IMG/VR virus record: IMGVR_UViG_3300031673_008942
Location: 1 to 64,000 of that record
Source of the DNA: a virus
Length of the DNA stretch: 64,000 bases
Direction: 5' to 3' (one strand)
Shown: piece by piece, positions 1 through 64,000 of the stretch
Position numbering within the stretch: position 1 is the first letter of the stretch
Layout of the letters: each line of letters begins with the position of its first letter
Translations under genes and position numbers: made by a program
The notes under the pieces: model-generated
The model's database searches: none
Told to the model about the DNA's origin: nothing
The model's input: only the letters and a program-made list of their open reading frames with translations

Positions 1-3000
1 GCGACAGGCGTAACTGGGCTTCAAGGTTCAGAGGGTAACGATGGCGTTCAAGGATTCCAAGGTTCAACTGGTTCTCAAGGTTTAGGTTTACAAGGACCTG
101 GTGGTGCAACTGGACCAATGGGTGATGTGGGACCTCAAGGATTTCAAGGATTAGAGGGTGACCAAGGTCCGCAAGGCATAACAGGGGCAACAGGTAACCA
201 AGGATTTGAAGGACCTCAAGGTCCGGGTCCTGCAGGTCCTCAGGGCAACCAGGGATTCCAAGGAAATGTTGGTGCAACTGGCGTAACTGGATTGCAAGGT
301 GCTCAGGGTGAGGTTGGTTTTCAAGGCGTTCAAGGAAGTGTAAGCGGAACGGGAATCCAGGGTTCTCAGGGTTCTCAGGGTTCTCAGGGAGTAGAGGGTT
401 CTCAGGGAGTAGAAGGTTCTCAGGGAGTAGAAGGTTCTCAGGGATATCAAGGGATAACGGGTGCTACGGGTGCTACGGGTGCTACGGGTGCTCAGGGATT
501 CCAAGGTTTAGTTGGTTCAACTGGTGTCCAGGGGGTTGGCGTAACAGGATTACAAGGCTCTGATGGCCTGCAAGGCTCAACTGGCTCTCAAGGTTCTCAA
601 GGTTCTCAAGGATTAGTTGGCTCGACAGGTGCCCAAGGTAATGGAGCAGATGGTGCTCAAGGAAGCCAAGGCAATGATGGATTCCAAGGCTTAGTTGGGC
701 CAACAGGGGCAGACGGCATAACAGGACTTCAGGGTAACGATGGTTCAACAGGTGTTCAGGGTGTCGATGGCTTGCAAGGCTTTCAAGGATTTACTGGACC
801 TCAAGGATTGGGACTTCAAGGACCTGGTGGTGCAACTGGGCCAATGGGTGATGTGGGTCCTCAAGGATTTCAAGGTTTGGAAGGTGACCAAGGACCTCAA
901 GGGATTACGGGAGCAACAGGTAACCAGGGATTTGAAGGTCCACAAGGTCCGGGTCCTGCAGGTCCACAAGGGAATCAGGGATTCCAAGGATTTCAAGGAG
1001 TAACGGGAAGTTCAGGCGTTCAGGGTAGTCAAGGATTTGGAAGTACTGGGAGTCAGGGTAGTCAAGGATTGGTCGGTTCAACTGGTGGACAAGGTGACGA
1101 TGGAATACAAGGCTCTCAGGGATTTCAAGGCGTTACGGGAATTACTGGTGTTCAGGGTAACGATGGTCTACAAGGTGCTCAGGGACCTCAAGGTTTAGAG
1201 GGCTCAACTGGTGCTCAGGGCAATGATGGTTCAGATGGGAATCAAGGTTTAGAGGGCTCAACTGGGACTCAGGGTTTTCAGGGTGATGATGGATTAAAGG
1301 GAAATCAAGGTTCGCAAGGTGAAACAGGGATGCAGGGTTCAACTGGTGTTCAGGGAGTAACTGGAAACACTGGTGTTCAGGGGAATGATGGTTCGGATGG
1401 CGTCCAGGGTAGTCAAGGATTTCAAGGCTCTGATGGAACACAGGGAAGCCAAGGCTCGCAGGGAGTTCAAGGAATTACGGGTGTAACTGGATTACAGGGT
1501 GATAATGGTAACGATGGCTTGCAAGGCTTGCAAGGCTTTCAAGGATTTACTGGGCCACAAGGTTTAGGTCTACAAGGTCCTGGTGGAGTTACAGGACCAA
1601 TGGGTGATGTGGGTCCTCAAGGGTTCCAAGGTTTAGAAGGTGACCAAGGACCACAGGGAATTACGGGAGCAACGGGAACTCAGGGTGTTGCAGGTAATGA
1701 TGGTGTTCAAGGGCCACAGGGTAATCAGGGGCTGACCGGCTTGCAAGGTAGCAATGGTTCTCAAGGAACAAATGGCTCAACTGGAAGTACAGGCTTGCAA
1801 GGAAGTGATGGTAGTCAAGGATTTCAGGGGAGTCAAGGTTTAGTTGGAATAACTGGATTTCAAGGATTTCAGGGATTGATTGGTTTGCAAGGAGTTCAGG
1901 GATTAATTGGCTCAACTGGCGTTCAGGGAGCGCAGGGAGAAGGGGGATTGCAGGGTACTCAAGGGCCAACTGGTATTACCGGAGCAGATGGAAATCAGGG
2001 CTTTCAGGGAGTAACTGGCTTACAAGGCGTAACTGGACTTCAGGGAAATGATGGATTGCAAGGATTTCAGGGATTTCAGGGAATAACTGGCTTGCAGGGA
2101 TTAGGCTTACAAGGACCTGGCGGGGCAACCGGTCCAGAAGGCGATGTCGGGCCTCAAGGATTTCAAGGTTTAGAAGGAGACCAAGGTCCGCAGGGAATTA
2201 CGGGAGCAACTGGTAGTCAAGGTTTTGAAGGTCCTCAAGGTCCCGGTCCCGCAGGACCTCAAGGGGCACAGGGAAGTCAGGGTTTCCAAGGCTCTCAGGG
2301 CGTTACTGGATTGCAAGGGCTTCAAGGCAATGATGGCTCTGATGGTGTTCAGGGCGTTCAGGGATTTCAAGGAATAACTGGCGTAACGGGCGTTCAAGGT
2401 TCTGATGGTTCTAATGGTCTTCAAGGGAATCAGGGATTAATTGGAGTCCAAGGTTCTCAAGGGAATCAGGGCGATATTGGAAGTACTGGATTGCAGGGCT
2501 CAGATGGAAACAATGGGGCTCAAGGCCCTCAGGGAAATCAGGGGAGTCAAGGATTAATTGGCTCAACAGGGGTTCAGGGTAATGATGGGTCTAATGGGGT
2601 TCAAGGTGCTCAGGGGGATATTGGAAGTACGGGGATACAGGGTTCTGATGGTAACGATGGTTTTCAAGGTAGTCAGGGATTAGTTGGTTCAACTGGAGTG
2701 CAGGGGGTCGCAGGGCTTCAGGGTGAAATCGGATTTCAAGGCAATCAGGGATTAATTGGAACAACTGGTGCTCAAGGTTCTGATGGTTCTGATGGGCTTC
2801 AGGGGCCACAAGGAAATACAGGCTCAGATGGCTTACAGGGTCCGCAAGGATTGAGAGGATTTCAAGGATTTGTAGGACTACAAGGACCTCAGGGCGATAC
2901 TGGTTCCGATGGTCTTCAAGGTCCTCAGGGATTGATTGGTATAACTGGAATCGGTGTGCAAGGACCTCAGGGAGTTGAAGGGCTTCAGGGGAATCAAGGA

Positions 3001-3363
3001 TTTATCGGAGTTACGGGACCGACTGGAAGTGCTCTTCTTCTTTGGACTACTGGTCGGAGTTCGAATGTCTCTGATTCTTATTTGGAACAAAATACAGTTC
3101 CAACAAATTTAGCTCCATTGGTTATTCCATCAGATGCAAGAATTGGGGCTTTATCGGCATCCACTGATGGGGTTGAGTCTTGGACAGGAGAAGTGAGGCT
3201 TAATGGTGCTACAACTCCAAGTGTTTCTATTGTGATAACGGCAGCGGATACCGCATTTGAGCTGAAGGACTTTGATGTAAGTGCTGGTGATACGTTGGCA
3301 ACTTATTGTTTAGGGGGCTCTATCAGCAAGCCTCAATTAATGGTTTGGTTTACAGGAAGATAA
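1..3363 (+). CDS. Giant collagen-like (Gly-X-Gln/Thr) virion fibre protein with small C-terminal globular domain; 5' end lies outside the window
   Basis: Frame 1 is open from base 1 (ATGVTGLQG...), so the Met at 118 is internal; about 1000 aa of G-X-Y triplets followed by a ~105-aa non-repetitive domain. Confidence 0.85.
79..2270 (+). repeat. Four copies of a 45-60-aa higher-order repeat within the collagen gene
   Basis: GLGLQGPGG(A/V)TGP(M/E)[25 protein letters not shown] recurs, with the M/E codon at 118, 844, 1600 and 2137. Confidence 0.9.
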
Positions 3364-3367
3364 AAAT

Positions 3368-4342
3368 ATGGCAGATACAAATCCAATTTTATTAACAACG
3401 ACTGGAACACTAAGTCCAGTTCCTATAAGAGATTTAGGAAAAGAGCCGGGTTTTGTGCATCCCACAGTAAGTGAGGATTTGACAGGACAGTTTGGGTTGA
3501 GCGAGCTGTACTCGTCTAATGATTTACAAAGTGCTGTTGATGATGGATATATTATTTTAAGAGACCAATTTGGTAATCTGATTGATGATATTCGCTTGCA
3601 GTTGGTGTCGTCTATGGGTGTGGAGAATGATGGGACGCCCCTGATTGACTGGGGTGCAGTTCTTAATTTTTCAGGAGCTATTAGTGTTGCAACTGGTGCA
3701 ACGGGTGGACGAGTTAATTTAGTTGTTGCTGATGGTGCGACTGGGTCTCAAGGACCTCTAGGATTGCAAGGATTTGAAGGAAGTCAAGGTCCGCTCGGCT
3801 TACAGGGATTTACAGGCGTGCAGGGTAATGCTGGACAGGATGGCGTTCAGGGTGCTCAAGGCATTCAAGGTATAACTGGACCCTCTTTGACAGCTAGTGA
3901 AATTATTAGCGGGGTAACTGGAATACCTGTTGCTATTGCTGTTGCAACAGCAGAGGAAGAAGCCTCCACAACTTCTACTACTGAATTTGTAGAGAAAATG
4001 CGTTTAGGCTGGGTTCCGAATGGTACGTCTCATTATTATCTTGAGTGGTATTTTGAACATACTGTTGACACTGCTTCTCGTTTAGTGGAGACTCGTGTTC
4101 GATTGGATGATACTTGGGTTTTAGGTTCGGATATATTTGAGGCATCTAGTGCTAATGCTTATTCAATGCGTTCGGGATGGCTCATTACTGGCCCTGTTGC
4201 TATTACTGGACCAACTGGTGCGACAGGAAGAATAATTGATATGGATTTCCGTAGGTTTCCCGGTGGTGGTGGTAATGCCACAGTGCGGATAAGGCGTGCT
4301 CGTATTAGAATTAGTGAAATAAGCGGTGAGGGGGCTAACTAA
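3368..4342 (+). CDS. Virion protein with short collagen-like segment
   Basis: Central GXQ triplets; tightly coupled to the fibre gene. Confidence 0.65.
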
Positions 4343-5274
4343 TGGCATTTAAATATAGTTATGTAAAAGAGGTTAACCCTTCTTGTTTAAGTCAAGACAT
4401 TGATGATAGTTCTATTGTTTCTGTTTTAGCTTACATAAACACTCATGGGACTAGCGTAGATATCTTTTTTGAGACTGCGTTGTCAGGTGGCGATGAGACT
4501 ACTTTGGATGGAATTGTTGCAAGTCAAGTTGATGAGCCATTACCAGAAGAAATGAGTGGGTTAGTGGTTGGATTATCAATCTCTAATAATGCGATGACTC
4601 CAGATAGTGAGATTGATATTAGTAAAGGAAGAGTAAGAAGGAGGGGTGTTCCTTTTTCTCTTGATGCCTCCATCACTATTGATATAACTGCAAGTGGTTT
4701 GAATGGTCTGGATACGGGCTCTGTTCAGGCAGATACTTGGTATGCTGTTTTTGTTATTTCTAATGGTGATGAGACGATTACTTCAGCCGGAATATTTTCT
4801 TTAAGTCTGGAGCCGGATATGCCATCGGGGTATTGTTGTTATCGCAGGGTTGGCTGGGTGAAGACAGATGTCTCTAGTAATATCATGTCGTTCCAAGAAA
4901 GATGGACTGGCAATACCCGAAGATTTTATTGGGATGAGCAGTTGTCAACCACGAGCGTTCTTGATAATGGTTCTGCATCAACTTTTACAGCCGTAGACCT
5001 TTCGGCTTTTATGCCTCAGACTTCTTGTTGTGCTATCTTAAGTGTTGATTTTAAAACGGGTATAAGTGGTGATGGTTCTGATGATGTAAAGTTCCGAATC
5101 ACTGGTTCTTCTTTTGCTATTGCAGAACTTGCAACAGGTTCTGTTTCTGGTAAAAAAGCAAATTTTTATTTAGAGCTACCTACTGATGCGAATCAATCTA
5201 TTGATTACAAGGTTATTGATGGGGCAAATAACAAAGCAGGGATTTCAGTTAGAGGGTGGTATGATGACCTTTAA
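4342..5274 (+). CDS. Tail-fibre-associated structural protein
   Basis: GLNGLDTGS..ADTWYAVFVI...PSGY..YRRVG motif typical of phage fibre domains; TAATG coupling. Confidence 0.55.
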   Translation: MAFKYSYVKEVNPSCLSQDIDDSSIVSVLAYINTHGTSVDIFFETALSGGDETTLDGIVASQVDEPLPEEMSGLVVGLSISNNAMTPDSEIDISKGRVRRRGVPFSLDASITIDITASGLNGLDTGSVQADTWYAVFVISNGDETITSAGIFSLSLEPDMPSGYCCYRRVGWVKTDVSSNIMSFQERWTGNTRRFYWDEQLSTTSVLDNGSASTFTAVDLSAFMPQTSCCAILSVDFKTGISGDGSDDVKFRITGSSFAIAELATGSVSGKKANFYLELPTDANQSIDYKVIDGANNKAGISVRGWYDDL

Positions 5275-5291
5275 TACTTGGAGGATTTATT

Positions 5292-5855
5292 ATGGCTTAT
5301 AATGGCGTAAAGCAGATAGTGATTGATACGGCTACTAATGAGGTGTTGCGGTATGGGTATTGTGATATGGCGAATGATGGAATATTTGATGCTGCCACTG
5401 AAACAATAGTTGAGAATGGACATCGTTTTGATTCTCGTGTTGCCGAGTTTGAATGGAGTTGGAATGGTTCGGTCTTTTCAAAAGGAAATGCAAAGATTTT
5501 AGAAGGTGCTTCCAAGATTCAGCAAGTTGATGTTAATAAGGAAGTGAATAAAAATTCATATACGAAAGTTTCAAGGATTGTTTATAATGGTAAAAAGACA
5601 GGTGTGATAAGAGAGATTGAGGCTGTTTGTTATGCGGGAAACTCTAATGTTACTTATGATTTAAGAGTGGTTGACCGTAAAAATGGCGGTGAGGTCATTG
5701 CAGAAGCCACAGGGTTTAATAATACAGAGCCAGATATTGTTGTTTTGACAAATTTGGAATCTCTTGGCAATAGAAAAACGGTATTGGAAATTCAAATAAG
5801 ACGCTCTGGTTCTTCTGGGTGGGCGTATTTGGATTCTCTGTTGCTGAAATATTAA
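5292..5855 (+). CDS. Hypothetical (probable virion) protein
   Basis: GGAGG RBS; structural gene context. Confidence 0.6.
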   Translation: MAYNGVKQIVIDTATNEVLRYGYCDMANDGIFDAATETIVENGHRFDSRVAEFEWSWNGSVFSKGNAKILEGASKIQQVDVNKEVNKNSYTKVSRIVYNGKKTGVIREIEAVCYAGNSNVTYDLRVVDRKNGGEVIAEATGFNNTEPDIVVLTNLESLGNRKTVLEIQIRRSGSSGWAYLDSLLLKY

Positions 5856-5870
5856 TGGAGGACTTTTAAG

Positions 5871-6767
5871 ATGAGTGTATTAAATAAATATCAGATTTGG
5901 TGTGAAACTGATTTAAAATATGAATATGTATGGAAAGCCGAAGGGGAAGATGTTCCAACAAGTTGCCCTACAAATACTGCTCATACTGTAGATTCTTCTA
6001 AGACTGCAATTGCAGATGAGATTAATGTTGAGGTTCATGATATTTCTGGACGGCAGAGGGTTCATCAATCTTCTAAGCCTATCGGCTCTGTGATTTATTT
6101 TACCGGAGAAGGGGATGATGCCACTTCGGTAGGTAGCAAGAAGGGCGGACAGGAGATGATTATTCAGCATAAGGTGTCTGATGAGACTCCTCAAGTTTTA
6201 GATATTTGGTTCAATGCAGTTGCTAATCGGACATGGCTTCATGAGGGGTATGTCCAATGGCGTAATGCAGAGTTTGACAGAATATCATTGAGTGTTGTTC
6301 CTAAGTTGGCTATTACAACGGTTGGAAGTAATACGAACTATGCGAATGGTCCTGCGTCTGCTCCTTATTTGATTATTCCGGCAGCAGGGGATGGAACAGT
6401 TGATATTGCGACAGGGGTTTTGGAAGAGCATGATGGTGGTTTGGTTTATATGCCAAATGAGGATGATGGCACTCCCCCAGTGGCTTTTTGGAATGCAGAT
6501 TGGAATGCAGCGACTAGCAAGTTTGAGAATATAAGTGCTGCTCCTACGGGAAATGGTCGTTATAATTTGTTCAATACTCAAATTACGTTTCATAATTTTG
6601 TTAATCGCTTCCCTTTATTAGGGGGTGGTTTTATGAAGATGCAAACATCGGATATCTCTGAGTTAGGGCATGGAATGATTGTTCGCCTGACAGCAGAGAC
6701 GATAGGAGCAGACCATGATTGGGATATGTCGATATTATTAATGTTGGCAAGAGCAACCACGGTTTAA
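5871..6767 (+). CDS. Hypothetical (probable virion) protein
   Basis: GGAGG RBS; 298-aa ORF. Confidence 0.6.
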   Translation: MSVLNKYQIWCETDLKYEYVWKAEGEDVPTSCPTNTAHTVDSSKTAIADEINVEVHDISGRQRVHQSSKPIGSVIYFTGEGDDATSVGSKKGGQEMIIQHKVSDETPQVLDIWFNAVANRTWLHEGYVQWRNAEFDRISLSVVPKLAITTVGSNTNYANGPASAPYLIIPAAGDGTVDIATGVLEEHDGGLVYMPNEDDGTPPVAFWNADWNAATSKFENISAAPTGNGRYNLFNTQITFHNFVNRFPLLGGGFMKMQTSDISELGHGMIVRLTAETIGADHDWDMSILLMLARATTV

Positions 6768-6796
6768 AATTAAAAATTAAAAAAGGAGGCTGAATT

Positions 6797-7207
6797 ATGG
6801 CAGCTAATGAAAGAGTACAATGGGATATTAATGATATTCCTTATGGTCAGCTTGCTCCCTCGCAAGCAAATAGAACTAATTTTACGCCTGGGAAAGTTAA
6901 TGCAGGTCCAGGTGACCAGAATTGGCCAGAAGTTTATCGTATACCAGTTGGTTTGCCTGCTTTCGAGCAGAATGGACCTTTAGAGGTAGAGCGAGTTCGT
7001 GTGATTAAACTCCATAGGAATACAGTATCTGACCAAGTTATTGGTGCTCCAGTCGAAGGAACTCCCGTTACTTATCTTCTTCCTGATGATTCTGTCTGGG
7101 GGACGGGTAATACTCCAGAATATGAGTTTACCCCAACTGATACACAAGATGTTGATGGAGACCAAGAGCGTATTGCTGGTTATGATTGGGCGAAAGGCTT
7201 GGTTTAA
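6797..7207 (+). CDS. Hypothetical protein
   Basis: AAGGAGG RBS. Confidence 0.6.
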   Translation: MAANERVQWDINDIPYGQLAPSQANRTNFTPGKVNAGPGDQNWPEVYRIPVGLPAFEQNGPLEVERVRVIKLHRNTVSDQVIGAPVEGTPVTYLLPDDSVWGTGNTPEYEFTPTDTQDVDGDQERIAGYDWAKGLV

Positions 7208-7215
7208 GGGGCTGA

Positions 7216-7563
7216 ATGTCTAATCAAATATCAGACCCTAATCCTCATAATTTAACTTTCCCCTATCCCTTGAATGGTCCCGGACCTGCAAGGGCTAGAG
7301 GGCAAGGATGTTTGGTGTGTGTGCATCAGACGATTTGCCCCGCAGTATATTGGTTTTATCGGTATACTCAGAATGAGTTGGGTCAGACGCAAGGCACTTT
7401 GTGTGCTTCTTGGTCGGACAATCCAGCGGATTCTCCTACTCCGGTCAATGAACCTGATTTGGAAGAGAATGAATATATTGCTATTCAGGGGATTGGCTCG
7501 GAGGCACGTAGGAATGGTATCACAGAGCCTGTAACTGGCAGTAACCGTCGTGGAGCTTCGTAA
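7216..7563 (+). CDS. Hypothetical protein with CxxC motif
   Basis: CLVCVH...C; TAATG-coupled to the next gene. Confidence 0.55.
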   Translation: MSNQISDPNPHNLTFPYPLNGPGPARARGQGCLVCVHQTICPAVYWFYRYTQNELGQTQGTLCASWSDNPADSPTPVNEPDLEENEYIAIQGIGSEARRNGITEPVTGSNRRGAS

Positions 7564-7979
7564 TGGCAGGTCGTTCTTACCAGGAAATTATAGATAAGGG
7601 TCTGAAAGACCTTGAGAAGCAAGCTTTTATTGAAGCCCAGGAGGCGAAGGCTCAGAAGCGTAAGCCGAAGCGTGTAGGGCAAAAACATAAGGCTGGTACT
7701 CTTTTTGCTAAAAGGAATAAGCGTTTGGCGATTCGAGAGGGTGCCCTTCGTAATACCCAAATCATCATTACATACACTAAAACCACGACTGGTGAGACAA
7801 AGAAGTATGTGGTGGCTCCTTATTCCTACAAGTTTAGGAGATTGAAGGTTGGTCTTCGTAAGATGTTGTATGCGTGGGACATGAAGGATAAAAAGATAAA
7901 GAGTTTTGCCTTAAGGGATATTAAGAAGGTGGCACTTACGGACCGAAAATTTCGTCCAAAATGGCCAGTTGAAATCTAA
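7563..7979 (+). CDS. Stand-alone WYL-domain protein
   Basis: IITYTKTTTGETKKYVVAPYSY...LYAWDMKDKKIKSFALRDIKKV fits the WYL (Sm/SH3-like) pattern; basic N-terminus. Confidence 0.65.
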   Translation: MAGRSYQEIIDKGLKDLEKQAFIEAQEAKAQKRKPKRVGQKHKAGTLFAKRNKRLAIREGALRNTQIIITYTKTTTGETKKYVVAPYSYKFRRLKVGLRKMLYAWDMKDKKIKSFALRDIKKVALTDRKFRPKWPVEI

Positions 7980-7995
7980 ATCGTTTTTTTAACAA

Positions 7996-8010
7996 TTTTT
8001 TTATATAAAT
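7996..8010 (+). promoter_or_regulatory. Putative late promoter motif T7-ATATAAAT
   Basis: T7-8-ATA motif repeated upstream of structural operons (also at 10407, 28415, 38263). Confidence 0.4.
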
Positions 8011-8031
8011 GTTTTTGATAGGAGGATTACA

Positions 8032-8727
8032 ATGCGTAGTCGAAGAAGCAGTACTTATTGGACGTCAGAATTAGCCGCGATGCTTAGGCAATTTGAGGTT
8101 GGTGATATGGTATCATCCATCCTAACCGATAGTCGTGTTCTGTATGGTATCGTCAAAGATGTAAGTGAGAAGACTAATAAGGTCTTAGTCGCTTGGAGTG
8201 GTGGTAGTTATGTTCAGCATGACCCCGATGAAATAGCTTTATGGATGGGTCCTGTAGATAGAGAGACTTTGCAGTCTCGTTTGGCCTCCCGAAGAGCTAA
8301 AATGGCTTTTGAGGTAATGGTTGGTGGTGCTGAAGAAACTGATGATGTTCCTCCCGATTTTGTAGGCAATCCAGAAGTTCATGGTATTGAGGAGCCTCGT
8401 GGTGGCGGATTCAGTATTATGCAGAATTTGCAAAAAGATTTGAGAAAAGAAGAGACTGAGGAAAGGACTGCTTCCGTTAAGTCTCGCAGAGCGATGTATT
8501 GGGGTGGACCTGGGCGACAGTATCGACTGACCCAAAAAGAGCAAAATGGCGTGGAGCCAATTTGTTGCCCCAAATGTAAAGAGTCTTTGGAGGTTTATCC
8601 ATTTACTCGTAAGGAGAAGCTTTATTCTTGTCCGACTTGTGAGTTCAAAATTCCATCAAGCAAGGTTGTCACTATTGTTGAGCCGGAAACTGAACTTGAA
8701 ATATTAGCTTCTCGGAGAGGGAAGTAA
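8032..8727 (+). CDS. Head-region protein with C-terminal Zn ribbon
   Basis: CPKC...CPTC; AGGAGG RBS. Confidence 0.6.
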   Translation: MRSRRSSTYWTSELAAMLRQFEVGDMVSSILTDSRVLYGIVKDVSEKTNKVLVAWSGGSYVQHDPDEIALWMGPVDRETLQSRLASRRAKMAFEVMVGGAEETDDVPPDFVGNPEVHGIEEPRGGGFSIMQNLQKDLRKEETEERTASVKSRRAMYWGGPGRQYRLTQKEQNGVEPICCPKCKESLEVYPFTRKEKLYSCPTCEFKIPSSKVVTIVEPETELEILASRRGK

Positions 8728-8758
8728 AAACGTAACCAAAAACCCTAAGGAGATTATT

Positions 8759-8971
8759 ATGGGATTCGAGGTATTGAGAGAAGAAGAACAACCATTCTTC
8801 AAAGAAAATAAGATTGCCGTTCCTAGTCGTGTTACTAATTTTGTGAGTCAGGGTGGCAAGACTCAACCAACCATCCAGAAGAATTATCTTCAATATGAAG
8901 GTGTTGGTAAGCCTGGTACTGAGTCTGATGTATTAGAGGTTTATCTGCCTAATTCTTACAACGTAAGCTAA
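8759..8971 (+). CDS. Hypothetical protein
   Basis: AAGGAG RBS; 70 aa. Confidence 0.55.
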   Translation: MGFEVLREEEQPFFKENKIAVPSRVTNFVSQGGKTQPTIQKNYLQYEGVGKPGTESDVLEVYLPNSYNVS

Positions 8972-8985
8972 ACAGAGAGTTTTAT

Positions 8986-9010
8986 AGTCCGTCCTTTCGG
9001 GGGCGGGCTT
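8986..9010 (+). terminator. Stable UUCG hairpin (terminator or processing signal)
   Basis: AGTCCGTCCT-TTCG-GGGGCGGGCT; short U tail. Confidence 0.5.
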
Positions 9011-9017
9011 AATTATT

Positions 9018-10025
9018 ATGAATAGACGTTGTACTTCAGAAACTTGTTTAGTGGAGGCGAATGTGCGAAGCAGTAGCATAGATATGCCATTAGCCACGAT
9101 TTTAGAAAGACCAAAGCAGGAATGGGAACGAATTCAGGCAGGTCATGGTCGTGTAAAGGTGGCTCGGAATATCCATGTTGATTGGAAGCAATTCAATCAA
9201 GATAATTATCTTTTCAGTCATTGTACCATTGTGGCATCAGTGGACGTAGAGGATAATTTTTATCATATTAAACCAGCTTGTAGTGATTTGGTTAATAATA
9301 ATGGTAATGCTTGGACGAATCCTGTTTTGCTTTCTACATTCAGAACCTTCATAGGGGCAGAAAATTATTTAGAGCATGTTCAGATTCCTGAGCTTTCTAA
9401 AGGTAAGATTTTAGATGTTGTTCTTCGCCCTGTTGAATATGAGAATAAGGTGGGTCAGACGGCGAATGTTTACTATGCTGATATTTTGGTTGCTACTGAA
9501 AGGAAGCATGGTGATTTGGTAACCAAGATTGCTTCTGGCGAATTAGATTCCATGTCCATGGGGTGTATTGCCAATCATGTTCAGTGTTCGGCTTGTGGTG
9601 TCGTGTTAGGCGACAATGACCCAAATTGTAATCATATAGCTTCACAATTACGACAGGACTTTGTTGATAAGAATGGAGTTAAGAGGGTTATTGCTGAGCT
9701 ATGTGGTCGGATGGTTTTCAATGCTCAAACTCAGCAATGGGAGGGAGACCCTGATAGTGTTCGTTTTATTGAGGCATCTTGGGTGGACCGTCCCGCTTTT
9801 GAGGGAGCTGTTTTGAATCATTATTTAAGTGAGGTTCCGAAGGCTGCTCAAATTTTACAATTTCCTACTAACCGTTTAGCCGAGACAGTTGAAGATATTT
9901 TCCGTATGCGTGTAGCAGACCGAAATGGGATGATAGTTTTGCGTGTTGCTCAGGATGAATTGAGAAAGCGTCAGAAAGAAGAAATGATTAATCGTGTTGC
10001 TAGGTCCCTTTATGTGGCTCGGTAA
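9018..10025 (+). CDS. Prohead (capsid maturation) protease
   Basis: YLEH, SMSMGC and FIEASWVDRPAFEGA motifs of HK97/U35-like proteases; upstream of scaffold and capsid genes. Confidence 0.75.
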   Translation: MNRRCTSETCLVEANVRSSSIDMPLATILERPKQEWERIQAGHGRVKVARNIHVDWKQFNQDNYLFSHCTIVASVDVEDNFYHIKPACSDLVNNNGNAWTNPVLLSTFRTFIGAENYLEHVQIPELSKGKILDVVLRPVEYENKVGQTANVYYADILVATERKHGDLVTKIASGELDSMSMGCIANHVQCSACGVVLGDNDPNCNHIASQLRQDFVDKNGVKRVIAELCGRMVFNAQTQQWEGDPDSVRFIEASWVDRPAFEGAVLNHYLSEVPKAAQILQFPTNRLAETVEDIFRMRVADRNGMIVLRVAQDELRKRQKEEMINRVARSLYVAR

Positions 10026-10057
10026 TTTAATATTAACTACTAAAAGGAGGAACACTC

Positions 10058-10393
10058 ATGCATAAGCGTAAGCGAATGACTGGTGGTCGTCATAGCCGTA
10101 AGGCTTCCGGTATCCTTGGTGAGATTGATGCTCTTGAGCGTCGAATCAAAGCAATGGATGGAGATGCTGAGCTTCAGGCTGAGGCTGATGCGTTGGCGGA
10201 AGAAGAGCGTGCAGTGACCGATGCTGACAAGTGGGATGCCCAGGATGACTTTGGCTCTCAGAACGAGTTGGCAATGGAAAACTGGCCTGTTCCACCCGAT
10301 ACGGCTGAAAAGCAACTTTCTGCTTCTGAAAGGAAGAAAAGAGAGCTTGTGGCAGCACGATTGGTTGGTCTGGCAAAACAATTACTTAAATAA
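10058..10393 (+). CDS. Small acidic head protein
   Basis: AAGGAGG RBS; C-terminal VAARLVGLAKQLL motif. Confidence 0.6.
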   Translation: MHKRKRMTGGRHSRKASGILGEIDALERRIKAMDGDAELQAEADALAEEERAVTDADKWDAQDDFGSQNELAMENWPVPPDTAEKQLSASERKKRELVAARLVGLAKQLLK

Positions 10394-10406
10394 AAAAGTG
10401 TAATAA

Positions 10407-10417
10407 TTTTTTTATAT
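10407..10417 (+). promoter_or_regulatory. Putative late promoter motif T7-ATAT
   Basis: Same motif as at 7996; upstream of the scaffold/capsid operon. Confidence 0.35.
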
Positions 10418-10472
10418 TTTTTTTATTCAATAAGAACCGTACTGCATTATGGCAGATTAAAGGAGATTTACG

Positions 10473-11081
10473 ATGGCACAAAATAGCTTAAAGAGAGAGA
10501 TTCGGGCAGCCGAAAGGCGTCTTGCATCCCTTAGAAAAAAAGCTTCTGCCTCCCGTCGTCCTACCGCTTCAGAAGTAATCTTAGCAGAAATTGCACAGAT
10601 TGAAGAGAAGTTGGCGTGTGGCGAAATGGGAGCTCCCATGGAGGCACCAATGTCTTACATGGAAATGGAAGAGTCAATGGATTACATGGATTACATGGAC
10701 ATGGACATGGACATGGACGATGACATTATTATTGAGGATGACCTTGATGATGACTTTGATGATGAGATGTCTTACATGGAAATGGAAGAGCCAATGGGTT
10801 ATATGCATGCAGCCGATGAGGGAGTTGAAGATGAGATTACTCAGGATTATTTGAGCGATGTTGTCAATCTCATGGGCAAAGGCGACCTGGCAACCGAACC
10901 TTCTATGGAAGATGCGGCTCGTGATGCGAGTATGACTTCTGTAGATTTCCTCAAGCGTGCGTCTGCTCGTCTTGACCGTGTATCTAACTATTTAGAAAAA
11001 AATGGGCAAGTAAAAATTGCATTCCGTCTGGATAAGATGGCTGATGCTGTTGATGCTCGGATTAAACAGGAGGGCAACTAA
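10473..11081 (+). CDS. Acidic Met/Asp-rich head (scaffold-like or internal) protein
   Basis: MDMDMD/DDD low-complexity core; head operon. Confidence 0.6.
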   Translation: MAQNSLKREIRAAERRLASLRKKASASRRPTASEVILAEIAQIEEKLACGEMGAPMEAPMSYMEMEESMDYMDYMDMDMDMDDDIIIEDDLDDDFDDEMSYMEMEEPMGYMHAADEGVEDEITQDYLSDVVNLMGKGDLATEPSMEDAARDASMTSVDFLKRASARLDRVSNYLEKNGQVKIAFRLDKMADAVDARIKQEGN

Positions 11082-12184
11082 TGAGTAAGCGTAAAAGACT
11101 TACAGAACGTGAGGCTGCTACTCGTGACCCGGCATATCCGGGCACAGTGAATCAGCCAGACCGTCAATTCAAGCGTGATAACCAGTATGATAACTGGGAT
11201 GAAACCTTAAATCACCCAACACCAGATATGCGTCATGATTGGCAAGATAATCCTCGTGATGGAATCGGTTTTGGGATTCCTAAAGATAATGGCGGCGAAG
11301 TAATTGTTGACCCAATTACGAAACGTGCCCCAGCTCCATCTCAGGATGGTGGTGATGGACAAGGAGCTCCAACTGTTGCATCTGCAAAGATTGCTGCAAG
11401 TAAAGCTGTTCGTCTTTCTTTCTTACTTCTCGGAGAAAAAGTTCCTGAAGCTGTTGTTGAAGACCAAGCTCGTGATTTCATGGCTATGGGTCAAGACACT
11501 TTAGACCGAACTCTTGCTCGCTTCGCTGACACTCAAAAGTTTTATGCTGAAGAAGAGGTGGAAGAGGAAGAGGAAGTGGTTGAAGCTTCTGATAAGAAAG
11601 CTGCTGATGAAGCCGAAGAAAAGGCTGAAGAAAAGGCTGCTGAAACTATTCAAGAAGAAACAGAAGAAGAAGCCAAGAAAGAAAAAGAAGCTTCTAAAAA
11701 CCCTGACTTCGAAACTGCCGTTGCTGAAAAAGTCGCAGCCATGAAGAAGGCTGAGGATGAAGAGGCGGAAGAAAAAGAAGACGAAAAGACAGCAGCAGAA
11801 AGCAAAGAAGCCTTCGATGCAAGGGTTCAAGCTGAAGTTGATAAAAGAATTGCAGCCAATAAAAAGGCTGAAGATGAAGATGAAAAAGAAGATGATGGTG
11901 ATTCCAAGGAAGCTTCCATCGCTTTAAGCGGGCCGAATGAAATGGACATTGAGCTTTCAGCTTCAATGGATGATGTGGATATCGACCCGGAAACCAACAA
12001 CTTGTTGCAAGCAGCCATTTTTGGAGCTGACGAGCCAGAACTCCCTCAAATGAAGGAGGCGTCTGAAAAGCAAGGTGTTACTAAATTAGGTGGACAGCCT
12101 AAAGTTGCTAGCGATAGCAGTGGAAAAGCTGACATCAGTTCTATCTGGGCACAAGCTCCAGATGTAAGTCAAATCTTTAACTAA
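11081..12184 (+). CDS. Scaffolding protein
   Basis: Long E/K/A-rich helical region; located between protease and decoration/capsid genes. Confidence 0.65.
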   Translation: MSKRKRLTEREAATRDPAYPGTVNQPDRQFKRDNQYDNWDETLNHPTPDMRHDWQDNPRDGIGFGIPKDNGGEVIVDPITKRAPAPSQDGGDGQGAPTVASAKIAASKAVRLSFLLLGEKVPEAVVEDQARDFMAMGQDTLDRTLARFADTQKFYAEEEVEEEEEVVEASDKKAADEAEEKAEEKAAETIQEETEEEAKKEKEASKNPDFETAVAEKVAAMKKAEDEEAEEKEDEKTAAESKEAFDARVQAEVDKRIAANKKAEDEDEKEDDGDSKEASIALSGPNEMDIELSASMDDVDIDPETNNLLQAAIFGADEPELPQMKEASEKQGVTKLGGQPKVASDSSGKADISSIWAQAPDVSQIFN

Positions 12185-12198
12185 GGAGGAAACGAGTT

Positions 12199-12693
12199 AT
12201 GAGTTTAACTATCTTAATTCGTGCTCAACTAAGTTCTATTCCTGTGCTCTCTGATGAGTGTTTCACGAAGCAGAACTACGGTGTTAATACTAACACCACG
12301 TTGAGCGTCAACACCCCTCGTGGTGTTCTCGGCGGGTCCGTCGCAGGTGTGTCAGCAGGGTTGGATTATACTGCTGTTCCTTGTACTGATGTTCTTCAGC
12401 CTATGGGTCTGTTTGTTAACGATGCAGCCGGTGCTGCATTTGAGAACAGTCCAGCAGTTGCTAGCGGTAAGATTGCTATCATGAAGGGTCAAGCTTCAGT
12501 AGAAGTTGACGTGTTCGAAACCGAAAATGCTGCGGCAAGTGCAGATTTAGTCTACGCTGTAGGCAATGACCTGTATTGCTCTGCTCAGGGTTTCTTAACT
12601 AATGAAGTAAGCACGAATGGAACCAAAATCGGTCTTTTGACCAAGGCTCCTTCTACTTCTTCTCCAACCCTTGGGCTCGACGAGCGCATCTAA
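12199..12693 (+). CDS. Head decoration/cement protein
   Basis: GLFVNDAAG...SGKI...YAVGNDLYCSAQGFLT..IG pattern; immediately before the MCP. Confidence 0.65.
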   Translation: MSLTILIRAQLSSIPVLSDECFTKQNYGVNTNTTLSVNTPRGVLGGSVAGVSAGLDYTAVPCTDVLQPMGLFVNDAAGAAFENSPAVASGKIAIMKGQASVEVDVFETENAAASADLVYAVGNDLYCSAQGFLTNEVSTNGTKIGLLTKAPSTSSPTLGLDERI

Positions 12694-12709
12694 CCAGGAG
12701 GATATTCAA

Positions 12710-13567
12710 ATGGTAGACAATCAAACCAAAAATGAAATCATCTCTCAGCATATCCGTACAGGTGCAGGTCGTGCCCGTCTTGCTGCAAGTATGATTCAGC
12801 CGTTACGTCGTCGTCGTGATTACACGTCTGTCGGTCGTAAAGCTTTTTATGTAGAAAGCTTGCCAGATGGTGCTTTGCCAATTTATGACAAAGACCCAAA
12901 CATTACCGCTTATGTGGTAGGCGAAGAAGGCGAAAACATCGTTGCGGTTGCGAAACCAAAACGTGTGCTTTTTCCTCTTTTCGAAATCGCATCTAACCCA
13001 GAAATTCAGTTGACTGAAATCAAGCAGCGTCGTTTTGACCTGATTGAGCGTTCGGTTGACCTCGGTAAGTCTGAGATTCAGGCTGAAGAAGACCGTAAGG
13101 TTTTTGCCGTGATGGATGCTCTGTCAGCAGACCCAACTAACCCGAATCCTGCGATTCCGGTTACTGGTAACCTGACTGCAAATGCTCTGGCGGATGCTTT
13201 CGCTAACATTGAGCGTAGCGATATTCGTGTTGCTACTGTATTTCTTAATGCCAAGGATTATGCTGACCTACGTAAGTGGGACCGTGATACTCTTGACATT
13301 GAGACTCAAGCAGTATTGCTAAAGACTGGTCTTATGGCTACTCTTTGGGGTGCTAAACTCATGGTGAGTCGTATCGTTCCTGAAGGAACTGTATACGTTT
13401 GCGGTGAAGCAGAATTCTTCGGTCGTATTCCGGTACGTACTGAGTTGACTGTACTTAGTGCGGATGACCCAAAGAACCGTCTGATTGGTTTCAGCATGTT
13501 CGAACAAATTGGAATTGGGGCCTATAACCCCTTCAGTTTGCAGGTCCTTAATATTACTAGAGTTTAA
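12710..13567 (+). CDS. Major capsid protein (HK97 fold, compact/encapsulin-like)
   Basis: AGGAGG RBS before ATG 12710; EIQAEEDRKVF, VFLNAKDYADLRKW and LWGAKLMVSRIVPEGTVYV motifs; strong codon bias; followed by a terminator. Confidence 0.85.
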   Translation: MVDNQTKNEIISQHIRTGAGRARLAASMIQPLRRRRDYTSVGRKAFYVESLPDGALPIYDKDPNITAYVVGEEGENIVAVAKPKRVLFPLFEIASNPEIQLTEIKQRRFDLIERSVDLGKSEIQAEEDRKVFAVMDALSADPTNPNPAIPVTGNLTANALADAFANIERSDIRVATVFLNAKDYADLRKWDRDTLDIETQAVLLKTGLMATLWGAKLMVSRIVPEGTVYVCGEAEFFGRIPVRTELTVLSADDPKNRLIGFSMFEQIGIGAYNPFSLQVLNITRV

Positions 13568-13605
13568 CGTAACAAACGTATAAATTCTATTAGGATACAA
13601 GACTT

Positions 13606-13638
13606 AAGCCCCCTTCATTAATTTGAAGGGGGTTTTTT
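13606..13638 (+). terminator. Rho-independent terminator after the MCP
   Basis: AAGCCCCCTTCA-ttaatt-TGAAGGGGGTTTTTT. Confidence 0.85.
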
Positions 13639-13670
13639 ATTGCCATGTTATTCAGGTAGAGCATGATGTG

Positions 13671-14102
13671 ATGGGTCGTTGGAATCAAATAGAGCCAATG
13701 GTCTGTGCTTGGATAGGTAAGGCCATCAAGGATATTAATGAGAATCCTATATGGAGGAAGTCTACTTCCTCGAAGGTAGATAAGCGTAAGGCTTCCTTGG
13801 AGTGTCCTTTTGGAAGCGGTAGGAAGTTTAAAACCCAGAAGAGCTTGGATAGGTGGTTGGAAAGTCCTGCTAATTATTATCGAGATGAATGTATTGAGGG
13901 GCATGATTATGTAGTATGCCAGATATGTAATGGGCGTTTTCAGAAGTTGACAGAGCATTTGAGGAAATTCCATGAGATATCCAAGGATAGATATAATGCC
14001 CAGTTTCCTGATTCCCAGACTGTTGCGGGCTCTATAAGCGAGGCTGTTTCAAGGAGTTGTAGTGAAAATCCAAGAAGAGGCGGTCAAATAAAAAATGGAT
14101 AA
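13671..14102 (+). CDS. C2H2 (ROS/MUCR-like) zinc-finger protein
   Basis: CQIC..RFQKLTEHLRKFH.ISKDRY..QFP; the listed TTG start lies inside the terminator, so ATG 13671 is preferred. Confidence 0.5.
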   Translation: MGRWNQIEPMVCAWIGKAIKDINENPIWRKSTSSKVDKRKASLECPFGSGRKFKTQKSLDRWLESPANYYRDECIEGHDYVVCQICNGRFQKLTEHLRKFHEISKDRYNAQFPDSQTVAGSISEAVSRSCSENPRRGGQIKNG

Positions 14103-14197
14103 AAATGGAATAGTACAAGGAAATTTCCGTAATTTTGATGAGAAAATGCTATATGTTAATGTAGATGTTAATAAAGCTAATCAAAATAAAGGATAAT

Positions 14198-15493
14198 ATG
14201 ATGAAAATGCTGTTTATTGTAATGACGTGGGGTGCCCTTTGGGGGATTCCCTTACTTGGGGTTGAGAAACCCGAAAAAACTATCTCTAAGTATGCTCCTC
14301 GTTTGGGTTGCAACATTCTTAATAAGGATGTCGAATCTGCGAAGGGGCTTGCCATGTTAAGGTTGGGCGGATTGTTGAATCCGAAGAATAATACATTCTT
14401 ACTGGCTATGGCATATTTAGAGAAAGGTAGTGCTCCCAAGGCATCAGAGAAGGTGGATGAGAAGAAGTTCCTTGCTTATGTGCTGAAGAGGGCAGAGGAA
14501 TTGCGAAGAAAGAAGTCAGGCAAAGATAAGATATTGGCGTTGACTTATTACAAAGTGCTTCAGACCTTTGATTATGATAAGGATAAGGTTTTGTTGGGGA
14601 TTATGAAGTTGAAGGTCTCAGGGGTTGAGGGTGAGCTTAATGACTTGCTGAATCAGGAGATTAAGGCGAAGCCTAAAACTGTGGTTGCCAAAAAAGATGA
14701 GTCAGAGCCTGAGCCTGAATTGGGTTTAGTTGCTAGAGTTTGGAATGGGCGTTTATGGGTATCCTCGTCTGAAGAGGTTATAATTAAAAAGAGCCGAAAT
14801 CGCTTTATGGTTGAGAATAAAACAACTGCAAAGAGCAACAAGCAAAGTCTCGGACAGATTGCGGTTGGCATTAAGAGCCCAATCCGAGGAGATTTTAAGT
14901 TTTCCCTTTCAGCAAAGAATATAATTGCTGTTGGGGTCTTCCCGTATTCAGGAGCAGATAGAAATAATCTTGGTTGGGTAAAGATTGGCAGTTCCTCGAA
15001 GAAGTGCCAGTTCAGCCGAGTTTCTGGAAAATATAGTTTTTTTGTAGATGGTAAAAGTTCAAAGATTATTGATTTTGGAGATTCGGGAGATGAGGTCTTT
15101 GTGGCCTTTGCTGTAGCAAATGGCAAGAGGGCTGATATTTCTGATTTGAAGATTGAGCAAGGCTCTAAGGTAGGAGCTATTAAGTTTGGCAAAAACTATT
15201 ACAAGCGTATCCCCCTTCAGATGTCATGGGCTGATGCAAAGGCTTATTGCGAGTCGGTGGGCGGTCATTTGGCGACTATTACCTCCAAGAGAGAGAATGA
15301 CTTTATTTATAAGAATTGGGGGCAAGTTCATTCATGGATAGGGGCTACAGTGGTAAAAGGTAAAGCGGCATGGATAACAGGTGAGAAATCTAGTTACCAT
15401 GCTTGGTATCCCAAGTTTAAGAAAACTGAAGGAAGGCAAAACAGCCATGGCTTCATTGAAATAAGTCGAATAATTCATGGATACTCAAAATAA
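14198..15493 (+). CDS. Signal-peptide protein with C-terminal, apparently truncated, C-type lectin domain
   Basis: Hydrophobic N-terminus; SWADAKAYCESVGGHLATITSKRENDFI...WIG..W..GE is a CTLD signature. Confidence 0.7.
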   Translation: MMKMLFIVMTWGALWGIPLLGVEKPEKTISKYAPRLGCNILNKDVESAKGLAMLRLGGLLNPKNNTFLLAMAYLEKGSAPKASEKVDEKKFLAYVLKRAEELRRKKSGKDKILALTYYKVLQTFDYDKDKVLLGIMKLKVSGVEGELNDLLNQEIKAKPKTVVAKKDESEPEPELGLVARVWNGRLWVSSSEEVIIKKSRNRFMVENKTTAKSNKQSLGQIAVGIKSPIRGDFKFSLSAKNIIAVGVFPYSGADRNNLGWVKIGSSSKKCQFSRVSGKYSFFVDGKSSKIIDFGDSGDEVFVAFAVANGKRADISDLKIEQGSKVGAIKFGKNYYKRIPLQMSWADAKAYCESVGGHLATITSKRENDFIYKNWGQVHSWIGATVVKGKAAWITGEKSSYHAWYPKFKKTEGRQNSHGFIEISRIIHGYSK

Positions 15494-15544
15494 TGTAATG
15501 GATGGGGTATAATCTATAACAACATTATTTTGAGGAATTCATGA

Positions 15545-16657
15545 ATGATACCATTATTTAAAGTTTTTATGTCGGAGCAGGCAGTCCAAGCCTCCTCTGA
15601 AGTGCTTCAGAGCGGATACATCGGTCAAGGTCAGAAGGTAGAAGAGTTTGAGTCTGTCCTCTCTGATTATATGAGGCATCCTGTGGTAACCACGAATTCA
15701 GGGACTTCTGCCCTCCATCTGGCTCTCCATATGGCAAAAGGTGATGAGCCTGATATCGAGGTTCTCACCACTCCCCTTACTTGTACGGCAACCAATTGGC
15801 CTATTCTTGCCAACGGCTTGAGCCTGAAGTGGGTTGATATTGACCCAACCACGATGAATATGGATATGGATGACCTTCGTTCTAAGATTACTTCCAAGAC
15901 CAAGATAATTATGGTTGTTCATTGGGGAGGATATCCTGTTGACCTGGATGAGCTCGAAAAGATAAAAAATGAGACAGAGGAGAAGTATGGCTTTCGTCCC
16001 ATTGTGATTGAAGACTGTGCTCATGCTTTTGGAGGGGAATATTATGGGGAGAAGATAGGAACTACTCATGGTAATTTCTGTGCGTTCAGCTTCCAGGCAA
16101 TCAAGCATTTGACTGCAATTGATGGTGGAATGCTTTTGATGCCAGAGGAATATCACTCCCGTGCGAAGTTATTGAGATGGTATGGTATTGACCGAGAGAC
16201 CAATTCTAAGGATTTTCGCTGCGAGGCAGACGTTAAGGAGTGGGGTTTCAAGTTTCATATGAATGATGTCTGCGCATCAGTAGGGATTGCCAATATGAGG
16301 CATATTGTTTGGAATGTCTCTGTTCATCAAAGGAATGCTTCTTTTTATGATGAGAACTTGTCTGATGTTGATGGTGTTAGCCTTTTGAAGAGAGATTCAG
16401 AGGTAGATTCTTCTTATTGGATTTACAGCATGTTGGTCGAAGACCGAGATGGTTTCATGGCTAAGATGAAAGAATGTGATATTATGGTTAGCCAAGTTCA
16501 TGAGCGAAATGACATCCATACCTGTGTGAGTGAATATCGAGATGAGCTTCCTCAATTAGATTCTGTAATTGGCAAGTTGGTATCTATTCCTGTTGGGTGG
16601 TGGGTAGCCGAGGAAGACACAAAGTATATTGTGGATTGTATAAAAAGTGGTTGGTAA
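15545..16657 (+). CDS. DegT/DnrJ/EryC1/StrS PLP sugar aminotransferase
   Basis: NSGTSALHLAL, IEDCAHAFG, FSFQAIKHLTAIDGG. Confidence 0.92.
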   Translation: MIPLFKVFMSEQAVQASSEVLQSGYIGQGQKVEEFESVLSDYMRHPVVTTNSGTSALHLALHMAKGDEPDIEVLTTPLTCTATNWPILANGLSLKWVDIDPTTMNMDMDDLRSKITSKTKIIMVVHWGGYPVDLDELEKIKNETEEKYGFRPIVIEDCAHAFGGEYYGEKIGTTHGNFCAFSFQAIKHLTAIDGGMLLMPEEYHSRAKLLRWYGIDRETNSKDFRCEADVKEWGFKFHMNDVCASVGIANMRHIVWNVSVHQRNASFYDENLSDVDGVSLLKRDSEVDSSYWIYSMLVEDRDGFMAKMKECDIMVSQVHERNDIHTCVSEYRDELPQLDSVIGKLVSIPVGWWVAEEDTKYIVDCIKSGW

Positions 16658-17913
16658 TGGATATAGAATTTGTAAGTGTTACTCAGGATGATGCAGGGTT
16701 TATTTTAGAGATTAGGAATCATCCTGATACTATTAAATATCTTCATACTCGTGATGAGTATACTGTTGAGGAGTTTAAAAAGTGGCATGAGGAGACCTCC
16801 CCAGAATGGCTTTTGATTGTTGATAAAGATATTGATAAGCCAGTTGGGTATGTGAGGACTTCTGAGCGTACCGATTATGAGTTGATGGTGGGAATTGATA
16901 TTCATATGGATTATCGTCGCCAAGGCTATGCCACTGCTGCCTATAAGAAATTGTTTTATATATTAAAAGCTAAGATGTACAGGTCTGTTAATCTTGAGGT
17001 GTTTGATTATAATCCTGCGTTGGAGCTTTATAAGAAGTTGGGATTTGGGGTATGTTTCTCTAATGAGATAGAGTTTGGTAAGTCGATAACAATGACTAAG
17101 CCTCTTGCCAATCTTACTGAAAAAGGTGTTAAGGTTATCTCTTTATGGTTTGGGGATAGAAGGAGGGAAGGAAGGGGGACTAAAGACCCCAATGAGACTT
17201 TGCAGATGTTAAAGTATTGGTGGTCGAAGGAGAAGGAACTCGATTATGGGTACCCTATGGATATTTTATTAGTTCATCCAATGCCTTTACCTGGTGATAA
17301 CATAGGCAAACATGAGGACTATGTGGCGTGTTTAAAGTATGTTCAAGAGCTCCACGGAGAGTCTACGGCTAATGGTAAGGTGATGGTTCATCATCGTTTT
17401 AATATTGGTCTTTCTTTTGGGTCATTTGATTTTGCTTTTAAGGAATTTTGTGCTGAGTATGATTACTGGCTATTTTGCGAGGATGACCAGATTATTTTAA
17501 AGGACAATATTCTGAGTGATTCTATTGAGATGTTGAAGAGGATTGATATGAAGTCAGTATCAGGAGGGCCTTTGGGATTTGTAGCTACCGTGGGTGCTGT
17601 AGATGATGTTCTTGGATGGCATGCGCATGGTGCCTGTGGGACGACGACAAGAGAGATATTGAAGCTGGTATGGGAGAGCAATTATTCAGAGCTTTTGGGT
17701 AGGGGCCACTTGCCTTATTTTCATACCGATGAACGTGGGGCTAATCGGAGGCATGAGATTGAGGGTGAGGTTCGTTTTACGAATTTGATTGTCAAATTGG
17801 GGTTTGGCTTGAGTACGATACTGGAGACTAAGTTTTTGGTTGGCTGGATGGAGGAGAGACAGCGTTATCCAAGGCGTTTTATTTCTTGGGATGAGAGCAT
17901 GATTGGAGAATAA
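16657..17913 (+). CDS. GNAT N-acetyltransferase fused to a glycosyltransferase-like domain
   Basis: GIDIHMDYRRQGYA and N.ALELYKKLGF (GNAT); NIGLSFGSF..YWLFCEDD in the C-terminal half; TAATG coupling at 16657. Confidence 0.7.
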   Translation: MDIEFVSVTQDDAGFILEIRNHPDTIKYLHTRDEYTVEEFKKWHEETSPEWLLIVDKDIDKPVGYVRTSERTDYELMVGIDIHMDYRRQGYATAAYKKLFYILKAKMYRSVNLEVFDYNPALELYKKLGFGVCFSNEIEFGKSITMTKPLANLTEKGVKVISLWFGDRRREGRGTKDPNETLQMLKYWWSKEKELDYGYPMDILLVHPMPLPGDNIGKHEDYVACLKYVQELHGESTANGKVMVHHRFNIGLSFGSFDFAFKEFCAEYDYWLFCEDDQIILKDNILSDSIEMLKRIDMKSVSGGPLGFVATVGAVDDVLGWHAHGACGTTTREILKLVWESNYSELLGRGHLPYFHTDERGANRRHEIEGEVRFTNLIVKLGFGLSTILETKFLVGWMEERQRYPRRFISWDESMIGE

Positions 17914-18548
17914 TGATGAATAAGATTCATGATTCAGCTATTGTTGAAGACAGTGTCGAAATTGGAGAGGACAATTATATTGGACCTTATTGCCATATAA
18001 GTGGTAACACTGTTATTGGCAATGGGAATAGATTTGAGGGTTTTTGTTCGATTGGTTCTCCACCAGAGAATAGGGGTTTTTTTGAAGGAAGCCCTAAAAG
18101 AACTGTGATAGGGAATGAAAATGTCTTTAGGGAGTTTGTCACTATTAATGCTGGGACCTTAGAGGACACGCTTATTGGAGATGACAATATATTCTTGAAG
18201 GGGAGCCATGTGGGGCATGATAGCATTCTTGAAAATGGAATTGTATTGAGCTGTAGTGTTTCACTGGCTGGGTTTACGTATGTTATGAGTGGAGCTAATT
18301 TTGGTTTAAACTCGGCTTGTCACCAGTTTAGTGTTATCGGGGCGTATGCAATGATTGGAATGGGAGCGATGGTAGGAAGGAACAAGAAAATAGAGCCGGG
18401 TAAGATTTATGTAAAAAATCCTATAAAATTCTTAAAAATTAATAGGGTTGGGCTGTCAAAAAACGGCATAGGAAATGATGAGCTGGAGAGTTTAAATAGA
18501 AAATATTTAGAGGTAAGATTAATCTATTTGGAAAAACAGAATGGTTAA
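17913..18548 (+). CDS. LpxA-like left-handed beta-helix acyltransferase
   Basis: Hexapeptide repeats; FREFVTINAGT, SHVGHD and HQFSVIGAYAMIG motifs. Confidence 0.8.
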   Translation: MMNKIHDSAIVEDSVEIGEDNYIGPYCHISGNTVIGNGNRFEGFCSIGSPPENRGFFEGSPKRTVIGNENVFREFVTINAGTLEDTLIGDDNIFLKGSHVGHDSILENGIVLSCSVSLAGFTYVMSGANFGLNSACHQFSVIGAYAMIGMGAMVGRNKKIEPGKIYVKNPIKFLKINRVGLSKNGIGNDELESLNRKYLEVRLIYLEKQNG

Positions 18549-18550
18549 AT

Positions 18551-21500
18551 ATGGGAGATTTTAAATTATCCATAGTGATGCCTTGCTGGAAAAGACCGTT
18601 TTTAGAGAAGGTGCAAATATATAGTATTACTCATCAAACAATGGATGGGTGGGAGGCATTTATTATTGGAGATGGATGCGATTTATTTGAAAGCCTTATT
18701 TTAGAAGACAAGGATATCTTAAGATGGATAGAAGAGGCAGAAAGTCGTGGTAATAGAATTGTATTGGAGAATCAGGAGCATCATGGTGGATACGGTTATG
18801 CGGTTACGAATCGAGCCGTTAGAGAGTCTCAAGGTGAATATTTTATTTTTACTGGTGATGATGATTTTTTATATCCTAGTCATTTTGAAAATTATTATAA
18901 CAGCATAAAAGAAAGAGGAGTCGATTTACTCTTCAAGGCGACGATGGTGGGTGGTCCTAGAGAGGTGCGTAGTCCGCTTGTAAAAAAAGGCGATATTGGA
19001 CATTCTGAGATGATAGTGAGGACTTCTTTTCTTAAGAACGTTCCTCCTCATGATAGCAGTGATGTTCATGATTGGAAGATTATTAATAGTGTTATGAAGT
19101 CTGGAGCAATATCTGAAATTGATGAATCTGAGGAGATAACTTATTGGGTCCGATATATACATAATGTAGACTGGGACGGCTTAAGGAATTTTGATAATAC
19201 TGATACTGAATTTGTTTTAAAGATGTATGAGTGTTTAAGTCATGATGGGCGTGGCTTTGATGAGACTAAAGATTATATATTTAATAATTTAGGGAAAGAT
19301 AGGGAGGTTTATAGGGATGACCCTTCAGAGGTATTGTGCGAAAATACAGCCTGTGGGAGAACGCTGGTTAGTTATTCCTATGTAGAACGAGATATTTCAG
19401 TGACTAATTTAAGTTTTTTTATTAAAAATGGATTATCTGATAGAATTACTTATTGCTTTATCATTCAAGGGTATAGGTGTAGTGTGGATATCCCAGATTT
19501 GCCCAATGTATATATTATAAGGCGTCCTAATAAGGGTTATGATTATGAGGCTTATGGGGTGGCTTTAGAGTCATTTAATTTGGATGATTTTGATTATTTC
19601 ATATTTATGAATTGTGGAGTTGTCGGTCCGTTTTTGCCTGCCTATGGGTCGAGGGATTGGTGGGTATATTTTTCTGATAAGATGAATAATAGTGTGAAGT
19701 TGGTGGGTTCCAGTATTATCAGAAGAGAGGACGGGGCTCATCCTGTAGTTGAGGGGTATTTTTTTATGCTGGATAGGGTGGGGTTGGATGTAGCCTTAGA
19801 CAGTAGAGATATTTTTAAAAATCATAAAGTAAAACAGGAGGCTATTGGGGCGGAGTGGAGATTGTCTGATGTTATTTTGAAGGCAGGATATGGAATTGAC
19901 TGTATGCTTTATCGTTATCAGGGATTGGATTGGAAAAATAAGGAAAACTGGAAGTATGATATGCCTAGTCGAGAGGGAGGGTATGATGGAGTAAATATTA
20001 GTCCATTCGAAGTTATTTTTCACAAGTCTTCTTGGCTGGCGGATGCGAAGTATTTAGATAAATATATAAAGTGGAGTGCTGAGAGGAATGAGCCAAGAGG
20101 TCTTCCTCGTATTTATAACCATAATATTGATTCAAGGAAAATAGCTGTATTGGTATCCACTCGAAATTTTAGAGATGACTTCATTAGGAAGATGGAGCTT
20201 TTCCTTAGTATGGCTTCTAAGGTCTACATTTATAAGAGCGTTGAGCCAGTTGATGACTGGGAAGAAAAGATGGAAGAGATTTGCCAACAAAATAGTTTGG
20301 CGAGCACCTCTTTGATTGAGTACCTTGATTTTAACCTAGATGATGGGGAGAGTACAAGCACTCTAGAAAAGAACTGGTCTTTGTCAAAGATAGAGATGGA
20401 AGGATATGAATGGGTGTGGCTTGGTGATACGGACTGCAATTATGGAGTTGGTCTTAACTGGGAGAAAGCGTGGGAGTGGTTTTTGCAGGTAACGGATGAG
20501 AATGAAGGATTGGATGGGTCTACCCATGAGGGGAAGCCTGTGATATTTAGAACTTCCATGCGGTTTGGAGAAGAGGGTAATTTTGTTGCTATTCCTCATG
20601 AAGCTTTTCTAGACAAGAAGAAGCCTGACGAGGTGGCGATTAATGGTAAGATTTTAGTTTGCTATTGTTATATAGAAAGGGAAGATGCTACTGATAATTT
20701 ACGTTTCTTTTTAGAGAATGCTATTTATGAGGATGTAACTTATTGTTTTGTTATTCAGGGGTATCAGTGTAGTGTAAGTATCCCTAATCTGCCAAACATT
20801 CATATCATAAGACGAGAGAATAAAGGTTTTGATTTTGGCTCTTATAAGGCTTCTTTGGATTATTTTGACTCAAGAGATGATTTTGATTATTTTGTGTTTA
20901 TGAATTGTGGGGTGTTGGGTCCATTTATGCATTCTGGAATTGGGGGTAATTGTTTTGAGCCTTTTGTTAATAAAATTAATGACAGGGTTAAGCTGGTTGG
21001 AACGAGCATTGCTATGAGCAAATATCACAGAAATGATTGTCATCCCTATGTTGAAAGTTTTTTCTTTGTTGTGGACGGGATAGGGCTTGCGCAGATATCT
21101 GAGGTTTTTAGTAGTGAATTTACCGAGCCATCTCAAGCGGTCATGGGGGGCGAGGTTGAGATGTCTAAATTGGTTTTAGATTCTGGGTATGATATTGATT
21201 GTATGCTGTATCGGTATCAGGGAAGGGATTGGAGGAATGCTTCAAGGTCTCATGCTATGCCTGCCTTGGAGGGTGGATATGATGGAACAAGTGTTTCACC
21301 TTTAGAGGTTATATTTCATAAGCCGTATTGGAGGAATGCGCAAGGGAACGACCCAAATTATTGTAATAAGGAGATGGTTAACAAATATTTAAAATGGACA
21401 GATGGGAGAGCTCCGATAAGGCTTTCTGGCGTAGGTCGAAGAGAAGATTTGGGCTTATATTTGGAGTGCCATCATCCCCGTGGAATAGGAGTAGAGGTTG

Positions 21501-21997
21501 GAACGCAGGGAGGGGGTTATTCCGAAGTTTTATTAAAGCAATGGATTTCTGGAACTATTTATTCGGTGGACAGGTGGCAGTATGTAGATGGTTATATAGA
21601 TGTGGCCAATTTCCCTCAAGAGGAGCATGATAAGATATATGAAGAGGCAAAGAATACATTATCAAAGTATGGAGATAGAAGCATAATAATGAAAATGGAT
21701 AGTGTTGAGGCTTCGGGAAAATTTGAAGATGGTTCATTGGATTTTGTTTATATTGATGCAGACCATTCCTATAATGAGTGCTTGGCGGATTTAAAAGCAT
21801 GGTATCCCAAATTGAGAAATGGTGGATTGATTGCTGGACATGCTTTTTTAGATGGTGAGTTTCCAACTGCAATATTTGGAGTAGAGAGTGCTTTGAGGGA
21901 TTTTTTCAAAGAGGATTTTAATAAAATAGTGAGGATTCCCCATGATATAGAGGGGACGGATTCATGGGCAATTATAAAAGAGGTTAATGATGAATAG
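18551..21997 (+). CDS. Multidomain GT2 + duplicated glycosyltransferase-like domain + class I SAM methyltransferase
   Basis: LSIVMP..GDG..FTGDDD (GT2); two copies of CFIIQGY.CSV.IP.LPN..IIRR.NKG.D...FMNCGV.GPF; VEVGTQGG..DFVYIDADHSY. Confidence 0.8.
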   Translation: MGDFKLSIVMPCWKRPFLEKVQIYSITHQTMDGWEAFIIGDGCDLFESLILEDKDILRWIEEAESRGNRIVLENQEHHGGYGYAVTNRAVRESQGEYFIFTGDDDFLYPSHFENYYNSIKERGVDLLFKATMVGGPREVRSPLVKKGDIGHSEMIVRTSFLKNVPPHDSSDVHDWKIINSVMKSGAISEIDESEEITYWVRYIHNVDWDGLRNFDNTDTEFVLKMYECLSHDGRGFDETKDYIFNNLGKDREVYRDDPSEVLCENTACGRTLVSYSYVERDISVTNLSFFIKNGLSDRITYCFIIQGYRCSVDIPDLPNVYIIRRPNKGYDYEAYGVALESFNLDDFDYFIFMNCGVVGPFLPAYGSRDWWVYFSDKMNNSVKLVGSSIIRREDGAHPVVEGYFFMLDRVGLDVALDSRDIFKNHKVKQEAIGAEWRLSDVILKAGYGIDCMLYRYQGLDWKNKENWKYDMPSREGGYDGVNISPFEVIFHKSSWLADAKYLDKYIKWSAERNEPRGLPRIYNHNIDSRKIAVLVSTRNFRDDFIRKMELFLSMASKVYIYKSVEPVDDWEEKMEEICQQNSLASTSLIEYLDFNLDDGESTSTLEKNWSLSKIEMEGYEWVWLGDTDCNYGVGLNWEKAWEWFLQVTDENEGLDGSTHEGKPVIFRTSMRFGEEGNFVAIPHEAFLDKKKPDEVAINGKILVCYCYIEREDATDNLRFFLENAIYEDVTYCFVIQGYQCSVSIPNLPNIHIIRRENKGFDFGSYKASLDYFDSRDDFDYFVFMNCGVLGPFMHSGIGGNCFEPFVNKINDRVKLVGTSIAMSKYHRNDCHPYVESFFFVVDGIGLAQISEVFSSEFTEPSQAVMGGEVEMSKLVLDSGYDIDCMLYRYQGRDWRNASRSHAMPALEGGYDGTSVSPLEVIFHKPYWRNAQGNDPNYCNKEMVNKYLKWTDGRAPIRLSGVGRREDLGLYLECHHPRGIGVEVGTQGGGYSEVLLKQWISGTIYSVDRWQYVDGYIDVANFPQEEHDKIYEEAKNTLSKYGDRSIIMKMDSVEASGKFEDGSLDFVYIDADHSYNECLADLKAWYPKLRNGGLIAGHAFLDGEFPTAIFGVESALRDFFKEDFNKIVRIPHDIEGTDSWAIIKEVNDE

Positions 21998-22598
21998 AAC
22001 AGAGATATTAAATATTTTGGCTGAGAGGTATGGCTACCAGAGGTTTTTAGAGATTGGTGTTAAGTCTGGGATTAATATGCGTACTGTGTTGTGTGATTAT
22101 AAGGTGGGGGTTGACCCTGACCGGCATGCAAGAGGGGCCACCCATAGAATGTTCTCGGATGAGTTCTTTGCCAGTAATGATGAGAAGTTTGATTTGGTGT
22201 TTATTGATGGTGACCATTCTGAGGAGCAGGTTACTAAAGATGTTAATAATGCCTTGAGCGTATTGATGGATGGTGGTGCTATCGTTATGCATGACTGCAA
22301 TCCTCCAGATGAGTGGTCTCAGCGTCCTGCATCGGAGTTTAAGGGCAAGAGAGGGGAAAGGTGGAATGGTACTGCTTGGAGGTCTTATATGGACTTACGT
22401 GCGGAGAATTCTGAGCTTAATATGTGTGTAGTTGATTGTGATGAGGGTGTTGGGGTTATTCGAAAGGGTTTACAGGAGCGGGTAGTTCTTCCAGAGCCTT
22501 TGACTTATGGGGATTTAACTGCCAATAGGGTGAATTATTTAAATCTCGTACAGCCATCTGATTTTATTTCTTGGTTGGGGGCAATTGATGAAAAATAG
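21987..22598 (+). CDS. Class I SAM-dependent methyltransferase
   Basis: FLEIGV, GVDP, FDLVFIDGDH, IVMHD. Confidence 0.85.
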   Translation: MMNRTEILNILAERYGYQRFLEIGVKSGINMRTVLCDYKVGVDPDRHARGATHRMFSDEFFASNDEKFDLVFIDGDHSEEQVTKDVNNALSVLMDGGAIVMHDCNPPDEWSQRPASEFKGKRGERWNGTAWRSYMDLRAENSELNMCVVDCDEGVGVIRKGLQERVVLPEPLTYGDLTANRVNYLNLVQPSDFISWLGAIDEK

Positions 22599-22977
22599 TG
22601 AAAAGAGAAAGTTTAAGAAGCGGAAGGCCAGAGAGAAGGATAAGAAGGGGAAATCCCCTAATAAGAAGTATCGTTTTCGACTGGAGGCTTTTGTGGATGA
22701 TAAGTGGAGGGCCTATGAGCTCTTCTCCAATAAGGAGGAGATGGAGTCCTATGTGGATTCGGTTGAAAAGGTCCGGAAGGAGGGAAAGACGAGAATCTTT
22801 GATGGGCGTGTTATTGACTTGAAGACCAATAAATATGTTAAATTTATAGAGCGTTTTGACCCTATGTCTATTGCTGCTAATGATTTGGATGATGTTAAGA
22901 ATATAAAGAGTTCTAGAAGGCCGATTACGAACAGTGCGGTTGATGATGTGTCTCAGTTGGGTCTGAAAGATGATTAG
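22588..22977 (+). CDS. Hypothetical protein
   Basis: Overlap-coupled ORF. Confidence 0.5.
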   Translation: MKNSEKRKFKKRKAREKDKKGKSPNKKYRFRLEAFVDDKWRAYELFSNKEEMESYVDSVEKVRKEGKTRIFDGRVIDLKTNKYVKFIERFDPMSIAANDLDDVKNIKSSRRPITNSAVDDVSQLGLKDD

Positions 22978-23491
22978 AGCTTATGCAGGAATTGGTAGTA
23001 GAGATGTAACGGTTGATGAGAAAGCCAGAATGAATAAGTTGGCTTCAGAGTTAAGTGACGAGGGCTGGTATCTTTATTCGGGTCATGCCGATGGTTCTGA
23101 TTATGCGTTTGAGTATGGGTCAGATAGGGATAAGGCTGTGATTTGGCTTCCATGGGAGGGCTTTAATGGTCCAACTGAGGCTAAGTATTGGTACGTGGTG
23201 GGTGATAATGTCAAGGCTCAGGAGTCTGTAGATGAATATCATCCTTCTCCCAAGCGACTGGGAAGACCTGGACGAGCTTTGATGGCAAGGAATTATTATC
23301 AGATTATGGGGGATGGTGATAGGTGGCCAGTGGTTTCCTTTGTGGTGTGTTGTTCTGAGCCAGATAGAGGGGGAGGCGTTAAGGGAGGAACTGGTCAGGC
23401 AGTGAGGATGGCTATGGATAAAGGAATCCCGGTATTCAATTTGAGAGTGTTAGGTCTTGATGAAGTGAGAGATAAAATAAATAAAATTTGA
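22970..23491 (+). CDS. SLOG-superfamily (DprA-like) protein
   Basis: YAGIGSR, LYSGHADGSD.AFE, ARN..QI, GGTGQAVRMA..KGIPVFNL. Confidence 0.8.
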   Translation: MIRAYAGIGSRDVTVDEKARMNKLASELSDEGWYLYSGHADGSDYAFEYGSDRDKAVIWLPWEGFNGPTEAKYWYVVGDNVKAQESVDEYHPSPKRLGRPGRALMARNYYQIMGDGDRWPVVSFVVCCSEPDRGGGVKGGTGQAVRMAMDKGIPVFNLRVLGLDEVRDKINKI

Positions 23492-23510
23492 AATATTGAT
23501 ACAAAAGTAT

Positions 23511-23538
23511 CTGATTTTTTCGTACAATAGGTTATAAT
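23511..23538 (+). promoter_or_regulatory. Putative sigma70-type promoter for the RNA operon
   Basis: CTGATT-N16-TATAAT about 30 nt upstream of the first ncRNA. Confidence 0.45.
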
Positions 23539-23552
23539 ACATTTAAGAATGG

Positions 23553-23565
23553 TGTTCTTTGAAAA
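23553..23565 (+). promoter_or_regulatory. rrn-type boxA antitermination element
   Basis: TGTTCTTTGAAAA between the promoter and the first structured RNA. Confidence 0.6.
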
Positions 23566-23568
23566 TTT

Positions 23569-23771
23569 AATAGTACGCTTCGGAAGAGAGTTGCTTCTGA
23601 ATAACGGACCTAAGGTAGCGAATATGCTCACCCTAACAATTCGGTTGAGGGTGGCTAGCGACATCCATGTATAGGGAAACCAAAGTGGAGAGACCGGTGC
23701 CGTAAACCCTTCGGGGCACGGTAAACGTAGACCACACAAGACATAAACTCTTTTTGATTATTGGTACTATT
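23569..23771 (+). ncRNA. Y-RNA-like ncRNA 1 (~200 nt)
   Basis: Terminal stem AAUAGUAC/GUACUAUU, internal loop GCU/UUAUUG, upper stem UCGGAAGAGAGUU/AACUCUUUUUGA; internal hairpins incl. UUCG and GAAA tetraloops; Ro60 gene downstream. Confidence 0.7.
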
Positions 23772-23781
23772 TTTATATTTT

Positions 23782-23977
23782 TTGATACGCTTCAAGAAGG
23801 AGATACTTCTACACTAGGAAACGAGAAGCTCAATAGATACTGAAGTGCTGAAGTGCTTAGGCACGGTATCTTCTCCACATGGAGGAGCAGGTGGCATATA
23901 AGTCATCTTTTAAGGCGTGAGTTAAGAAGATTGCCGACTCACAAGCAAATGAGACTCTTTTTGATTATTGGTATCAA
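23782..23977 (+). ncRNA. Y-RNA-like ncRNA 2 (~196 nt)
   Basis: Terminal stem UUGAUAC/GUAUCAA (covaries with copy 1), same internal loop and identical 20-nt 3' segment; different internal hairpins. Confidence 0.7.
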
Positions 23978-23985
23978 TTTATTTT

Positions 23986-24061
23986 TCAGTTAACTAGGTC
24001 CTCGCATGACCGTCCCGATGATAAGAGCAAAGGTCGTTAATATTGTCGCCTGGTTGGCTGA
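23986..24061 (+). ncRNA. Unassigned 76-nt structured small RNA
   Basis: 13-bp closing stem UCAGUUAACUAGG/CCUGGUUGGCUGA with inner AUGACC/GGUCGU stem; lies between two RNA genes. Confidence 0.5.
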
Positions 24062-24074
24062 TTTCCCCAATTTT

Positions 24075-24428
24075 GGGGGTGACCAGGATTCGACTGTTTG
24101 GTAGGATTCAAAGTTGCATGCCGAGGATGATAGTTGGCCTCGTAAAACATCTGTCAAAAACATAATTGCAAAAAATATTCTTGCATTTCCTGGGCTTGCT
24201 CAGGAAAAATTAGCTGCATAAGCTACGCCTTTTAGCCCTATGAGGTGTCGTCAATGGGTTCGAGATTAGGATAACTCCCATAAATCCTTCCTTGTAAAGA
24301 ATGGGATGGCTCTTTGGAGGGTTTGCCTTTTCCAATAAGAAGAGCGAGATAGGAATAAAGGAGAAGCATGTAGCGAGCTTTGTTGAAAGTCTCTCAGGAC
24401 GGGGGTTCGATTCCCCCCACCTCCACCA
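24075..24428 (+). ncRNA. ssrA: tmRNA; tag ORF 24168-24221 encodes (A)AKNILAFPGLAQEKLAA
   Basis: 5' GGGGGTGA..GGATTCGAC; 3' T-arm GGGGGTTCGATTCCCCC then CACCTCCACCA; G3:U alanine identity pair; tag ends in LAA-stop. Confidence 0.95.
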
Positions 24429-24460
24429 ATTTTTAAGTAAAGAAGAGGAAACTATATTAG

Positions 24461-25192
24461 ATGAAGTTGTTAGATGGGACGGTTTTAGAGAATTCTAAAA
24501 TTCTTAATTCTGATGATATTGAATGTTATGCTGACTCATTTAAAGATGGATTTGTTGTTATTGATAATATCCTTTGTAATGAGGTGGCAGAAGAACTTTA
24601 TCATTTTTTAAATGTTACGATGTCTGAAGTTCAGTGGTGGTATAGGGCTTTTAACTACGTGGGAACAGCAGAATACTATATTGAGAAGGCTTTTAACGAG
24701 GGCTCGATAAAGACAGCCTGTGAAAGATTGGATAAAGTCAGTGGTAAAGAAGGATTTTTCTATACTTTCAGGCGAACCCTTGAGAATCATTATGAGCATT
24801 GTGCTTGCGTCTATTGCGAATTTTTACCATTTTTAAGAAGTCCTGAATTGTTGGGCTTTATCTCCAAGGTGATTGGGGAAGAGGTTACGTCTCCTAAAGA
24901 GGTCTTTGCTAATTACTATGGTAAGGGAGATTTTTTGAATGCTCATCATGATGGAATGAAGGGAAAGATTGGGTTCGTCCTTTATTTGACCAAGAATTGG
25001 AAGCCTCAGTATGGTGGTAACCTTCATTTTCTTACAGAAGACTGGCTCACGATAAAAGAAGTAATGGTGCCTGGATTTAATACATTATTGATGTTTAAAT
25101 TGCCCGATGATGGCAAGGGCATTCCTCACTTTGTACCTCCTGTGCAGACGGAGATAGAGAAGAGATTGGCTGTGTCGGGTTGGTTTAAATAA
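24461..25192 (+). CDS. 2OG-Fe(II) oxygenase (prolyl hydroxylase-like)
   Basis: GDFLNAHHD (HxD), VLYLTKNWKPQYGGNLHF, distal H (PHFV) and RLAVSGWF. Confidence 0.88.
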   Translation: MKLLDGTVLENSKILNSDDIECYADSFKDGFVVIDNILCNEVAEELYHFLNVTMSEVQWWYRAFNYVGTAEYYIEKAFNEGSIKTACERLDKVSGKEGFFYTFRRTLENHYEHCACVYCEFLPFLRSPELLGFISKVIGEEVTSPKEVFANYYGKGDFLNAHHDGMKGKIGFVLYLTKNWKPQYGGNLHFLTEDWLTIKEVMVPGFNTLLMFKLPDDGKGIPHFVPPVQTEIEKRLAVSGWFK

Positions 25193-25209
25193 TAATTTTG
25201 AGGAAAAGC

Positions 25210-25237
25210 TTGATATTCTCTCACAATTTTGTAAAAT
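25210..25237 (+). promoter_or_regulatory. Putative sigma70-type promoter for csp-tRNA-Ro60
   Basis: TTGATA-N16-TAAAAT. Confidence 0.4.
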
Positions 25238-25302
25238 AAACTCTCAAACATATATAATAAGCATGAAAGTTATTTATTAATTACACGTAAGGAATAAGAA
25301 AG

Positions 25303-25494
25303 ATGGAAGAAGGAACAGTAAAGTGGTTTAACTCTGAAAAGGGTTTCGGATTCATTGGAAGAGATGGAGAGGATGATGTATTCGTTCATCATTCAGAGGT
25401 AGACGGCCCTGATTTACAGGAAGATGAGAAGGTCGAATTTGAGATTGGGCAGGGACCTAAGGGTGCTTGTGCGAAGAACGTCAGGAAAATTTAA
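25303..25494 (+). CDS. csp: Cold-shock domain RNA chaperone
   Basis: [22 protein letters not shown] (RNP1/RNP2). Confidence 0.95.
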
Positions 25495-25498
25495 AGTT

Positions 25499-25576
25499 TG
25501 CGGAGTAGAGCAGTCCGGTCAGCTCGCTAGGCTCATAACCTGGAGGCCGAAGGTTCGAATCCTTCCTCCGCCACCA
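25499..25576 (+). tRNA. tRNA-Met(CAT), initiator-like (fMet)
   Basis: Cloverleaf, CAT anticodon, encoded CCA, U1xC72 mismatch, A11:U24. Confidence 0.92.
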
Positions 25577-25670
25577 ATTTAAGTAATATGTATTGATATA
25601 GCTCGCATGTTGTGAGTTAATTGTTATCGGTGGCAATTAAGCCACGCTTCAAATGAAAAAGGAGAGTATT

Positions 25671-27467
25671 ATGGGTACTATGGACTCTATTGCTCGTAAG
25701 AAAAGAGAGGCTAAGAGCAAGCCTTCAAATGCTGAAAATGCAACTACTAACCGTGCTGGTGGAGTATCTTTTGATATTGACGACCCTGCGTTGAAGTTGG
25801 TTGCTATGACCGGTGGTTCGTTTTTCGCAGAACCTCGATACTACAGTGGTGATGCCATTGTCGCTGCTCGTACTACCTCGGCAAGAGGTGCATCTATGAA
25901 GGACAAATTCGGAAAGCTTGAACAGCGTCTGAAGATTGTGGATGGAAAATTAAACGGTTTTGCCTCATGTGAGGAGCTTGATGATGTGGCTCGTGAAATC
26001 GTTGCGACTGCTATGAGTATTGCCGAAACTGATAATCCTGCTGACTTGTTGGCTATTGCCAACTGGCTTCGTAATGAGGCAAATATCCGATTGACCCCAC
26101 AGGTTCTTTTGGTTATTGCATCTCGTTGTGACTCTACCAAGTCTCTTGTAAGGCGTTATGCTCCAAGCATTGTTGTGCGTCCAGATGAAGTTAAGACTTG
26201 TCTGATGATGCATCGTTTTTTCTTCGGCTATAAGTCGTTGGCGAATGGTTTGGCTTGGGGGCTTTGCGATGCCTTGTCGGGGTTTGGTGAAAGAGGTTTG
26301 TTGAAGTATGACAGTTCTTCTTTCCCAACTTGGAAGGATGTTTTGGAATGGTTGCCACGTAAGAACGGTAAGCCATTGAGTTCTGCTGTTGCCAAGTACT
26401 TCATCACTGGTGAAGTGGTTGATGCGAAGGCAACTCCTATCATTGCGGCTCGTAAGGAACTTGCAAAGTGTGAGAAGTTCGAAGGAAAAGCATTTGATTT
26501 GGCTAAGGCTTCCTTGGTTAACTGGGAAGTTCTGTTGACTCAATTCGGACATACTAAATCTGGCAAGAAGGCTGTTTGGGAATATCTGTTGGATAATGAC
26601 CAAGTTGGCTACATGGCATTGTTAAGGAACCTGCGTAACTTCCATGAAGCAGAAATCAGCGCTGAGCATGTTGATAAGGTTTGTGCAAAGATTTCTGATT
26701 TGGAAGAAGTTCGTAAGAGCAGGCAGTTGCCATTTCGTTTTTTGATGGCTCATCAGATTATTGAAGACCTTGGTGGCGATTCCCGTCGTCTTGGTAAGCT
26801 TACTGATGCAATTGCTCAGGCGTCCAACCATGCTTGTGAAAATGTATTCTTGCCAGGTTTGACGGTTGTAATGGCTGACAATTCTGGTTCAATGAGTTCT
26901 CAGATTTCGGCTAAAAGTCAGATGACTTGTGCCGGTGCTGCAAACTCTCTTTGTGGTATTGTTGCTAAGGCTTCTGATGATGCTTATGTGATTTCTTTTG
27001 GGCAGACTATGAAAGAGGTCCGTTTTTCTAAGAATACGGATACTGTTGTTGGTATCGCTCGTGCTGTTGCTGGCGCAAATGTTGGACATTCGACCAATGC
27101 TCATTTGGGTATTGCGTGGATGATTAAGAATAACATTGTTCCTGACCGTGTTATTCTGTTGTCTGACATGCAGTGTTGGGACAGCGATGGCGGATGGTAT
27201 TCCGATGGCTCAGTATGTGACGCTTGGGCTAAGTACAAGAAGGTTTCCAAAGGGGCTTCAAAGACTTGGTTCCATTCGGTTCATATTAATGGTTATGGCG
27301 ACAATCCAATTGATGCCAAGAGTGACAAGGTTAACCTTGTTTCTGGGTTCTCTGAAAAGATTATCCCAATGCTTTTGGAATCAGAAGGAACCGTAGCAGG
27401 GGCTTCAGAAGAAGCTCAGGCATTGCCAACCGTTGAGCAGATTCGCCAAAAGTGGTCTGTAAGCTAA
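25671..27467 (+). CDS. rsr: Ro60/Rsr RNA-binding protein (TROVE + vWA)
   Basis: NRAGG, MALLRNLRN, SRQLPFRF, MIDAS DNSGSM..T..SD; AAGGAG RBS before ATG 25671. Confidence 0.92.
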   Translation: MGTMDSIARKKREAKSKPSNAENATTNRAGGVSFDIDDPALKLVAMTGGSFFAEPRYYSGDAIVAARTTSARGASMKDKFGKLEQRLKIVDGKLNGFASCEELDDVAREIVATAMSIAETDNPADLLAIANWLRNEANIRLTPQVLLVIASRCDSTKSLVRRYAPSIVVRPDEVKTCLMMHRFFFGYKSLANGLAWGLCDALSGFGERGLLKYDSSSFPTWKDVLEWLPRKNGKPLSSAVAKYFITGEVVDAKATPIIAARKELAKCEKFEGKAFDLAKASLVNWEVLLTQFGHTKSGKKAVWEYLLDNDQVGYMALLRNLRNFHEAEISAEHVDKVCAKISDLEEVRKSRQLPFRFLMAHQIIEDLGGDSRRLGKLTDAIAQASNHACENVFLPGLTVVMADNSGSMSSQISAKSQMTCAGAANSLCGIVAKASDDAYVISFGQTMKEVRFSKNTDTVVGIARAVAGANVGHSTNAHLGIAWMIKNNIVPDRVILLSDMQCWDSDGGWYSDGSVCDAWAKYKKVSKGASKTWFHSVHINGYGDNPIDAKSDKVNLVSGFSEKIIPMLLESEGTVAGASEEAQALPTVEQIRQKWSVS

Positions 27468-27489
27468 ATTAATTTGTCGGCAGACGGAT

Positions 27490-27522
27490 GAGCTCTCTCC
27501 TTAACTGGGGAGGGCTCTTTTT
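27490..27522 (+). terminator. Terminator closing the RNA/Ro60 module
   Basis: GAGCTCTCTCC-ttaact-GGGGAGGGCTC-TTTTT. Confidence 0.8.
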
Positions 27523-27677
27523 ATTTAAAATAATTTGCTATTTCTGATGTCTCAAGAGGAAGTACGGATGGATTTTTTGATGAAAGCTCTGATGAGGTTA
27601 AAATTGAATCAAAGACTGATGACAAGAAGGTGGTTACCACTCCCTCTGACAGTGCTAAGTAATTGTTAATCCTCACC

Positions 27678-27714
27678 AAAGCTCAATGCTATTAATTTAG
27701 TGTTGGGCTTTTTT
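27678..27714 (+). terminator. Rho-independent terminator
   Basis: AAAGCTCAATGCTA...TAGTGTTGGGCTTTTTT. Confidence 0.65.
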
Positions 27715-27755
27715 ATTTTATAAAGGAATTTATATAATAAGGATAAAAGAGGATT

Positions 27756-28331
27756 ATGATGGCGAGTATACAAACATGTAATGGGGTTATATTGATGGGA
27801 ACGAACAGTCAGCCTGCGGGTAAATGTTGCCCTAGCACTGCCATCAATCCTTGTGAACCAGACCCAGAGATGTTGGTTAAGATTTTTGATGCAGACTATG
27901 CCGGTGGGAATATTACCTGGTGTGGTCTCACCTGGACACCTGCTCAAGTGCAGGCGGGAGAAGAAAAAAGTTTATGTGGCATCTTTCAGCAAACATATAG
28001 CACGGGTTCTCCATATTTGGTCTCTGAGGCTTGGCACTATGGTGCATCATTGAGTCTCCATAGAGTGATTAATTATTCTTTTGGGCTGACTCAATGGAGT
28101 AATTTCCTTGGAATTAGTCCTTCTCCGATTGGAACTCTTGTAAGGGATTTAAAAAAATGGACAGGCTTCCCTCCGCCTGCGGCAGGAAGTAGTACGGTTT
28201 TTAGTTCTTTGAGCTTAATTTTGGGGGTGGCTACTCCTACAAAGGGTGATTATAACATAACGGATGATTTTTTTGGTTCCCATCTGTCTGGAGGGATTAC
28301 TTATTCTTGGGCAAAAGGGCAGGGGTGGTAG
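27756..28331 (+). CDS. Hypothetical protein with Cys-rich N-terminus
   Basis: GAGG RBS; flanked by terminators. Confidence 0.55.
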   Translation: MMASIQTCNGVILMGTNSQPAGKCCPSTAINPCEPDPEMLVKIFDADYAGGNITWCGLTWTPAQVQAGEEKSLCGIFQQTYSTGSPYLVSEAWHYGASLSLHRVINYSFGLTQWSNFLGISPSPIGTLVRDLKKWTGFPPPAAGSSTVFSSLSLILGVATPTKGDYNITDDFFGSHLSGGITYSWAKGQGW

Positions 28332-28373
28332 TTAAAACGTTGACAGTATAGTGGTTAGATAATTATTTCATGT

Positions 28374-28410
28374 AAAGCTCAGTGTTCGTAATCGAATATT
28401 GGGCTTTTTT
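28374..28410 (+). terminator. Rho-independent terminator
   Basis: AAAGCTCAGTGTTCG-taat-CGAATATTGGGCTTTTTT. Confidence 0.7.
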
Positions 28411-28477
28411 ATTATTTTTTTTATAATTCCCTATTATGAGAAGGCTAATTTCCAATTATAAAAATGGAGACATTAAA

Positions 28478-28723
28478 ATGTTAACATCCCCTACTTACAG
28501 AAAAAATGTAACAGATAAAGAGCAGGAGGTCGTTGAGGCGGCGCAATTTGAGGGAGGAGCTCCTGTTTTCCGTGACGAGAAGACGTTGGTTGTAATGCGT
28601 GAACGTCAAGGCGGAGCTCAGAAAACCATGAATGCTGGTACGACCATTCGTAAAAATAATGGAGTTGTGATGCCTTGGGATGACCGTCCAGGCTCATTCA
28701 GCGAAGGCGTAGGCAAACCATAA
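28478..28723 (+). CDS. Hypothetical protein
   Basis: GGAG RBS before ATG 28478. Confidence 0.55.
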   Translation: MLTSPTYRKNVTDKEQEVVEAAQFEGGAPVFRDEKTLVVMRERQGGAQKTMNAGTTIRKNNGVVMPWDDRPGSFSEGVGKP

Positions 28724-28841
28724 AAATTTCCTTGGAAGGTTGCCAGGGATTTAATTGCAGCCGGTAAAGAGTAATTAACTCTGATGAGGCTTTGGCTAAG
28801 CGTCAGCCGGGTAATGTTGCCATTCTTTACAGGAGAAAGTA

Positions 28842-29468
28842 ATGTCGGAATCTACGAGGATTGAGAAGAAGCCAACAACCTTAAGGGGTTGGCTGATAAA
28901 AGGTGGCGGAATCACGGTTATTCTTACTTCCCTTGGCTTTGTGGGTCAGCAGGGTTGGATGGCCTATGATGCTCAGTTGAAGGGTATTGAAGCTCGTTTA
29001 GAGTCTTTTGAGTATCAGAAGATTGAGTTGGAAAAGGTTAAGTTGCAATATGGTGCCGACAAAGAGGCGCTTAAGAAGCAGAATGATTTGTTAAATAAGC
29101 GTTTAGATGTATTGCTTGATTCTAGGGATAAAGAGGAAAAGATTATTTGGGAGACTCTTACTCATCAGAATGACAAGATTCGTGATAGTGAGATTAAGGT
29201 GGGAGTGATGGAGAAGCTAATGGAGCAAGACCGACTTGTGAGGATTTTACAAACACCTATTGCTTCTCATCCAAAATTATTGTCCCCTTCAAAGCCTAAG
29301 ACTCCATCAAATACCGATACAAAAAAGAATTTAGAGAAGATTTTGGATGAGGTAAAGAAGAGTAAGAAGTCTACTAGTTCTGATGATTATAGAAATATAC
29401 AGCAGAAAAAGTGGTCTTCGAAGAATGTGAATGGTCCTTCTACTGAGCAAATGCAACAAAAGAAATGA
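28842..29468 (+). CDS. Membrane-anchored coiled-coil protein (lysis region)
   Basis: Single N-terminal hydrophobic segment followed by coiled coil. Confidence 0.5.
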   Translation: MSESTRIEKKPTTLRGWLIKGGGITVILTSLGFVGQQGWMAYDAQLKGIEARLESFEYQKIELEKVKLQYGADKEALKKQNDLLNKRLDVLLDSRDKEEKIIWETLTHQNDKIRDSEIKVGVMEKLMEQDRLVRILQTPIASHPKLLSPSKPKTPSNTDTKKNLEKILDEVKKSKKSTSSDDYRNIQQKKWSSKNVNGPSTEQMQQKK

Positions 29469-29477
29469 GGTAATGTA

Positions 29478-29726
29478 ATGAGTTGGATGGTAATTGTAAA
29501 ACCAATCATTGAGATAGTTCTTAAGTTGGTTGGCAAGAAGAAGAAAGAGGCAGATGTCTCAAAGGCTGATTCATTGGAGAAGTCGATGGATAGCGTGGAA
29601 GAGTCCCTAGAGAAAGAAGCTGAAATCAGGGAGAAGCAAAAGGATGTAAATAAAGAGGAAAATAAAAGCGAGGTGAAGGATGAGGACGGCGGTCTTAATT
29701 TCGATAATTTTAATAAGTCTGAGTAG
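29478..29726 (+). CDS. Putative i-spanin-like protein
   Basis: Hydrophobic/amphipathic N-terminus, charged helix; 3' end overlaps a lipoprotein gene. Confidence 0.4.
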   Translation: MSWMVIVKPIIEIVLKLVGKKKKEADVSKADSLEKSMDSVEESLEKEAEIREKQKDVNKEENKSEVKDEDGGLNFDNFNKSE

Positions 29727-29973
29727 TACTGGTTGTAAATCAGTCTATTACCATGAACGAATGCCAATTTTGGAGAAGCCTTTAAAACCAAAGTTGGATA
29801 ATATTCCAGGGAGCGAGGTGAAGAAAATGTCTCCTCTGGCTCAAAAAGTGGTAGCAGAAAATTTCAATAAATTGATTGACTATTCCAAGAAATTGGAGAT
29901 TGCTGTGGATGTCTACAACAAGCATGCTCTTGAGAAAAATCAGCAATTTATGAAGAAGAAAGATTCACAATAG
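29680..29973 (+). CDS. Putative o-spanin lipoprotein
   Basis: Signal peptide with lipobox-like STGC, Pro-rich mature start; 47-nt out-of-frame overlap. Confidence 0.55.
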   Translation: MRTAVLISIILISLSSTGCKSVYYHERMPILEKPLKPKLDNIPGSEVKKMSPLAQKVVAENFNKLIDYSKKLEIAVDVYNKHALEKNQQFMKKKDSQ

Positions 29974-30107
29974 TTTTATAATTGGTTTTAATAGTAATTG
30001 ACCTATGCCCATAAGGTCGGCATGACGGTAAGATACCTTATCGGACCATGTTGGGGTTATCGCAGGAGAACCTCTGAGGGCAAAAAAGCGAACATTAGGA
30101 GCTCATA

Positions 30108-30518
30108 ATGAGTGGAAGTACAACAAAGAGTTGGTGGCAATATGCCCGATGGACACAAAATATCGGTCGTAATTCCCGGATTACTGAACCTACGGGTGCG
30201 GAACTAACAGCAGTCCAGACATTTTTGAAGTCGTTTTGGAATGCGGTAACTCAAACTGGAAGTCGCCCTTGGTTGGCTACAACCTTCAACAAGAAAGCTG
30301 TAACTGCCAGTACAGACTATGTTTGTAATATCGACGTTCAGCCTACTCATGTTTTGGTTGAATTGATTGTTTCGGTTGGTCGTGATTTGGATGAGATTCC
30401 ACTTACGGATGCCGAGGCGGCTCAGGTGGATGCACTTATTACTGCGACAGATAATCGTCGTTTGGGTACAAAGCTATTTTATGGTGGCGTTGGTGGTAGC
30501 ATCGTTGCTCTACCGTAA
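30108..30518 (+). CDS. Hypothetical (probable virion) protein
   Basis: AGGAG RBS; structured leader; own terminator. Confidence 0.6.
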   Translation: MSGSTTKSWWQYARWTQNIGRNSRITEPTGAELTAVQTFLKSFWNAVTQTGSRPWLATTFNKKAVTASTDYVCNIDVQPTHVLVELIVSVGRDLDEIPLTDAEAAQVDALITATDNRRLGTKLFYGGVGGSIVALP

Positions 30519-30532
30519 CATAATTAAAATTT

Positions 30533-30560
30533 AAGGAGGGTCAATCGTGACCCTCTTTTT
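30533..30560 (+). terminator. Rho-independent terminator
   Basis: GAGGGTCA-atcg-TGACCCTC-TTTTT. Confidence 0.75.
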
Positions 30561-30578
30561 ATAAAAAGGAAATACAAG

Positions 30579-30752
30579 ATGAAAATATTAACAGTGTTGT
30601 TGGTAAGCCTATTTATTCTTTTTACTGGTTGCAGTAAGGAAGAAAAGGCAGTTGAAAAGAAGGCAGAGGAAGCGGTTGAGAAGAAGGTTGAAGAGCCTGC
30701 TAAGAAGGCAGAGGAAGCAGTTGAAAAGAAGGTTGAAGAGCCAGCTAAATAG
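30579..30752 (+). CDS. Small lipoprotein (57 aa), not in the ORF track
   Basis: AAGGA RBS; MKILTVLLVSLFILFTGC followed by KKAEEAVEKKVEEPA x2. Confidence 0.75.
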   Translation: MKILTVLLVSLFILFTGCSKEEKAVEKKAEEAVEKKVEEPAKKAEEAVEKKVEEPAK

Positions 30753-30826
30753 TTGGTAGTTTATAACAAGGTCCAAAGGGGTCTTGAAAATATTAATTAA
30801 TATTAATCAAAAAGGAGGGTCGTATC

Positions 30827-31882
30827 ATGGCCAGCGAAAAGTACATCCTAACACAAAAAGAAATGCATCTGGGTTATATAAAGGAAACCTTTGGAAGAGG
30901 GGCTATCCTTGAATATGATTCGGACAAAAGACAACTCATGGTTGATGGGCGAAAGTTTGATGAATTTAGGGATTTAGAAATCTTGAAGCGTCAATCTATT
31001 AAAAACCCAGATAATCCGTGGATTGTTGAGTATACCGATGAGCTGTTTGCGCATTATAAAGGAGTTGAGGCATTGCCATCTACATTGCCACAACCAAAGC
31101 AGCAACCTGGAACCAACATGAAAGTAGTTCAGTCAGATTCTGACCTAATTGATGAAATTGACATCAGTGATACGAAGGTGACGGATGCTTCTAGGATGGC
31201 TGCAGAGGCTAAGGCAAAGGCTGATGCGAATGGTGGTAAGATGGAAATTATTCGTGGTGATGAGACGGTAGAGGACCGTATTGCTCGTTTAGATGCTGAG
31301 GGCGAGGCTCGACGAGATAAGAAAAAAGGTAATATGGATGTTATTGCTGCTAAGGTTCAATTGAAGAATTCCCAACCTGCTAAGATGGAGATTGTTCATG
31401 ATGATAGCCTTGGAGCAATGGGGGGTAGTTCGGCATCTGCCTTAAATGCTGGAGCCCCTGTAATGTCTCGTGAGGCAGTTGAGTCGAAGACCGAAGAGGC
31501 CAAGCTAATCACGGAGTCACGTAAGCGTGAGGTGGAGATGAATCGGGAAAAGCATTTGTCTAATGAGGGCCTTGCAACTGATGACGAGTTTGAGGTTGCG
31601 CCTGCTGTTGCTACTTCGGATGGAGTGGATAGTGCTCCTGCGGATATTTCCCCAGAGGCGGCTCCCTCTGAGGCTGAGGTGCTAAAGGCTGAGAATGCTA
31701 CCTTGCAGAAGCAGATGGCTGAGATGCAGAAACAGATGGCTGCGTTGGCTCCCCAAGCCGCTCATGTTGCTACTTCATCAGAATCAGAATCAGAATCAGA
31801 ATCAGAAGTAGAGGCCGCCGTAGAGGCCGCGGAGGCTGTTGTGTCCCGTGTTCCTGTGACTGCTTCAGAGGAGCTTGCATAA
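30827..31882 (+). CDS. Hypothetical protein with acidic low-complexity C-terminus
   Basis: AAGGAGG RBS; SESESESE tract. Confidence 0.65.
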   Translation: MASEKYILTQKEMHLGYIKETFGRGAILEYDSDKRQLMVDGRKFDEFRDLEILKRQSIKNPDNPWIVEYTDELFAHYKGVEALPSTLPQPKQQPGTNMKVVQSDSDLIDEIDISDTKVTDASRMAAEAKAKADANGGKMEIIRGDETVEDRIARLDAEGEARRDKKKGNMDVIAAKVQLKNSQPAKMEIVHDDSLGAMGGSSASALNAGAPVMSREAVESKTEEAKLITESRKREVEMNREKHLSNEGLATDDEFEVAPAVATSDGVDSAPADISPEAAPSEAEVLKAENATLQKQMAEMQKQMAALAPQAAHVATSSESESESESEVEAAVEAAEAVVSRVPVTASEELA

Positions 31883-32178
31883 TGCTTTTCGAGTATGTTT
31901 GCAAAGCATGTGAAGTCGTATTTGAGGAGGATTTCCCCATTGGCAAAGCCGATGGGGAAGTCCCGTGTCCTGAGTGCGAGGAAGAGTGCAAAAGGCATTA
32001 TGGAAGTATGAGCTTTGTGCTGAAAGGTGGCGGTTGGCCTGGTAGAAATAATTCCTTCAATAAAGAGATGACTGATAGGAACGAGGCGGCAGGACGAAGG
32101 ATGCGTAAAGAGCATACTTCACCAATGAAAATGGTAGCACATGATTATGGCAATGGCGATGTGCGAGAGATTAAATGA
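31882..32178 (+). CDS. FmdB-family zinc-ribbon protein
   Basis: FEYVCKAC..FE...CPEC...FVLKGGGW. Confidence 0.8.
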   Translation: MLFEYVCKACEVVFEEDFPIGKADGEVPCPECEEECKRHYGSMSFVLKGGGWPGRNNSFNKEMTDRNEAAGRRMRKEHTSPMKMVAHDYGNGDVREIK

Positions 32179-32190
32179 TTGGAGGATTTT

Positions 32191-32445
32191 ATGTCCGAAG
32201 ATAAGTCCACGTTATATCGAACATCGGATATTCATTTTGCTGCTTTTCTTTGCTCGTTGGATGTGCCTATGAAGGCTACAGAAGATGAGATTGGTTCAGG
32301 CAAACCAAAGAAGGTTTTTGTTTTTGAAATGAGGGATGCTGATAAGCAAAGGATGAAGACCCTTTACTTTTCTGGCACTGGTACAGTTAAGGCTCGCACG
32401 TTTGTGGATAACTTGCGGTCTTTGAAATCAATGTGTTACGTATAG
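32191..32445 (+). CDS. Small conserved phage protein (DUF5659-like)
   Basis: YRTSDIHFAAFL motif; GGAGG RBS. Confidence 0.55.
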   Translation: MSEDKSTLYRTSDIHFAAFLCSLDVPMKATEDEIGSGKPKKVFVFEMRDADKQRMKTLYFSGTGTVKARTFVDNLRSLKSMCYV

Positions 32446-32455
32446 AGGTAGATAT

Positions 32456-33844
32456 ATGGATAGGATAGCTGATGATATCCTTAAACTGGCTAGGCAATTA
32501 GTTGCTGAAGAGGAAGATTCTAATTTTGCTCAAAAGGTTCAATCTCTCAGAGGCGAGGGAATGAGAAGCGTTCTTAAAAATAAGAACAAAACTTTGAAGC
32601 AAGTTGGGGTATCCAAGCCGTTGCGTCCAAGCTCCATGGTCGAAGATATAATTGATACTTTGGTTTCCATAGCCCAATATAAGAGTTCCGACAGAGAACG
32701 TGAATCATCAGGAAGGGCTCTTAATCCAAATATTTTACTTAAAGGGCTGAAAACATTACGAGGGAAGCGTAGAAAGCGTTTAAAGAATTTTGGAATTAAC
32801 GACCAAGTTCGGACGAATACGAGGGTAATTAATTTTATCAATGATGTGGTGTTTCCTTTGCTTGAGGTCTCTTATAAAGAAGATGCCGAGCAGGCTGAAA
32901 AGGATTTAGCGAAAAGGGAGACTAAGCAAGTAGACATTGGTCAGGATGTTTTACCTGCCGGGGGATTCTTTGAGCCAGTTGAAAAAGTTTTACCTGAGGT
33001 AGCGCATCAAAGAGGGCATACCAAGGAGGAGGTATATAAAGAAGCGGCCGAAGCTCAAGAGGAGATGATGGATTGGATGAATAGGGGTAAAGGAATGGAT
33101 GCAAAGTTAGGTTTGCGTCATACTTCTCCAGACCCTGAAGAATTAGCTAAGCCAGGTCCACTGCTTTTAACTGCTCCATTGAAAGGAGAAAAGAGAGCAA
33201 CTGAGAAAGTTGAATCAGATTACGATGGGGATTGGTCTCAATTAACAGATGTCGTGCGAGCAAGCGTTGCTGTAGATTCGGTTGATGAAATAGGTGTAGT
33301 CTTAGATGAGTTACGTAAGTCTGGAATGAAATTAGCGAAGCGACCTAAGGATAGGTTTGCAAACCCTACAGGTGCTGGCTATCGAGACATCTTAATGAAT
33401 GTTGAATATCCTAATGGTCATATTGGAGAGCTTCAGATTCACTTAAAGCCTATTCTGTTGGCTAAAGACGCTGGTCATGATTTGTATGAAAAAGTGAGAG
33501 AGATAGAAGCTCAGGCTAGTATAGAGGGGCGTGAAGATTTAACTGATGAAGAGCAGGTTATCGTAGACGATGCAAATGAAAAAATGAAAGAGCTTTACGA
33601 TAAGGCTTGGTTGCAATCTATTGGGCGTACCGTGGCAGGCTCTTATCATTTTGCAGTCCAGGCAGCTAAATTTTTCATGCATGGGGGCAATCCAGTTATT
33701 TGGATTAGAAATAAGTTCCCTATAATGAATGTTAAGAAAAAGACTGTGGTTGTTTATGATATGGAGAAGTTCCATAGGGAGGCAGACCCTATTAGCAGCA
33801 GAAAGTATTTAAGGGAGATGAAAAGGCGTGGTGTTTTACGATAA
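32456..33844 (+). CDS. RelA/SpoT-type nucleotidyltransferase (small alarmone synthetase-like) with N-terminal extension
   Basis: LKGEKRATEK..DY, TDVVRAS, RPKD (RxKD), GYRD, GELQIH. Confidence 0.8.
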   Translation: MDRIADDILKLARQLVAEEEDSNFAQKVQSLRGEGMRSVLKNKNKTLKQVGVSKPLRPSSMVEDIIDTLVSIAQYKSSDRERESSGRALNPNILLKGLKTLRGKRRKRLKNFGINDQVRTNTRVINFINDVVFPLLEVSYKEDAEQAEKDLAKRETKQVDIGQDVLPAGGFFEPVEKVLPEVAHQRGHTKEEVYKEAAEAQEEMMDWMNRGKGMDAKLGLRHTSPDPEELAKPGPLLLTAPLKGEKRATEKVESDYDGDWSQLTDVVRASVAVDSVDEIGVVLDELRKSGMKLAKRPKDRFANPTGAGYRDILMNVEYPNGHIGELQIHLKPILLAKDAGHDLYEKVREIEAQASIEGREDLTDEEQVIVDDANEKMKELYDKAWLQSIGRTVAGSYHFAVQAAKFFMHGGNPVIWIRNKFPIMNVKKKTVVVYDMEKFHREADPISSRKYLREMKRRGVLR

Positions 33845-34251
33845 TGGAAAAGATAGCTCAGAGATTGGCTGAAGATGCAATAGCTACCAGAATCGCTTTT
33901 ATAGTGGTAGGAAAGGCACGCCCGGATGATTTGTTTGCTGGAACTTTTTATGATATTCGTGAAAAAGCTAAGAAGTTGAAAAATCAGTGGTCGGATGAGG
34001 CTCAGGGGTATTTGAATAAAACTTTAATAAATGACCTTAATAATAAGAAGGTCAAAGTTTTAGATGCAAAGGTAAGTTTAGGTCAATATAAGGGCAGTAA
34101 GTTTGTTACGTCGGCAAAGCTTCAGGTTCAGGTTAAGGATAGAAAAGCGGCAGAAGCTTTGCTCACTTATTTACAATCTAAATACAGCCCAAAATATAAG
34201 CTGAAGAACTTTGATGAGGATAATAATATTGCGGACTATAACGTAAGGTAG
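33844..34251 (+). CDS. Hypothetical (putative internal head) protein
   Basis: TAATG coupling; N-terminal IAxRLA helix. Confidence 0.55.
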   Translation: MEKIAQRLAEDAIATRIAFIVVGKARPDDLFAGTFYDIREKAKKLKNQWSDEAQGYLNKTLINDLNNKKVKVLDAKVSLGQYKGSKFVTSAKLQVQVKDRKAAEALLTYLQSKYSPKYKLKNFDEDNNIADYNVR

Positions 34252-34257
34252 ATTGAG

Positions 34258-35136
34258 ATGGATAAGAAGAGGATTGCGAAAAAGCTTTTAGCTATTGCCA
34301 GGAATTTGGTGTCTGAAGCTACCGATAAGCAGGTTGAATTTGCCCAGGATTTGATTGAGCAGTTGGGCGAGAAAGGGGCTCCTGGTAAGTCGGCATTAAA
34401 GGCGATGTCTCCTGATGAGATTTCTAATCTTATTGATACTATGAAAAAGAGACGTGATGAAGGGGAGGGGCTTGCGACCGATAAGCAGGTTGGATTTGCT
34501 CAAGATTTGATTGAACAGACTGGCGGAAACGGACCCAATAAAGATTCTTTAAAGAAAATGGATAATAAAGAAATTTCCCAATTGATTGATTCCTTGAAGA
34601 GCAAGGAAGCCAGTTATCAGGTCTTTATTAGTTCTCGTGATTATGTCTCTCAAGTAAGTGACGAGATAGTTTCTATTATTGAGGATGGGAGAAAGCTCCC
34701 TGAAATTAAGGTGGAATATAACATCGAGTCTGGGCAAGTAGGTTCCCGTGATTCCATGGGTGTTCCTGAGGAGCCAAGTTGGGATGCTGGTCTTGATGAG
34801 CTTTATGTTGTTAATGATTCGGTAGTTGTTGAGGTGCCAATTTCAGATATTTTTAAGGAATTAAAATTGCGTGATTATCGGTCAGAGATTCAAAGACTGG
34901 CATTGAGTCTGCCGGATATTTTTAAGAGACTGAAAAGTTATGGGGGTTTGGATTTTACTGCCAATGTTGAGTTTGAGGGTAATGGGTCTGATTATGAGGA
35001 TAAGCTCACATTAGAAGGAAAGCCAAAGGGGCTTAAGATAAAGGGTAAGAATTTGAATATTTATTTAACTGATATTGATATTAAGAAGTCAGACAATGAT
35101 GAAATTGAAAATAATGTTATGGAGATAAATTACTAA
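34258..35136 (+). CDS. Putative internal head protein with duplicated ATDKQ repeat
   Basis: ATDKQV.FAQDLIEQ.G...EIS.LID x2; N-terminal IAKKLLAIARNLV. Confidence 0.6.
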   Translation: MDKKRIAKKLLAIARNLVSEATDKQVEFAQDLIEQLGEKGAPGKSALKAMSPDEISNLIDTMKKRRDEGEGLATDKQVGFAQDLIEQTGGNGPNKDSLKKMDNKEISQLIDSLKSKEASYQVFISSRDYVSQVSDEIVSIIEDGRKLPEIKVEYNIESGQVGSRDSMGVPEEPSWDAGLDELYVVNDSVVVEVPISDIFKELKLRDYRSEIQRLALSLPDIFKRLKSYGGLDFTANVEFEGNGSDYEDKLTLEGKPKGLKIKGKNLNIYLTDIDIKKSDNDEIENNVMEINY

Positions 35137-35939
35137 TGAGTGTTTTTCCTGGTACTTACATCCCCACTGGAGTGGCAAGCAGTGCTCATATGAATCATTT
35201 GATTGATGAGCTGTTGACCCCACGCTTGGCATCTTTTAGGCAGATATGTATTTATGATGAATTGGCTGTTTTATGTCCAGATAAATCTACTTGGGAGGGG
35301 ACTTTCGCTAATTGGTTGGAAGGTTTTAAATTTAGGTTTTGGAAAAACAATCAAGAGTTTGATGTTTCCTCGTTGGATTCGATTGATTATCTGTATGGCA
35401 CTTTTGTGTTTGACCCTGTCGATTTGGGTGCTGATGGGCGGACACTCGATACGATGGAAATAAGCTATGCGTTTGATTATTTTCCTGTGGCGGTTTTGGA
35501 GGGGTTGTTTAAGGCTGCAGTTCAGATTGTTAATTCGACTGCGGTAGGTCCGCCAACGAATTTTAAGATAGGTTCTAATCCTGAAGCTCCAGAATATTGG
35601 GATGGTGTTTTGGTTGATTTGGTTTTTGCTATGTGTATGGAGAAACTTTTGCTTGATTATGATTTGTGGAAGTATCGGTTAGTCTTTGCGATAGGTCCAA
35701 ATGAGGTTTATCAAGGCGGTGGTGGGGACATTACTGGCACTCTAGAGACCTTGAAGCAGAATGCAGAACAACGTGCTGAGCAGACATTGCAGAATGAAAA
35801 ATTCAAATCCGGTAATTATCTTGCTCCTCCTACTGCTGCATATTTTGCCTCCATTAGTGGAGGTGTGGGGGGAGGAATTCATGGTATTCCTTTCTTATCT
35901 GGGCGATTACGAGGATGGAAACCAAATAGTTATATTTAA
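35136..35939 (+). CDS. Putative head-tail connector/neck protein
   Basis: Position and composition only. Confidence 0.4.
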   Translation: MSVFPGTYIPTGVASSAHMNHLIDELLTPRLASFRQICIYDELAVLCPDKSTWEGTFANWLEGFKFRFWKNNQEFDVSSLDSIDYLYGTFVFDPVDLGADGRTLDTMEISYAFDYFPVAVLEGLFKAAVQIVNSTAVGPPTNFKIGSNPEAPEYWDGVLVDLVFAMCMEKLLLDYDLWKYRLVFAIGPNEVYQGGGGDITGTLETLKQNAEQRAEQTLQNEKFKSGNYLAPPTAAYFASISGGVGGGIHGIPFLSGRLRGWKPNSYI

Positions 35940-35948
35940 GGTGGTATT

Positions 35949-36317
35949 ATGGCAGATGAAATAACATATCAATTTCAGACAGTTTTGAATAATGGCAATC
36001 TTCAAGACCAATATTCATCTGGCTCAAGTTCGGCAGACCAGTCTAATGCTAAATTGATTAGAAATGTACAAACCATTGGTTTTGCGACACATGAGGCTTT
36101 AGAGTTAGGTGATGTGGCGACCCCAGGTTATGCGGTTTTTAAGAATCTAGATGACACGAATTTTGTCCAGATTGGTTTAGAGGTTGGTGGTACTTTTTAT
36201 CCATTTGCGAAGCTTAGTAGTGAGAACCAGGGGATGGTGCCTTTGGCGAACGTGACTTTTTACGCTCAGGCGGATAGTGCGGATGTAGAACTTTTTTATA
36301 TTATATATGATAGTTAA
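35949..36317 (+). CDS. Small beta-rich virion protein
   Basis: AAGGTGG RBS; neck region. Confidence 0.55.
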   Translation: MADEITYQFQTVLNNGNLQDQYSSGSSSADQSNAKLIRNVQTIGFATHEALELGDVATPGYAVFKNLDDTNFVQIGLEVGGTFYPFAKLSSENQGMVPLANVTFYAQADSADVELFYIIYDS

Positions 36318-36344
36318 AAAGCAAATCCTTTTTGGAGGTTGGTT

Positions 36345-36587
36345 ATGAAAGATATAGTGAGCAATATGGCTGAACGGATAGCTGTAGATGTTGTTGCTGC
36401 CGGTAGCGGCGACAAGGAAGAATATATGCGTTTTTTCAAGAAGAAACTTGAGAAGTACAAGGTTGACAGTCCTGCGGATTTGGAAACTGGGAAACGTAAG
36501 AAATTTTATGAAGAGGTTGATTCTGGTTGGACGTCTGATGCTGAGAGTAGTATGGCAGGTCCAAAGATTGGAAGACGCTCAAAATAA
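36345..36587 (+). CDS. Hypothetical protein
   Basis: GGAGG RBS; EYMRFFKKKLEKYKVDSPADL. Confidence 0.55.
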   Translation: MKDIVSNMAERIAVDVVAAGSGDKEEYMRFFKKKLEKYKVDSPADLETGKRKKFYEEVDSGWTSDAESSMAGPKIGRRSK

Positions 36588-36596
36588 GGAAAGATA

Positions 36597-36869
36597 ATGG
36601 GCTTTGATTTAAATGCAGAAATGAAAGAGATTGCTAATCTTATTGATGAGGCAGACCTTATCATGGCTGTGCGTAATGAAGTGAAGTCCGTTAAAGGGGC
36701 GATTGTTACAGATGGTAAGCATCAGGATAATGTTGCTTATCAAGTGATTATTCGTTGTGGGGTCGAGGATAAGAAGGTGGCAAGGCGTCTAAAAAGTAGT
36801 ATGCCAAATATTGATGTTGACAGTATAGCAACGGGGATATTAGGGGTCAATCAAAGCAGGAGGGGATAA
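36597..36869 (+). CDS. Hypothetical protein
   Basis: AAGGA RBS. Confidence 0.55.
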   Translation: MGFDLNAEMKEIANLIDEADLIMAVRNEVKSVKGAIVTDGKHQDNVAYQVIIRCGVEDKKVARRLKSSMPNIDVDSIATGILGVNQSRRG

Positions 36870-36872
36870 AGG

Positions 36873-37361
36873 ATGGCAAGTGATATTTCACCAACAACTG
36901 GTCAGGTGTATTACAGTGGTCCTTGGACGGATATTCAGAATGTTTTGAGGACTTTTGATATCGGAGAGGGGAAGCTTGCCAAGGTAACTCAGACTCTTGT
37001 AAATTTTTATCAGGAAACGATTGATAGAGATACGGATGCTCTTTTAGAACCTCTTTATCATGTTCCTTTGAGGGGAATGAATCAAGTACAGCCAGATGGA
37101 ACGACAAAGGTTGTTTTCCCTGGTGATGTGAAGAGGGCGACAATTTATTGGAGTGCTGGGCTGTTAATTTTAACAGAATTCAGTGGACTTGCTCAAAACA
37201 CTACAGAGCAGGCGACAAATTATATAGAAAGCTCTCGTAGGCAGATATATGACATAATCCGTTTTACCCACCGAATTCCAGGACAACGTCAAAAGAGCAA
37301 TATAAGTCGGACGATGCCTCCTACGCTTCAACCTCCTGATTTGCCTCAAGCAAATTTTTAA
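36873..37361 (+). CDS. Head-tail adaptor-like protein (Mu gp36/DUF1320-like)
   Basis: IDRDTDALLEPLYHVPL..P.DVKRAT pattern; neck position. Confidence 0.5.
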   Translation: MASDISPTTGQVYYSGPWTDIQNVLRTFDIGEGKLAKVTQTLVNFYQETIDRDTDALLEPLYHVPLRGMNQVQPDGTTKVVFPGDVKRATIYWSAGLLILTEFSGLAQNTTEQATNYIESSRRQIYDIIRFTHRIPGQRQKSNISRTMPPTLQPPDLPQANF

Positions 37362-37370
37362 GGAGGTAGC

Positions 37371-37688
37371 ATGATAAGATATGCGAAAGAGCTACTGAGC
37401 ATAGCGAAAGATGTTATTCCCGATATTGAATATGAGTTTGTTTTAGGTGAAGACTATCGAATTCTTGATGAGATATTTTCTAATTTTAATAGGTATATTT
37501 CCCGAATAAAGCATAATGAGGGATTTGAGACTACTTTGGTTCGTTATGATGGAGATGACTCTATGATTGTTGGAGTTGGAATCAGTGACCATCCTCATAA
37601 GGAAGCGATTTTACGAGAATTGGATAAGTATGTAAAAGGTATGGCAAAGAAGCTAAATGTAGAAATGAGAGAAGATTATGTATACTAA
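37371..37688 (+). CDS. Putative internal head protein
   Basis: AAGGAGG RBS; N-terminal YAKELLSIAKDVI. Confidence 0.55.
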   Translation: MIRYAKELLSIAKDVIPDIEYEFVLGEDYRILDEIFSNFNRYISRIKHNEGFETTLVRYDGDDSMIVGVGISDHPHKEAILRELDKYVKGMAKKLNVEMREDYVY

Positions 37689-38250
37689 TCCCTCAAATAT
37701 TATAAATACAGTTTTAGAATTGCTTGGAAGCAATGAGCTTCAGATAAATCAATGTGTTCAAGTTTATCAGCCGAGTCGCACTCTGGTTGTATTTAAGGGG
37801 ATGCGTAATGTATTGCCTGCGGATGCTTTCCCTAGTTTGGAGATTGAGCCTACGAATGCCTCAAATCAATGGGCAACAACCAGGGCGCAGCGACCCACTT
37901 ACAATTTCAAATTTACGCTTACGGTTCAAAATTCAAATGAGCAATATGGGGTGGAGTATATTGCTACAATTGCCACAATTTTAGTAGAAATCCTTACGAG
38001 CCCTCAAAATCTCCAGATGAAAGTTCTTGGAGAGACCAAATGGACTCCAAATGACGGCTTGGTGGATACTTTTATTCTTGATAGTTTAGTGCAAGATGTT
38101 ACCTACGATGCCTTTAAGGATGGCAGTTTGCGTACTGCTGAGTTTAATTGGTTTGCGACGATTAATGAAAGTTATCCAGAGAGTATGTGGTTGGGAAGTT
38201 TTGGGAATGCTAATGAGCCAACCATTCTCTTGCCTAAGATTATCGAGTAG
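37678..38250 (+). CDS. Putative tail terminator/completion protein
   Basis: FPSLEIEP motif; size and position before the tube genes. Confidence 0.45.
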   Translation: MYTNPSNIINTVLELLGSNELQINQCVQVYQPSRTLVVFKGMRNVLPADAFPSLEIEPTNASNQWATTRAQRPTYNFKFTLTVQNSNEQYGVEYIATIATILVEILTSPQNLQMKVLGETKWTPNDGLVDTFILDSLVQDVTYDAFKDGSLRTAEFNWFATINESYPESMWLGSFGNANEPTILLPKIIE

Positions 38251-38298
38251 TGAATTTTCACATTTTTTTTATATATCCTATTTATTTAAGAGGTTTTT

Positions 38299-38574
38299 AT
38301 GGATTTGGTCAAAGTTGATGAAGCGGTAAGCCTTCTATTAGGCGAAGATTTGAATGATAAGTATGTTGATTCGGTTGATGTCGGAGAGATTCCTTATCAG
38401 TCCAATTTGGCTTCCTTGAAGAATTTTGATATTCGAAATGATGCAGAGAAGGGCGAGAAAGAGTTAAAAAGAGCCATCTCAGGAATAGATGAGTGGATAA
38501 AAGCATTGGAGATTTACAGAAATGCCGCAAAAGAAGTCGCTAAAAAAGGAACTGCCGCCTTACGCTCGGCTTAA
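38299..38574 (+). CDS. Hypothetical protein
   Basis: GAGG RBS; T8-ATA motif upstream. Confidence 0.5.
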   Translation: MDLVKVDEAVSLLLGEDLNDKYVDSVDVGEIPYQSNLASLKNFDIRNDAEKGEKELKRAISGIDEWIKALEIYRNAAKEVAKKGTAALRSA

Positions 38575-38812
38575 AACGGTTCCTGCTTTGAAGAAGGTGG
38601 CGACTAATATGGCCTTGATGCATAAGTCATCGACGGAACTGAAACATTTGGAGACCGATTTTATAAAGTATGATATGAGCGATGAAGAGCTTGAAGTTGC
38701 AATGGATGATATGGCTTATTTTGCGGTTGAAGGAGCAAAGAATGCGGATTTGGCCATTGATAAATTGAAGGCTGTTCAAAATAAGATGAAGAGCTATTTG
38801 AAGGATTTATAA
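38522..38812 (+). CDS. Hypothetical protein (possibly a frameshifted continuation of the previous ORF)
   Basis: 53-nt overlap in the +1 frame; TAATG-coupled downstream. Confidence 0.45.
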   Translation: MPQKKSLKKELPPYARLKTVPALKKVATNMALMHKSSTELKHLETDFIKYDMSDEELEVAMDDMAYFAVEGAKNADLAIDKLKAVQNKMKSYLKDL

Positions 38813-39609
38813 TGTCATTAGTAAGTACTTCAGTTTTAATAGGAATTGCTGATAGGGCTGCCTCTCAGGTTGAATTGATAAAGACAGCTTTAGATGATTC
38901 CACTGCCACAGGTGGCGGAGATTATGTGACAAGAGTAACGGATACGGATAATCCAGATTTGGAAATTCCGACAGAAGGCGAATATGAGATTGTTGACGAG
39001 GATTTTACTTTGTGTATGGCACTAAAATACGGAACTCAGTTATCACGAATTGTGACTGGAATGTTGGCTCATTTTAATCGTAAAGATTCAGGTGGACAAC
39101 CTCTTCAGCAGGGTGGTTGGGATGGATATTGCCAAAATGAAGATATTCGTATGAGTTGGTATTTTAGTCAGTTGTTCTTTTGTACGCAAAGTTATTACAT
39201 GTTGGCGAATGATGTGTTTTCAGAATCAGTGGATGTTTTCGGGACTGTAGAACTTATTGGTGGTCCTGCTATAGATTTTACAAATGGTATAAATTACGGA
39301 AATGGTTCAATCAATAATCCGGCCAACGGTCAATATTATGCTGCTACTCAATTAAAAATTGTAGTGACATCTATGGGCGGTACAGATTTGGATTTGAGAT
39401 TGTCGGTTAAGGATATTAATGACTTGCCTACAACCATAGATGTCACTATTAGCGGAGGGTCCTCAGTAGGGACAGAAATCCCAGTCGGTACATCTTCGGA
39501 TAGATTCTTAGATGTGACAAACGTTTCGTTTGTTCCTTTTGGTTCCTTTGGAACTCTTGGGGATGAGGTAACAATTCAAAATTTAAAAGAAAGACAAATT
39601 TCTTTATAA
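38812..39609 (+). CDS. Virion structural protein (tail region)
   Basis: Gly/Thr/Asp-rich; precedes the tube gene. Confidence 0.55.
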   Translation: MSLVSTSVLIGIADRAASQVELIKTALDDSTATGGGDYVTRVTDTDNPDLEIPTEGEYEIVDEDFTLCMALKYGTQLSRIVTGMLAHFNRKDSGGQPLQQGGWDGYCQNEDIRMSWYFSQLFFCTQSYYMLANDVFSESVDVFGTVELIGGPAIDFTNGINYGNGSINNPANGQYYAATQLKIVVTSMGGTDLDLRLSVKDINDLPTTIDVTISGGSSVGTEIPVGTSSDRFLDVTNVSFVPFGSFGTLGDEVTIQNLKERQISL

Positions 39610-39630
39610 CAACAAAAAAGGAGGTGCCCT

Positions 39631-40725
39631 ATGGGTATGGGTTACCAAGGATTCGTCAAGTTCTATGAGACTGGACCAAGTTCAGACCCAATAGTTCTTT
39701 TGACCACAGGAGCAAGTGTTAACTTGGTTCTTGAGCCAATCTACAGTACTTCAGTTTGGGGTGCAGGTTGGTATAATGCTGCGACAACAGCACATTACGC
39801 AGATAACGCAATTAGATTCGAAGGTAATGTTGACTTCGAAATGCAAGCATCAGATGCCGTTTGGGATTTGATGGGTGATTGGATTGTTAATGACCGTGCT
39901 TACCCACGCTCTATTGATATTTCACCTGATGGTGCTCGTGTTTATCATTACCTGACAACAGGTGCATATAACGCTAATTATGACTTGAATGGTGCATGGA
40001 ATACATCTGCATCCTTCAGTACTTCAGAAGGGTCATTCGTGACTGTTTCTGCTGGTGTTGTAGCTCTTGACCGTACTGAGACTGACCCTGCCGGTGGCAC
40101 GGACTTCTCAGATTACAGCTATATTCAGCAGAAAACTGGTGTTGTAGCCGGTGACTGTACAGAGCTAGCTTTAACCAACCCATTGAACCCTGGCGGTAAC
40201 AATGTGGACCCAATCCCATACTGGCGTACAAACGCTCAGTTGTTGACAGGTACTTATAGTTCTCCATTTACTGGTGGTGCTGTTCCTCAGACTGGATTGG
40301 AAACGGTTGAGTGGTCTGTTGATGTAACTCAGAATCAGGTGATTCTCTATACTGCTAATGGTACTCGTTTACCAACGGCGTTATTGCAGGGTCCGATGGA
40401 CGTAACAGGGAACTTGGTTCTCTATAATGAAGATGGTGTTTTTGACCCAATTATTGGTCCAAGTGGTACTGGTACATTGACTTCTCCATTCATGTTCGCT
40501 GAGAATACATGGTTCAGAGTATCAATCGCTCGTGGTGTAGACCCAACGGTCTACATGGAAGTTCCTGCGGTTGTTATTGAGTCTGATGACTACAGTATTA
40601 CAGGACAGGATGCGGTAACGAATCGTGGATTCGGTATCAAGGGTCTTGGTGGACGTTGTAATGGTACAGTTACTCTTCCTCCATTCATCATGTCTGATAG
40701 TGCTGGTAGTTTCGTTGCTCCATAA
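39631..40725 (+). CDS. Major tail tube-like protein (paralogue 1)
   Basis: AAGGAGG RBS, biased codons, beta-rich; GYQG..PIPYW..EWSVDVTQ. Confidence 0.6.
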   Translation: MGMGYQGFVKFYETGPSSDPIVLLTTGASVNLVLEPIYSTSVWGAGWYNAATTAHYADNAIRFEGNVDFEMQASDAVWDLMGDWIVNDRAYPRSIDISPDGARVYHYLTTGAYNANYDLNGAWNTSASFSTSEGSFVTVSAGVVALDRTETDPAGGTDFSDYSYIQQKTGVVAGDCTELALTNPLNPGGNNVDPIPYWRTNAQLLTGTYSSPFTGGAVPQTGLETVEWSVDVTQNQVILYTANGTRLPTALLQGPMDVTGNLVLYNEDGVFDPIIGPSGTGTLTSPFMFAENTWFRVSIARGVDPTVYMEVPAVVIESDDYSITGQDAVTNRGFGIKGLGGRCNGTVTLPPFIMSDSAGSFVAP

Positions 40726-40746
40726 TCTAAATTAAGAGGTTATGTT

Positions 40747-41628
40747 TTGGCGATTGGTTATGAAGGTTATGTGACGTTAAAGGTTGATGCTACGGAAGAT
40801 TTGGCACTTTGCACAGGTGCCTCCGTACCGAAGACCCGTGTTCGATTGGAAAGTAGTTCCGGTTATGGTGGTCAAATCAATTCTCCGGTTTCGGAGATTG
40901 GTATTGGCTTGCCTCGGAATTATGATTTTGATGAATACAGCGGAAGCATAAACTTTGAATTGACTGAAGATTTTTTAGTCAACCAGATGAAAGAATGGTT
41001 GTTTGACCGACAGAAGAAGGGTGTTGTTACTCTTTCAAGTCGGGACGGTAACGAGCAATTATTCAATTCATCTTATTGGAATAACCTTTCAATATCAGCG
41101 ACAGAAGGTGGTGTTCTTGAGGGTTCTATTGGGTTTGTAGCCGAGACGATAAGTAATTACGACATTGGTGGTGACTATATCGGCAATAAAATTGGTCAGG
41201 GCTTCCTTTGTAATCCAGGGTCATTGAATATTCCAGCTCCGTTAAATGCAGATAGCAATTTATCACCCATACCCTACTGGAATAGTTCAATTATCGTGGA
41301 TGGAACTTTACGAGAATTCAACAGTTGGAGTTTAGATTTCAACCAAGAAGTTGTGAAGTTCTATGCTTGCGAGCACAATACAACTCCTCAGGCACCAAAG
41401 TACATTGCCGTCGGACCCATGACAGCCACTTTTTCAGGAGACTTCATGTTTGTTGATTCAACGACATGGACGTTTCCTGATTATGTCTCAACACTGGTTG
41501 TGAATATTGGTGGTGCATCCATCTCCATGGCTGATTTAGAGAGTTTGACAACGAATGATGCAGTACAGGGGCCAGATTCATTGACTCCAGTTTCTGTAGA
41601 GTATGCGGTTTATCAGCTAGTCGCTTAA
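40747..41628 (+). CDS. Tail tube-like protein (paralogue 2)
   Basis: TTG start with GAGG RBS; GYEG..PIPYW..SWSLDFNQ. Confidence 0.55.
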   Translation: MAIGYEGYVTLKVDATEDLALCTGASVPKTRVRLESSSGYGGQINSPVSEIGIGLPRNYDFDEYSGSINFELTEDFLVNQMKEWLFDRQKKGVVTLSSRDGNEQLFNSSYWNNLSISATEGGVLEGSIGFVAETISNYDIGGDYIGNKIGQGFLCNPGSLNIPAPLNADSNLSPIPYWNSSIIVDGTLREFNSWSLDFNQEVVKFYACEHNTTPQAPKYIAVGPMTATFSGDFMFVDSTTWTFPDYVSTLVVNIGGASISMADLESLTTNDAVQGPDSLTPVSVEYAVYQLVA

Positions 41629-41788
41629 GTTTAGCTGTGACAAGTCTGTATAATAAATAGACTTGGTAATATGAAATGAGAATTATATGAAAGATAAGCA
41701 CAGGATAGTACTTTGTCATACCCGTTTAAAATTATGGGTATTTTGGACTTTGGACTTCTGTGCTTTCGTGTTTTAAAGGAGAAAATTA

Positions 41789-42280
41789 ATGGCTAAGACA
41801 ATCGAATCTAAGAATAAAAATAAGCGAGGAGGCAAAGAAGAGGATAGGGTTGATGTCCGCTTAATGCAACCTGGCAAATATGAGGTTTCACCTGATGATA
41901 CCTTTACCATTGATATCTATCTTCAAATAAAAGAGAAGAGGTGGATTCTGGTTGAGGAAAGTGAAGAAGAAGATGTCTTTCATGAAGAGGTAGTAATGAA
42001 AATGTGGACCTATAATGACAGTGTTGAATTGCGGAAGATGGCGACCTCATATGACCAGATGAAGCGACTACACATGATTGACCAAGATTCTTTGAATAGA
42101 CTGAAGATTCAAAAGTTCTTGGTTTCATGGACTTTTGGTAGGGATAATGAGAGGCTGAAGTTGCATCATCATAATAAGACGTTAACCGATGAGTCTTGGG
42201 CTGCGGTTTCGAAATTGCAACCAAATATTTTGGAATACATAATTCAAAAAATGAATGCGGTTTATGAGTATAACGGTTGA
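41789..42280 (+). CDS. Tail assembly chaperone-like protein 1
   Basis: WTYND..LRK..ID...LVSWTF..L...L.P.IL; position between tube and TMP genes. Confidence 0.5.
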   Translation: MAKTIESKNKNKRGGKEEDRVDVRLMQPGKYEVSPDDTFTIDIYLQIKEKRWILVEESEEEDVFHEEVVMKMWTYNDSVELRKMATSYDQMKRLHMIDQDSLNRLKIQKFLVSWTFGRDNERLKLHHHNKTLTDESWAAVSKLQPNILEYIIQKMNAVYEYNG

Positions 42281-43007
42281 AGAATTAGCTAGAAAAGAAT
42301 GGGAAGCCATGCAAGACCCGACACGGGTTAGAGTCCGTATTGGGGTGAAATGGTTTGGCTCTATATGTCTTCCATGTTCCTTGAAAGACTGCAAGGAAGA
42401 GCATGAAGCTGTTTTTAAGACATTGACCTATGGGGACAATGCATTGATTGAGAAGGTTTGTACTTATGAGGGAGAGATAGAGCGTGGTATAAAGAAGAAT
42501 CAGGTAGATGTGATTGAGATGAGAAGGTTAATCGTTAAGCGTAATTTACTAGAATGGACACTTCCGATTAAGATTGAGAGAGAGGAGGGGTGGATGTGTC
42601 CTGAGAGTTATGAGAAGATAAGCCTAGTTCCGGCTCCATTGATGGATGCTTTTTTGGATGAATTTGAATCGAGGTGTTCTGTTTCTTCAAAGGATGAGCA
42701 GATGATAAGTCGTCAAGCTACGGTGTTGTTTGGTAAAAATAGTAGTGGGGTGGCCGATGCTTGTGAGGCAGTGAGTTTATTTTGTACATATGGTAATTAT
42801 AGCGAGAAATTTGGAATTGACAGAGAATCGTTGATTGGGTTGCCTTATAGGGAATATTTGATGTTAAAGATGATGGTAAATCATGAGAATAAGGCAACGG
42901 CACAGCAACAAACGCAGTCTAGGTCTACCTCTCATACAAAAATTGCAGGAATGGGTAGTTCACGAATTCGTCCAAGTAGGGGAGTTTCAGTACCTGGAAC
43001 TGGGTAA
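42264..43007 (+). CDS. Tail assembly chaperone-like protein 2
   Basis: LTYGD...VD..MRR..LLEWTL..VPAPLMD; C-terminal LPYREYL. Confidence 0.5.
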   Translation: MSITVEELARKEWEAMQDPTRVRVRIGVKWFGSICLPCSLKDCKEEHEAVFKTLTYGDNALIEKVCTYEGEIERGIKKNQVDVIEMRRLIVKRNLLEWTLPIKIEREEGWMCPESYEKISLVPAPLMDAFLDEFESRCSVSSKDEQMISRQATVLFGKNSSGVADACEAVSLFCTYGNYSEKFGIDRESLIGLPYREYLMLKMMVNHENKATAQQQTQSRSTSHTKIAGMGSSRIRPSRGVSVPGTG

Positions 43008-43018
43008 AGGTAAAGTTT

Positions 43019-43792
43019 ATGGCAGATGATACTAAAAGATTAGGATATGGCGGTAGTGCCGAGATTGATGGTGAGCAGGTTCTCATCACCTCTGGTGGTT
43101 TTAATTCTGCCACATCTATTAGTTATCTTCAGATGCTTGGCTTGCAGCCAGTGACAGATAGTCGGTCAAAGGTAAAGCATGCAGATGGGGCAACTGCTTA
43201 TAGCGGCGAGTTATCATTAGATGTGACTGATAGTTTTTTAAATATCTTGACTACTTCACGGATTTTGTCCCGTGGTTATATGTTCAAGGTGGGTATTGAT
43301 GATGGAGAGGATGGACAAGAATTAGATAATTGTTTAATAACGAGCCTTAGTTTACAAGGAACGTTTGGTGGCTTGGTGACATGTTCGATAAGTTTTGTCA
43401 GTGCCGAGGCTCCAACAAGCAGTGCAAGTGTAGCGAACGCTTTTATAGGAGATGCAGAGCCTTTAGGGTATTGGTATTCAGGTAATACAGATGTTAGAGA
43501 GTGGTCTTTCTCAATGAATCAAGATGTTCAGCCGGTTTATACGAACGAGAACACTCCGATTCCGAGATACCTAAAGATTGGACTTTTTGATTTTAATTTG
43601 GGTGTGACAACCTATGAGCAAGTGATTAACACAAGTGTGATAAACATTGCGACAAGGACGTTCACATTAACTGGAGACTCGGCGAGCGAGGGTTTCCAAT
43701 TCGCAGGTGTTACAGACTTAGGGTTGTACACCAATGCGTTTGAAACAGCAGCCTCCATTTCGGTGGGGTCTGGTGGCACTATTATAACATAA
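43019..43792 (+). CDS. Tail tube-like protein (paralogue 3)
   Basis: GYGG..YSGELSLD..PLGYW..EWSFSMNQ. Confidence 0.5.
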   Translation: MADDTKRLGYGGSAEIDGEQVLITSGGFNSATSISYLQMLGLQPVTDSRSKVKHADGATAYSGELSLDVTDSFLNILTTSRILSRGYMFKVGIDDGEDGQELDNCLITSLSLQGTFGGLVTCSISFVSAEAPTSSASVANAFIGDAEPLGYWYSGNTDVREWSFSMNQDVQPVYTNENTPIPRYLKIGLFDFNLGVTTYEQVINTSVINIATRTFTLTGDSASEGFQFAGVTDLGLYTNAFETAASISVGSGGTIIT

Positions 43793-43806
43793 AAAGGAGA
43801 CACGAG

Positions 43807-44505
43807 ATGTCTGAGACAGAAGTGAAAGAGAATGAAGAAAATAAAGTTAGTGAAAAGGTAGCAGTGGAGGAAACTCTTGTTGAGGCCATTGTTGAAACCC
43901 CTGTTGAAACCCCTGTTGAAGCCCCTGTTGCGGAAGAGGTCGCAGAAGTCTCTCAGAAGGAGGAGGGGAAAGAGCACAATGGTGTTAAAGAGATTGCTCA
44001 TAACGAAGATGTGATGGCAGAAGCTCAAGATTCTGAAGAGACTGAGGATGATGGAATAGCGGCATTGCCAAATTTCTTTATTGAAGACGATGATGTATGC
44101 AAGGTCGAGGTTGATGTTCTTACAGACAAGGAAGGTAAGATAGTAGCAGTAGGTCGAACAAGCGTTGGGCTTGGAGAAGAGGAGTTCCCTTCTTTAAGGT
44201 ATACCCATCAGTGGTTTGATTTTAAGGTTCCAAATTATGAAGCAATGAGTAATTATAGGAAGGCTTGTTCTATTCAGTCTAAGGACGGTCAGATTGTAAT
44301 TGATAGATACAAGATGAGAGATTTTCTTTTAGTTTGGCATTTGAAGGATTGGAGTTTAACTAATCCAAAAGGTGAAAAGGTTAAGCTGAAACATGATAAA
44401 GAAGGGAGGCTAAATGATGCCTCTACTGAGATGGTTTATAAAGTTCCACCTGCTTTATTGGATGTGGTTTTAACAATATTTGAAAAGGACCAAGTGCTTA
44501 TTTAG
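43807..44505 (+). CDS. Tail assembly chaperone-like protein 3
   Basis: PNYE..YRK..ID.YKMR..LKDWSL..VPPALLD; directly before the TMP. Confidence 0.5.
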   Translation: MSETEVKENEENKVSEKVAVEETLVEAIVETPVETPVEAPVAEEVAEVSQKEEGKEHNGVKEIAHNEDVMAEAQDSEETEDDGIAALPNFFIEDDDVCKVEVDVLTDKEGKIVAVGRTSVGLGEEEFPSLRYTHQWFDFKVPNYEAMSNYRKACSIQSKDGQIVIDRYKMRDFLLVWHLKDWSLTNPKGEKVKLKHDKEGRLNDASTEMVYKVPPALLDVVLTIFEKDQVLI

Positions 44506-44523
44506 TCCTGAGGAAAGGTAATT

Positions 44524-47500
44524 ATGCCAAGAGAATTTGAAGACTTTTCAGATGACGTAAGTAAGGGAACGGATAAGGTAAAGAATAGCCTTGACGGAAT
44601 CTCTAAGGCGGCTGCTGATGCGGATAAGGCTCATAATAAGTTGAGCGATTCGCAGAAGGCAGGTACTGCTATTGCTGATAAGTATGCAAAATCTCTAGAG
44701 AAGGTCAGTGCTGGCACTTTCGCAGTTGGCGAGGCTAGTAAGAAAGCTTATAAGGGTCTTGAAAAACTTGCTTCCATTAAAGGGAATGGTCTCTCAGGAA
44801 TCGAGGCAAACATTACTGGTATTACTAGTGCTATCTCAAATATGGATAGCGATGTTAGTAGGGCAATTGACCTTTTGGAGAGATTGTCAAATCAAGAAGT
44901 TGAGATAAAAATACCTGAACCTGACTTCGAGTTTGTTAAGGATTTCAAGAAGGGTACTGATTCGATTAATGCCGACCTTATAATGTTGGAGAAGACTGCC
45001 TCCAAACTGGGTAAGCAACAGTTTTTGGAATTGAGTATCGAGCTTGGAGGTCGAGAAGCGATTTCTTCCTTCCTTGATGAGATGGATGATTTGGAGAAGA
45101 AGGCTTTCCAAGCACAGGTAGACCTAAAGGGATTAGACGGAGCAGTACAGGATTTGGCTCAAAGTTCTCCTGTTCTCGCTGCTAATCTGATGAAGGCAAG
45201 AGAGGCGGCTGATGAGTTGGCACGGTCGTCCTCGACCCTTTCTGGGGAGATTGATAAGGCGGCCAGTGTTACAGACTTGGCTCGTAAAAGATTCCAAGAA
45301 GGAGCTAATGAGGCAAAAGGTTTTGCAGGAGGGCTTGGGGAAACGAGCGGGAAAGCAGTTGGAGCAGGCGTGGCGGTCTTTTACCTTGCTGAGAAATTGG
45401 CAGGATTGATAGATGAGTTTAAAGGGGCGGCTCTTGAGGCTGCAACTTTTAGACGTGAGACAGAGGCGTTAGAGCACGCTCTTGGAGGAATCGTAGTTCC
45501 AGGTGAGTTAGAAGATATCCGACAAAGACTTGGTTTGACTCGTGAACAGGCTACGGAGTTTTTCAAGGTTCTTGAAGCTGGAGCAACAAGTGGTGTCGCT
45601 AGCATTGATAAGTTAGCGGATGCAGGTGAGAAACTGAGGAACACTTTTGGTGGAGACCAGACAGACCGCTTGAGAGAGTATGTTGATTTGTTGAAAGAGA
45701 TTCCATCTTTGGATGCAGATTTAAGTATTAGTGCTGATTTGGATGACCAAGCGGCAGCCCTATTCGCATTGGCCGAAGCAGGGAAGATTCAAACGGTTAT
45801 TGATTTACAGGCAGCCGGTCTTGCTGGTGGCATACAAATTGAGGCGAGTAAGGAAGAGGTTAATTTATTAAACGTGGCTCAGAAGACCGAGCAACAGGTG
45901 CAGAATATCAAAGATTTTCTGGTTGGGAAACTTTTCCCGACTTGGGGTCCAGTTATTGGAGAGGTGGCTTCCGGGGTGACCAAGGTTATTGGATTACTAG
46001 GAGGAGCATTAGCACTATTTGGGGCGATGAAGATATTTCTTGGTAGTCAGATTGTGGCTCAGAATGCAACCACAAAGGCAGTTCTTTTAGGAGGACTGGG
46101 TGGTAAGGCAGGAAAGTTGGGTAAGGCAGGGGCTTTAAGGAAAGGATTTTCTCGTGGAGGGGGAGGCATTGGCGGAGTTAAACGGGGCGTATCTGGGGCG
46201 ATAAAGGCAACTGCTTTTACGAAGGCTACGACCAAGTTGGGGAAGGTAGCTCAGATTGGGGCTAAGGGGCTCTTGAAGGTTGGGAATGCTTCCAAGATTG
46301 CTGGTGGAGGGATGTTGAAGTTGGGTTCTCAATTTGCTAAAGCCGGGGGGATTTGGGGGGCAGTTGCACTTGTGGTGGGGATAGGAGCCACAGCGTTAGC
46401 AGATAAATTGGAAGAATCAGGGAACCGAGGAGGTGCTTCAGTTGCTAGATTTTCTGGAGAGCTATTAAAGGCAGGTGGAACGATTGCCTCTTTTGCTGCC
46501 ATGGGTAGTGTTATTCCTGGTGTGGGGACTGCTATTGGAGCAATAGCAGGGGTAGCAGTTGTTGCCATATCTTCCCTTGGAAGCTTAGGCGATGTTGCTT
46601 CTGGATTGGGGCAGGAACTTAATTCTACCGTTGACTCAGGGAAAAAATATGCAGGGTGGCTTCAGTCAACTGGTAAGGCATTAGACTGGATGGGGAAGAA
46701 GACTAGCAAGGCAGGTGCTGTCGTTGGTGACTGGGGCGATTTGATAAAATTTGGTACTAGTAAGGTTTGGGATGGGGTCAAAGCATTGGGTGGATGGATT
46801 AAAGGTTTGGGAGAGAGTGCAATTTATGGCGACGAATATGCTGCTTCTCTGAAAAAAGCTCGTGAGGCTCAGGGTGAATCTAATAAGTATGGTGCCGTAA
46901 TTGCATCGGCTCGGTCCAAGATGGCTAAATCTAGCGATAAAGTATCCAAGGCAATGCTGGAGCTGCAGAAGAATACCCAGGAATCAGGGATGGCTCTTCA
47001 ACAACAATTGCAAAGAACCAAGGCTGAATTTGAAGGAATAAAGTTTAGACTCTTTGAAAGAAATTTAGAAATTGCTTCTGATAGATTGTCTTTATTGTCT
47101 GATATCGGAGGGGATACTGGTAATTTCGAAAGAGCTATAGAATCAACCACTAGTGCTTTAAATGAGAAGTTTAAAAAGCTTACTGATTCTCTAGGTAAGA
47201 GAAGGTCTGATATTCTTAAAGATGGAGAGCTTAGTGCTTCAGGTCGTAAGGCTGCTCTTAATGACCTTTATGCTAAAGAAGTTTCTGCTGTTCGAGAATT
47301 GGTGGATGGGGTAAATAGTGTCGTTGATGCTCTTATGAAAACTCCATCTATTGTACTGAGGGGGTTGAAAGATGAGTTGGAGAAAGGTCGATTTGATATT
47401 CAGCTTGATGCAGGAGCTTTAGGTATTGATGATTTTACTAAAGGGTTAGATAGTCAATTTGATAATGCTTTTACTAATTTAACTGAGAGTTTTGAAGCGG

Positions 47501-50500
47501 CGTCGAAAGCTGGAGATGCATTGGCAGAAGCTGATAAGAAACTAGCAGAACAGAGTAAAAAAACTCAGGCGGTAGTGTCAGATGCATGGTTTGGTATGTC
47601 GGATGAACTCAAGAAGGATTTAGGGGGTGTTGCCAAGGTTGGAAAGAAGACCGTAAAGGGTCCTTATGGCGAGACTAGAGAGGAAGATATAGTTACAGGA
47701 ATAGATGCATCTAAGGGTGCCGATGCGTTGGTTACGGTAAGAAAAAAGATGGAAGAATTTAAGGCGAACATAGAGAGTACGAATGATGCTCTTAAAAATA
47801 TTCCTGCCTTTAATATAGGTGCAAATCTTAAGGGAATGAAAGAGGAGTTAGATGCCCAGAAAGCGGTTACCGAAGAGGCGAATAAATCAGCCAAAGAGGC
47901 GAATGATGCTTTTCTGAAAAACCCGGCAGGAGAAGGGGCTAAAGAGGCAAGACAGAAAGCTGGTGATGCTGCTAAAAAGGAAGCGAAGGCAGAAAGCAAG
48001 ATGCAGGCCGAATATAATATATATAAGAAGAAATTGTTGGGTCAACTTAAAGATGTTAAAGTTGTTGGAGAAGATGCGCAGGGTTATGTTCAGGAGATGT
48101 TGACAGGGGAAGAGGGAGTGTATCTTTCCCAGAAAAAAATGTTTGATATTAATAAAAAATTAGCTAAAGGGAGCGAGAAAAATCTTGCTATTGTAAATAT
48201 AAAAGGTAAGAACCTTAGCAAGTTAAAGGAGTATGGTAAAGCTGAAGCTATTTTAGAGGGTGGTATCAAGAGTGCTTACGATGCTAAGGTAAACGCGGCT
48301 AAGAAAAATTTAGATATTCAAAATAGTATATTTGACCTTCAGAAGAAGGTAGCCTCAGCGATTGCGGCTAGTTCCGGTGTTCTTGAGACACAAGAATTGC
48401 GTGGTATGGAGAATAAGCTGTCATCCCTAGAGTCGCAACAGGTTTTGGCTTCTCAAGGAGGGGATATCATAGGGGCATTGGTTGCTACGACTGACCAAGA
48501 GACTAAACTTTATGCTGCTCGCAACGAAGCTTTGACCAAACAGATTGCGATAGATAAAGAAAACAGAAAAATAGCCGCGACTGCTTTAGAGGATGCTTTG
48601 GCAGACCCAAAATCAGACCCAAAAAAGATAGCTGTTCTTAAAACGACTCTTCAGCAATTTGATAATGTGATGGCTGATAATAGTAAAAAGCTTGCAGATA
48701 ACGCAAAAGAGCTTTTTAGTGCTGGTATTGATTTTGAGAAGGCATTGGATGCTGTTGGTAATAGTCTTTCAGGAAAAAAGATAAGTGCCGAGCTTGACCT
48801 GAGCGAGACCCTTTTTGAGTTCTCTGAATTTTCTAAGGATTTGGCAGGAACTGCTCGTGAAGGATTGAATATTGCGATTAAGGCTGCAAAGGAGCAACGC
48901 CGTCTTGAGGAAGAAGCCATCAAGAGAGCCAATGAAAGGGCTAAGGCTCAGGTGGATGAGCAGGCGAAGGCAATTAGTGACCCTGGTCAAAAGGAACGTT
49001 TTAAGGCAGAAAGGCTTGCAACGATAGATGCGCAATCGAGAGCTCAATTTGCTAAGGCGGAGTTGAAGGAAAAGAAGAAAGTTTTAGAGGCTGCTCAACG
49101 AGAGGCAGACCTTAAGATTGCGGCATTGGATGATGAGCAGGGGTTGTTAGAAGCTCAGGCAGATTTCCTTTCAGAATTTGGTGGTTCGTTTGACCAGTTT
49201 ACAGCAATACAGCAAAAGAGTGTTGGGTTAGAGCGTGAGAAGTTGGCTATCATTGAAGAGCAGTTAGCGGTTGCACGGAGTACTGGCGAGGATACTCGTA
49301 AGGTTCGAGCATTAGAGATTCAGGCGGCGAAGCAAGCATTGAATCTGAGGCGTAAGGAAGTTGGAATTCAGAAAGATATTGCTGAGAAATTACTTGGAAA
49401 AGCTTTTGGCCAATTGAGAGGTAGTTTTGCTGGTTCAAAGAATGCTTTCTCGGATGTTGCTTTATTAGGAAGGGCAAAGACTCGTGTTTCTACTCGTTCT
49501 GGATTACTGACGGGTGCGGAAGGTGGTAAGGTTAAGACTATCGAAGAAAGGGCTGCTGAAAGACAATTAGGGGCGGGTGTTCGAGGTAAGAAGACGGCAG
49601 ATGGTTTGAGTAAAGGTGTGGATGCGTTGTTAGCTGATGCTCCTAAGAGATTGAGTATTGAAGAGGAGATGGCTAAGAGTCTTCAAGAGGGCAACAAGGA
49701 TAATAAAGTATCTGCCGCAGGAATTCAAAAATTAGTTGAGGCGGGTACAACTCCCGGTTCTTTGTATACTCATGATGTTACAAGCGAGGGATGGCTTGCT
49801 AAAATATATGGCTTTTTAACTCAATCGGGTTCTGGGACAACCTCCGAGGCTGAAAAAGCTAAGAAGGAAGTTGCAGATTTGAAGTCTAAGGAGCTAAAAA
49901 GCCTCTCGCCAGGAGACAAACTACAGAAGATAGTTGCAGATAAGCAGGCCAAAGAAGCAAAAAAACTCTCACCTGGAGAGAAGATTCAGCAACAACTTGG
50001 AAAAGCTCAGTTGAAAGAGCGTGAGTTGAGAATGGCTGAAATAAGAAATCCTTTAGCAGGAGGTGGACCTGGTGAGGATATAATGTCTGGGAAAACGTTT
50101 AAAGAATTAGGAAAGATTGAGAAAGAATCATTAAAGAAAGATTCAGATAAAAAGGCATTGTTACAAACTCTTGAGAATACAACTACTGGATTGGGGATGA
50201 CTCCTCTAGCTGAAGGTAATCAGCAAGTAGTTCCTGAATCGAGCAAACTCGCACAGAATGCGGAGCAGGGTAAAAGAGAGGTAATGTCCCAAGAGAAAGT
50301 GGCTCAAAATTCCATGCAACCAAAGCCGGGTTTTGCCGCTCCTTCAGGAGATTTAGGCGGAGGAGGGGGCGAGTTGCCTGCTTTAAAAATAACAGGAACC
50401 ATGGAAGTGAAATTTGATAATCAGATGTTCCGCAATCAAGTGGTTACGATTGTTGGCGAGTCAATTAATACTGGCGAAATAAGAAAGTCGCTGGAACAAT

Positions 50501-50520
50501 TAGTGGTATTTAAGACATAA
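44524..50520 (+). CDS. Tape measure protein
   Basis: 1998 aa, Ala/Lys/Glu helical with central Gly/Ala hydrophobic segments; follows the chaperones. Confidence 0.88.
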   Translation: MPREFEDFSDDVSKGTDKVKNSLDGISKAAADADKAHNKLSDSQKAGTAIADKYAKSLEKVSAGTFAVGEASKKAYKGLEKLASIKGNGLSGIEANITGITSAISNMDSDVSRAIDLLERLSNQEVEIKIPEPDFEFVKDFKKGTDSINADLIMLEKTASKLGKQQFLELSIELGGREAISSFLDEMDDLEKKAFQAQVDLKGLDGAVQDLAQSSPVLAANLMKAREAADELARSSSTLSGEIDKAASVTDLARKRFQEGANEAKGFAGGLGETSGKAVGAGVAVFYLAEKLAGLIDEFKGAALEAATFRRETEALEHALGGIVVPGELEDIRQRLGLTREQATEFFKVLEAGATSGVASIDKLADAGEKLRNTFGGDQTDRLREYVDLLKEIPSLDADLSISADLDDQAAALFALAEAGKIQTVIDLQAAGLAGGIQIEASKEEVNLLNVAQKTEQQVQNIKDFLVGKLFPTWGPVIGEVASGVTKVIGLLGGALALFGAMKIFLGSQIVAQNATTKAVLLGGLGGKAGKLGKAGALRKGFSRGGGGIGGVKRGVSGAIKATAFTKATTKLGKVAQIGAKGLLKVGNASKIAGGGMLKLGSQFAKAGGIWGAVALVVGIGATALADKLEESGNRGGASVARFSGELLKAGGTIASFAAMGSVIPGVGTAIGAIAGVAVVAISSLGSLGDVASGLGQELNSTVDSGKKYAGWLQSTGKALDWMGKKTSKAGAVVGDWGDLIKFGTSKVWDGVKALGGWIKGLGESAIYGDEYAASLKKAREAQGESNKYGAVIASARSKMAKSSDKVSKAMLELQKNTQESGMALQQQLQRTKAEFEGIKFRLFERNLEIASDRLSLLSDIGGDTGNFERAIESTTSALNEKFKKLTDSLGKRRSDILKDGELSASGRKAALNDLYAKEVSAVRELVDGVNSVVDALMKTPSIVLRGLKDELEKGRFDIQLDAGALGIDDFTKGLDSQFDNAFTNLTESFEAASKAGDALAEADKKLAEQSKKTQAVVSDAWFGMSDELKKDLGGVAKVGKKTVKGPYGETREEDIVTGIDASKGADALVTVRKKMEEFKANIESTNDALKNIPAFNIGANLKGMKEELDAQKAVTEEANKSAKEANDAFLKNPAGEGAKEARQKAGDAAKKEAKAESKMQAEYNIYKKKLLGQLKDVKVVGEDAQGYVQEMLTGEEGVYLSQKKMFDINKKLAKGSEKNLAIVNIKGKNLSKLKEYGKAEAILEGGIKSAYDAKVNAAKKNLDIQNSIFDLQKKVASAIAASSGVLETQELRGMENKLSSLESQQVLASQGGDIIGALVATTDQETKLYAARNEALTKQIAIDKENRKIAATALEDALADPKSDPKKIAVLKTTLQQFDNVMADNSKKLADNAKELFSAGIDFEKALDAVGNSLSGKKISAELDLSETLFEFSEFSKDLAGTAREGLNIAIKAAKEQRRLEEEAIKRANERAKAQVDEQAKAISDPGQKERFKAERLATIDAQSRAQFAKAELKEKKKVLEAAQREADLKIAALDDEQGLLEAQADFLSEFGGSFDQFTAIQQKSVGLEREKLAIIEEQLAVARSTGEDTRKVRALEIQAAKQALNLRRKEVGIQKDIAEKLLGKAFGQLRGSFAGSKNAFSDVALLGRAKTRVSTRSGLLTGAEGGKVKTIEERAAERQLGAGVRGKKTADGLSKGVDALLADAPKRLSIEEEMAKSLQEGNKDNKVSAAGIQKLVEAGTTPGSLYTHDVTSEGWLAKIYGFLTQSGSGTTSEAEKAKKEVADLKSKELKSLSPGDKLQKIVADKQAKEAKKLSPGEKIQQQLGKAQLKERELRMAEIRNPLAGGGPGEDIMSGKTFKELGKIEKESLKKDSDKKALLQTLENTTTGLGMTPLAEGNQQVVPESSKLAQNAEQGKREVMSQEKVAQNSMQPKPGFAAPSGDLGGGGGELPALKITGTMEVKFDNQMFRNQVVTIVGESINTGEIRKSLEQLVVFKT

Positions 50521-53051
50521 TGAGCAATCCAGTAGCGACAATCGGTAATTCAATTGTAGGACCTTCTGACCCTCAGGTGATTCGGAAGCAGTTCACTCGT
50601 ATTGTGTATGACCAACAAGATTTCTTTGTCTATGCACAAGGAGAATTTGACCCAACTTATACTACATTCGACCCTACCGAGTTGGGTGAGCGATTCTTTA
50701 TTTTTGTTCCTTTGTTGGATGCCTTGGATGGCAATAGTCCTGTTAAGCCTGATTTTGTGACTCAGGAGAGTTGGGATGATACGGTTCAGAATTCTGCAAG
50801 TGGTTTTGTAACTGCTGTAAACTCGATAATGCCCAAATTGATGGTTCCTTCTGAGATTTTGGTTGATAATGGTTTTGATAGTAGTGGGGCATTAAATAGT
50901 GTTTTTTGGGCAGAGGTTCAAAAGGGTACAAATGTTGGAAAAAATCTTTTCAATTGGACGATGACAGATATTAATGGTGGCGGAAGCCCTGGTACAGCAT
51001 TCTATGAAAACGTTCAGACTGGTGCATTTTGGGGTTCTCAGTATGTTTCCGTTAAGCAGAAAGATGATGAGACAAATGCCAATACAACTACAGTAGAATT
51101 GGTAAATCCTACTGACCCACCTGTTGGTGATTGGTTGGCATCAGATAGCAGTGATTTGGTTGTAGGAGGGGCGTTTATCTTGATGTTGAATGTAGTCCCT
51201 CAAAGACCTGGTACAGCAGACCCTAGCGATGTCCAAGATAACCCATGGAGCATCAAGCTTGAGTTTGGAGAGGTGACATTGGACTTATCTGAGACTGGAG
51301 CTTTAAAGGCTGCTATTGGTGGGTTAGAGGATAATACAATTACTGCCAACCTATCGGAGGGTAAGACTAAGGAAGGTCCTCCTCAGCAACAACATATTGA
51401 TGATAAGTCTCCATTTATTATTCAGGTGTATCCAGTTTGGAATGGTATTGTGATTCAGAGTGGGGTTCAGGATAGTATTGCCAATGTAAAGCCTGCGAGT
51501 GTTTATGTTCCGAAGTTAAAGGCTCCAAGTGTCTTGAATCCTCCCTATAGCAGTGGTTTTGACCCTACTGCTCCAGCCGAGGTTGAGGTAGGTGTTGGTT
51601 CAGGAGCGACATTGGTGACGGTAGATTTTGGCAGTACTCTTACGATGACTGCAAAGAATTGTCGTTATGACTTTTCTTATCAGCCTTTATTTTTCAGTAA
51701 TCAATGTTGGTTTGATGAGTTTTTTGTTGGGTCTGATGACCAAGGTGGTGTGGTTTCTTATGCTTATTCTGTTTATCCGATTTGGACTGCAAATGGCACA
51801 GCGGCGGTGTTGAGTCCTACTCCTGTGGTTACTCAATCGACTTTTTCAGGACCGTTGCCAGATACTTCTTATTTTTATATAAACTGGCGTTTAACAGAGA
51901 CTGCTCATAGTCGATTTGCTGGTGAGATATTTGGAAGCATTTTAGAGGTGGCTGAAACTCGTGAGTTCCCCATTAAGAATGGTAATGGTAGTTTTGATTT
52001 AACATGGACAGGAGGTACGGCGGGAGACCCTTCCCCAACGGGTGATTGGGTTGATTACATTCAAAGCATTTCTATCTCTATTACTACGGATGGTAGTAGT
52101 GGACAAATAGTTGTTGATAAGTTTGGGGTTGCCGGTCAGGATGCGATTGCTACTCAAGATATTGGGGCAATTACAATAAGTTGTTCAGGAGCGGAGGGAA
52201 CCGTTGGAGGTTCTCTTTTCCAAGGATTAGCACAAGGTATATCTGAAACCAAATCCTCAGATGGGGCGACTTGGACTATCCCTCTTATTGGGTTGGAGAA
52301 GAAGCTTGATGATATTGCTTTAATCAATGTTCCATTTTTTGATGGGGAGAAGCTTTCTACTACTTTTGATTTCATGACTCGTTATGCAGGTATTGTGGAT
52401 GACCAGAGTGGCTCTCCAAGCGCTGGCTCAATTCAACTTTCTGTATCTCAAGATGTTAACGTGGCTCGTTTTGATTGGAAGTCGGGTACGAGTGTGAGAG
52501 CGGCCTTAGATGATATTATGGTAGATACTCAGCAGGGTTTTACGGTTTGGGATGGTAAAGTATTTTTATGGAATTTGGGGACGGATGGTTTGCCGACTTC
52601 TTTGGGTCCAGACCAGTCGGGGGCTTATCCTGATACAAAGATGGTATTGGAAGACCAGACTCCTGATTTTGATGATGTAAGAAATGAAATTGTAGTAATT
52701 GCACTACAAGCGATTTCTGATGGCAAGGGGTCTCAGATTGAGGATATCCCAACGATTCCTCGTTTCGAGACTCGTCAAACTACTACTACTCCTGATATTC
52801 CATGGGCAAAATCCCTTGTGCAACCATTGCCTGGGTTTTTAACTCAGTCGGAGATGAGCGATATTGCCGATAGGTTACAGAATGCTACTAAGGCTTACAC
52901 GATTATTGGTAGAACGACGATTGCGGGAAATGCTGATATTAGACCTTATGATAGATGGGGCAGTTTCATTATTTATAGTGTAAGCCATAATATAGATTTC
53001 CAGGCAAAGAGTTGGACAACAGATTTAGAATTTAGAACATCAACATCATAG
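50520..53051 (+). CDS. Tail tip/baseplate hub protein
   Basis: Follows the TMP; C-terminal IAGNADIRPYD..IYSVSHNID...WTTDLEF hub-like ending. Confidence 0.6.
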   Translation: MSNPVATIGNSIVGPSDPQVIRKQFTRIVYDQQDFFVYAQGEFDPTYTTFDPTELGERFFIFVPLLDALDGNSPVKPDFVTQESWDDTVQNSASGFVTAVNSIMPKLMVPSEILVDNGFDSSGALNSVFWAEVQKGTNVGKNLFNWTMTDINGGGSPGTAFYENVQTGAFWGSQYVSVKQKDDETNANTTTVELVNPTDPPVGDWLASDSSDLVVGGAFILMLNVVPQRPGTADPSDVQDNPWSIKLEFGEVTLDLSETGALKAAIGGLEDNTITANLSEGKTKEGPPQQQHIDDKSPFIIQVYPVWNGIVIQSGVQDSIANVKPASVYVPKLKAPSVLNPPYSSGFDPTAPAEVEVGVGSGATLVTVDFGSTLTMTAKNCRYDFSYQPLFFSNQCWFDEFFVGSDDQGGVVSYAYSVYPIWTANGTAAVLSPTPVVTQSTFSGPLPDTSYFYINWRLTETAHSRFAGEIFGSILEVAETREFPIKNGNGSFDLTWTGGTAGDPSPTGDWVDYIQSISISITTDGSSGQIVVDKFGVAGQDAIATQDIGAITISCSGAEGTVGGSLFQGLAQGISETKSSDGATWTIPLIGLEKKLDDIALINVPFFDGEKLSTTFDFMTRYAGIVDDQSGSPSAGSIQLSVSQDVNVARFDWKSGTSVRAALDDIMVDTQQGFTVWDGKVFLWNLGTDGLPTSLGPDQSGAYPDTKMVLEDQTPDFDDVRNEIVVIALQAISDGKGSQIEDIPTIPRFETRQTTTTPDIPWAKSLVQPLPGFLTQSEMSDIADRLQNATKAYTIIGRTTIAGNADIRPYDRWGSFIIYSVSHNIDFQAKSWTTDLEFRTSTS

Positions 53052-53061
53052 AGGTGATATT

Positions 53062-53256
53062 ATGAGCACATCAAGAACATGGTTTCAAAAAAATGCTAAT
53101 CAGAATATGACTGCAAATTTGTCAAAGCTTCCGACCCTAGCAATGACAGGGCATTCCGCAGGTGCCAATCCTAATAATACCAATAAAGACAAGAATGGAA
53201 ATAATGCTTTTGTGGTCGGTAAAACAGTAGTTGGAGGAGAGGAGGTTATCGGATGA
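53062..53256 (+). CDS. Small tail-region protein
   Basis: GAGGTG RBS; ATGA coupling. Confidence 0.5.
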   Translation: MSTSRTWFQKNANQNMTANLSKLPTLAMTGHSAGANPNNTNKDKNGNNAFVVGKTVVGGEEVIG

Positions 53257-54161
53257 AAGCTTATAAGCAACGTACAAAATATTTGAACATCCCCGTAGTC
53301 GGTCTTGGAGATAGGATAGAGCCTTCCCAAGAATTGAAGAAGTATCAAATAATTGAAAATATGCTAATTGCCGGAACTCAGGGTGTGCAGTGTGTGGTTT
53401 TTGATGATGGTGATTATTCTTTAGAGAAGGAAACTGATACAACTTATAAGGTGTCATGCCAGGCAACTGGTACGATGCCATGTGCTATTGGGATGGTTAA
53501 TGGTGCTTACTTTAACGCTCATAGTAGAATTACATGGGAAGGTTTGAAGAAAGGTGTTCAGAACTGGCTCTATGTGAGAGGGTATGCTAAGACCTTTGAG
53601 GACTGTACTTATATTAAGACAACTTCTTCAATTAGGGATTTGGGTTCTAAGAAGACTCATTTGTTGATGGCTTATGTTGATTTACGAGAAGAGAGTCCTG
53701 TTTTAAATGTGTACCCTGATGGAAAAGTTTATTCTGATGATGTGGCACGACATGCTTTGGATAATACTAACCCCCATGGGCGTAAGTTGATTCAAGATGA
53801 ATTGATTATTAATAAGAATCTTCAGCTTGGGGATGAGGAGCATACTCCAGTTGTTTCTATTTTTACTGGTGGAGAGAAGAGGGAGTTTGCGATAGATGCG
53901 GTTGCATCTGCGGTTTCTTCTTTGGCGGGACAGAGGGCAATCTTCTTGGATTTTGAGACAGGAGGAACGGAGGGTATCCTGCTCTCGGTTGAAGATGGTT
54001 TGAAGGTTATATTTGCTCATCCTCAGGGCCCTTCTTTTTCTGGAGAATTTACTGTTGGCTATGAAAATTCTGATGAGAAAGTTGATAAGAGTAATGAGGT
54101 GATGGTGTATAATAGTGGGGGCACTAAAGAAAAAGCACGTATCATGATAATTTGTGGATAA
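53253..54161 (+). CDS. Tail/baseplate-associated protein
   Basis: HALDNTNPHG motif common in phage fibre proteins. Confidence 0.55.
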   Translation: MKAYKQRTKYLNIPVVGLGDRIEPSQELKKYQIIENMLIAGTQGVQCVVFDDGDYSLEKETDTTYKVSCQATGTMPCAIGMVNGAYFNAHSRITWEGLKKGVQNWLYVRGYAKTFEDCTYIKTTSSIRDLGSKKTHLLMAYVDLREESPVLNVYPDGKVYSDDVARHALDNTNPHGRKLIQDELIINKNLQLGDEEHTPVVSIFTGGEKREFAIDAVASAVSSLAGQRAIFLDFETGGTEGILLSVEDGLKVIFAHPQGPSFSGEFTVGYENSDEKVDKSNEVMVYNSGGTKEKARIMIICG

Positions 54162-54164
54162 TCT

Positions 54165-56912
54165 ATGGCAAACGATGGTACCGACAAAAAGAATTTAGAA
54201 TATAATAAATTTTTCCATGTTTCTCGACATATTGAACCAGTAATTGTCAAGGACAGGGATGTTGTTGCATTCTGGCCAGATACTGTGTGGTTTGATGCTA
54301 CGAGTGGAATAAATATTTGGCGTGATTCCACTAAGTCACGAGTGGTATATTCGGGTACTCCAACAACAATCGAAGAGAGTGAAAGAACATTGATGTGGGG
54401 GCGTGTAGGGGAGGGTGGAGATTTGGTTTCGGGGTGGAGGTGGGTCCCCTATGTTCCAAGCCTAGATGCAGATGAGAATGACCTTCTTCCTCTGAGGGAG
54501 GTTTATGCTCCAAGAGTAGTTTATGATAGGACTTCTAATACTATTCATTTATGGTTTTGGACGAATGTTAAGTATGGTTATAATGGGGATGAGTATGACC
54601 CTGACCAGATTTATTATATTGGTGTCCAGGATTACTTACCTGCGATTAAATCAAAGACGGCTCCAGAAGAGGCGGCCAAGAGGGTGCTTTGCTATGCGGT
54701 AGGGCAGTTTGGCCATTACTATATGGAAGGCGGTTTTGTAAGTGGTTTTCAAGGAGTGCAGGGGAACAAGGGTACTACACAAAATGCTGTAAATGATTTG
54801 GTGCCGATTTTCACTCTTCCCAAGATTATTAATAAAGATACAAGCGGAGGCACAGTTGGGCAGGGGATTATAACTGATGGGTGGTATCTTCCAACGGGTG
54901 CTTCAGGAAGCAGTGGGGCAACGGGATGTGATGGGTGCGAGTATGCTCCATTGTATGAGATTTCATGTGGGGCAGAGACCATTGAATTTTTGGCAGGTGT
55001 TTCAAGAGGAACGGAGGGATGTTGGGCAGTTGATGAGCCAGTTTGTGTAAATGTTCCCAAACCTGAGGGTGTTGATGCAGGGGCATGTTATCCAAAGCAG
55101 TTTCAAGGAAAGGTCACAGAGCTTCAACAAAGAACGGTTGGAGGGAGTCCCTATAATGGGGTTATTGTTAGTTTTGATGGGAATGTAGAATTTGATTGTT
55201 GCACTGAATGGGCTAGTGAGTTTGAATATGCCAATGGTGCAATGGGAATACAAGATGCCTCTAAGTGGACTTTTTGTCATGGGATTTGTCCTCCAGCAGG
55301 TCCAACGGGTTTCCAGGGATTTCAAGGCTTCCAGGGCTTCCAGGGATTTCAGGGTTTTCAGGGATTCCAGGGATTCCAGGGTTTCCAAGGCTTCCAAGGC
55401 TTCCAGGGTTTTCAAGGTTTTCAAGGGTTTCAGGGACCTCAAGGGAATCAAGGATGGCAGGGACCTTCTGGTGGACCGGTTGGTCCAACGGGGGGTGTCG
55501 GAGGAACTGGAATCCAAGGCTTCCAAGGGGCTCAGGGTTGGCAGGGCGTTCAGGGATTCCAAGGGCCGCAAGGCTTCCAAGGTCCACAGGGTTTTCAAGG
55601 TCCACAGGGTTTCCAAGGTCCACAGGGTTTCCAAGGGCCACAGGGTTTCCAAGGATTTCAAGGACCACAGGGGTTTCAAGGGCCTCAAGGTTTTCAAGGT
55701 CTACAGGGTTTCCAAGGTCCACAGGGTTTCCAAGGGTTTCAAGGACCACAGGGGCTTCAAGGACCTCAAGGGTTTCAAGGACCTCAGGGGTCTCAAGGCG
55801 ATGAGGGGACAGATGGAACAGACGGAGCTTCGGGGAGCCAAGGACCTCAGGGGCCACAAGGGGCCGGAGCTATTGGTTCTCAAGTTACATTTACAGTTGT
55901 TACAAATACTGATTATACAGACCCTACTTTTAAGCAAACTAAAAGACAAGTAACTGTTAATGGTATCTTAGGAGCCGAAGCAGAGACTACTGTATTTACG
56001 GCTGAGGATTGCGATGATGGACCGGGAGGGGGAGCTCAAGGTCCTCAAGGTCCGGCTGGGCTTCAGGGTTTTCAAGGTCATAAGGGTGATGATGGGGATG
56101 ATGGGGATGAAGGTCCTCAAGGCGATGATGGTTCTAATGGGACTAATGGTGAAGATGGTGCGACAGGAACAACTGGTCCTCAGGGAGTTCAGGGTTTTCA
56201 GGGTTTTCATGGTTTTCAGGGTTTTCAGGGACTTCAAGGCTATCAAGGCTATCAAGGGTTTCAAGGGTTTCAGGGTGGTCAAGGGTTTCAAGGATTACAG
56301 GGTGCAAGCGAATCTGAGCAGACAATTACTTTTGTCACTGATAGTGAATTCAATTCAGGCAATGGTTCATTCGTCAATACTTTCAGGCAGATTACCTTTC
56401 AGGGAAGTTTGGGTTCAACCGGCTCCGATATTGTTTTTCAAGCTACGGGCTGTGCTCTTATAATCACTGGGGCTCAAGGATTAGCCGGTTCTGATGGCTC
56501 TAATGGAGTGCAGGGAAGCCAAGGTTCTGATGGTTCTGATGGTTCTGATGGTTCTGATGGAAACCAGGGTTTTCAGGGATTTCAGGGATTTCATGGGGTT
56601 CAGGGACCAACAGCTTGTAATATGCCTAAGTTGATTACGGCAGGGCATTCTCCTTATAGTGCTCAATTTGGCGAATACTTGCTTGTAGATTCTACCGATA
56701 ATTTAATAACTGTTAATTTGCCTACTCCAATCGCTGTTGGGGATTGTCCTCTTATGATGGTAGACCCAACAAGTAGTTGGAAGGTTAATGCGATTAATGT
56801 TGGAAGAAATGGTAACACAATCGGAGGTTTGTCTCAAGATGATACTCTTACGGGGGTTCAATGGACTGAATATGTTCCTGTAAGTACTTCGGATTGGAGG
56901 AAGAGAGATTAA
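54165..56912 (+). CDS. Collagen-like tail fibre with Cys-rich N-domain, duplicated knob domains and C-terminal gp9/gp10-like domain
   Basis: GFQ/GPQ triplet blocks; [18 protein letters not shown]...RNGNTIGG. Confidence 0.8.
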
Positions 56913-57293
56913 ATGGATTTTTTTGAATCATGGATTTGTAAGAGTAGGCGAGAATGTAAGAAATGTAGATTGTCTCGTGAGTATAGAATAGATGTAATAA
57001 AGAAATTTGATAATCCTGAAGAGATTGATTTTGAATGTCCTTTGGGGAAGTCAGCGGATGACTATGCAACAACGTCTAAAATGGCATTTGGAGTGGCACA
57101 GGCAGCAGGTCGTACAGTTAAGGCGATTGCAACAGGAAAAAATGCTGTAGTGAATGATGAAGAAAAAAGAAGAAGACTTTCTATTTGTGGAGAGTGTGAA
57201 TTTTATAAGAGTGGAAAGTGTGAGGCATGTGGTTGTTTTGTTAACTTCAAAGCCAGATTGGCAACGGAACATTGTATAAAAGGTAAATGGTAA
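56913..57293 (+). CDS. Cys-rich metal-binding protein (DUF6171-like)
   Basis: RRLSICGECEF..CEACGCFV..KARL..EHC..GKW. Confidence 0.7.
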   Translation: MDFFESWICKSRRECKKCRLSREYRIDVIKKFDNPEEIDFECPLGKSADDYATTSKMAFGVAQAAGRTVKAIATGKNAVVNDEEKRRRLSICGECEFYKSGKCEACGCFVNFKARLATEHCIKGKW

Positions 57294-57325
57294 AAGGTAA
57301 AAGGTAAAAGGTAAAAGGTAAAATG
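57277..57325 (+). repeat. Heptamer tandem repeat (TAAAAGG), about 7 units, spanning stop codon to start codon
   Basis: TAAAAGG TAAATGG (TAAAAGG)4 TAAAATG. Confidence 0.9.
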
Positions 57326-59029
57326 GGTATATCTGCATCAGTTATTGTAAAAAATGAGGAAGAAGTTCTTCCAAGAATGTTGGAATGTGTAAGCAAATGG
57401 GCAGATGAAATAGTAATCGTTGATACGGGCTCAACTGATAGAACCGTAGAGATTGCTCAGGCTCATCCGAAAGTGAGGTTTTTCTATAGTAATTTTTTTA
57501 ATAAGGATACTGATATTTCTGATTTCCAATTTAATGTAGCTAAGAATGAAGCCATTGATAGGTGTAGGGAGGATTGGATTTGTTGGTGGGATGCTGATGA
57601 TTTTATTGATGATGAGAATGCTTTTAAGATAAAGTCTCTGGCTCAAGGGGCACCAATTGCTCCTTCTTTATATACATTTGAGATGAGGTTTGAAGGGATG
57701 ATTTTTGAGCATTGTCGTCTTTTTATGAATGGTTATAATATTCGATTTGATGAGCATCATTCATGTCATGAATATTTAAATACATTGGGTCATCCTCATC
57801 ACCATCGACGGGATATTGTGATTCAGCATCGACCTGGTAAAAATCATAGTAATAGTGCCACAAGGAATCTTAGTATTCTGGAGAAGGATTATTATAAAAG
57901 AGGGTATGATGACCAGAGAACATTGTTTTATTTGGCAAATAGTTATAGGGAAAGCGGTAAGCCGGAGAATGCTATTGGATTTTATGATAAGTATTTGAAG
58001 ATAAGCCAATGGCCAGAGGAGCGATTTTTTGCGAGACTTTATAAGGGCGGTTGTTTCCGAGCTCTTAATAAGCAAGTGGATGCTAGAAGGGAGTATTTAC
58101 TTTGTTTGATTGAGGATTTTCGTTTTGCGGAGCCTTATGCCATGTTGGGGGATATCTCTTTAACGGAGGGGGATTTAAATCGTGCTGAACACTGGTATAA
58201 GATGGCCTTGGCAACACCATTCCCTACTGATTCCAGGCTATTTGCTGTGGGTCAAATGTATGATTCTTATCCCAAGGGGCAATTGGAGTTGGTTTACAAA
58301 AAGCGAGGAGATAAGCCTTCTGAACCAAATGTTCCAAATCCTTATGGAGTGTCTCCGAAAGATAATTCAGTGTCTGATTCTCGCCCTGTGGTGAAATATG
58401 ACCTTCCTGAGGATAGGCGTGAGATGTTTCTGGCATTATCGGCTTTTGAGATATTGAGTGCGTGTAACGGGGTGTTGGTGGAGGTGGTATGTCCTGATGA
58501 GTTTTCTAAAGAGATTGCTGAAAGGGCATCATGCGTGAAGGTCTCTCAAGGAGAGGGCATGAAAGTCGGATTGCCTACAGATTTGAAAGATAAACATGGT
58601 GTGGAGTGGATGTGTCGGTCGGCAGGAATGGTGCCGAAGGGTATAGGTTCATTCTCATTGAATGGTAAATGTGCCCCAACTAAGAATAAGGTAGTAATTC
58701 AGCGTGGTCCTCAATGGGGGGAGGAAAATTGGAATCAATTACGAAATGAATTGCAAGATGTTAATATTGTTGATGTTACTGGTCGAGATGGGAGTTCGGT
58801 TGTTCACGAGATGGAGGATGCTCATTTGTTTGTGTGTGAGGGGGATTGGGGGCAACATTTGTCTAAAGCGATGGGTGTAGATACGGTGGTTCTATGGGGC
58901 GATTCTATGCCAGAGCAGAATGGATGGTTTGACCAAGAGAATATGGTTCATCCAAGAAATGGTAAATTAAATCTTATATCTCCCTCTTCTATAAAAGACT
59001 GTATTGAAAGGAGGTTGGATTATGCCTAG
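57323..59029 (+). CDS. GT2 glycosyltransferase with TPR repeats and C-terminal GT9-like domain
   Basis: IVKNEE..L, IVDTGSTDRT, WDADD, HEYL, LFYLANSY; HLSKAMGVDTVVLWG. Confidence 0.85.
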   Translation: MGISASVIVKNEEEVLPRMLECVSKWADEIVIVDTGSTDRTVEIAQAHPKVRFFYSNFFNKDTDISDFQFNVAKNEAIDRCREDWICWWDADDFIDDENAFKIKSLAQGAPIAPSLYTFEMRFEGMIFEHCRLFMNGYNIRFDEHHSCHEYLNTLGHPHHHRRDIVIQHRPGKNHSNSATRNLSILEKDYYKRGYDDQRTLFYLANSYRESGKPENAIGFYDKYLKISQWPEERFFARLYKGGCFRALNKQVDARREYLLCLIEDFRFAEPYAMLGDISLTEGDLNRAEHWYKMALATPFPTDSRLFAVGQMYDSYPKGQLELVYKKRGDKPSEPNVPNPYGVSPKDNSVSDSRPVVKYDLPEDRREMFLALSAFEILSACNGVLVEVVCPDEFSKEIAERASCVKVSQGEGMKVGLPTDLKDKHGVEWMCRSAGMVPKGIGSFSLNGKCAPTKNKVVIQRGPQWGEENWNQLRNELQDVNIVDVTGRDGSSVVHEMEDAHLFVCEGDWGQHLSKAMGVDTVVLWGDSMPEQNGWFDQENMVHPRNGKLNLISPSSIKDCIERRLDYA

Positions 59030-59489
59030 TTTAGCGTTTTACAATAATACGCCACAGCCAGTGTGTGATTTTATAGGTATTTTGATAGCAGAGACAAAAC
59101 TTTGTGGAATAATAAATAACTGTTCAAGGAGGCAACCGATGCCATATACGCCTATTGATTTATATAAGGACAATGATAGAAGGTTACGAGTTTTCATTAA
59201 AGATGGTAATCTGAATGTTGTTGATGTAACGAATGCTGTTGGAATTTTTACTGTTAAGGATACCAAAGAAGATGCTATCATATTTCAGAAGAGTACTGCG
59301 GTTCCATCTGAGGGGGCGATTGGTTCTGGAGATGAGGGGGAAATGTTTTTCTATATTGTCCCTTCGGACACCACTTCTTTGACTGGGGGAGGTCAATATG
59401 TATATGATGTTCAGGTTACATTGGATACGGGATTGGTCTATACCACGGTAGAGGGTGTTATCAATCTTCTTCAGCCGGTTAATCCTTAA
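59022..59489 (+). CDS. BppU-like Ig-fold baseplate/virion protein
   Basis: PSDT..L..GQYVYDVQV...G.VYT.VEG; GGAGG RBS. Confidence 0.6.
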   Translation: MPSLAFYNNTPQPVCDFIGILIAETKLCGIINNCSRRQPMPYTPIDLYKDNDRRLRVFIKDGNLNVVDVTNAVGIFTVKDTKEDAIIFQKSTAVPSEGAIGSGDEGEMFFYIVPSDTTSLTGGGQYVYDVQVTLDTGLVYTTVEGVINLLQPVNP

Positions 59490-59513
59490 ATTTTACTCCA
59501 ATTGATTAATTTT

Positions 59514-59552
59514 AAAGAGCGTTTAGGGGTATAATTCCTTAGACGCTCTTTT
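59514..59552 (+). terminator. Terminator ending the structural region
   Basis: AAAGAGCGTTTAGGGG...CCTTAGACGCTCTTTT. Confidence 0.75.
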
Positions 59553-59570
59553 ATTTAAATTCGGGATTGT

Positions 59571-61316
59571 ATGGCATATTTTAAGATTGACAAGGGTTTG
59601 ATTAAGTTTCATGACGTATACAAGGTGAGGCGGAAGATTCAGGAGGTCGGCGGGGTTTTCCGTGCTGATGAGAGTGTGTGGGTTCTCGCTTTTACCATAG
59701 AGAATTTAGAATTTGTTATTGATGAGATTCCTAATCTTTTTGTGCCAGACGGAATTGATGAGCTTGTTATTAATCAGCAGAAGAAAGAGAGGAAGCTTAC
59801 TGAACTTAAGAAGGCTGCCAAGGATAATATCGAGATAAGACTGAAGATTCCTGGATTAAAGGCTATTTTGTATCCCTATCAGAAAATGGGAGTGATGTAT
59901 AGCCTTGTTAGTGGAAGTGGTATGCTGATAGCAGATGAGATGGGTCTTGGGAAGTCTTTTCAAGCATTAGCATTGGCATTGATGTTAAAACATCAGGGAA
60001 GGGCAAAGAGCGCATTGTTGGTAACGCCTGCTTCTTTGAAGTTTAACTGGCCTTTAGAGATTGAGAAATTTACTGATGAAAAATACGTAGTGATTGATGG
60101 AACCCCGGAGCAACGTATTGCTCAGTGGTTGCGGAAAGATGTGTTTTTTTATGTGGTGAACTATGAATTACTTTTGGAGGATTTATTTGGTGGCAAGGAA
60201 CCAAAGGAAAAGGATGATGAAACTTCAGAGCAAAGAGTGCGAAGAGAGAAGAGGCAATCCAAAATAGCAAAAAGGGAACGGATACTTTCTCCTTTGAGGG
60301 ATAAAGTGTGGGATTTCATATCGGTAGATGAGATACATAATATAAAGAATCCTGGAAGTAAGCGAAGTAAGAATATTAAGAGTTTGAAGGGTGATTTTAG
60401 GATTGGCTTATCGGGCACTCCTTTGGATGGGAAGTTGGAAGAGTTGCATAGTGTTATGGAGTTTATTATGCCGGGATTATTGGGAAGCCGAACTCGTTTT
60501 CTTCAGAAGCATGCTGTTACTAATTGGAGTGGGGATGTTGTTTCCTATAAGAATATAAATGAGGTTAGTGAGAAGATTGCTCCTTTCTTTATTAGGAGGC
60601 TGAAGAAGAATGTTTTGAAAGACCTGCCTGACAAGATATATGAGAATAGGATTATTGAGTTAAGCCCGGCTGAGAGAAAAATATATAATGATATTAAGAA
60701 GAAGAGACATGAGATAACGGAAGATGCGGAGGCCATGGTTCTGACGATTAGGTGTAAGCAATTTCTGGACAGTCCTGAGTTAATTGAAGAGGAGGGTGAG
60801 TCTTCCAAATTAGAGTCGTTTAAGGAGGTAATTCAGGAAGTTGTTATAGAGAATATGCACAAGGTTATCATTTTCAGCCAGTATAAAAAGATGACTGATA
60901 TTCTTGTAAGAGTATTAGAAGAAATGGGTTTGAAGTGTCTTTACATTCATGGAGAAGTTCCTAAGGCTAAGAGAGCTCAGATGCAGGAGCAGTTTAATAC
61001 GGATGATTCAATTGACTGTATTATAGGGACGGAAGCGATGTCCACAGGGCTTAATTTTATTGGGGGCGATATCGTTATTAATTATGATGATAATTGGGCT
61101 CCTGCCATTATGCGTCAACGTGAAGACCGTGCTCACAGAATTGGTCAAAAGAATACAGTAACTGTAATAAATTTCATTTGTCGTGATACAATAGAAGAGC
61201 GTATTCGAGAGCGTCTCTATGAGAAGGAAATTGTCTCCAATGAAGTATTGGGGGATGGTTTAGATGAATATGTTTTAAAACGTTTAGGACCAAAAGATAT
61301 ATTAGGACTTTTATAA
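59571..61316 (+). CDS. SNF2-family helicase
   Basis: LYPYQ, ADEMGLGKS, DEIH, LSGTP, QREDRAHRIGQ. Confidence 0.92.
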   Translation: MAYFKIDKGLIKFHDVYKVRRKIQEVGGVFRADESVWVLAFTIENLEFVIDEIPNLFVPDGIDELVINQQKKERKLTELKKAAKDNIEIRLKIPGLKAILYPYQKMGVMYSLVSGSGMLIADEMGLGKSFQALALALMLKHQGRAKSALLVTPASLKFNWPLEIEKFTDEKYVVIDGTPEQRIAQWLRKDVFFYVVNYELLLEDLFGGKEPKEKDDETSEQRVRREKRQSKIAKRERILSPLRDKVWDFISVDEIHNIKNPGSKRSKNIKSLKGDFRIGLSGTPLDGKLEELHSVMEFIMPGLLGSRTRFLQKHAVTNWSGDVVSYKNINEVSEKIAPFFIRRLKKNVLKDLPDKIYENRIIELSPAERKIYNDIKKKRHEITEDAEAMVLTIRCKQFLDSPELIEEEGESSKLESFKEVIQEVVIENMHKVIIFSQYKKMTDILVRVLEEMGLKCLYIHGEVPKAKRAQMQEQFNTDDSIDCIIGTEAMSTGLNFIGGDIVINYDDNWAPAIMRQREDRAHRIGQKNTVTVINFICRDTIEERIRERLYEKEIVSNEVLGDGLDEYVLKRLGPKDILGLL

Positions 61317-62852
61317 ATGGCAAGTTTTGATGATACTAGGGAATTGGAAAGAACATTTCTTAAGCTTCTTATGAAGACTAAGATGATGGCACGGTTAAAT
61401 ATATTTAAGGTGAGGAGGGAATGGTTCACTGGAAAAGAAAGATTGTTCATATGGGAATGTATTAAGAGCACTTTTGATAATTCTAAGAGTATTCTTACAA
61501 GACGTTTATTTTTATATGAGTTGCAGGGACGCATAGATGATGAAAAGGAGAGGGATTATTATGCTTCGGAATGGGAGATGGTTGAAGATACTGAGGTTTT
61601 TGAGGATGCCGATGGGCTGATTAGTCGGCTTAAAGAGGCTGTTATTGGTCGTAGAATAATGGATGCGGCAGAGGAGATGGCTATGAAGCTTGAGTCTGCT
61701 AATATTCAAGAAGCTTTAGAATCTCTTAAAAGGTCGGCAATCTCTATTAACAATGATGGTGGAGATGACCATGAGATTGTTGAGATTACTGATTACCAAC
61801 ATCGTTTGAAGGTTTTACGGGATAAGCAGGAGCATCCGGAGAAGTATTTAGGGATTAAAACTGGCTTTCCTTCATTTGATAGGTGTACTGGTGGTTTGTT
61901 TAAAGAGGAGCTTTTATTGGTAGCAGGTGTAACAGGCTTGGGGAAGTCTACCTTTGTGAAGCAATTACAATATGGAATTATTACCAACAATATAGATAAG
62001 AATGTTTTACATATTGCGAATGAGGAGAGTCAAGACCAAGTAGAAATGAAGTTTGACTCTCTCCTGACGGAAGTCCCCTATTTGGATTATAAGCTTGCTC
62101 GGACTTCTGAGGATGATATTGAGAAGTGGATTGAGACGATGGAGAAGACTCTTAAAAATCCGGGAGTGGGTCGTATTTTCGTAAAAGAGGTTCCTCAGTT
62201 TACTGACGTCACCCTGGTTGAGCAGGCATATAACGAGCTCAAAGAAAAGGGGATTGATATTCATGTTATCATTATTGACCATTTACCCCATATTAAACCT
62301 ATAGGTCAAGTCTGGGGTGAGAACGATGAAAGGGCAAAAGCGGCGGCAGATTGCAAGCAGTTGGCGAAGAATTGTAAATGTTCTGTGGTCATCCCTACCC
62401 AAGCTGCCACAGAAGTAGAGGAAAAACAATCAAAGGGGAAGAGGGCGGGAAGATTAGATGTGTATGGTTCAAAGGGGCAGATACATGTGGCAAATTCTTT
62501 CTTGATGATTACAAAGAGAGGGACTTTTGAAGAGGTTGGTAAACCAGATTATTTATGGGATGTTCATTGGCTTTGCGATATGAAGAAGAATAGAGATGGC
62601 CCTGGGTTCTACTTTGAAGCTCGGCATTATGTTGAGATTGGAAAGGTTGAAGAGATATTAGGTGATAATGCTTTTGATAATTGGGATGATGAGCCAGAAC
62701 CCTCTCCTTCTCCAGAACCCGAAATTTATAATGAAGATGATGGGGAAGCTGAGGATGTTTCTGATAGTGGGGTAAAAATTGATGAGAATGTTCCAGAAAA
62801 ATCCGAGAAAAAAAGTAGTTTTTTGGATAGATTGCCCAAGATTGGCGTATAA
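61317..62852 (+). CDS. dnaB: Replicative DNA helicase (DnaB-like)
   Basis: GIKTGF..D..TGG, Walker A GVTGLGKST, IIIDHL, KNRDG. Confidence 0.88.
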   Translation: MASFDDTRELERTFLKLLMKTKMMARLNIFKVRREWFTGKERLFIWECIKSTFDNSKSILTRRLFLYELQGRIDDEKERDYYASEWEMVEDTEVFEDADGLISRLKEAVIGRRIMDAAEEMAMKLESANIQEALESLKRSAISINNDGGDDHEIVEITDYQHRLKVLRDKQEHPEKYLGIKTGFPSFDRCTGGLFKEELLLVAGVTGLGKSTFVKQLQYGIITNNIDKNVLHIANEESQDQVEMKFDSLLTEVPYLDYKLARTSEDDIEKWIETMEKTLKNPGVGRIFVKEVPQFTDVTLVEQAYNELKEKGIDIHVIIIDHLPHIKPIGQVWGENDERAKAAADCKQLAKNCKCSVVIPTQAATEVEEKQSKGKRAGRLDVYGSKGQIHVANSFLMITKRGTFEEVGKPDYLWDVHWLCDMKKNRDGPGFYFEARHYVEIGKVEEILGDNAFDNWDDEPEPSPSPEPEIYNEDDGEAEDVSDSGVKIDENVPEKSEKKSSFLDRLPKIGV

Positions 62853-62892
62853 TAAAATGATAGTTTAAATGATAAAAATAGGATGATTGAAG

Positions 62893-63840
62893 ATGTCAGA
62901 ACATGTATTGATAACACACCAAAATATTGGTGACTCTTTTAGTGGGGTTTATTATATTGAGCAATTACACATCAGAGAAACTACTGGTGGAAAAGATTTT
63001 ACCGAGCTCATATTGAGAGATAAGAGTGGTTCCCGAAGTGTTAAGTACTGGGGCGTTGTGGGTGGATTGGCCAAGGGTGACTGGGGATTTGTAAGTGCCA
63101 GAGTAGAAGAATATATGGGTGGCCCAAGTATTATTGCTAAGAATTTGGAGAAGGAAGATGCTCCTTCGGATTTGTCAGCGTATGTCCCTGTGTCAGAAGA
63201 CCATGATAAGAATCTTGAAAAGTTTTCTAAGCTAATTGAGGAACTTCGTAAATTGTGTTCGGAGGTTGGTGATAATACGCCACTTATAATTGTGGAGTCT
63301 ATATTTACTGATAAGTTCAGGGCTCAGTTTTGTGATGCCCCTGGCGGTTATGGGTTCTATGGTTGCAAGGGAGGAGCCTTGGCTCGGACGGTTCGAGTTG
63401 GCATGAGTGTGAGATTTTTAAGTGGAAATTATAAGTTGTCTCCTTTGGATAAGGCTATCGCTGTAGCCTCTGCTCTGCTTTATTCTATTGGAGCAGCAGA
63501 GGTTTTCCATATGAAAGATTGTATGCCTGATGAAAAGACTTATGGTGCTCTTTTAGGGGTAGAGGGATATACTAACTCCCGTCTATTATCCGTCTTTAGA
63601 AAATTGGTAAAAGGAGGCGAGGCAGATAAAGACAGTGGCATGCGTGTTTTACATGCTGTTGCATCGGCTCGTGAGACTGCGGTTAAGGCAATGACTAAAG
63701 AAGGAATTATCTTGTCAATGGCAAATCGCATGGATGAAGAGGTTTCAAATGCCTTGAATTTTATTGATGATGATATTAACGAGGAAGAGGACTTTACCGC
63801 TTTCGACCCAAAGAGTAAGCGTCGATACCTCAAGGTATGA
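62893..63840 (+). CDS. YhaM-like OB-fold + degenerate HD-domain protein
   Basis: TTGGKDF.ELILRDKSG...KYW OB fold; HD positions replaced (ALLYSIG). Confidence 0.7.
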   Translation: MSEHVLITHQNIGDSFSGVYYIEQLHIRETTGGKDFTELILRDKSGSRSVKYWGVVGGLAKGDWGFVSARVEEYMGGPSIIAKNLEKEDAPSDLSAYVPVSEDHDKNLEKFSKLIEELRKLCSEVGDNTPLIIVESIFTDKFRAQFCDAPGGYGFYGCKGGALARTVRVGMSVRFLSGNYKLSPLDKAIAVASALLYSIGAAEVFHMKDCMPDEKTYGALLGVEGYTNSRLLSVFRKLVKGGEADKDSGMRVLHAVASARETAVKAMTKEGIILSMANRMDEEVSNALNFIDDDINEEEDFTAFDPKSKRRYLKV

Positions 63841-64000
63841 GTCTTAGCGAACAAGAAATTGCTCGTTACAAAGACATAGAGTGGTTGATGCCTCATGTGG
63901 ACGTGGAGGATGTTCTAGACCGCTTGGGTGTTGAGCATGGACATGAGCGAAATAGCGAAATAATGGCCTTTTGCCCTGACCATGAACATCATACAGGAAA
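63837..64000 (+). CDS. dnaG: DNA primase, N-terminal Zn-binding domain (truncated by window end)
   Basis: ATGA-coupled ORF MSLSEQ...DVEDVLDRLGV...MAFCPDH; follows the helicase. Confidence 0.65.
   Translation, partial: MSLSEQEIARYKDIEWLMPHVDVEDVLDRLGVEHGHERNSEIMAFCPDHEHHTG

Follow-up and report, generated by a model that had tools for sequence, protein, structure and literature searches.

A large, uncultured and probably jumbo phage encodes, in one same-strand stretch, Ro60, a ring-shaped protein that binds RNA, together with two, perhaps three, small RNAs that probably are its Y RNA-type partners. The stretch lies in the 64,000-nt window analyzed here (positions 1 to 64,000 of IMG/VR record IMGVR_UViG_3300031673_008942), the source record being a 113.6-kb fragment rated 34% complete. 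RNA1 and RNA2 belong to a conserved family with at least 35 distinct members beside the same type of Ro60 gene in uncultured phages. Ro60 in tRNA/tmRNA islands is already known from isolated phages, e.g., Bacillus phage G; the present locus adds to the known phage Ro60 system a set of Y-like RNAs with a changed putative docking loop and an apparent mimic of their handle in the Ro60 leader. The reading favored here, which we consider fairly probable, is that of a phage non-coding RNA island in which a boxA-led run of stable RNAs is followed by Ro60, RNA1 and RNA2 act as its Y RNA-type partners, and the leader provides feedback.

Layout of the Island

All the parts named in the first-pass annotation are present on the + strand, as judged from Rfam, ARAGORN, Pfam and direct reading (Table 1). 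They had been described as one block running from promoter to terminator; the co-orientation stands, but the block need not be one transcript because one or more promoter-like sites lie inside it, ahead of the cold-shock (Csp) gene. The TATAAT at its head has no good -35 and was not called by the consensus scan.

Table 1. Features of the Ro60 island, in window coordinates.
Feature	Position	Strand	Basis or remark
Promoter-like -10, TATAAT	23533-23538	+	Direct sequence reading
boxA-like element, UGUUCUUUGAAAA	23553-23565	+	14 nt after TATAAT; heads the non-coding RNA run
RNA1, long-form Y-RNA-like	23570-23770	+	Descriptor search
RNA2, long-form Y-RNA-like	23782-23977	+	Descriptor search
RNA3, 76 nt, same layout as RNA1/RNA2	23986-24061	+	Fold, z -1.9
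tmRNA	24075-24428	+	ARAGORN; RF00023, 156 bits, E 1e-61
2OG-Fe(II) oxygenase, prolyl-hydroxylase type, 243 aa	24461-25192	+	Pfam PF13661, E 1.8e-16
Promoter-like sites before Csp	25210-25258	+	Promoter consensus scan
CspA-type cold-shock-domain protein, 63 aa	25303-25494	+	Pfam CSD PF00313, E 3.6e-22
tRNA-Met(CAU), encoded CCA	25499-25576	+	ARAGORN, Rfam, cloverleaf
Ro60 leader element, permuted capped handle copy	25622-25652 (to 25664 with Shine-Dalgarno)	+	Covariation, model R2
Ro60 (TROVE HEAT ring and vWA, DxSxS MIDAS)	25671-27467	+	598 aa from revised start
Intrinsic terminator 3' of Ro60	27490-27517	+	11-bp stem, 7 G-C pairs, U run

The boxA of the E. coli rrn operons is UGCUCUUUAACAA and serves NusB-NusE antitermination. 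Measured against this consensus, UGUUCUUUGAAAA agrees at 10 of 13 positions. Like rrn boxA after its promoter, it comes directly after a promoter-like site and heads an untranslated multi-RNA unit, a placement conserved in relatives, although it belongs to a phage RNA island and not to an rRNA operon. The boxA-like (U)GUUCUUUGA of relatives sits 4-20 nt ahead of the first RNA of a unit; it precedes tmRNA in about 10 of 17 relative loci and handle RNAs in loci L001, L004, L012, and L013. By sequence and position, the element may confer antitermination.

A Family of Handle RNAs

Members of the family, which is absent from Rfam, share a covarying terminal handle, stem1-(G)CUUCAG-stem2-UUACUUC-insert-stem2'-CGAUUAUUG-stem1', whose internal loop, (G)CUUCAG/CGAUUAUUG, is asymmetric. 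In an alignment of 15 short forms, 92% of pairs are standard (39-49% in slid controls), a percentage inflated, like the other paired percentages, because the instances were chosen by pairing-aware searches, which leaves the variety of pair types as the meaningful part; compensatory changes affect 13 of the 15 pairs, and none of 500 shuffles reached this. In the 35 distinct full instances, whose inserts measure 12-290 nt, the loops are conserved without having been required by the search. Their 5' loop is CUUCAG in 28 of 35 and their loop-closing pair covaries (G-C in 22, A-U in 5, and G.U in 4). The abundance of G.U pairs fixes the transcribed strand. Conservation reaches furthest in stem2 and the UACUUC cap. 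Covariation, the 35 instances and the folds of RNA1 and RNA2 agree with the Y RNA layout of paired ends, a conserved loop and a variable second module, and the units are discrete, with U-rich spacers between them.

RNA1 is built from stem1 AUAGUAC/GUACUAU, stem2 AAGAGAG/CUCUUUU, 5' loop GCUUCGG, 3' loop UGAUUAUUG, cap UUGCUUC and an insert of 150 nt, and its unconstrained minimum-energy fold (-54.3 kcal/mol) is the family handle structure. RNA2 has stem1 UUGAUAC/GUAUCAA, stem2 GAAGGAG/CUCUUUU, 5' loop GCUUCAA, 3' loop UGAUUAUUG, cap AUACUUC and an insert of 145 nt unrelated to that of RNA1; its handle fold lies at most 1.4 kcal/mol from the minimum. The two RNAs differ by compensatory changes in stem1 and also in the pair that closes the loop, A-U in RNA2 and G.U in RNA1. 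Their membership rests on the descriptor and on loop identity because the family model, R1, cannot span their long inserts. Sequence search returned no homologue of either insert.

RNA3 combines a 13-bp terminal stem with four G.U pairs, an inner stem AUGACC/GGUCGU and the 3' loop UAAUAUUG, but deviates in its 5' loop, CCUCGC, and has no UACUUC cap; it was missed by model R1 and by nhmmer, and no homologue was recovered. Whereas RNA1 and RNA2, among the three unannotated structured RNAs noticed at first, are Ro60-linked family members, RNA3 is a possible third, divergent one.

Linkage of the Handle to Ro60 Genes

Y RNAs are encoded next to Ro60 and co-occur with it, and handle RNAs follow this rule with few exceptions. 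Model R1 gave 111 matches in 148 Ro60 loci, every one on the Ro60 strand: 89 lie at most 1.1 kb upstream of Ro60, 15 at most 1 kb downstream and none inside the gene, so that 104 of the 111 fall within about 1 kb of it. Matches also come from distant Ro60 lineages and from the isolates Bacillus phage G and Arthrobacter phage Atuin, and the 113.6 kb of the source phage hold two handle copies only. As to the exceptions, good copies also occur on four contigs without a Ro60 gene, all of them fragments (7-72% complete), and a 253-kb relative carries handle RNAs also within tRNA arrays, tens of kb from Ro60.

Such copies would be expected if the handle were instead a maturation or punctuation signal for a ribonuclease of host or phage, freeing stable RNAs and the 5' end of the Ro60 mRNA from boxA-protected transcripts, and were found near Ro60 because Ro60 merely lies in an RNA gene array. 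The conserved element indeed makes up both ends of every RNA, tRNA-Met follows directly on short forms (...GGUGUCGGCUUUUGAU-tRNA), copies stand between tRNAs in the large arrays of the 253-kb relative, and model R2, which describes the leader element, also scores tandem RNA junctions. However, the core of stem2 and UACUUC tracks Ro60 across actinophages, Bacillus phage G and metagenomic phages, lineages among which host RNases and array contexts differ; in actinophages it adjoins, in one RNA, the CGAA motif already published as linked to Ro60; and the tRNA arrays of Ro60-less phages, in an unsystematic look, displayed no evident need for such elements. This account is improbable. If the handle RNAs are instead Y RNA-type partners, the handle (stem1, internal loop, stem2 and UUACUUC cap) is likely the docking site of Ro60. 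The inserts, each about 150 nt long and unrelated to one another, would then be variable effector modules that bring Ro60 to different partners, as happens with PNPase in Deinococcus and Thermus phage phiLo.

Ro60 and Its Leader

By its domains and profile matches, the encoded protein is a real Ro60. TROVE (PF05731, E 7.5e-23, above cut-off) and vWA_Ro60 (PF25045, E 1.9e-8) were both recognized by Pfam, the protein matches PHROG 850 (E 1e-41) and has 1455 homologues, its profile matches the solved structures 9KOP/9L5Y, 1YVP, and 2NVO, with the Ro60 of Thermus phage phiLo as best solved relative (E 9e-23), and the MIDAS residues D409, S411, and S413 (604-aa frame numbering) are invariant in 19 homologues. 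Translation most likely starts at ATG 25671 and not at the first ATG (25653), because the protein then begins with MGT..., as in 18 homologues, and an AAGGAG precedes the codon by 6 nt.

The leader element reads UUAUCG-GUGGC-AAUUAA-GCCAC-GCUUCAA, followed by the Shine-Dalgarno AAGGAG, without stem2 and the UACUUC cap. Such a copy adjoins the Ro60 ribosome-binding site in about 19 relatives; over 18 loci it is 96% paired, with compensatory changes in five of six pairs, and all matches of model R2 in 1.37 Mb either immediately preceded a Ro60 gene or fell where two tandem handle RNAs meet. The element suggests feedback control, in which free Ro60 would bind the leader copy at the Shine-Dalgarno and limit its own translation. 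Autogenous operators that mimic the RNA ligand of the protein include those of E. coli thrS and of ribosomal proteins S8, L1, S15, and L20. The leader would resemble them as a reduced copy of the ligand's binding element that sits where ribosomes bind the mRNA for the protein itself, but it differs in being strand-permuted, with stem1 capped and the loop strands flanking.

Conserved Core and Probable Later Insertions

In related contigs, the RNA core tmRNA-handle RNAs-tRNA-Met(CAU)-Ro60 is co-oriented and adjacent in 13 of the 16 close-clade loci whose upstream sequence spans 3 kb or more, and this order is kept though the DNA is no longer alignable. Ten or more relatives carry tRNA-Met(CAU) immediately 5' of the Ro60 gene. 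Among Ro60 phages that are more distant, few have tmRNA within 6 kb. Because related phages keep the RNA core, the locus can be taken as a genuine elaboration, particular to this lineage, of a phage system already known; its conserved part would be the boxA-led run of stable RNAs and then Ro60.

The RF00023 match of tmRNA covers model positions 1-374, its tRNA-like ends carry CCA, and its tag, AKNILAFPGLAQEKLAA, ends in a hydrophobic ...LAA degron and a stop. tRNA-Met(CAU) may be initiator-like, with a U1xC72 mismatch, A11:U24 and two G-C pairs out of three in the anticodon stem (A29-U41, G30-C40, and G31-C39), the alternative being a tRNA-Ile2 (lysidine). Neither SmpB nor RtcB had been seen in the window at first, and neither was found even in the whole 113.6-kb fragment. 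SmpB (PF01668) is likewise missing from five related contigs, one of them a complete genome of 200.9 kb, and is thus presumably supplied by the host, while RtcB is present in one of the five. tmRNA and tRNA-Met would support translation through host factors such as SmpB; what keeps them near Ro60 is probably that the RNA genes are expressed and processed together as a single array.

The oxygenase also matches PF13640 and displays the motifs HHD...H...R (HHD, distal H and RxS), as expected for the HxD...H iron triad and the 2OG-binding Arg of a DSBH fold; its best solved relatives are OGFOD1 (4NHX, 9e-8) and PPHD (4IW3), and the nearest ones hydroxylate ribosomal protein uS12 and EF-Tu. The Csp carries RNP1 KGFGFI and RNP2 VFVH(H), read directly from the codons, and has a CspE-like NCBIfam match below cut-off. 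Neither protein gave a tblastn match in 79 Ro60 loci or occurs in the five related contigs, complete genome included, which leaves both outside the conserved unit; judging from this distribution, they are passengers, lineage-specific insertions that would have come later.

The first-pass annotation had read the block as a self-contained kit for dealing with damaged or structured RNA and sustaining translation, possibly against host tRNA/rRNA-cleaving defences; in its full form, all eight elements would make up one integrated, co-regulated kit for repair or clearance of damaged RNA and for ribosome rescue. The co-orientation and adjacency of the elements, the order retained in 13 of 16 close relatives and the action of the oxygenase's relatives on uS12 and EF-Tu are in line with such a kit, as is the pairing of tRNAs with RNA repair genes known from jumbo phages (PMC7824862). 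Nevertheless, no relative examined has the oxygenase or the Csp, even the complete relative lacks SmpB and most lack RtcB, an internal promoter-like site precedes Csp and relatives have a further one that separates tmRNA from the Y-like RNAs, tmRNA seldom accompanies Ro60 in more distant phages, and no part is tied to any defence system. What survives of the surveillance and rescue module is its conserved RNA core, without the oxygenase and Csp and without self-sufficiency; the kit as a whole is decidedly unlikely, and joint action of tmRNA, tRNA and Ro60, or a role against RNA-cleaving defences, might at most be conjectured. Another reading, in which the repeats would be cis-acting leaders, attenuators or mobile-repeat remnants instead of stable RNAs and their likeness to Y RNAs superficial, is very improbable. 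Unremarkable single-sequence fold z-scores (-1.4, -1.9, and -1.9) and inserts without homologues might suggest it, but strong covariation and conserved loops in at least 35 distinct copies, strict strand bias and discrete units in a Y RNA layout argue otherwise, and mobile repeats would be expected on both strands and elsewhere, whereas the 113.6 kb hold two copies only.

A bolder version of the favored Ro60 island reading is tentative and, on balance, somewhat unlikely: Ro60 of this clade might read the unusual loop (G)CUUCAG/CGAUUAUUG, swap short "empty" and long payload handle RNAs for different targets, sense its own free level through the leader and, given the fixed neighborhood with tmRNA and initiator tRNA, supervise or protect the phage's translation RNAs during infection.

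Relation to Known Ro60 Systems

The locus shares with the Ro60 (Rsr) and YrlA/YrlB systems of bacteria and phages a TROVE and vWA gene with small RNAs next to it on the same strand, several per locus, whose ends pair into a stem with a conserved internal loop and a variable second module (Chen et al., 2014, PMC4201824; RF02553; Wang et al., 2018, 10.1101/312249). Bacterial Y RNAs bear the motif GNCGAAN0-1G on the 5' strand, which is the only strand reported as conserved (Chen, 2014, PMC4201824). In contrast, the 5' strand of this clade is (G)CUUCAG, neither that motif nor the vertebrate GGUCCGA is present in its handle, and conservation extends to the 3' loop, CGAUUAUUG. Unlike YrlA, RNA1 and RNA2 contain no tRNA-like T/D-arm module in their inserts: positions 23492-24075 gave no RF02553 (YrlA) or tRNA match even at E <= 5, and 31 related loci gave no RF02553 match at the gathering score, a test that works because the same model detects actinophage YrlA. 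Gordonia phage Neville has such a YrlA match beside its Ro gene and, also beside it, a short RNA, stem1-AUGCGAAGGC-stem2-UUACUUC, which joins the handle-family stem2 and cap to the published CGAA motif (Chen, 2014, PMC4201824; PMC12135203). Since stem2 and the UUACUUC cap are common to the CGAA-type actinophage Y RNAs, the handle RNAs appear Y-RNA-like with a changed docking loop.

The closest solved protein is phiRo60 of Thermus phage phiLo, studied with Yrl1/Yrl2 and host PNPase (NAR, 2025, PMC12135203; 9KOP, 9L5Y). According to the accessible part of that report, phiLo likewise has two Y-like RNAs upstream of its Ro60 gene, demonstrably bound by Ro60 and chosen by the CGAA motif, unlike the RNAs of this clade, known from sequence, and it serves as a model for host nuclease tethering; the same part describes no tmRNA/tRNA linkage or leader mimic (PMC12135203). 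The Rsr-Yrn1-PNPase complex (RYPER) of Deinococcus radiodurans offers a functional analogy for a handle and insert acting as gate and tether, although RYPER, unlike the phage island, is cellular and stress-induced and uses one main Y RNA with tRNA-like features.

Large phages in isolation, namely Bacillus phage G (NC_023719, region of gp540) and Arthrobacter phage Atuin, also have islands of tRNA, tmRNA and TROVE genes. In phage G, Ro60 lies within a co-oriented tRNA array, with tmRNA 3 kb away and five tandem stem-UUACUUC RNAs upstream of gp540. These islands differ in order and content, the 5' loop in phage G being GAWGCGG, and the tight order tmRNA-Yrl-tRNA(fMet)-Ro60 is specific to the clade of the source phage.

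The Ro60 locus and its coding context

The window forms the first 64 kb of an IMG/VR record of 113.6 kb that is rated 34% complete, so its source is probably a jumbo phage. Nearly all genes lie on the + strand, and their families include tail-fibre, helicase and other phage ones. The elements named by the first-pass annotation were all recovered within 23.5–27.5 kb (see table), among them a cold-shock-domain protein (Csp) of 63 aa; SmpB and RtcB, which it had not seen in the window, were found nowhere in the 113.6-kb fragment.

Features in and next to the Ro60 locus of the window, with supporting evidence
Feature	Position	Strand	Evidence or remark
DprA-like recombination-mediator protein	22970-23491		PHROG 768, E 6e-47; directly upstream of the RNA island
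RNA1	23570-23770	+	
RNA2	23782-23977	+	
RNA3	23986-24061	+	
tmRNA	24075-24428	+	ARAGORN; Rfam, 156 bits
2OG-Fe(II) oxygenase, 243 aa	24461-25192		domain match
tRNA-Met(CAU)	25499-25576		ARAGORN, Rfam
Intrinsic terminator	27490-27517		strong

The protein is solidly assigned to Ro60 from its sequence: it combines a TROVE domain with a Ro60-type vWA domain, its MIDAS DxSxS motif is invariant, and a profile of 19 homologues matches the solved Ro60 of Thermus phage phiLo (9e-23), vertebrate Ro60 and Deinococcus Rsr. Its start codon is likely ATG 25671, which is favoured because it yields an MGT... start as in homologues and follows an AAGGAG 6 nt upstream; compared with it, the first ATG, at 25653, is an unlikely start. 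Counted from this codon, the gene occupies 25671-27467. A scan of viral contigs with one Ro60 protein as query gave no match, and relatives were recovered by an alignment-based scan. One 80%-identical Ro60 relative (P0001) is encoded on a 10-kb contig. An 871-aa homologue (P0120, locus L133), which aligns at 68% identity along a third of the query, contains both intein and LAGLIDADG domains (PF14890, PF14528) and is, on this domain evidence, a phage Ro60 interrupted by an intein.

The tRNA-Met(CAU) displays a U1xC72 mismatch and A11:U24, but lacks one of the three diagnostic G-C pairs and is therefore graded as initiator-like rather than as a proven initiator. The closest solved structures to the 2OG oxygenase are prolyl hydroxylases of the translation machinery, OGFOD1 (uS12; 4NHX, E 9e-8) and Pseudomonas PPHD (EF-Tu; 4IW3, E 0.005); a collagen-repeat tail fibre of the same phage (54165-56912) is the other obvious candidate substrate.

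Conserved and incidental parts of the locus

The locus had been read as a self-contained viral kit for RNA surveillance and translation rescue, possibly directed against host defences. What stands of this proposal is a conserved RNA core around Ro60; the self-contained, eight-part kit does not, and a role against defences is speculative. Of 16 close-clade loci (Ro60 47–58% identical) whose upstream sequence reaches 3 kb or more, 13 carry a co-oriented tmRNA at a distance of up to ~4 kb, and a tRNA-Met(CAU) lies 70–190 nt before Ro60 in at least 10 close-clade loci. The usual order in relatives is tmRNA, promoter, long handle RNA, short handle RNA, tRNA-Met, leader hairpin and Ro60, from which the window departs in that its handle RNAs precede tmRNA. 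Genes downstream of Ro60 (p95, p136 and p351) are also syntenic; the DprA-like gene shows no synteny with Ro60 in relatives. The oxygenase and Csp have no counterpart in 79 Ro60 loci, nor in any part of five related contigs, which include a complete 200.9-kb genome; of these five, none has SmpB and one has RtcB. Thus tmRNA, Y-like RNAs, initiator-type tRNA and Ro60 are conserved and the oxygenase and Csp are incidental, a distinction that narrows the target for follow-up. Ro60 phages that are less closely related often have tRNAs in the neighbourhood, but rarely tmRNA.

A structured RNA family with covariation support

RNA1 and RNA2 have ~25 nt in common at their 5′ ends and share one 20-mer, without mismatch, at their 3′ ends; the enclosed interiors, ~150 nt each, are unrelated. 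Rfam contains no family matching RNA1, RNA2 or RNA3, even at E≤5, blastn-short and nhmmer recovered no sequence homologues of them, and an exact 17-mer of the 3′ handle used as query returned chance matches in coding DNA only. Reading of the non-coding DNA adjoining Ro60 in related phage contigs repeatedly revealed the architecture of RNA1 and RNA2, in which the paired 5′ and 3′ ends, or handle, are laid out as stem1 - (G)CUUCAG - stem2 - (U/A)UACUUC - insert - stem2′ - CGAUUAUUG - stem1′. Folding whole non-coding islands to their global energy minimum gave no useful information, and a first, loose descriptor gave hundreds of false matches; the descriptor search proper yielded 35 full distinct instances, whose loops are conserved although the descriptor placed no demand on them. 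The loop-closing pair covaries (G-C in 22, A-U in 5 and G.U in 4), and the frequency of G.U pairs identifies the + strand as the transcribed one. When 15 short forms were aligned, 92% of pairs were standard and 13 of 15 pairs showed compensatory changes, values reached by none of 500 shuffles; sliding the partners left 39–49% paired.

Insert length is bimodal (12–32 nt or 65–290 nt), and the short and long forms constitute a natural series useful for separating the handle from the effector module. Since R1, a covariance model built from short forms, cannot span the long inserts of RNA1 and RNA2, their membership rests on the descriptor and on near-consensus loops (UGAUUAUUG vs. CGAUUAUUG). The family structure coincides with the unconstrained minimum-energy fold of RNA1 and lies within 1.4 kcal/mol of that of RNA2. 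RNA3 shares the layout, and its 3′ loop (UAAUAUUG) is similar; the 5′ loop is different and the UACUUC cap is missing. Because no homologue was recovered, it is only a possible third member. Small ORFs across the RNAs were rejected as genes: two on the + strand (41 and 46 aa) and one on the - strand (114 aa, with no PHROG match). A partial complementarity of 18 nt between RNA2 and tmRNA was judged to be due to chance. In three relatives, the long handle RNA inserts (L002 5020-5110, L005 5590-5700, L006 5560-5650) consist of 4–5 short hairpins with GGAAGA or CAAAGA loops, resembling a multi-site protein sponge; their GGA-in-loop motifs recall CsrB/RsmZ-type RNAs.

Linkage of handle RNAs to Ro60

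A search with R1 (E≤1) of both strands of 148 Ro60-centred loci (1.37 Mb) gave 111 matches, every one of them on the Ro60 strand. Of these, 89 fall in the 1.1 kb upstream of Ro60 and 15 in the 1 kb downstream; none is inside the gene. In distant Ro60 lineages (27–36% identity), the matches cover a core made up of stem2, the UACUUC cap and the beginning of the 3′ loop. When IMG/VR was scanned for the exact pattern, good handle copies appeared on 10 contigs bearing Ro60; copies also turned up on four contigs that lack a Ro60 gene, all of them fragments (7–72% complete), along with one weak candidate in a complete 132-kb genome without TROVE. A 253-kb relative (IMGVR_UViG_3300029288_000063; loci L200 and L236) has five more handle RNAs between tRNAs, in arrays of 20 and 24 tRNA genes; it also encodes RtcB (22691-23920).

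A handle-like element at the Ro60 ribosome-binding site

The sequence UUAUCG-GUGGC-AAUUAA-GCCAC-GCUUCAA lies between tRNA-Met and Ro60, and after it come AAGGAG and the start codon. In order, it comprises the tail of the 3′ loop, the opening stem1 pairs (GUG/CAC) capped by a small loop, and the 5′ loop. This element occurs in ~19 distinct relatives, 0–25 nt from the Shine-Dalgarno sequence. Its hairpin is 96% paired with compensatory changes in five of six pairs; the instances were chosen by a pairing-aware parser, and the informative part is the variety of pair types. R2, a model of this element, was run over 1.37 Mb; its matches are confined to positions directly before Ro60 genes and, with weak scores, to junctions of tandem handle RNAs, one of them in the window (23756-23803). 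This is the pattern expected of a permuted handle, and the leader is read as such. In Gordonia phage Neville, a AUGCGAAGC- / GAUGCGAAGC-stem-UUACUUC copy (L244 2895-2930) overlaps the start annotated for the Ro-like gene; an isolated actinophage that has the canonical CGAA motif thus also carries a handle copy at its Ro60 start.

Autogenous control, in which free Ro60 would bind its own leader, is the simplest reading. Against it, stem2 and the cap are missing from the leader, and a shared processing factor would explain the element too. As a feedback hypothesis, control by a mimic of the handle at the ribosome-binding site of Ro60 is simple and directly testable.

Relation to known Y RNAs

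Most work on Ro60 and Y RNAs concerns their roles as autoantigen particle and bacterial stress RNP. The handle core is found beside the Ro genes of Arthrobacter phage Atuin, Gordonia phage Neville and Streptomyces phage Quantum, and Bacillus phage G bears five tandem copies upstream of gp540, with the 5′ loop GAWGCGG. Directly before its Ro gene, Neville has an Rfam YrlA match of 44 bits, below gathering (E 1e-8 in a 501-base search, 8e-7 in another). A separate short RNA of this phage, stem1-AUGCGAAGGC-stem2-UUACUUC, has the same stem2 and cap as the window clade, joined to the CGAA-type Ro60 motif published for Y RNAs (Chen 2014, PMC4201824; PMC12135203). Because stem2 and cap are common to both, the RNA1 and RNA2 handles are, as judged from sequence, homologous to known Y-like RNAs, from which the window clade differs by GCUUCAG in place of the CGAA loop and by the absence of a tRNA-like module. 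The phage Ro60/Y-RNA pairing is already known (Chen 2014; phiLo 2025), and the system of the window is a variant of it, with a new candidate docking loop, a putative leader mimic and a linkage to tmRNA and initiator-type tRNA that is specific to the clade; the family, absent from Rfam and supported by covariation, would extend the Y-RNA class to a different docking loop.

BoxA-like elements and other RNAs of relatives

In many relatives, a boxA-like (U)GUUCUUUGA stands just after promoter-like -10 boxes, 4–20 nt before the first RNA of the unit; in the window it heads RNA1. The loose pattern has no useful strand bias (35 vs. 24) and positional conservation alone was used; the placement fits a possible antitermination on untranslated transcripts. 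Several boxA-like elements also occur in ORF-less stretches of 0.8–1.5 kb upstream of tmRNA in relatives (L002 2680-4037, L005 2986-4446, L006 3524-4985, L013 3518-4304), which suggests that these stretches hold further RNA genes. In two related phages, non-coding islands upstream of tmRNA contain type-P5 twister ribozymes (L007 2182-2270 and L002 3448-3524; Rfam, 48.6 and 38 bits, above gathering). Two tandem ~92-nt units at L005 3590-3720 (GCCUGUC...AGGCUGA...AACGUAAGG.UACAGCGUGG.GAGGGAA.CGACAGACA), differing at several positions, form a putative small repeat RNA. Downstream of tmRNA, extra tRNA-like 3′ ends (T-arm and ...CCACCA) resembling that of tmRNA (L005 5385-5445 and L013 4880-4945) could be tmRNA or tRNA-like pieces that have been split or duplicated.

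What the first reader, a model, noticed from the sequence alone, without database searches (positions are those of the whole stretch)
23569..23977. Two tandem Y-RNA-like ncRNAs with a constant covarying handle and different internal payload domains
Seen: both ~200-nt units begin ..TACGCTTC(G/A)..GAG(T/A)T(G/A)CTTCT and end CACAAG-N6-8-ACTCTTTTTGATTATTGGTA (identical 20-mer at 23747 and 23954). Their ends pair, with compensatory changes (UAGUAC/GUACUA vs UGAUAC/GUAUCA) around an identical GCU/UUAUUG internal loop. The ~145-nt interiors are unrelated to each other, each has 3-4 hairpins (e.g. CACCCU../..AGGGUG and CCC-UUCG-GGG; AGAUACUG../..GGUAUCU and GUGAGUU../..GACUCAC), and neither shows a GGUUCGA T-arm. 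Established: Y RNAs are a Ro60-binding terminal stem plus an effector module, which is tRNA-like in the YrlA class. Inference: a new long, non-tRNA-like class of modular Y RNAs that let one phage Ro60 recruit different partners or targets.
Basis: partly seen in the sequence, partly recalled or inferred. Interest (0 to 1): 0.92.

Follow-up and report, generated by a model that had tools for sequence, protein, structure and literature searches.

The report
Two long phage Y RNAs beside Ro60
Two neighbouring ~200-base RNA genes in an uncultured large phage belong to a widespread, uncatalogued branch of the Y RNA family (partner RNAs of the Ro60 ring protein); they share a conserved "handle" but carry large, unrelated inner domains, and a copy of the handle sits in front of the phage's own Ro60 gene.

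Summary
Window 23568-23772 and 23780-23979 (+) are two tandem RNAs. Each has a terminal stem, an asymmetric internal loop (5' GCUUC(G/A), 3' GAUUAUUG), a second helix, a (U/A)U(G/A)CUUC element and a ~130-nt unrelated interior.

A covariance model built only from relatives matches both full length (48.7 and 38.0 bits; next best 13). The family has 116 units in 61 Ro60-anchored loci, all on the Ro60 strand, and both helices covary strongly.

Its members come as short hairpins, tRNA-like forms that Rfam's YrlA model detects below its cut-off, and long non-tRNA forms of 160-320 nt. It is therefore a divergent, modular branch of the Y RNA superfamily that no Rfam family, YrlA included, detects at its gathering score.

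The 5' loop tracks the Ro60 clade: NCUUC in 54/54 units beside close Ro60s, 0/58 beside distant ones. A circularly permuted handle lies just before the Ro60 ribosome-binding site (24/42 leaders against 0.3% of controls), which suggests autoregulation.

Ro60 binding and partner recruitment are untested, and the window's two interiors have no homologues. The scan has noted other handle-RNA families beside phage Ro60-like genes on other DNA. Verdict: new variant of a known kind.

The parts
23568..23772 (+). Y-like RNA unit 1 (205 nt). Stem 1 is 23569-23576 with 23764-23771. The 5' loop GCUUCG is 23577-23582. Helix 2 is 23583-23591 with 23747-23755. UGCUUC is 23592-23597. The interior is about 23598-23746. 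The 3' loop GAUUAUUG is 23756-23763.
   Evidence: Model R2, built without window sequences, matches all 73 model positions at 38.0 bits, E 2.5e-9. Pairings verified.
23780..23979 (+). Y-like RNA unit 2 (200 nt). Stem 1 is 23782-23788 with 23971-23977. The 5' loop GCUUCA is 23789-23794. Helix 2 is 23795-23802 with 23955-23962. The invariant UACUUC is 23804-23809. The interior runs to about 23954. The 3' loop is 23963-23970.
   Evidence: R2 matches all 73 model positions at 48.7 bits, E 8e-13. Pairings verified.
23553..23565 (+). boxA-like 13-mer just upstream of unit 1, preceded by a TATAAT at 23533-23538. Probably the head of the RNA operon.
   Evidence: Sequence. The same 13-mer directly precedes a family unit in the unrelated locus L172. 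Its function is inferred.
25623..25654 (+). Circularly permuted handle in the Ro60 mRNA leader: UUAUCG, a 5-bp hairpin, then GCUUCAA. It ends 6 nt before the AAGGAG ribosome-binding site at 25659-25664.
   Evidence: Model R3, built from 23 relatives' leaders, has its top hit in the 64-kb window here (23.7 bits, E 6e-4). Its second hit is the unit 1/unit 2 junction. The element is in 24/42 leaders against 0.31% of control windows. The hairpin covaries.
25671..27467 (+). Phage Ro60 (TROVE + Ro60 vWA), the presumed protein partner. The true start is the ATG at 25671, not 25653.
   Evidence: Pfam TROVE 7.5e-23 and vWA_Ro60 1.9e-8. PDB 1yvp E 1.6e-7. N-termini of relatives.
24075..24428 (+). tmRNA, co-oriented, in the same RNA cluster (context).
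   Evidence: Rfam 156 bits and ARAGORN.
25499..25576 (+). tRNA-Met(CAU) immediately upstream of the Ro60 leader (a conserved neighbour in relatives).

Best explanation
The two units are phage-encoded Y RNAs, non-coding partner RNAs of the phage's own Ro60 (25671-27467). They belong to a divergent, modular branch of the YrlA/YrlB superfamily.

Shown:
- In each RNA the 5' and 3' ends pair (stem 1).
- This closes a conserved asymmetric internal loop: NCUUCA on the 5' strand, GAUUAUUG on the 3' strand.
- A second helix follows, then the near-invariant UACUUC.
- The variable interior is inserted after that element.

Inferred:
- Ro60 binds the handle (stem 1 plus the internal loop), as vertebrate Ro60 binds the bulged terminal stem of Y RNAs.
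- The ~130-nt interiors are effector or gating modules, different in the two RNAs.
- The RNAs are cut out of a polycistronic RNA operon that also holds a third small RNA and tmRNA.
- Free Ro60 binds a permuted copy of the handle next to its own ribosome-binding site and so limits its own translation, with the Y RNAs competing for it.
For: 1. Independent family membership. R2 was trained on 44 units from other loci. It hits both units over the full model and nothing else in the window above 13 bits.
2. Real structure. 88% of cells pair, against 55-58% in shuffles and 36-47% in slid controls. All 17 pairs show double changes.
3. Linkage. All 116 units at E<=1e-4 in 61 loci are on the Ro60 strand, mostly within 1.5 kb of the gene, with 1-5 units per locus. 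An RNA-anchored scan of viral contigs gave 9 true hits, 7 of them next to Ro60.
4. Bridge to known Y RNAs. Sibling units with the same handle enclose a T arm, closed acceptor stem and D arm. Rfam YrlA matches them over the full model at 40.5 bits, E 2e-7. R2 also hits units beside Ro60 in Arthrobacter phage Atuin and Caulobacter phage CcrPW. In Atuin the canonical CGAAG lies exactly where NCUUCA lies here.
5. The loop tracks the protein clade: 54/54 against 0/58.
6. A handle mimic lies at the Ro60 ribosome-binding site.
Against: - No binding data exist.
- The canonical GNCGAA(N)G motif (PMC4201824) is absent.
- Rfam Y_RNA and YrlA do not match the window units even at E<=10.
- Almost all loci were found through Ro60, so linkage is partly by ascertainment.
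- Two true RNA-anchored hits (L167, L172) lie in 31-tRNA arrays on 24-30 kb fragments with no TROVE gene.
- The clade/loop association is not phylogenetically independent.
- The interiors of the window units have no homologue and only modest fold z-scores.
Confidence: 0.72

Rival explanations
1. The handle does bind Ro60, but the large interiors are not partner-recruiting modules. They would be lineage-specific expansion segments, or simply bulk that gates or sponges Ro60. The two RNAs would then be redundant regulators rather than adaptors for different targets.
For: The window interiors have no homologues and weak fold z-scores. Most family members are short hairpins with no module at all: 31 of 54 in this clade. 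Gating by Y RNAs is an established idea (10.1101/312249).
Against: Other long interiors fall into classes conserved across loci at 60-76% identity, with compensatory changes in their hairpins. Single loci keep several different module types side by side, for example L104 with short, short, tRNA-like and long units. That pattern argues for selection on the modules.
Confidence: 0.25
2. The RNAs are structured elements of phage tRNA/tmRNA operons, bound or processed by some factor other than Ro60 (a host RNase or another phage protein). Their nearness to Ro60 would reflect shared operon placement only.
For: Units sit inside tRNA arrays a few bases from tRNA genes. Two fragments carry units but no TROVE gene. 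The window units lie 1.7-2.1 kb from Ro60, with tmRNA and other genes in between.
Against: In loci with no nearby tRNA or tmRNA, the units still abut Ro60 (L010 and L012). The 5' loop sequence switches with the Ro60 clade. The handle is copied in the Ro60 leader specifically. Sibling units are YrlA-like. The two fragments without Ro60 are only 7-9% complete.
Confidence: 0.08
3. The region is not a pair of RNA genes. It would instead be a cis-acting element (terminator, attenuator or promoter repeats), or the coding sequence of the minus-strand ORF 23395-23739.
For: U-rich tracts follow both units. A 114-aa minus-strand ORF overlaps unit 1.
Against: Helices spanning ~190 nt covary across 116 sequences. 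The G-U pairs fit only the + strand. The ORF has no Pfam match. The terminator scan finds nothing here.
Confidence: 0.02

Closest known systems
Bacterial and phage YrlA/YrlB Y RNAs (Rfam RF02553; Chen et al. 2014, PMC4201824; 10.1101/312249)
   Same: - Encoded near Ro60 on the same strand, often several per locus.
- 5'/3' terminal stem, then an internal loop, a second helix and an effector module.
- Short hairpin forms with a pyrimidine-rich loop resemble YrlB.
- Sibling units of the same handle family carry the T arm / closed acceptor stem / D arm permuted tRNA of YrlA, and RF02553 detects them below its cut-off.
   Different: - The window units lack the tRNA-like domain.
- They lack the GNCGAA(N)G motif, with NCUUCA in its place.
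- They do not match RF02553 at any threshold tried.
- They are ~200 nt long, against 114 positions in the RF02553 model.
- The near-invariant UACUUC is not part of the YrlA consensus printed.
Thermus phage phiLo Ro60 with Yrl1/Yrl2 (PMC12135203)
   Same: A phage Ro60 with two Y-like RNAs encoded upstream of its gene. The architecture is stem, internal bulge, stem. Binding was shown there by gel shift and cryo-EM, and a complex with host PNPase was proposed.
   Different: The phiLo RNAs were picked by their CGAA motif and are small. The motif here differs and each RNA carries a ~130-nt interior. The paper's text, as searched, yielded no passage on a leader mimic.
Metazoan Y RNAs (Rfam RF00019)
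   Same: A Ro60-binding terminal stem plus a variable loop module, several paralogues per genome, and U-rich 3' tails.
   Different: No sequence or model match in the searches. Different binding-site sequence (GGUCCGA there). Transcription is bacterial-type, from an operon.
Autogenous translational control by molecular mimicry (for example the threonyl-tRNA synthetase operator and ribosomal-protein operators; from general knowledge)
   Same: A copy of the protein's RNA ligand sits at the ribosome-binding site of its own mRNA.
   Different: Not reported for Ro60 as far as my searches show. Here the mimic is a circular permutation of the ligand's two strands around a hairpin. It is inferred from sequence only.

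Membership tests
Y RNA (Ro60-associated non-coding RNA, functional definition) | Bound by Ro60 in vivo or in vitro | not testable with these tools
   Only indirect support: linkage, loop/protein-clade association and the leader mimic.
Y RNA (Ro60-associated non-coding RNA, functional definition) | 5' and 3' ends pair into a terminal stem interrupted by a conserved bulge or internal loop, with a variable module beyond | tested here: met
   for the window. Covariation.
Y RNA (Ro60-associated non-coding RNA, functional definition) | Encoded close to the Ro60 gene on the same strand | tested here: met
   1.7-2.1 kb upstream on the same strand. In relatives mostly within 1.5 kb, with all 116 units on the Ro60 strand.
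Y RNA (Ro60-associated non-coding RNA, functional definition) | Canonical Ro-binding motif GNCGAA(N)G (bacteria) or GGUCCGA (metazoa) on the 5' strand | tested here: not met
   The window has GCUUCG and GCUUCA at that position. The canonical CGAAG occupies the same position in the phage Atuin units matched by the same model. Motif definition from PMC4201824.
YrlA (Rfam RF02553) | Match to the curated covariance model at its gathering score (69 bits) | tested here: not met
   No hit in the window units at the gathering score or at E<=10. Sibling units reach 30-43 bits.
YrlA (Rfam RF02553) | tRNA-like domain (T arm, closed acceptor stem, D arm) | tested here: not met
   No ARAGORN or Rfam tRNA hit, and no T-loop motif in either unit.
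Handle family defined here (model R2) | Full-length match to a model built without window sequences; stem 1, NCUUCA loop, helix 2, UACUUC, GAUUAUUG loop | tested here: met
   48.7 and 38.0 bits over model positions 1-73. Unit 2 has UACUUC and unit 1 has UGCUUC, one change.
Metazoan Y_RNA (Rfam RF00019) | Match to the curated model | tested here: not met
   No hit at E<=10 in 23300-26200.

The most novel reading that the evidence does not exclude
This uncultured-phage Ro60 clade uses its own RNA recognition code: an NCUUCA / GAUUAUUG internal loop in place of the CGAA motif.

It would then:
- load Ro60 onto a toolkit of interchangeable RNA modules (none, tRNA mimic, several large folds up to ~250 nt) that aim the ring at different host or phage RNAs or nucleases;
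- set its own level by binding a circularly permuted handle at its ribosome-binding site, with the Y RNAs acting as anti-repressors.
Probability: 0.3. Interest if true: 0.8.

Novelty: new variant of a known kind. Interest (0 to 1): 0.6.

Why it matters
Y RNAs are known as small adaptors for Ro60, and the only defined bacterial module is a tRNA mimic.

This family shows one handle carrying at least six unrelated interiors, several larger than the handle itself. It also supplies more than 100 natural sequence variants, in which the presumed protein-contact loop changes together with the Ro60 clade. That is a ready data set for working out how Ro60 recognises RNA.

The handle copy at the Ro60 ribosome-binding site suggests a feedback loop not described for Ro60, and it is easy to test.

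The work also shows that tRNA finders mislabel tRNA-like Y modules in phage tRNA arrays as tRNA genes.

Tried and rejected
- An exact 19-mer of the 3' handle in viral contigs gave 0 hits.
- The single-protein Ro60 search of viral contigs found no relative. The alignment-based searches worked.
The locus of the closest Ro60 relative (P0001, 80% identity) could therefore not be fetched.
- BLAST of the two interiors against 170 related loci and against the phage's own 113.6-kb record found no homologue, repeat or antisense target above chance.
- Rfam at the gathering score and at E<=10 found nothing in the units.
R2, which learned long insertions, solved this.
- The minus-strand ORF 23395-23739 has no Pfam match.
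- No cultured phage has a Ro60 of this clade; the best is 31% identity.
- Three of the 12 RNA-anchored pattern hits were chance matches in coding sequence.

Full report
**Setting**

The window is the first 64 kb of a 113.6-kb IMG/VR virus record rated 34% complete, so it comes from a large uncultured phage. The finding lies in a co-oriented RNA-rich block, in this order:
- a DprA-like ORF ending at 23491
- unit 1 and unit 2
- a third small RNA-like segment
- tmRNA, 24075-24428
- a 2OG-Fe(II) oxygenase
- a cold-shock-domain protein, 25303-25494
- tRNA-Met, 25499-25576
- a TROVE + vWA Ro60 homologue whose real start is 25671

This rests.

**Observation**

The 20-mer at 23747 and 23954 is unique to these two places in the whole record, even with three mismatches.

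Both units have fully paired terminal stems and second helices. Stem 1 differs between the units by three compensatory double changes. Helix 2 differs by A-U/G-U changes that pair only on the + strand.

The interiors do not align. They carry no tRNA-like signal.

**Relatives**

The Ro60 has more than 1400 homologues, many on contigs of 100-340 kb. An alignment of 30 of them (A2) retrieved 79 viral and 80 metagenomic loci.

In loci whose Ro60 is 47-63% identical to the window's, the space upstream of the gene typically reads tmRNA, a long unit, a short ~70-nt unit, tRNA-Met, then Ro60.

The units share this plan:
- stem 1
- NCUUCA(G)
- helix 2
- (U/A)UACUUC
- a variable part
- the return strand of helix 2
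- (C)GAUUAUUG
- the return strand of stem 1

**Models and statistics**

- R1 was built from 11 short units (A3). It found 106 hits in 160 loci, every one on the Ro60 strand.
- On 44 aligned hits (A4), 88.2% of cells pair, against 57.7% in shuffles and 36-45% when partners are slid. All 17 pairs show double changes.
- R2 was built from A4, which holds no window sequence. Run with filters off, it matches 23780-23979 at 48.7 bits (E 8e-13) and 23568-23772 at 38.0 bits (E 2.5e-9). Both matches cover all 73 model positions, and the next hit in 64 kb scores 13 bits.
- In both window units the interior is an insertion at the same point, after the UACUUC apical element and before the return strand of helix 2.
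- With R2 the census is 116 units at E<=1e-4 in 61 loci, 1-5 per locus. Covariation holds at that scale: 88.3% paired against 54.8% in shuffles.

**Link to known Y RNAs**

Rfam finds no Y RNA in the window units. Other members of the same handle family, however, enclose a T arm, a closed acceptor-like hairpin and a D arm in that order. This is the permuted tRNA described for YrlA (10.1101/312249).

RF02553 matches one such unit over its full model at 40.5 bits, E 2e-7, below its gathering score of 69. That unit is L104:1385-1497, its handle is of the window's type, and the Ro60 in that locus is 51% identical to the window's. ARAGORN and the Rfam tRNA model even call tRNAs inside some units.

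R2 also hits RNAs flanking Ro60 in two cultured phages, Arthrobacter phage Atuin and Caulobacter phage CcrPW, where RF02553 gives sub-threshold hits too. In Atuin the 5' strand at the junction of stem 1 and the loop reads CGAAG. That is the published bacterial Ro-binding motif (PMC4201824), and it sits in the position where this clade has NCUUCA.

The family is therefore a divergent branch of the Y RNA superfamily, and its lower internal loop is the positional equivalent of the Ro-binding site.

**Modularity**

| | Ro60 >=45% identical to the window's | Ro60 <45% identical |
|---|---|---|
| Units / loci | 54 / 30 | 58 / 29 |
| 5' loop with NCUUC | 54/54 | 0/58 (AGUGUA, AGUGCA, GGUGCA and the like) |
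| UACUUC present | 52/54 | 57/58 |
| Under 100 nt | 31 | 25 |
| 100-160 nt | 6 (4 with a T loop) | 31 (22 with a T loop) |
| Over 160 nt | 17 | 2 |

Long interiors fall into at least four classes conserved between loci at 60-76% identity. Two classes, tested with four sequences each, keep their hairpins through compensatory changes. One of them is a row of small hairpins with GGAAGAC-type loops.

The window's two interiors match none of these classes and have no counterpart elsewhere in the phage record. Their folds therefore remain predictions.

**Linkage without the Ro60 anchor**

A pattern for short units, scanned over all viral contigs, gave 12 places. Nine are true by R2. Seven of those lie beside Ro60. 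The other two sit inside 31-tRNA arrays on fragments rated 7-9% complete, with no TROVE gene on the fragment. This is compatible with the Ro60 partnership but does not prove it.

**Handle copy in the Ro60 leader**

Just upstream of the Ro60 ribosome-binding site, most loci of this clade carry (A)AAUUG, a 5-8 bp hairpin, then (N)CUUCA(A/G). These are the two strands of the handle loop joined through stem 1 closed by a loop.
- It is present in 24 of 42 leaders, against 0.31% of 18,810 control windows.
- The hairpin covaries: 95.7% paired against 72.6% in shuffles and 28-54% when slid.
- R3, a model built from 23 relatives, puts its best hit in the whole window at 25623-25654 (23.7 bits, E 6e-4), 6 nt before the AAGGAG site.
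- Its second-best hit is the junction where the 3' handle strand of unit 1 meets the 5' handle strand of unit 2. This shows that the leader and the handle carry the same motif.

The simplest reading is that the protein that binds the handle also binds the Ro60 mRNA and controls its translation, and that this protein is Ro60. This step is inference.

**Mechanism proposed, and what is not shown**

Shown:
- family membership
- structure
- linkage to Ro60
- the association between loop sequence and Ro60 clade
- the leader mimic

Inferred:
- Ro60 binds stem 1 plus the internal loop.
- The interiors act as effector or gating modules.
- The units are processed from an operon transcript that starts near the TATAAT at 23533 and the boxA-like 13-mer at 23553.
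- Ro60 represses its own translation.

The strongest rival keeps Ro60 binding but denies specific roles for the interiors. The rival that another factor binds the handle is weakened by the clade-specific loop and by the leader copy lying at the Ro60 gene itself.

**Literature and earlier notes**

Searches found YrlA-type RNAs reported in 22 phages (PMC4201824), two small Yrl RNAs of Thermus phage phiLo (PMC12135203) and a passing mention of TROVE proteins in jumbo phages (PMC7824862). They found no description of this handle variant, of 200-300-nt non-tRNA Y RNAs, or of a Ro60 leader mimic. The Annual Review on bacterial Ro60 was not held in the library.

Earlier notes of this scan describe other handle-RNA families beside phage Ro60-like genes on other DNA, with a different handle motif. 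One first-reader note describes a ~275-nt stem-closed RNA upstream of tRNA-fMet and a TROVE gene in another genome. These are leads, not evidence.

**Verdict**

The two RNAs are a new variant of a known kind: a divergent, modular Y RNA branch with long non-tRNA interiors. The functional claims await binding experiments.

Noticed in passing
window 25623-25654, and leaders of L003, L005-L009, L013, L014, L083-L132: A circularly permuted copy of the Y-handle (AAUUG, covarying hairpin, NCUUCA) lies directly before the Ro60 ribosome-binding site. This suggests Ro60 autoregulation by mimicry.
   Followed up: yes
window 23986-24061: A third stem-closed small RNA-like segment sits between unit 2 and tmRNA. 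Bases 24001-24050 are 92% identical to an unannotated spot between two tRNA-Lys genes in the tRNA array of Rhodococcus phages Francesca and Dorin. It lacks the handle and matches no Rfam family above threshold.
   Followed up: partly
window 23553-23565; L172 around 7302-7320 (minus strand): The same boxA-like 13-mer directly precedes the first Y unit both in the window and in an unrelated huge-phage tRNA array.
   Followed up: partly
L167:972-10534 and L172:21-8931: Fragments of huge phages hold 31-tRNA arrays in which Y-handle units (one short and one ~138-nt tRNA-like unit each) are interleaved a few bases from tRNA genes. No TROVE gene is on the fragment.
   Followed up: partly
L041:744-816 and 883-958; L062:5620-5684; L054:5599-5666: ARAGORN and the Rfam tRNA model call tRNA genes, including a 'tRNA-Pyl(cta)', that lie inside Y-handle units. 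They are probably the tRNA-like modules of YrlA-type RNAs, so such phage tRNA annotations may be wrong.
   Followed up: partly
L003:4931-5127, L006:5510-5724, L007:5475-5666, L093:812-1022; also L008:5340-5420: One class of long Y interiors is a row of 4-5 small hairpins with conserved GGAAGAC or GGAAAGAC loops. Similar hairpins occur inside the neighbouring tmRNA of L008.
   Followed up: partly
L008:2182-2270: A type-P5 twister ribozyme match above the gathering score (48.6 bits) lies a few kb upstream of the Ro60 locus.
   Followed up: no
L054:1405-1549: A partial match to OLE RNA (45.9 bits, just under the gathering score of 50; model positions 282-595) lies in a phage tRNA/tmRNA/Ro60 locus.
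   Followed up: no
protein P0120: An 871-aa Ro60 homologue carries intein and LAGLIDADG Pfam domains, so it is a Ro60 gene interrupted by an intein.
   Followed up: no
window 25303-25494 and 25653-25671: A cold-shock-domain protein gene lies between the oxygenase and tRNA-Met. The Ro60 start is the ATG at 25671 (AAGGAG 6 nt upstream, N-terminus MGT as in relatives), not the upstream ATG at 25653 listed by the ORF finder.
   Followed up: partly
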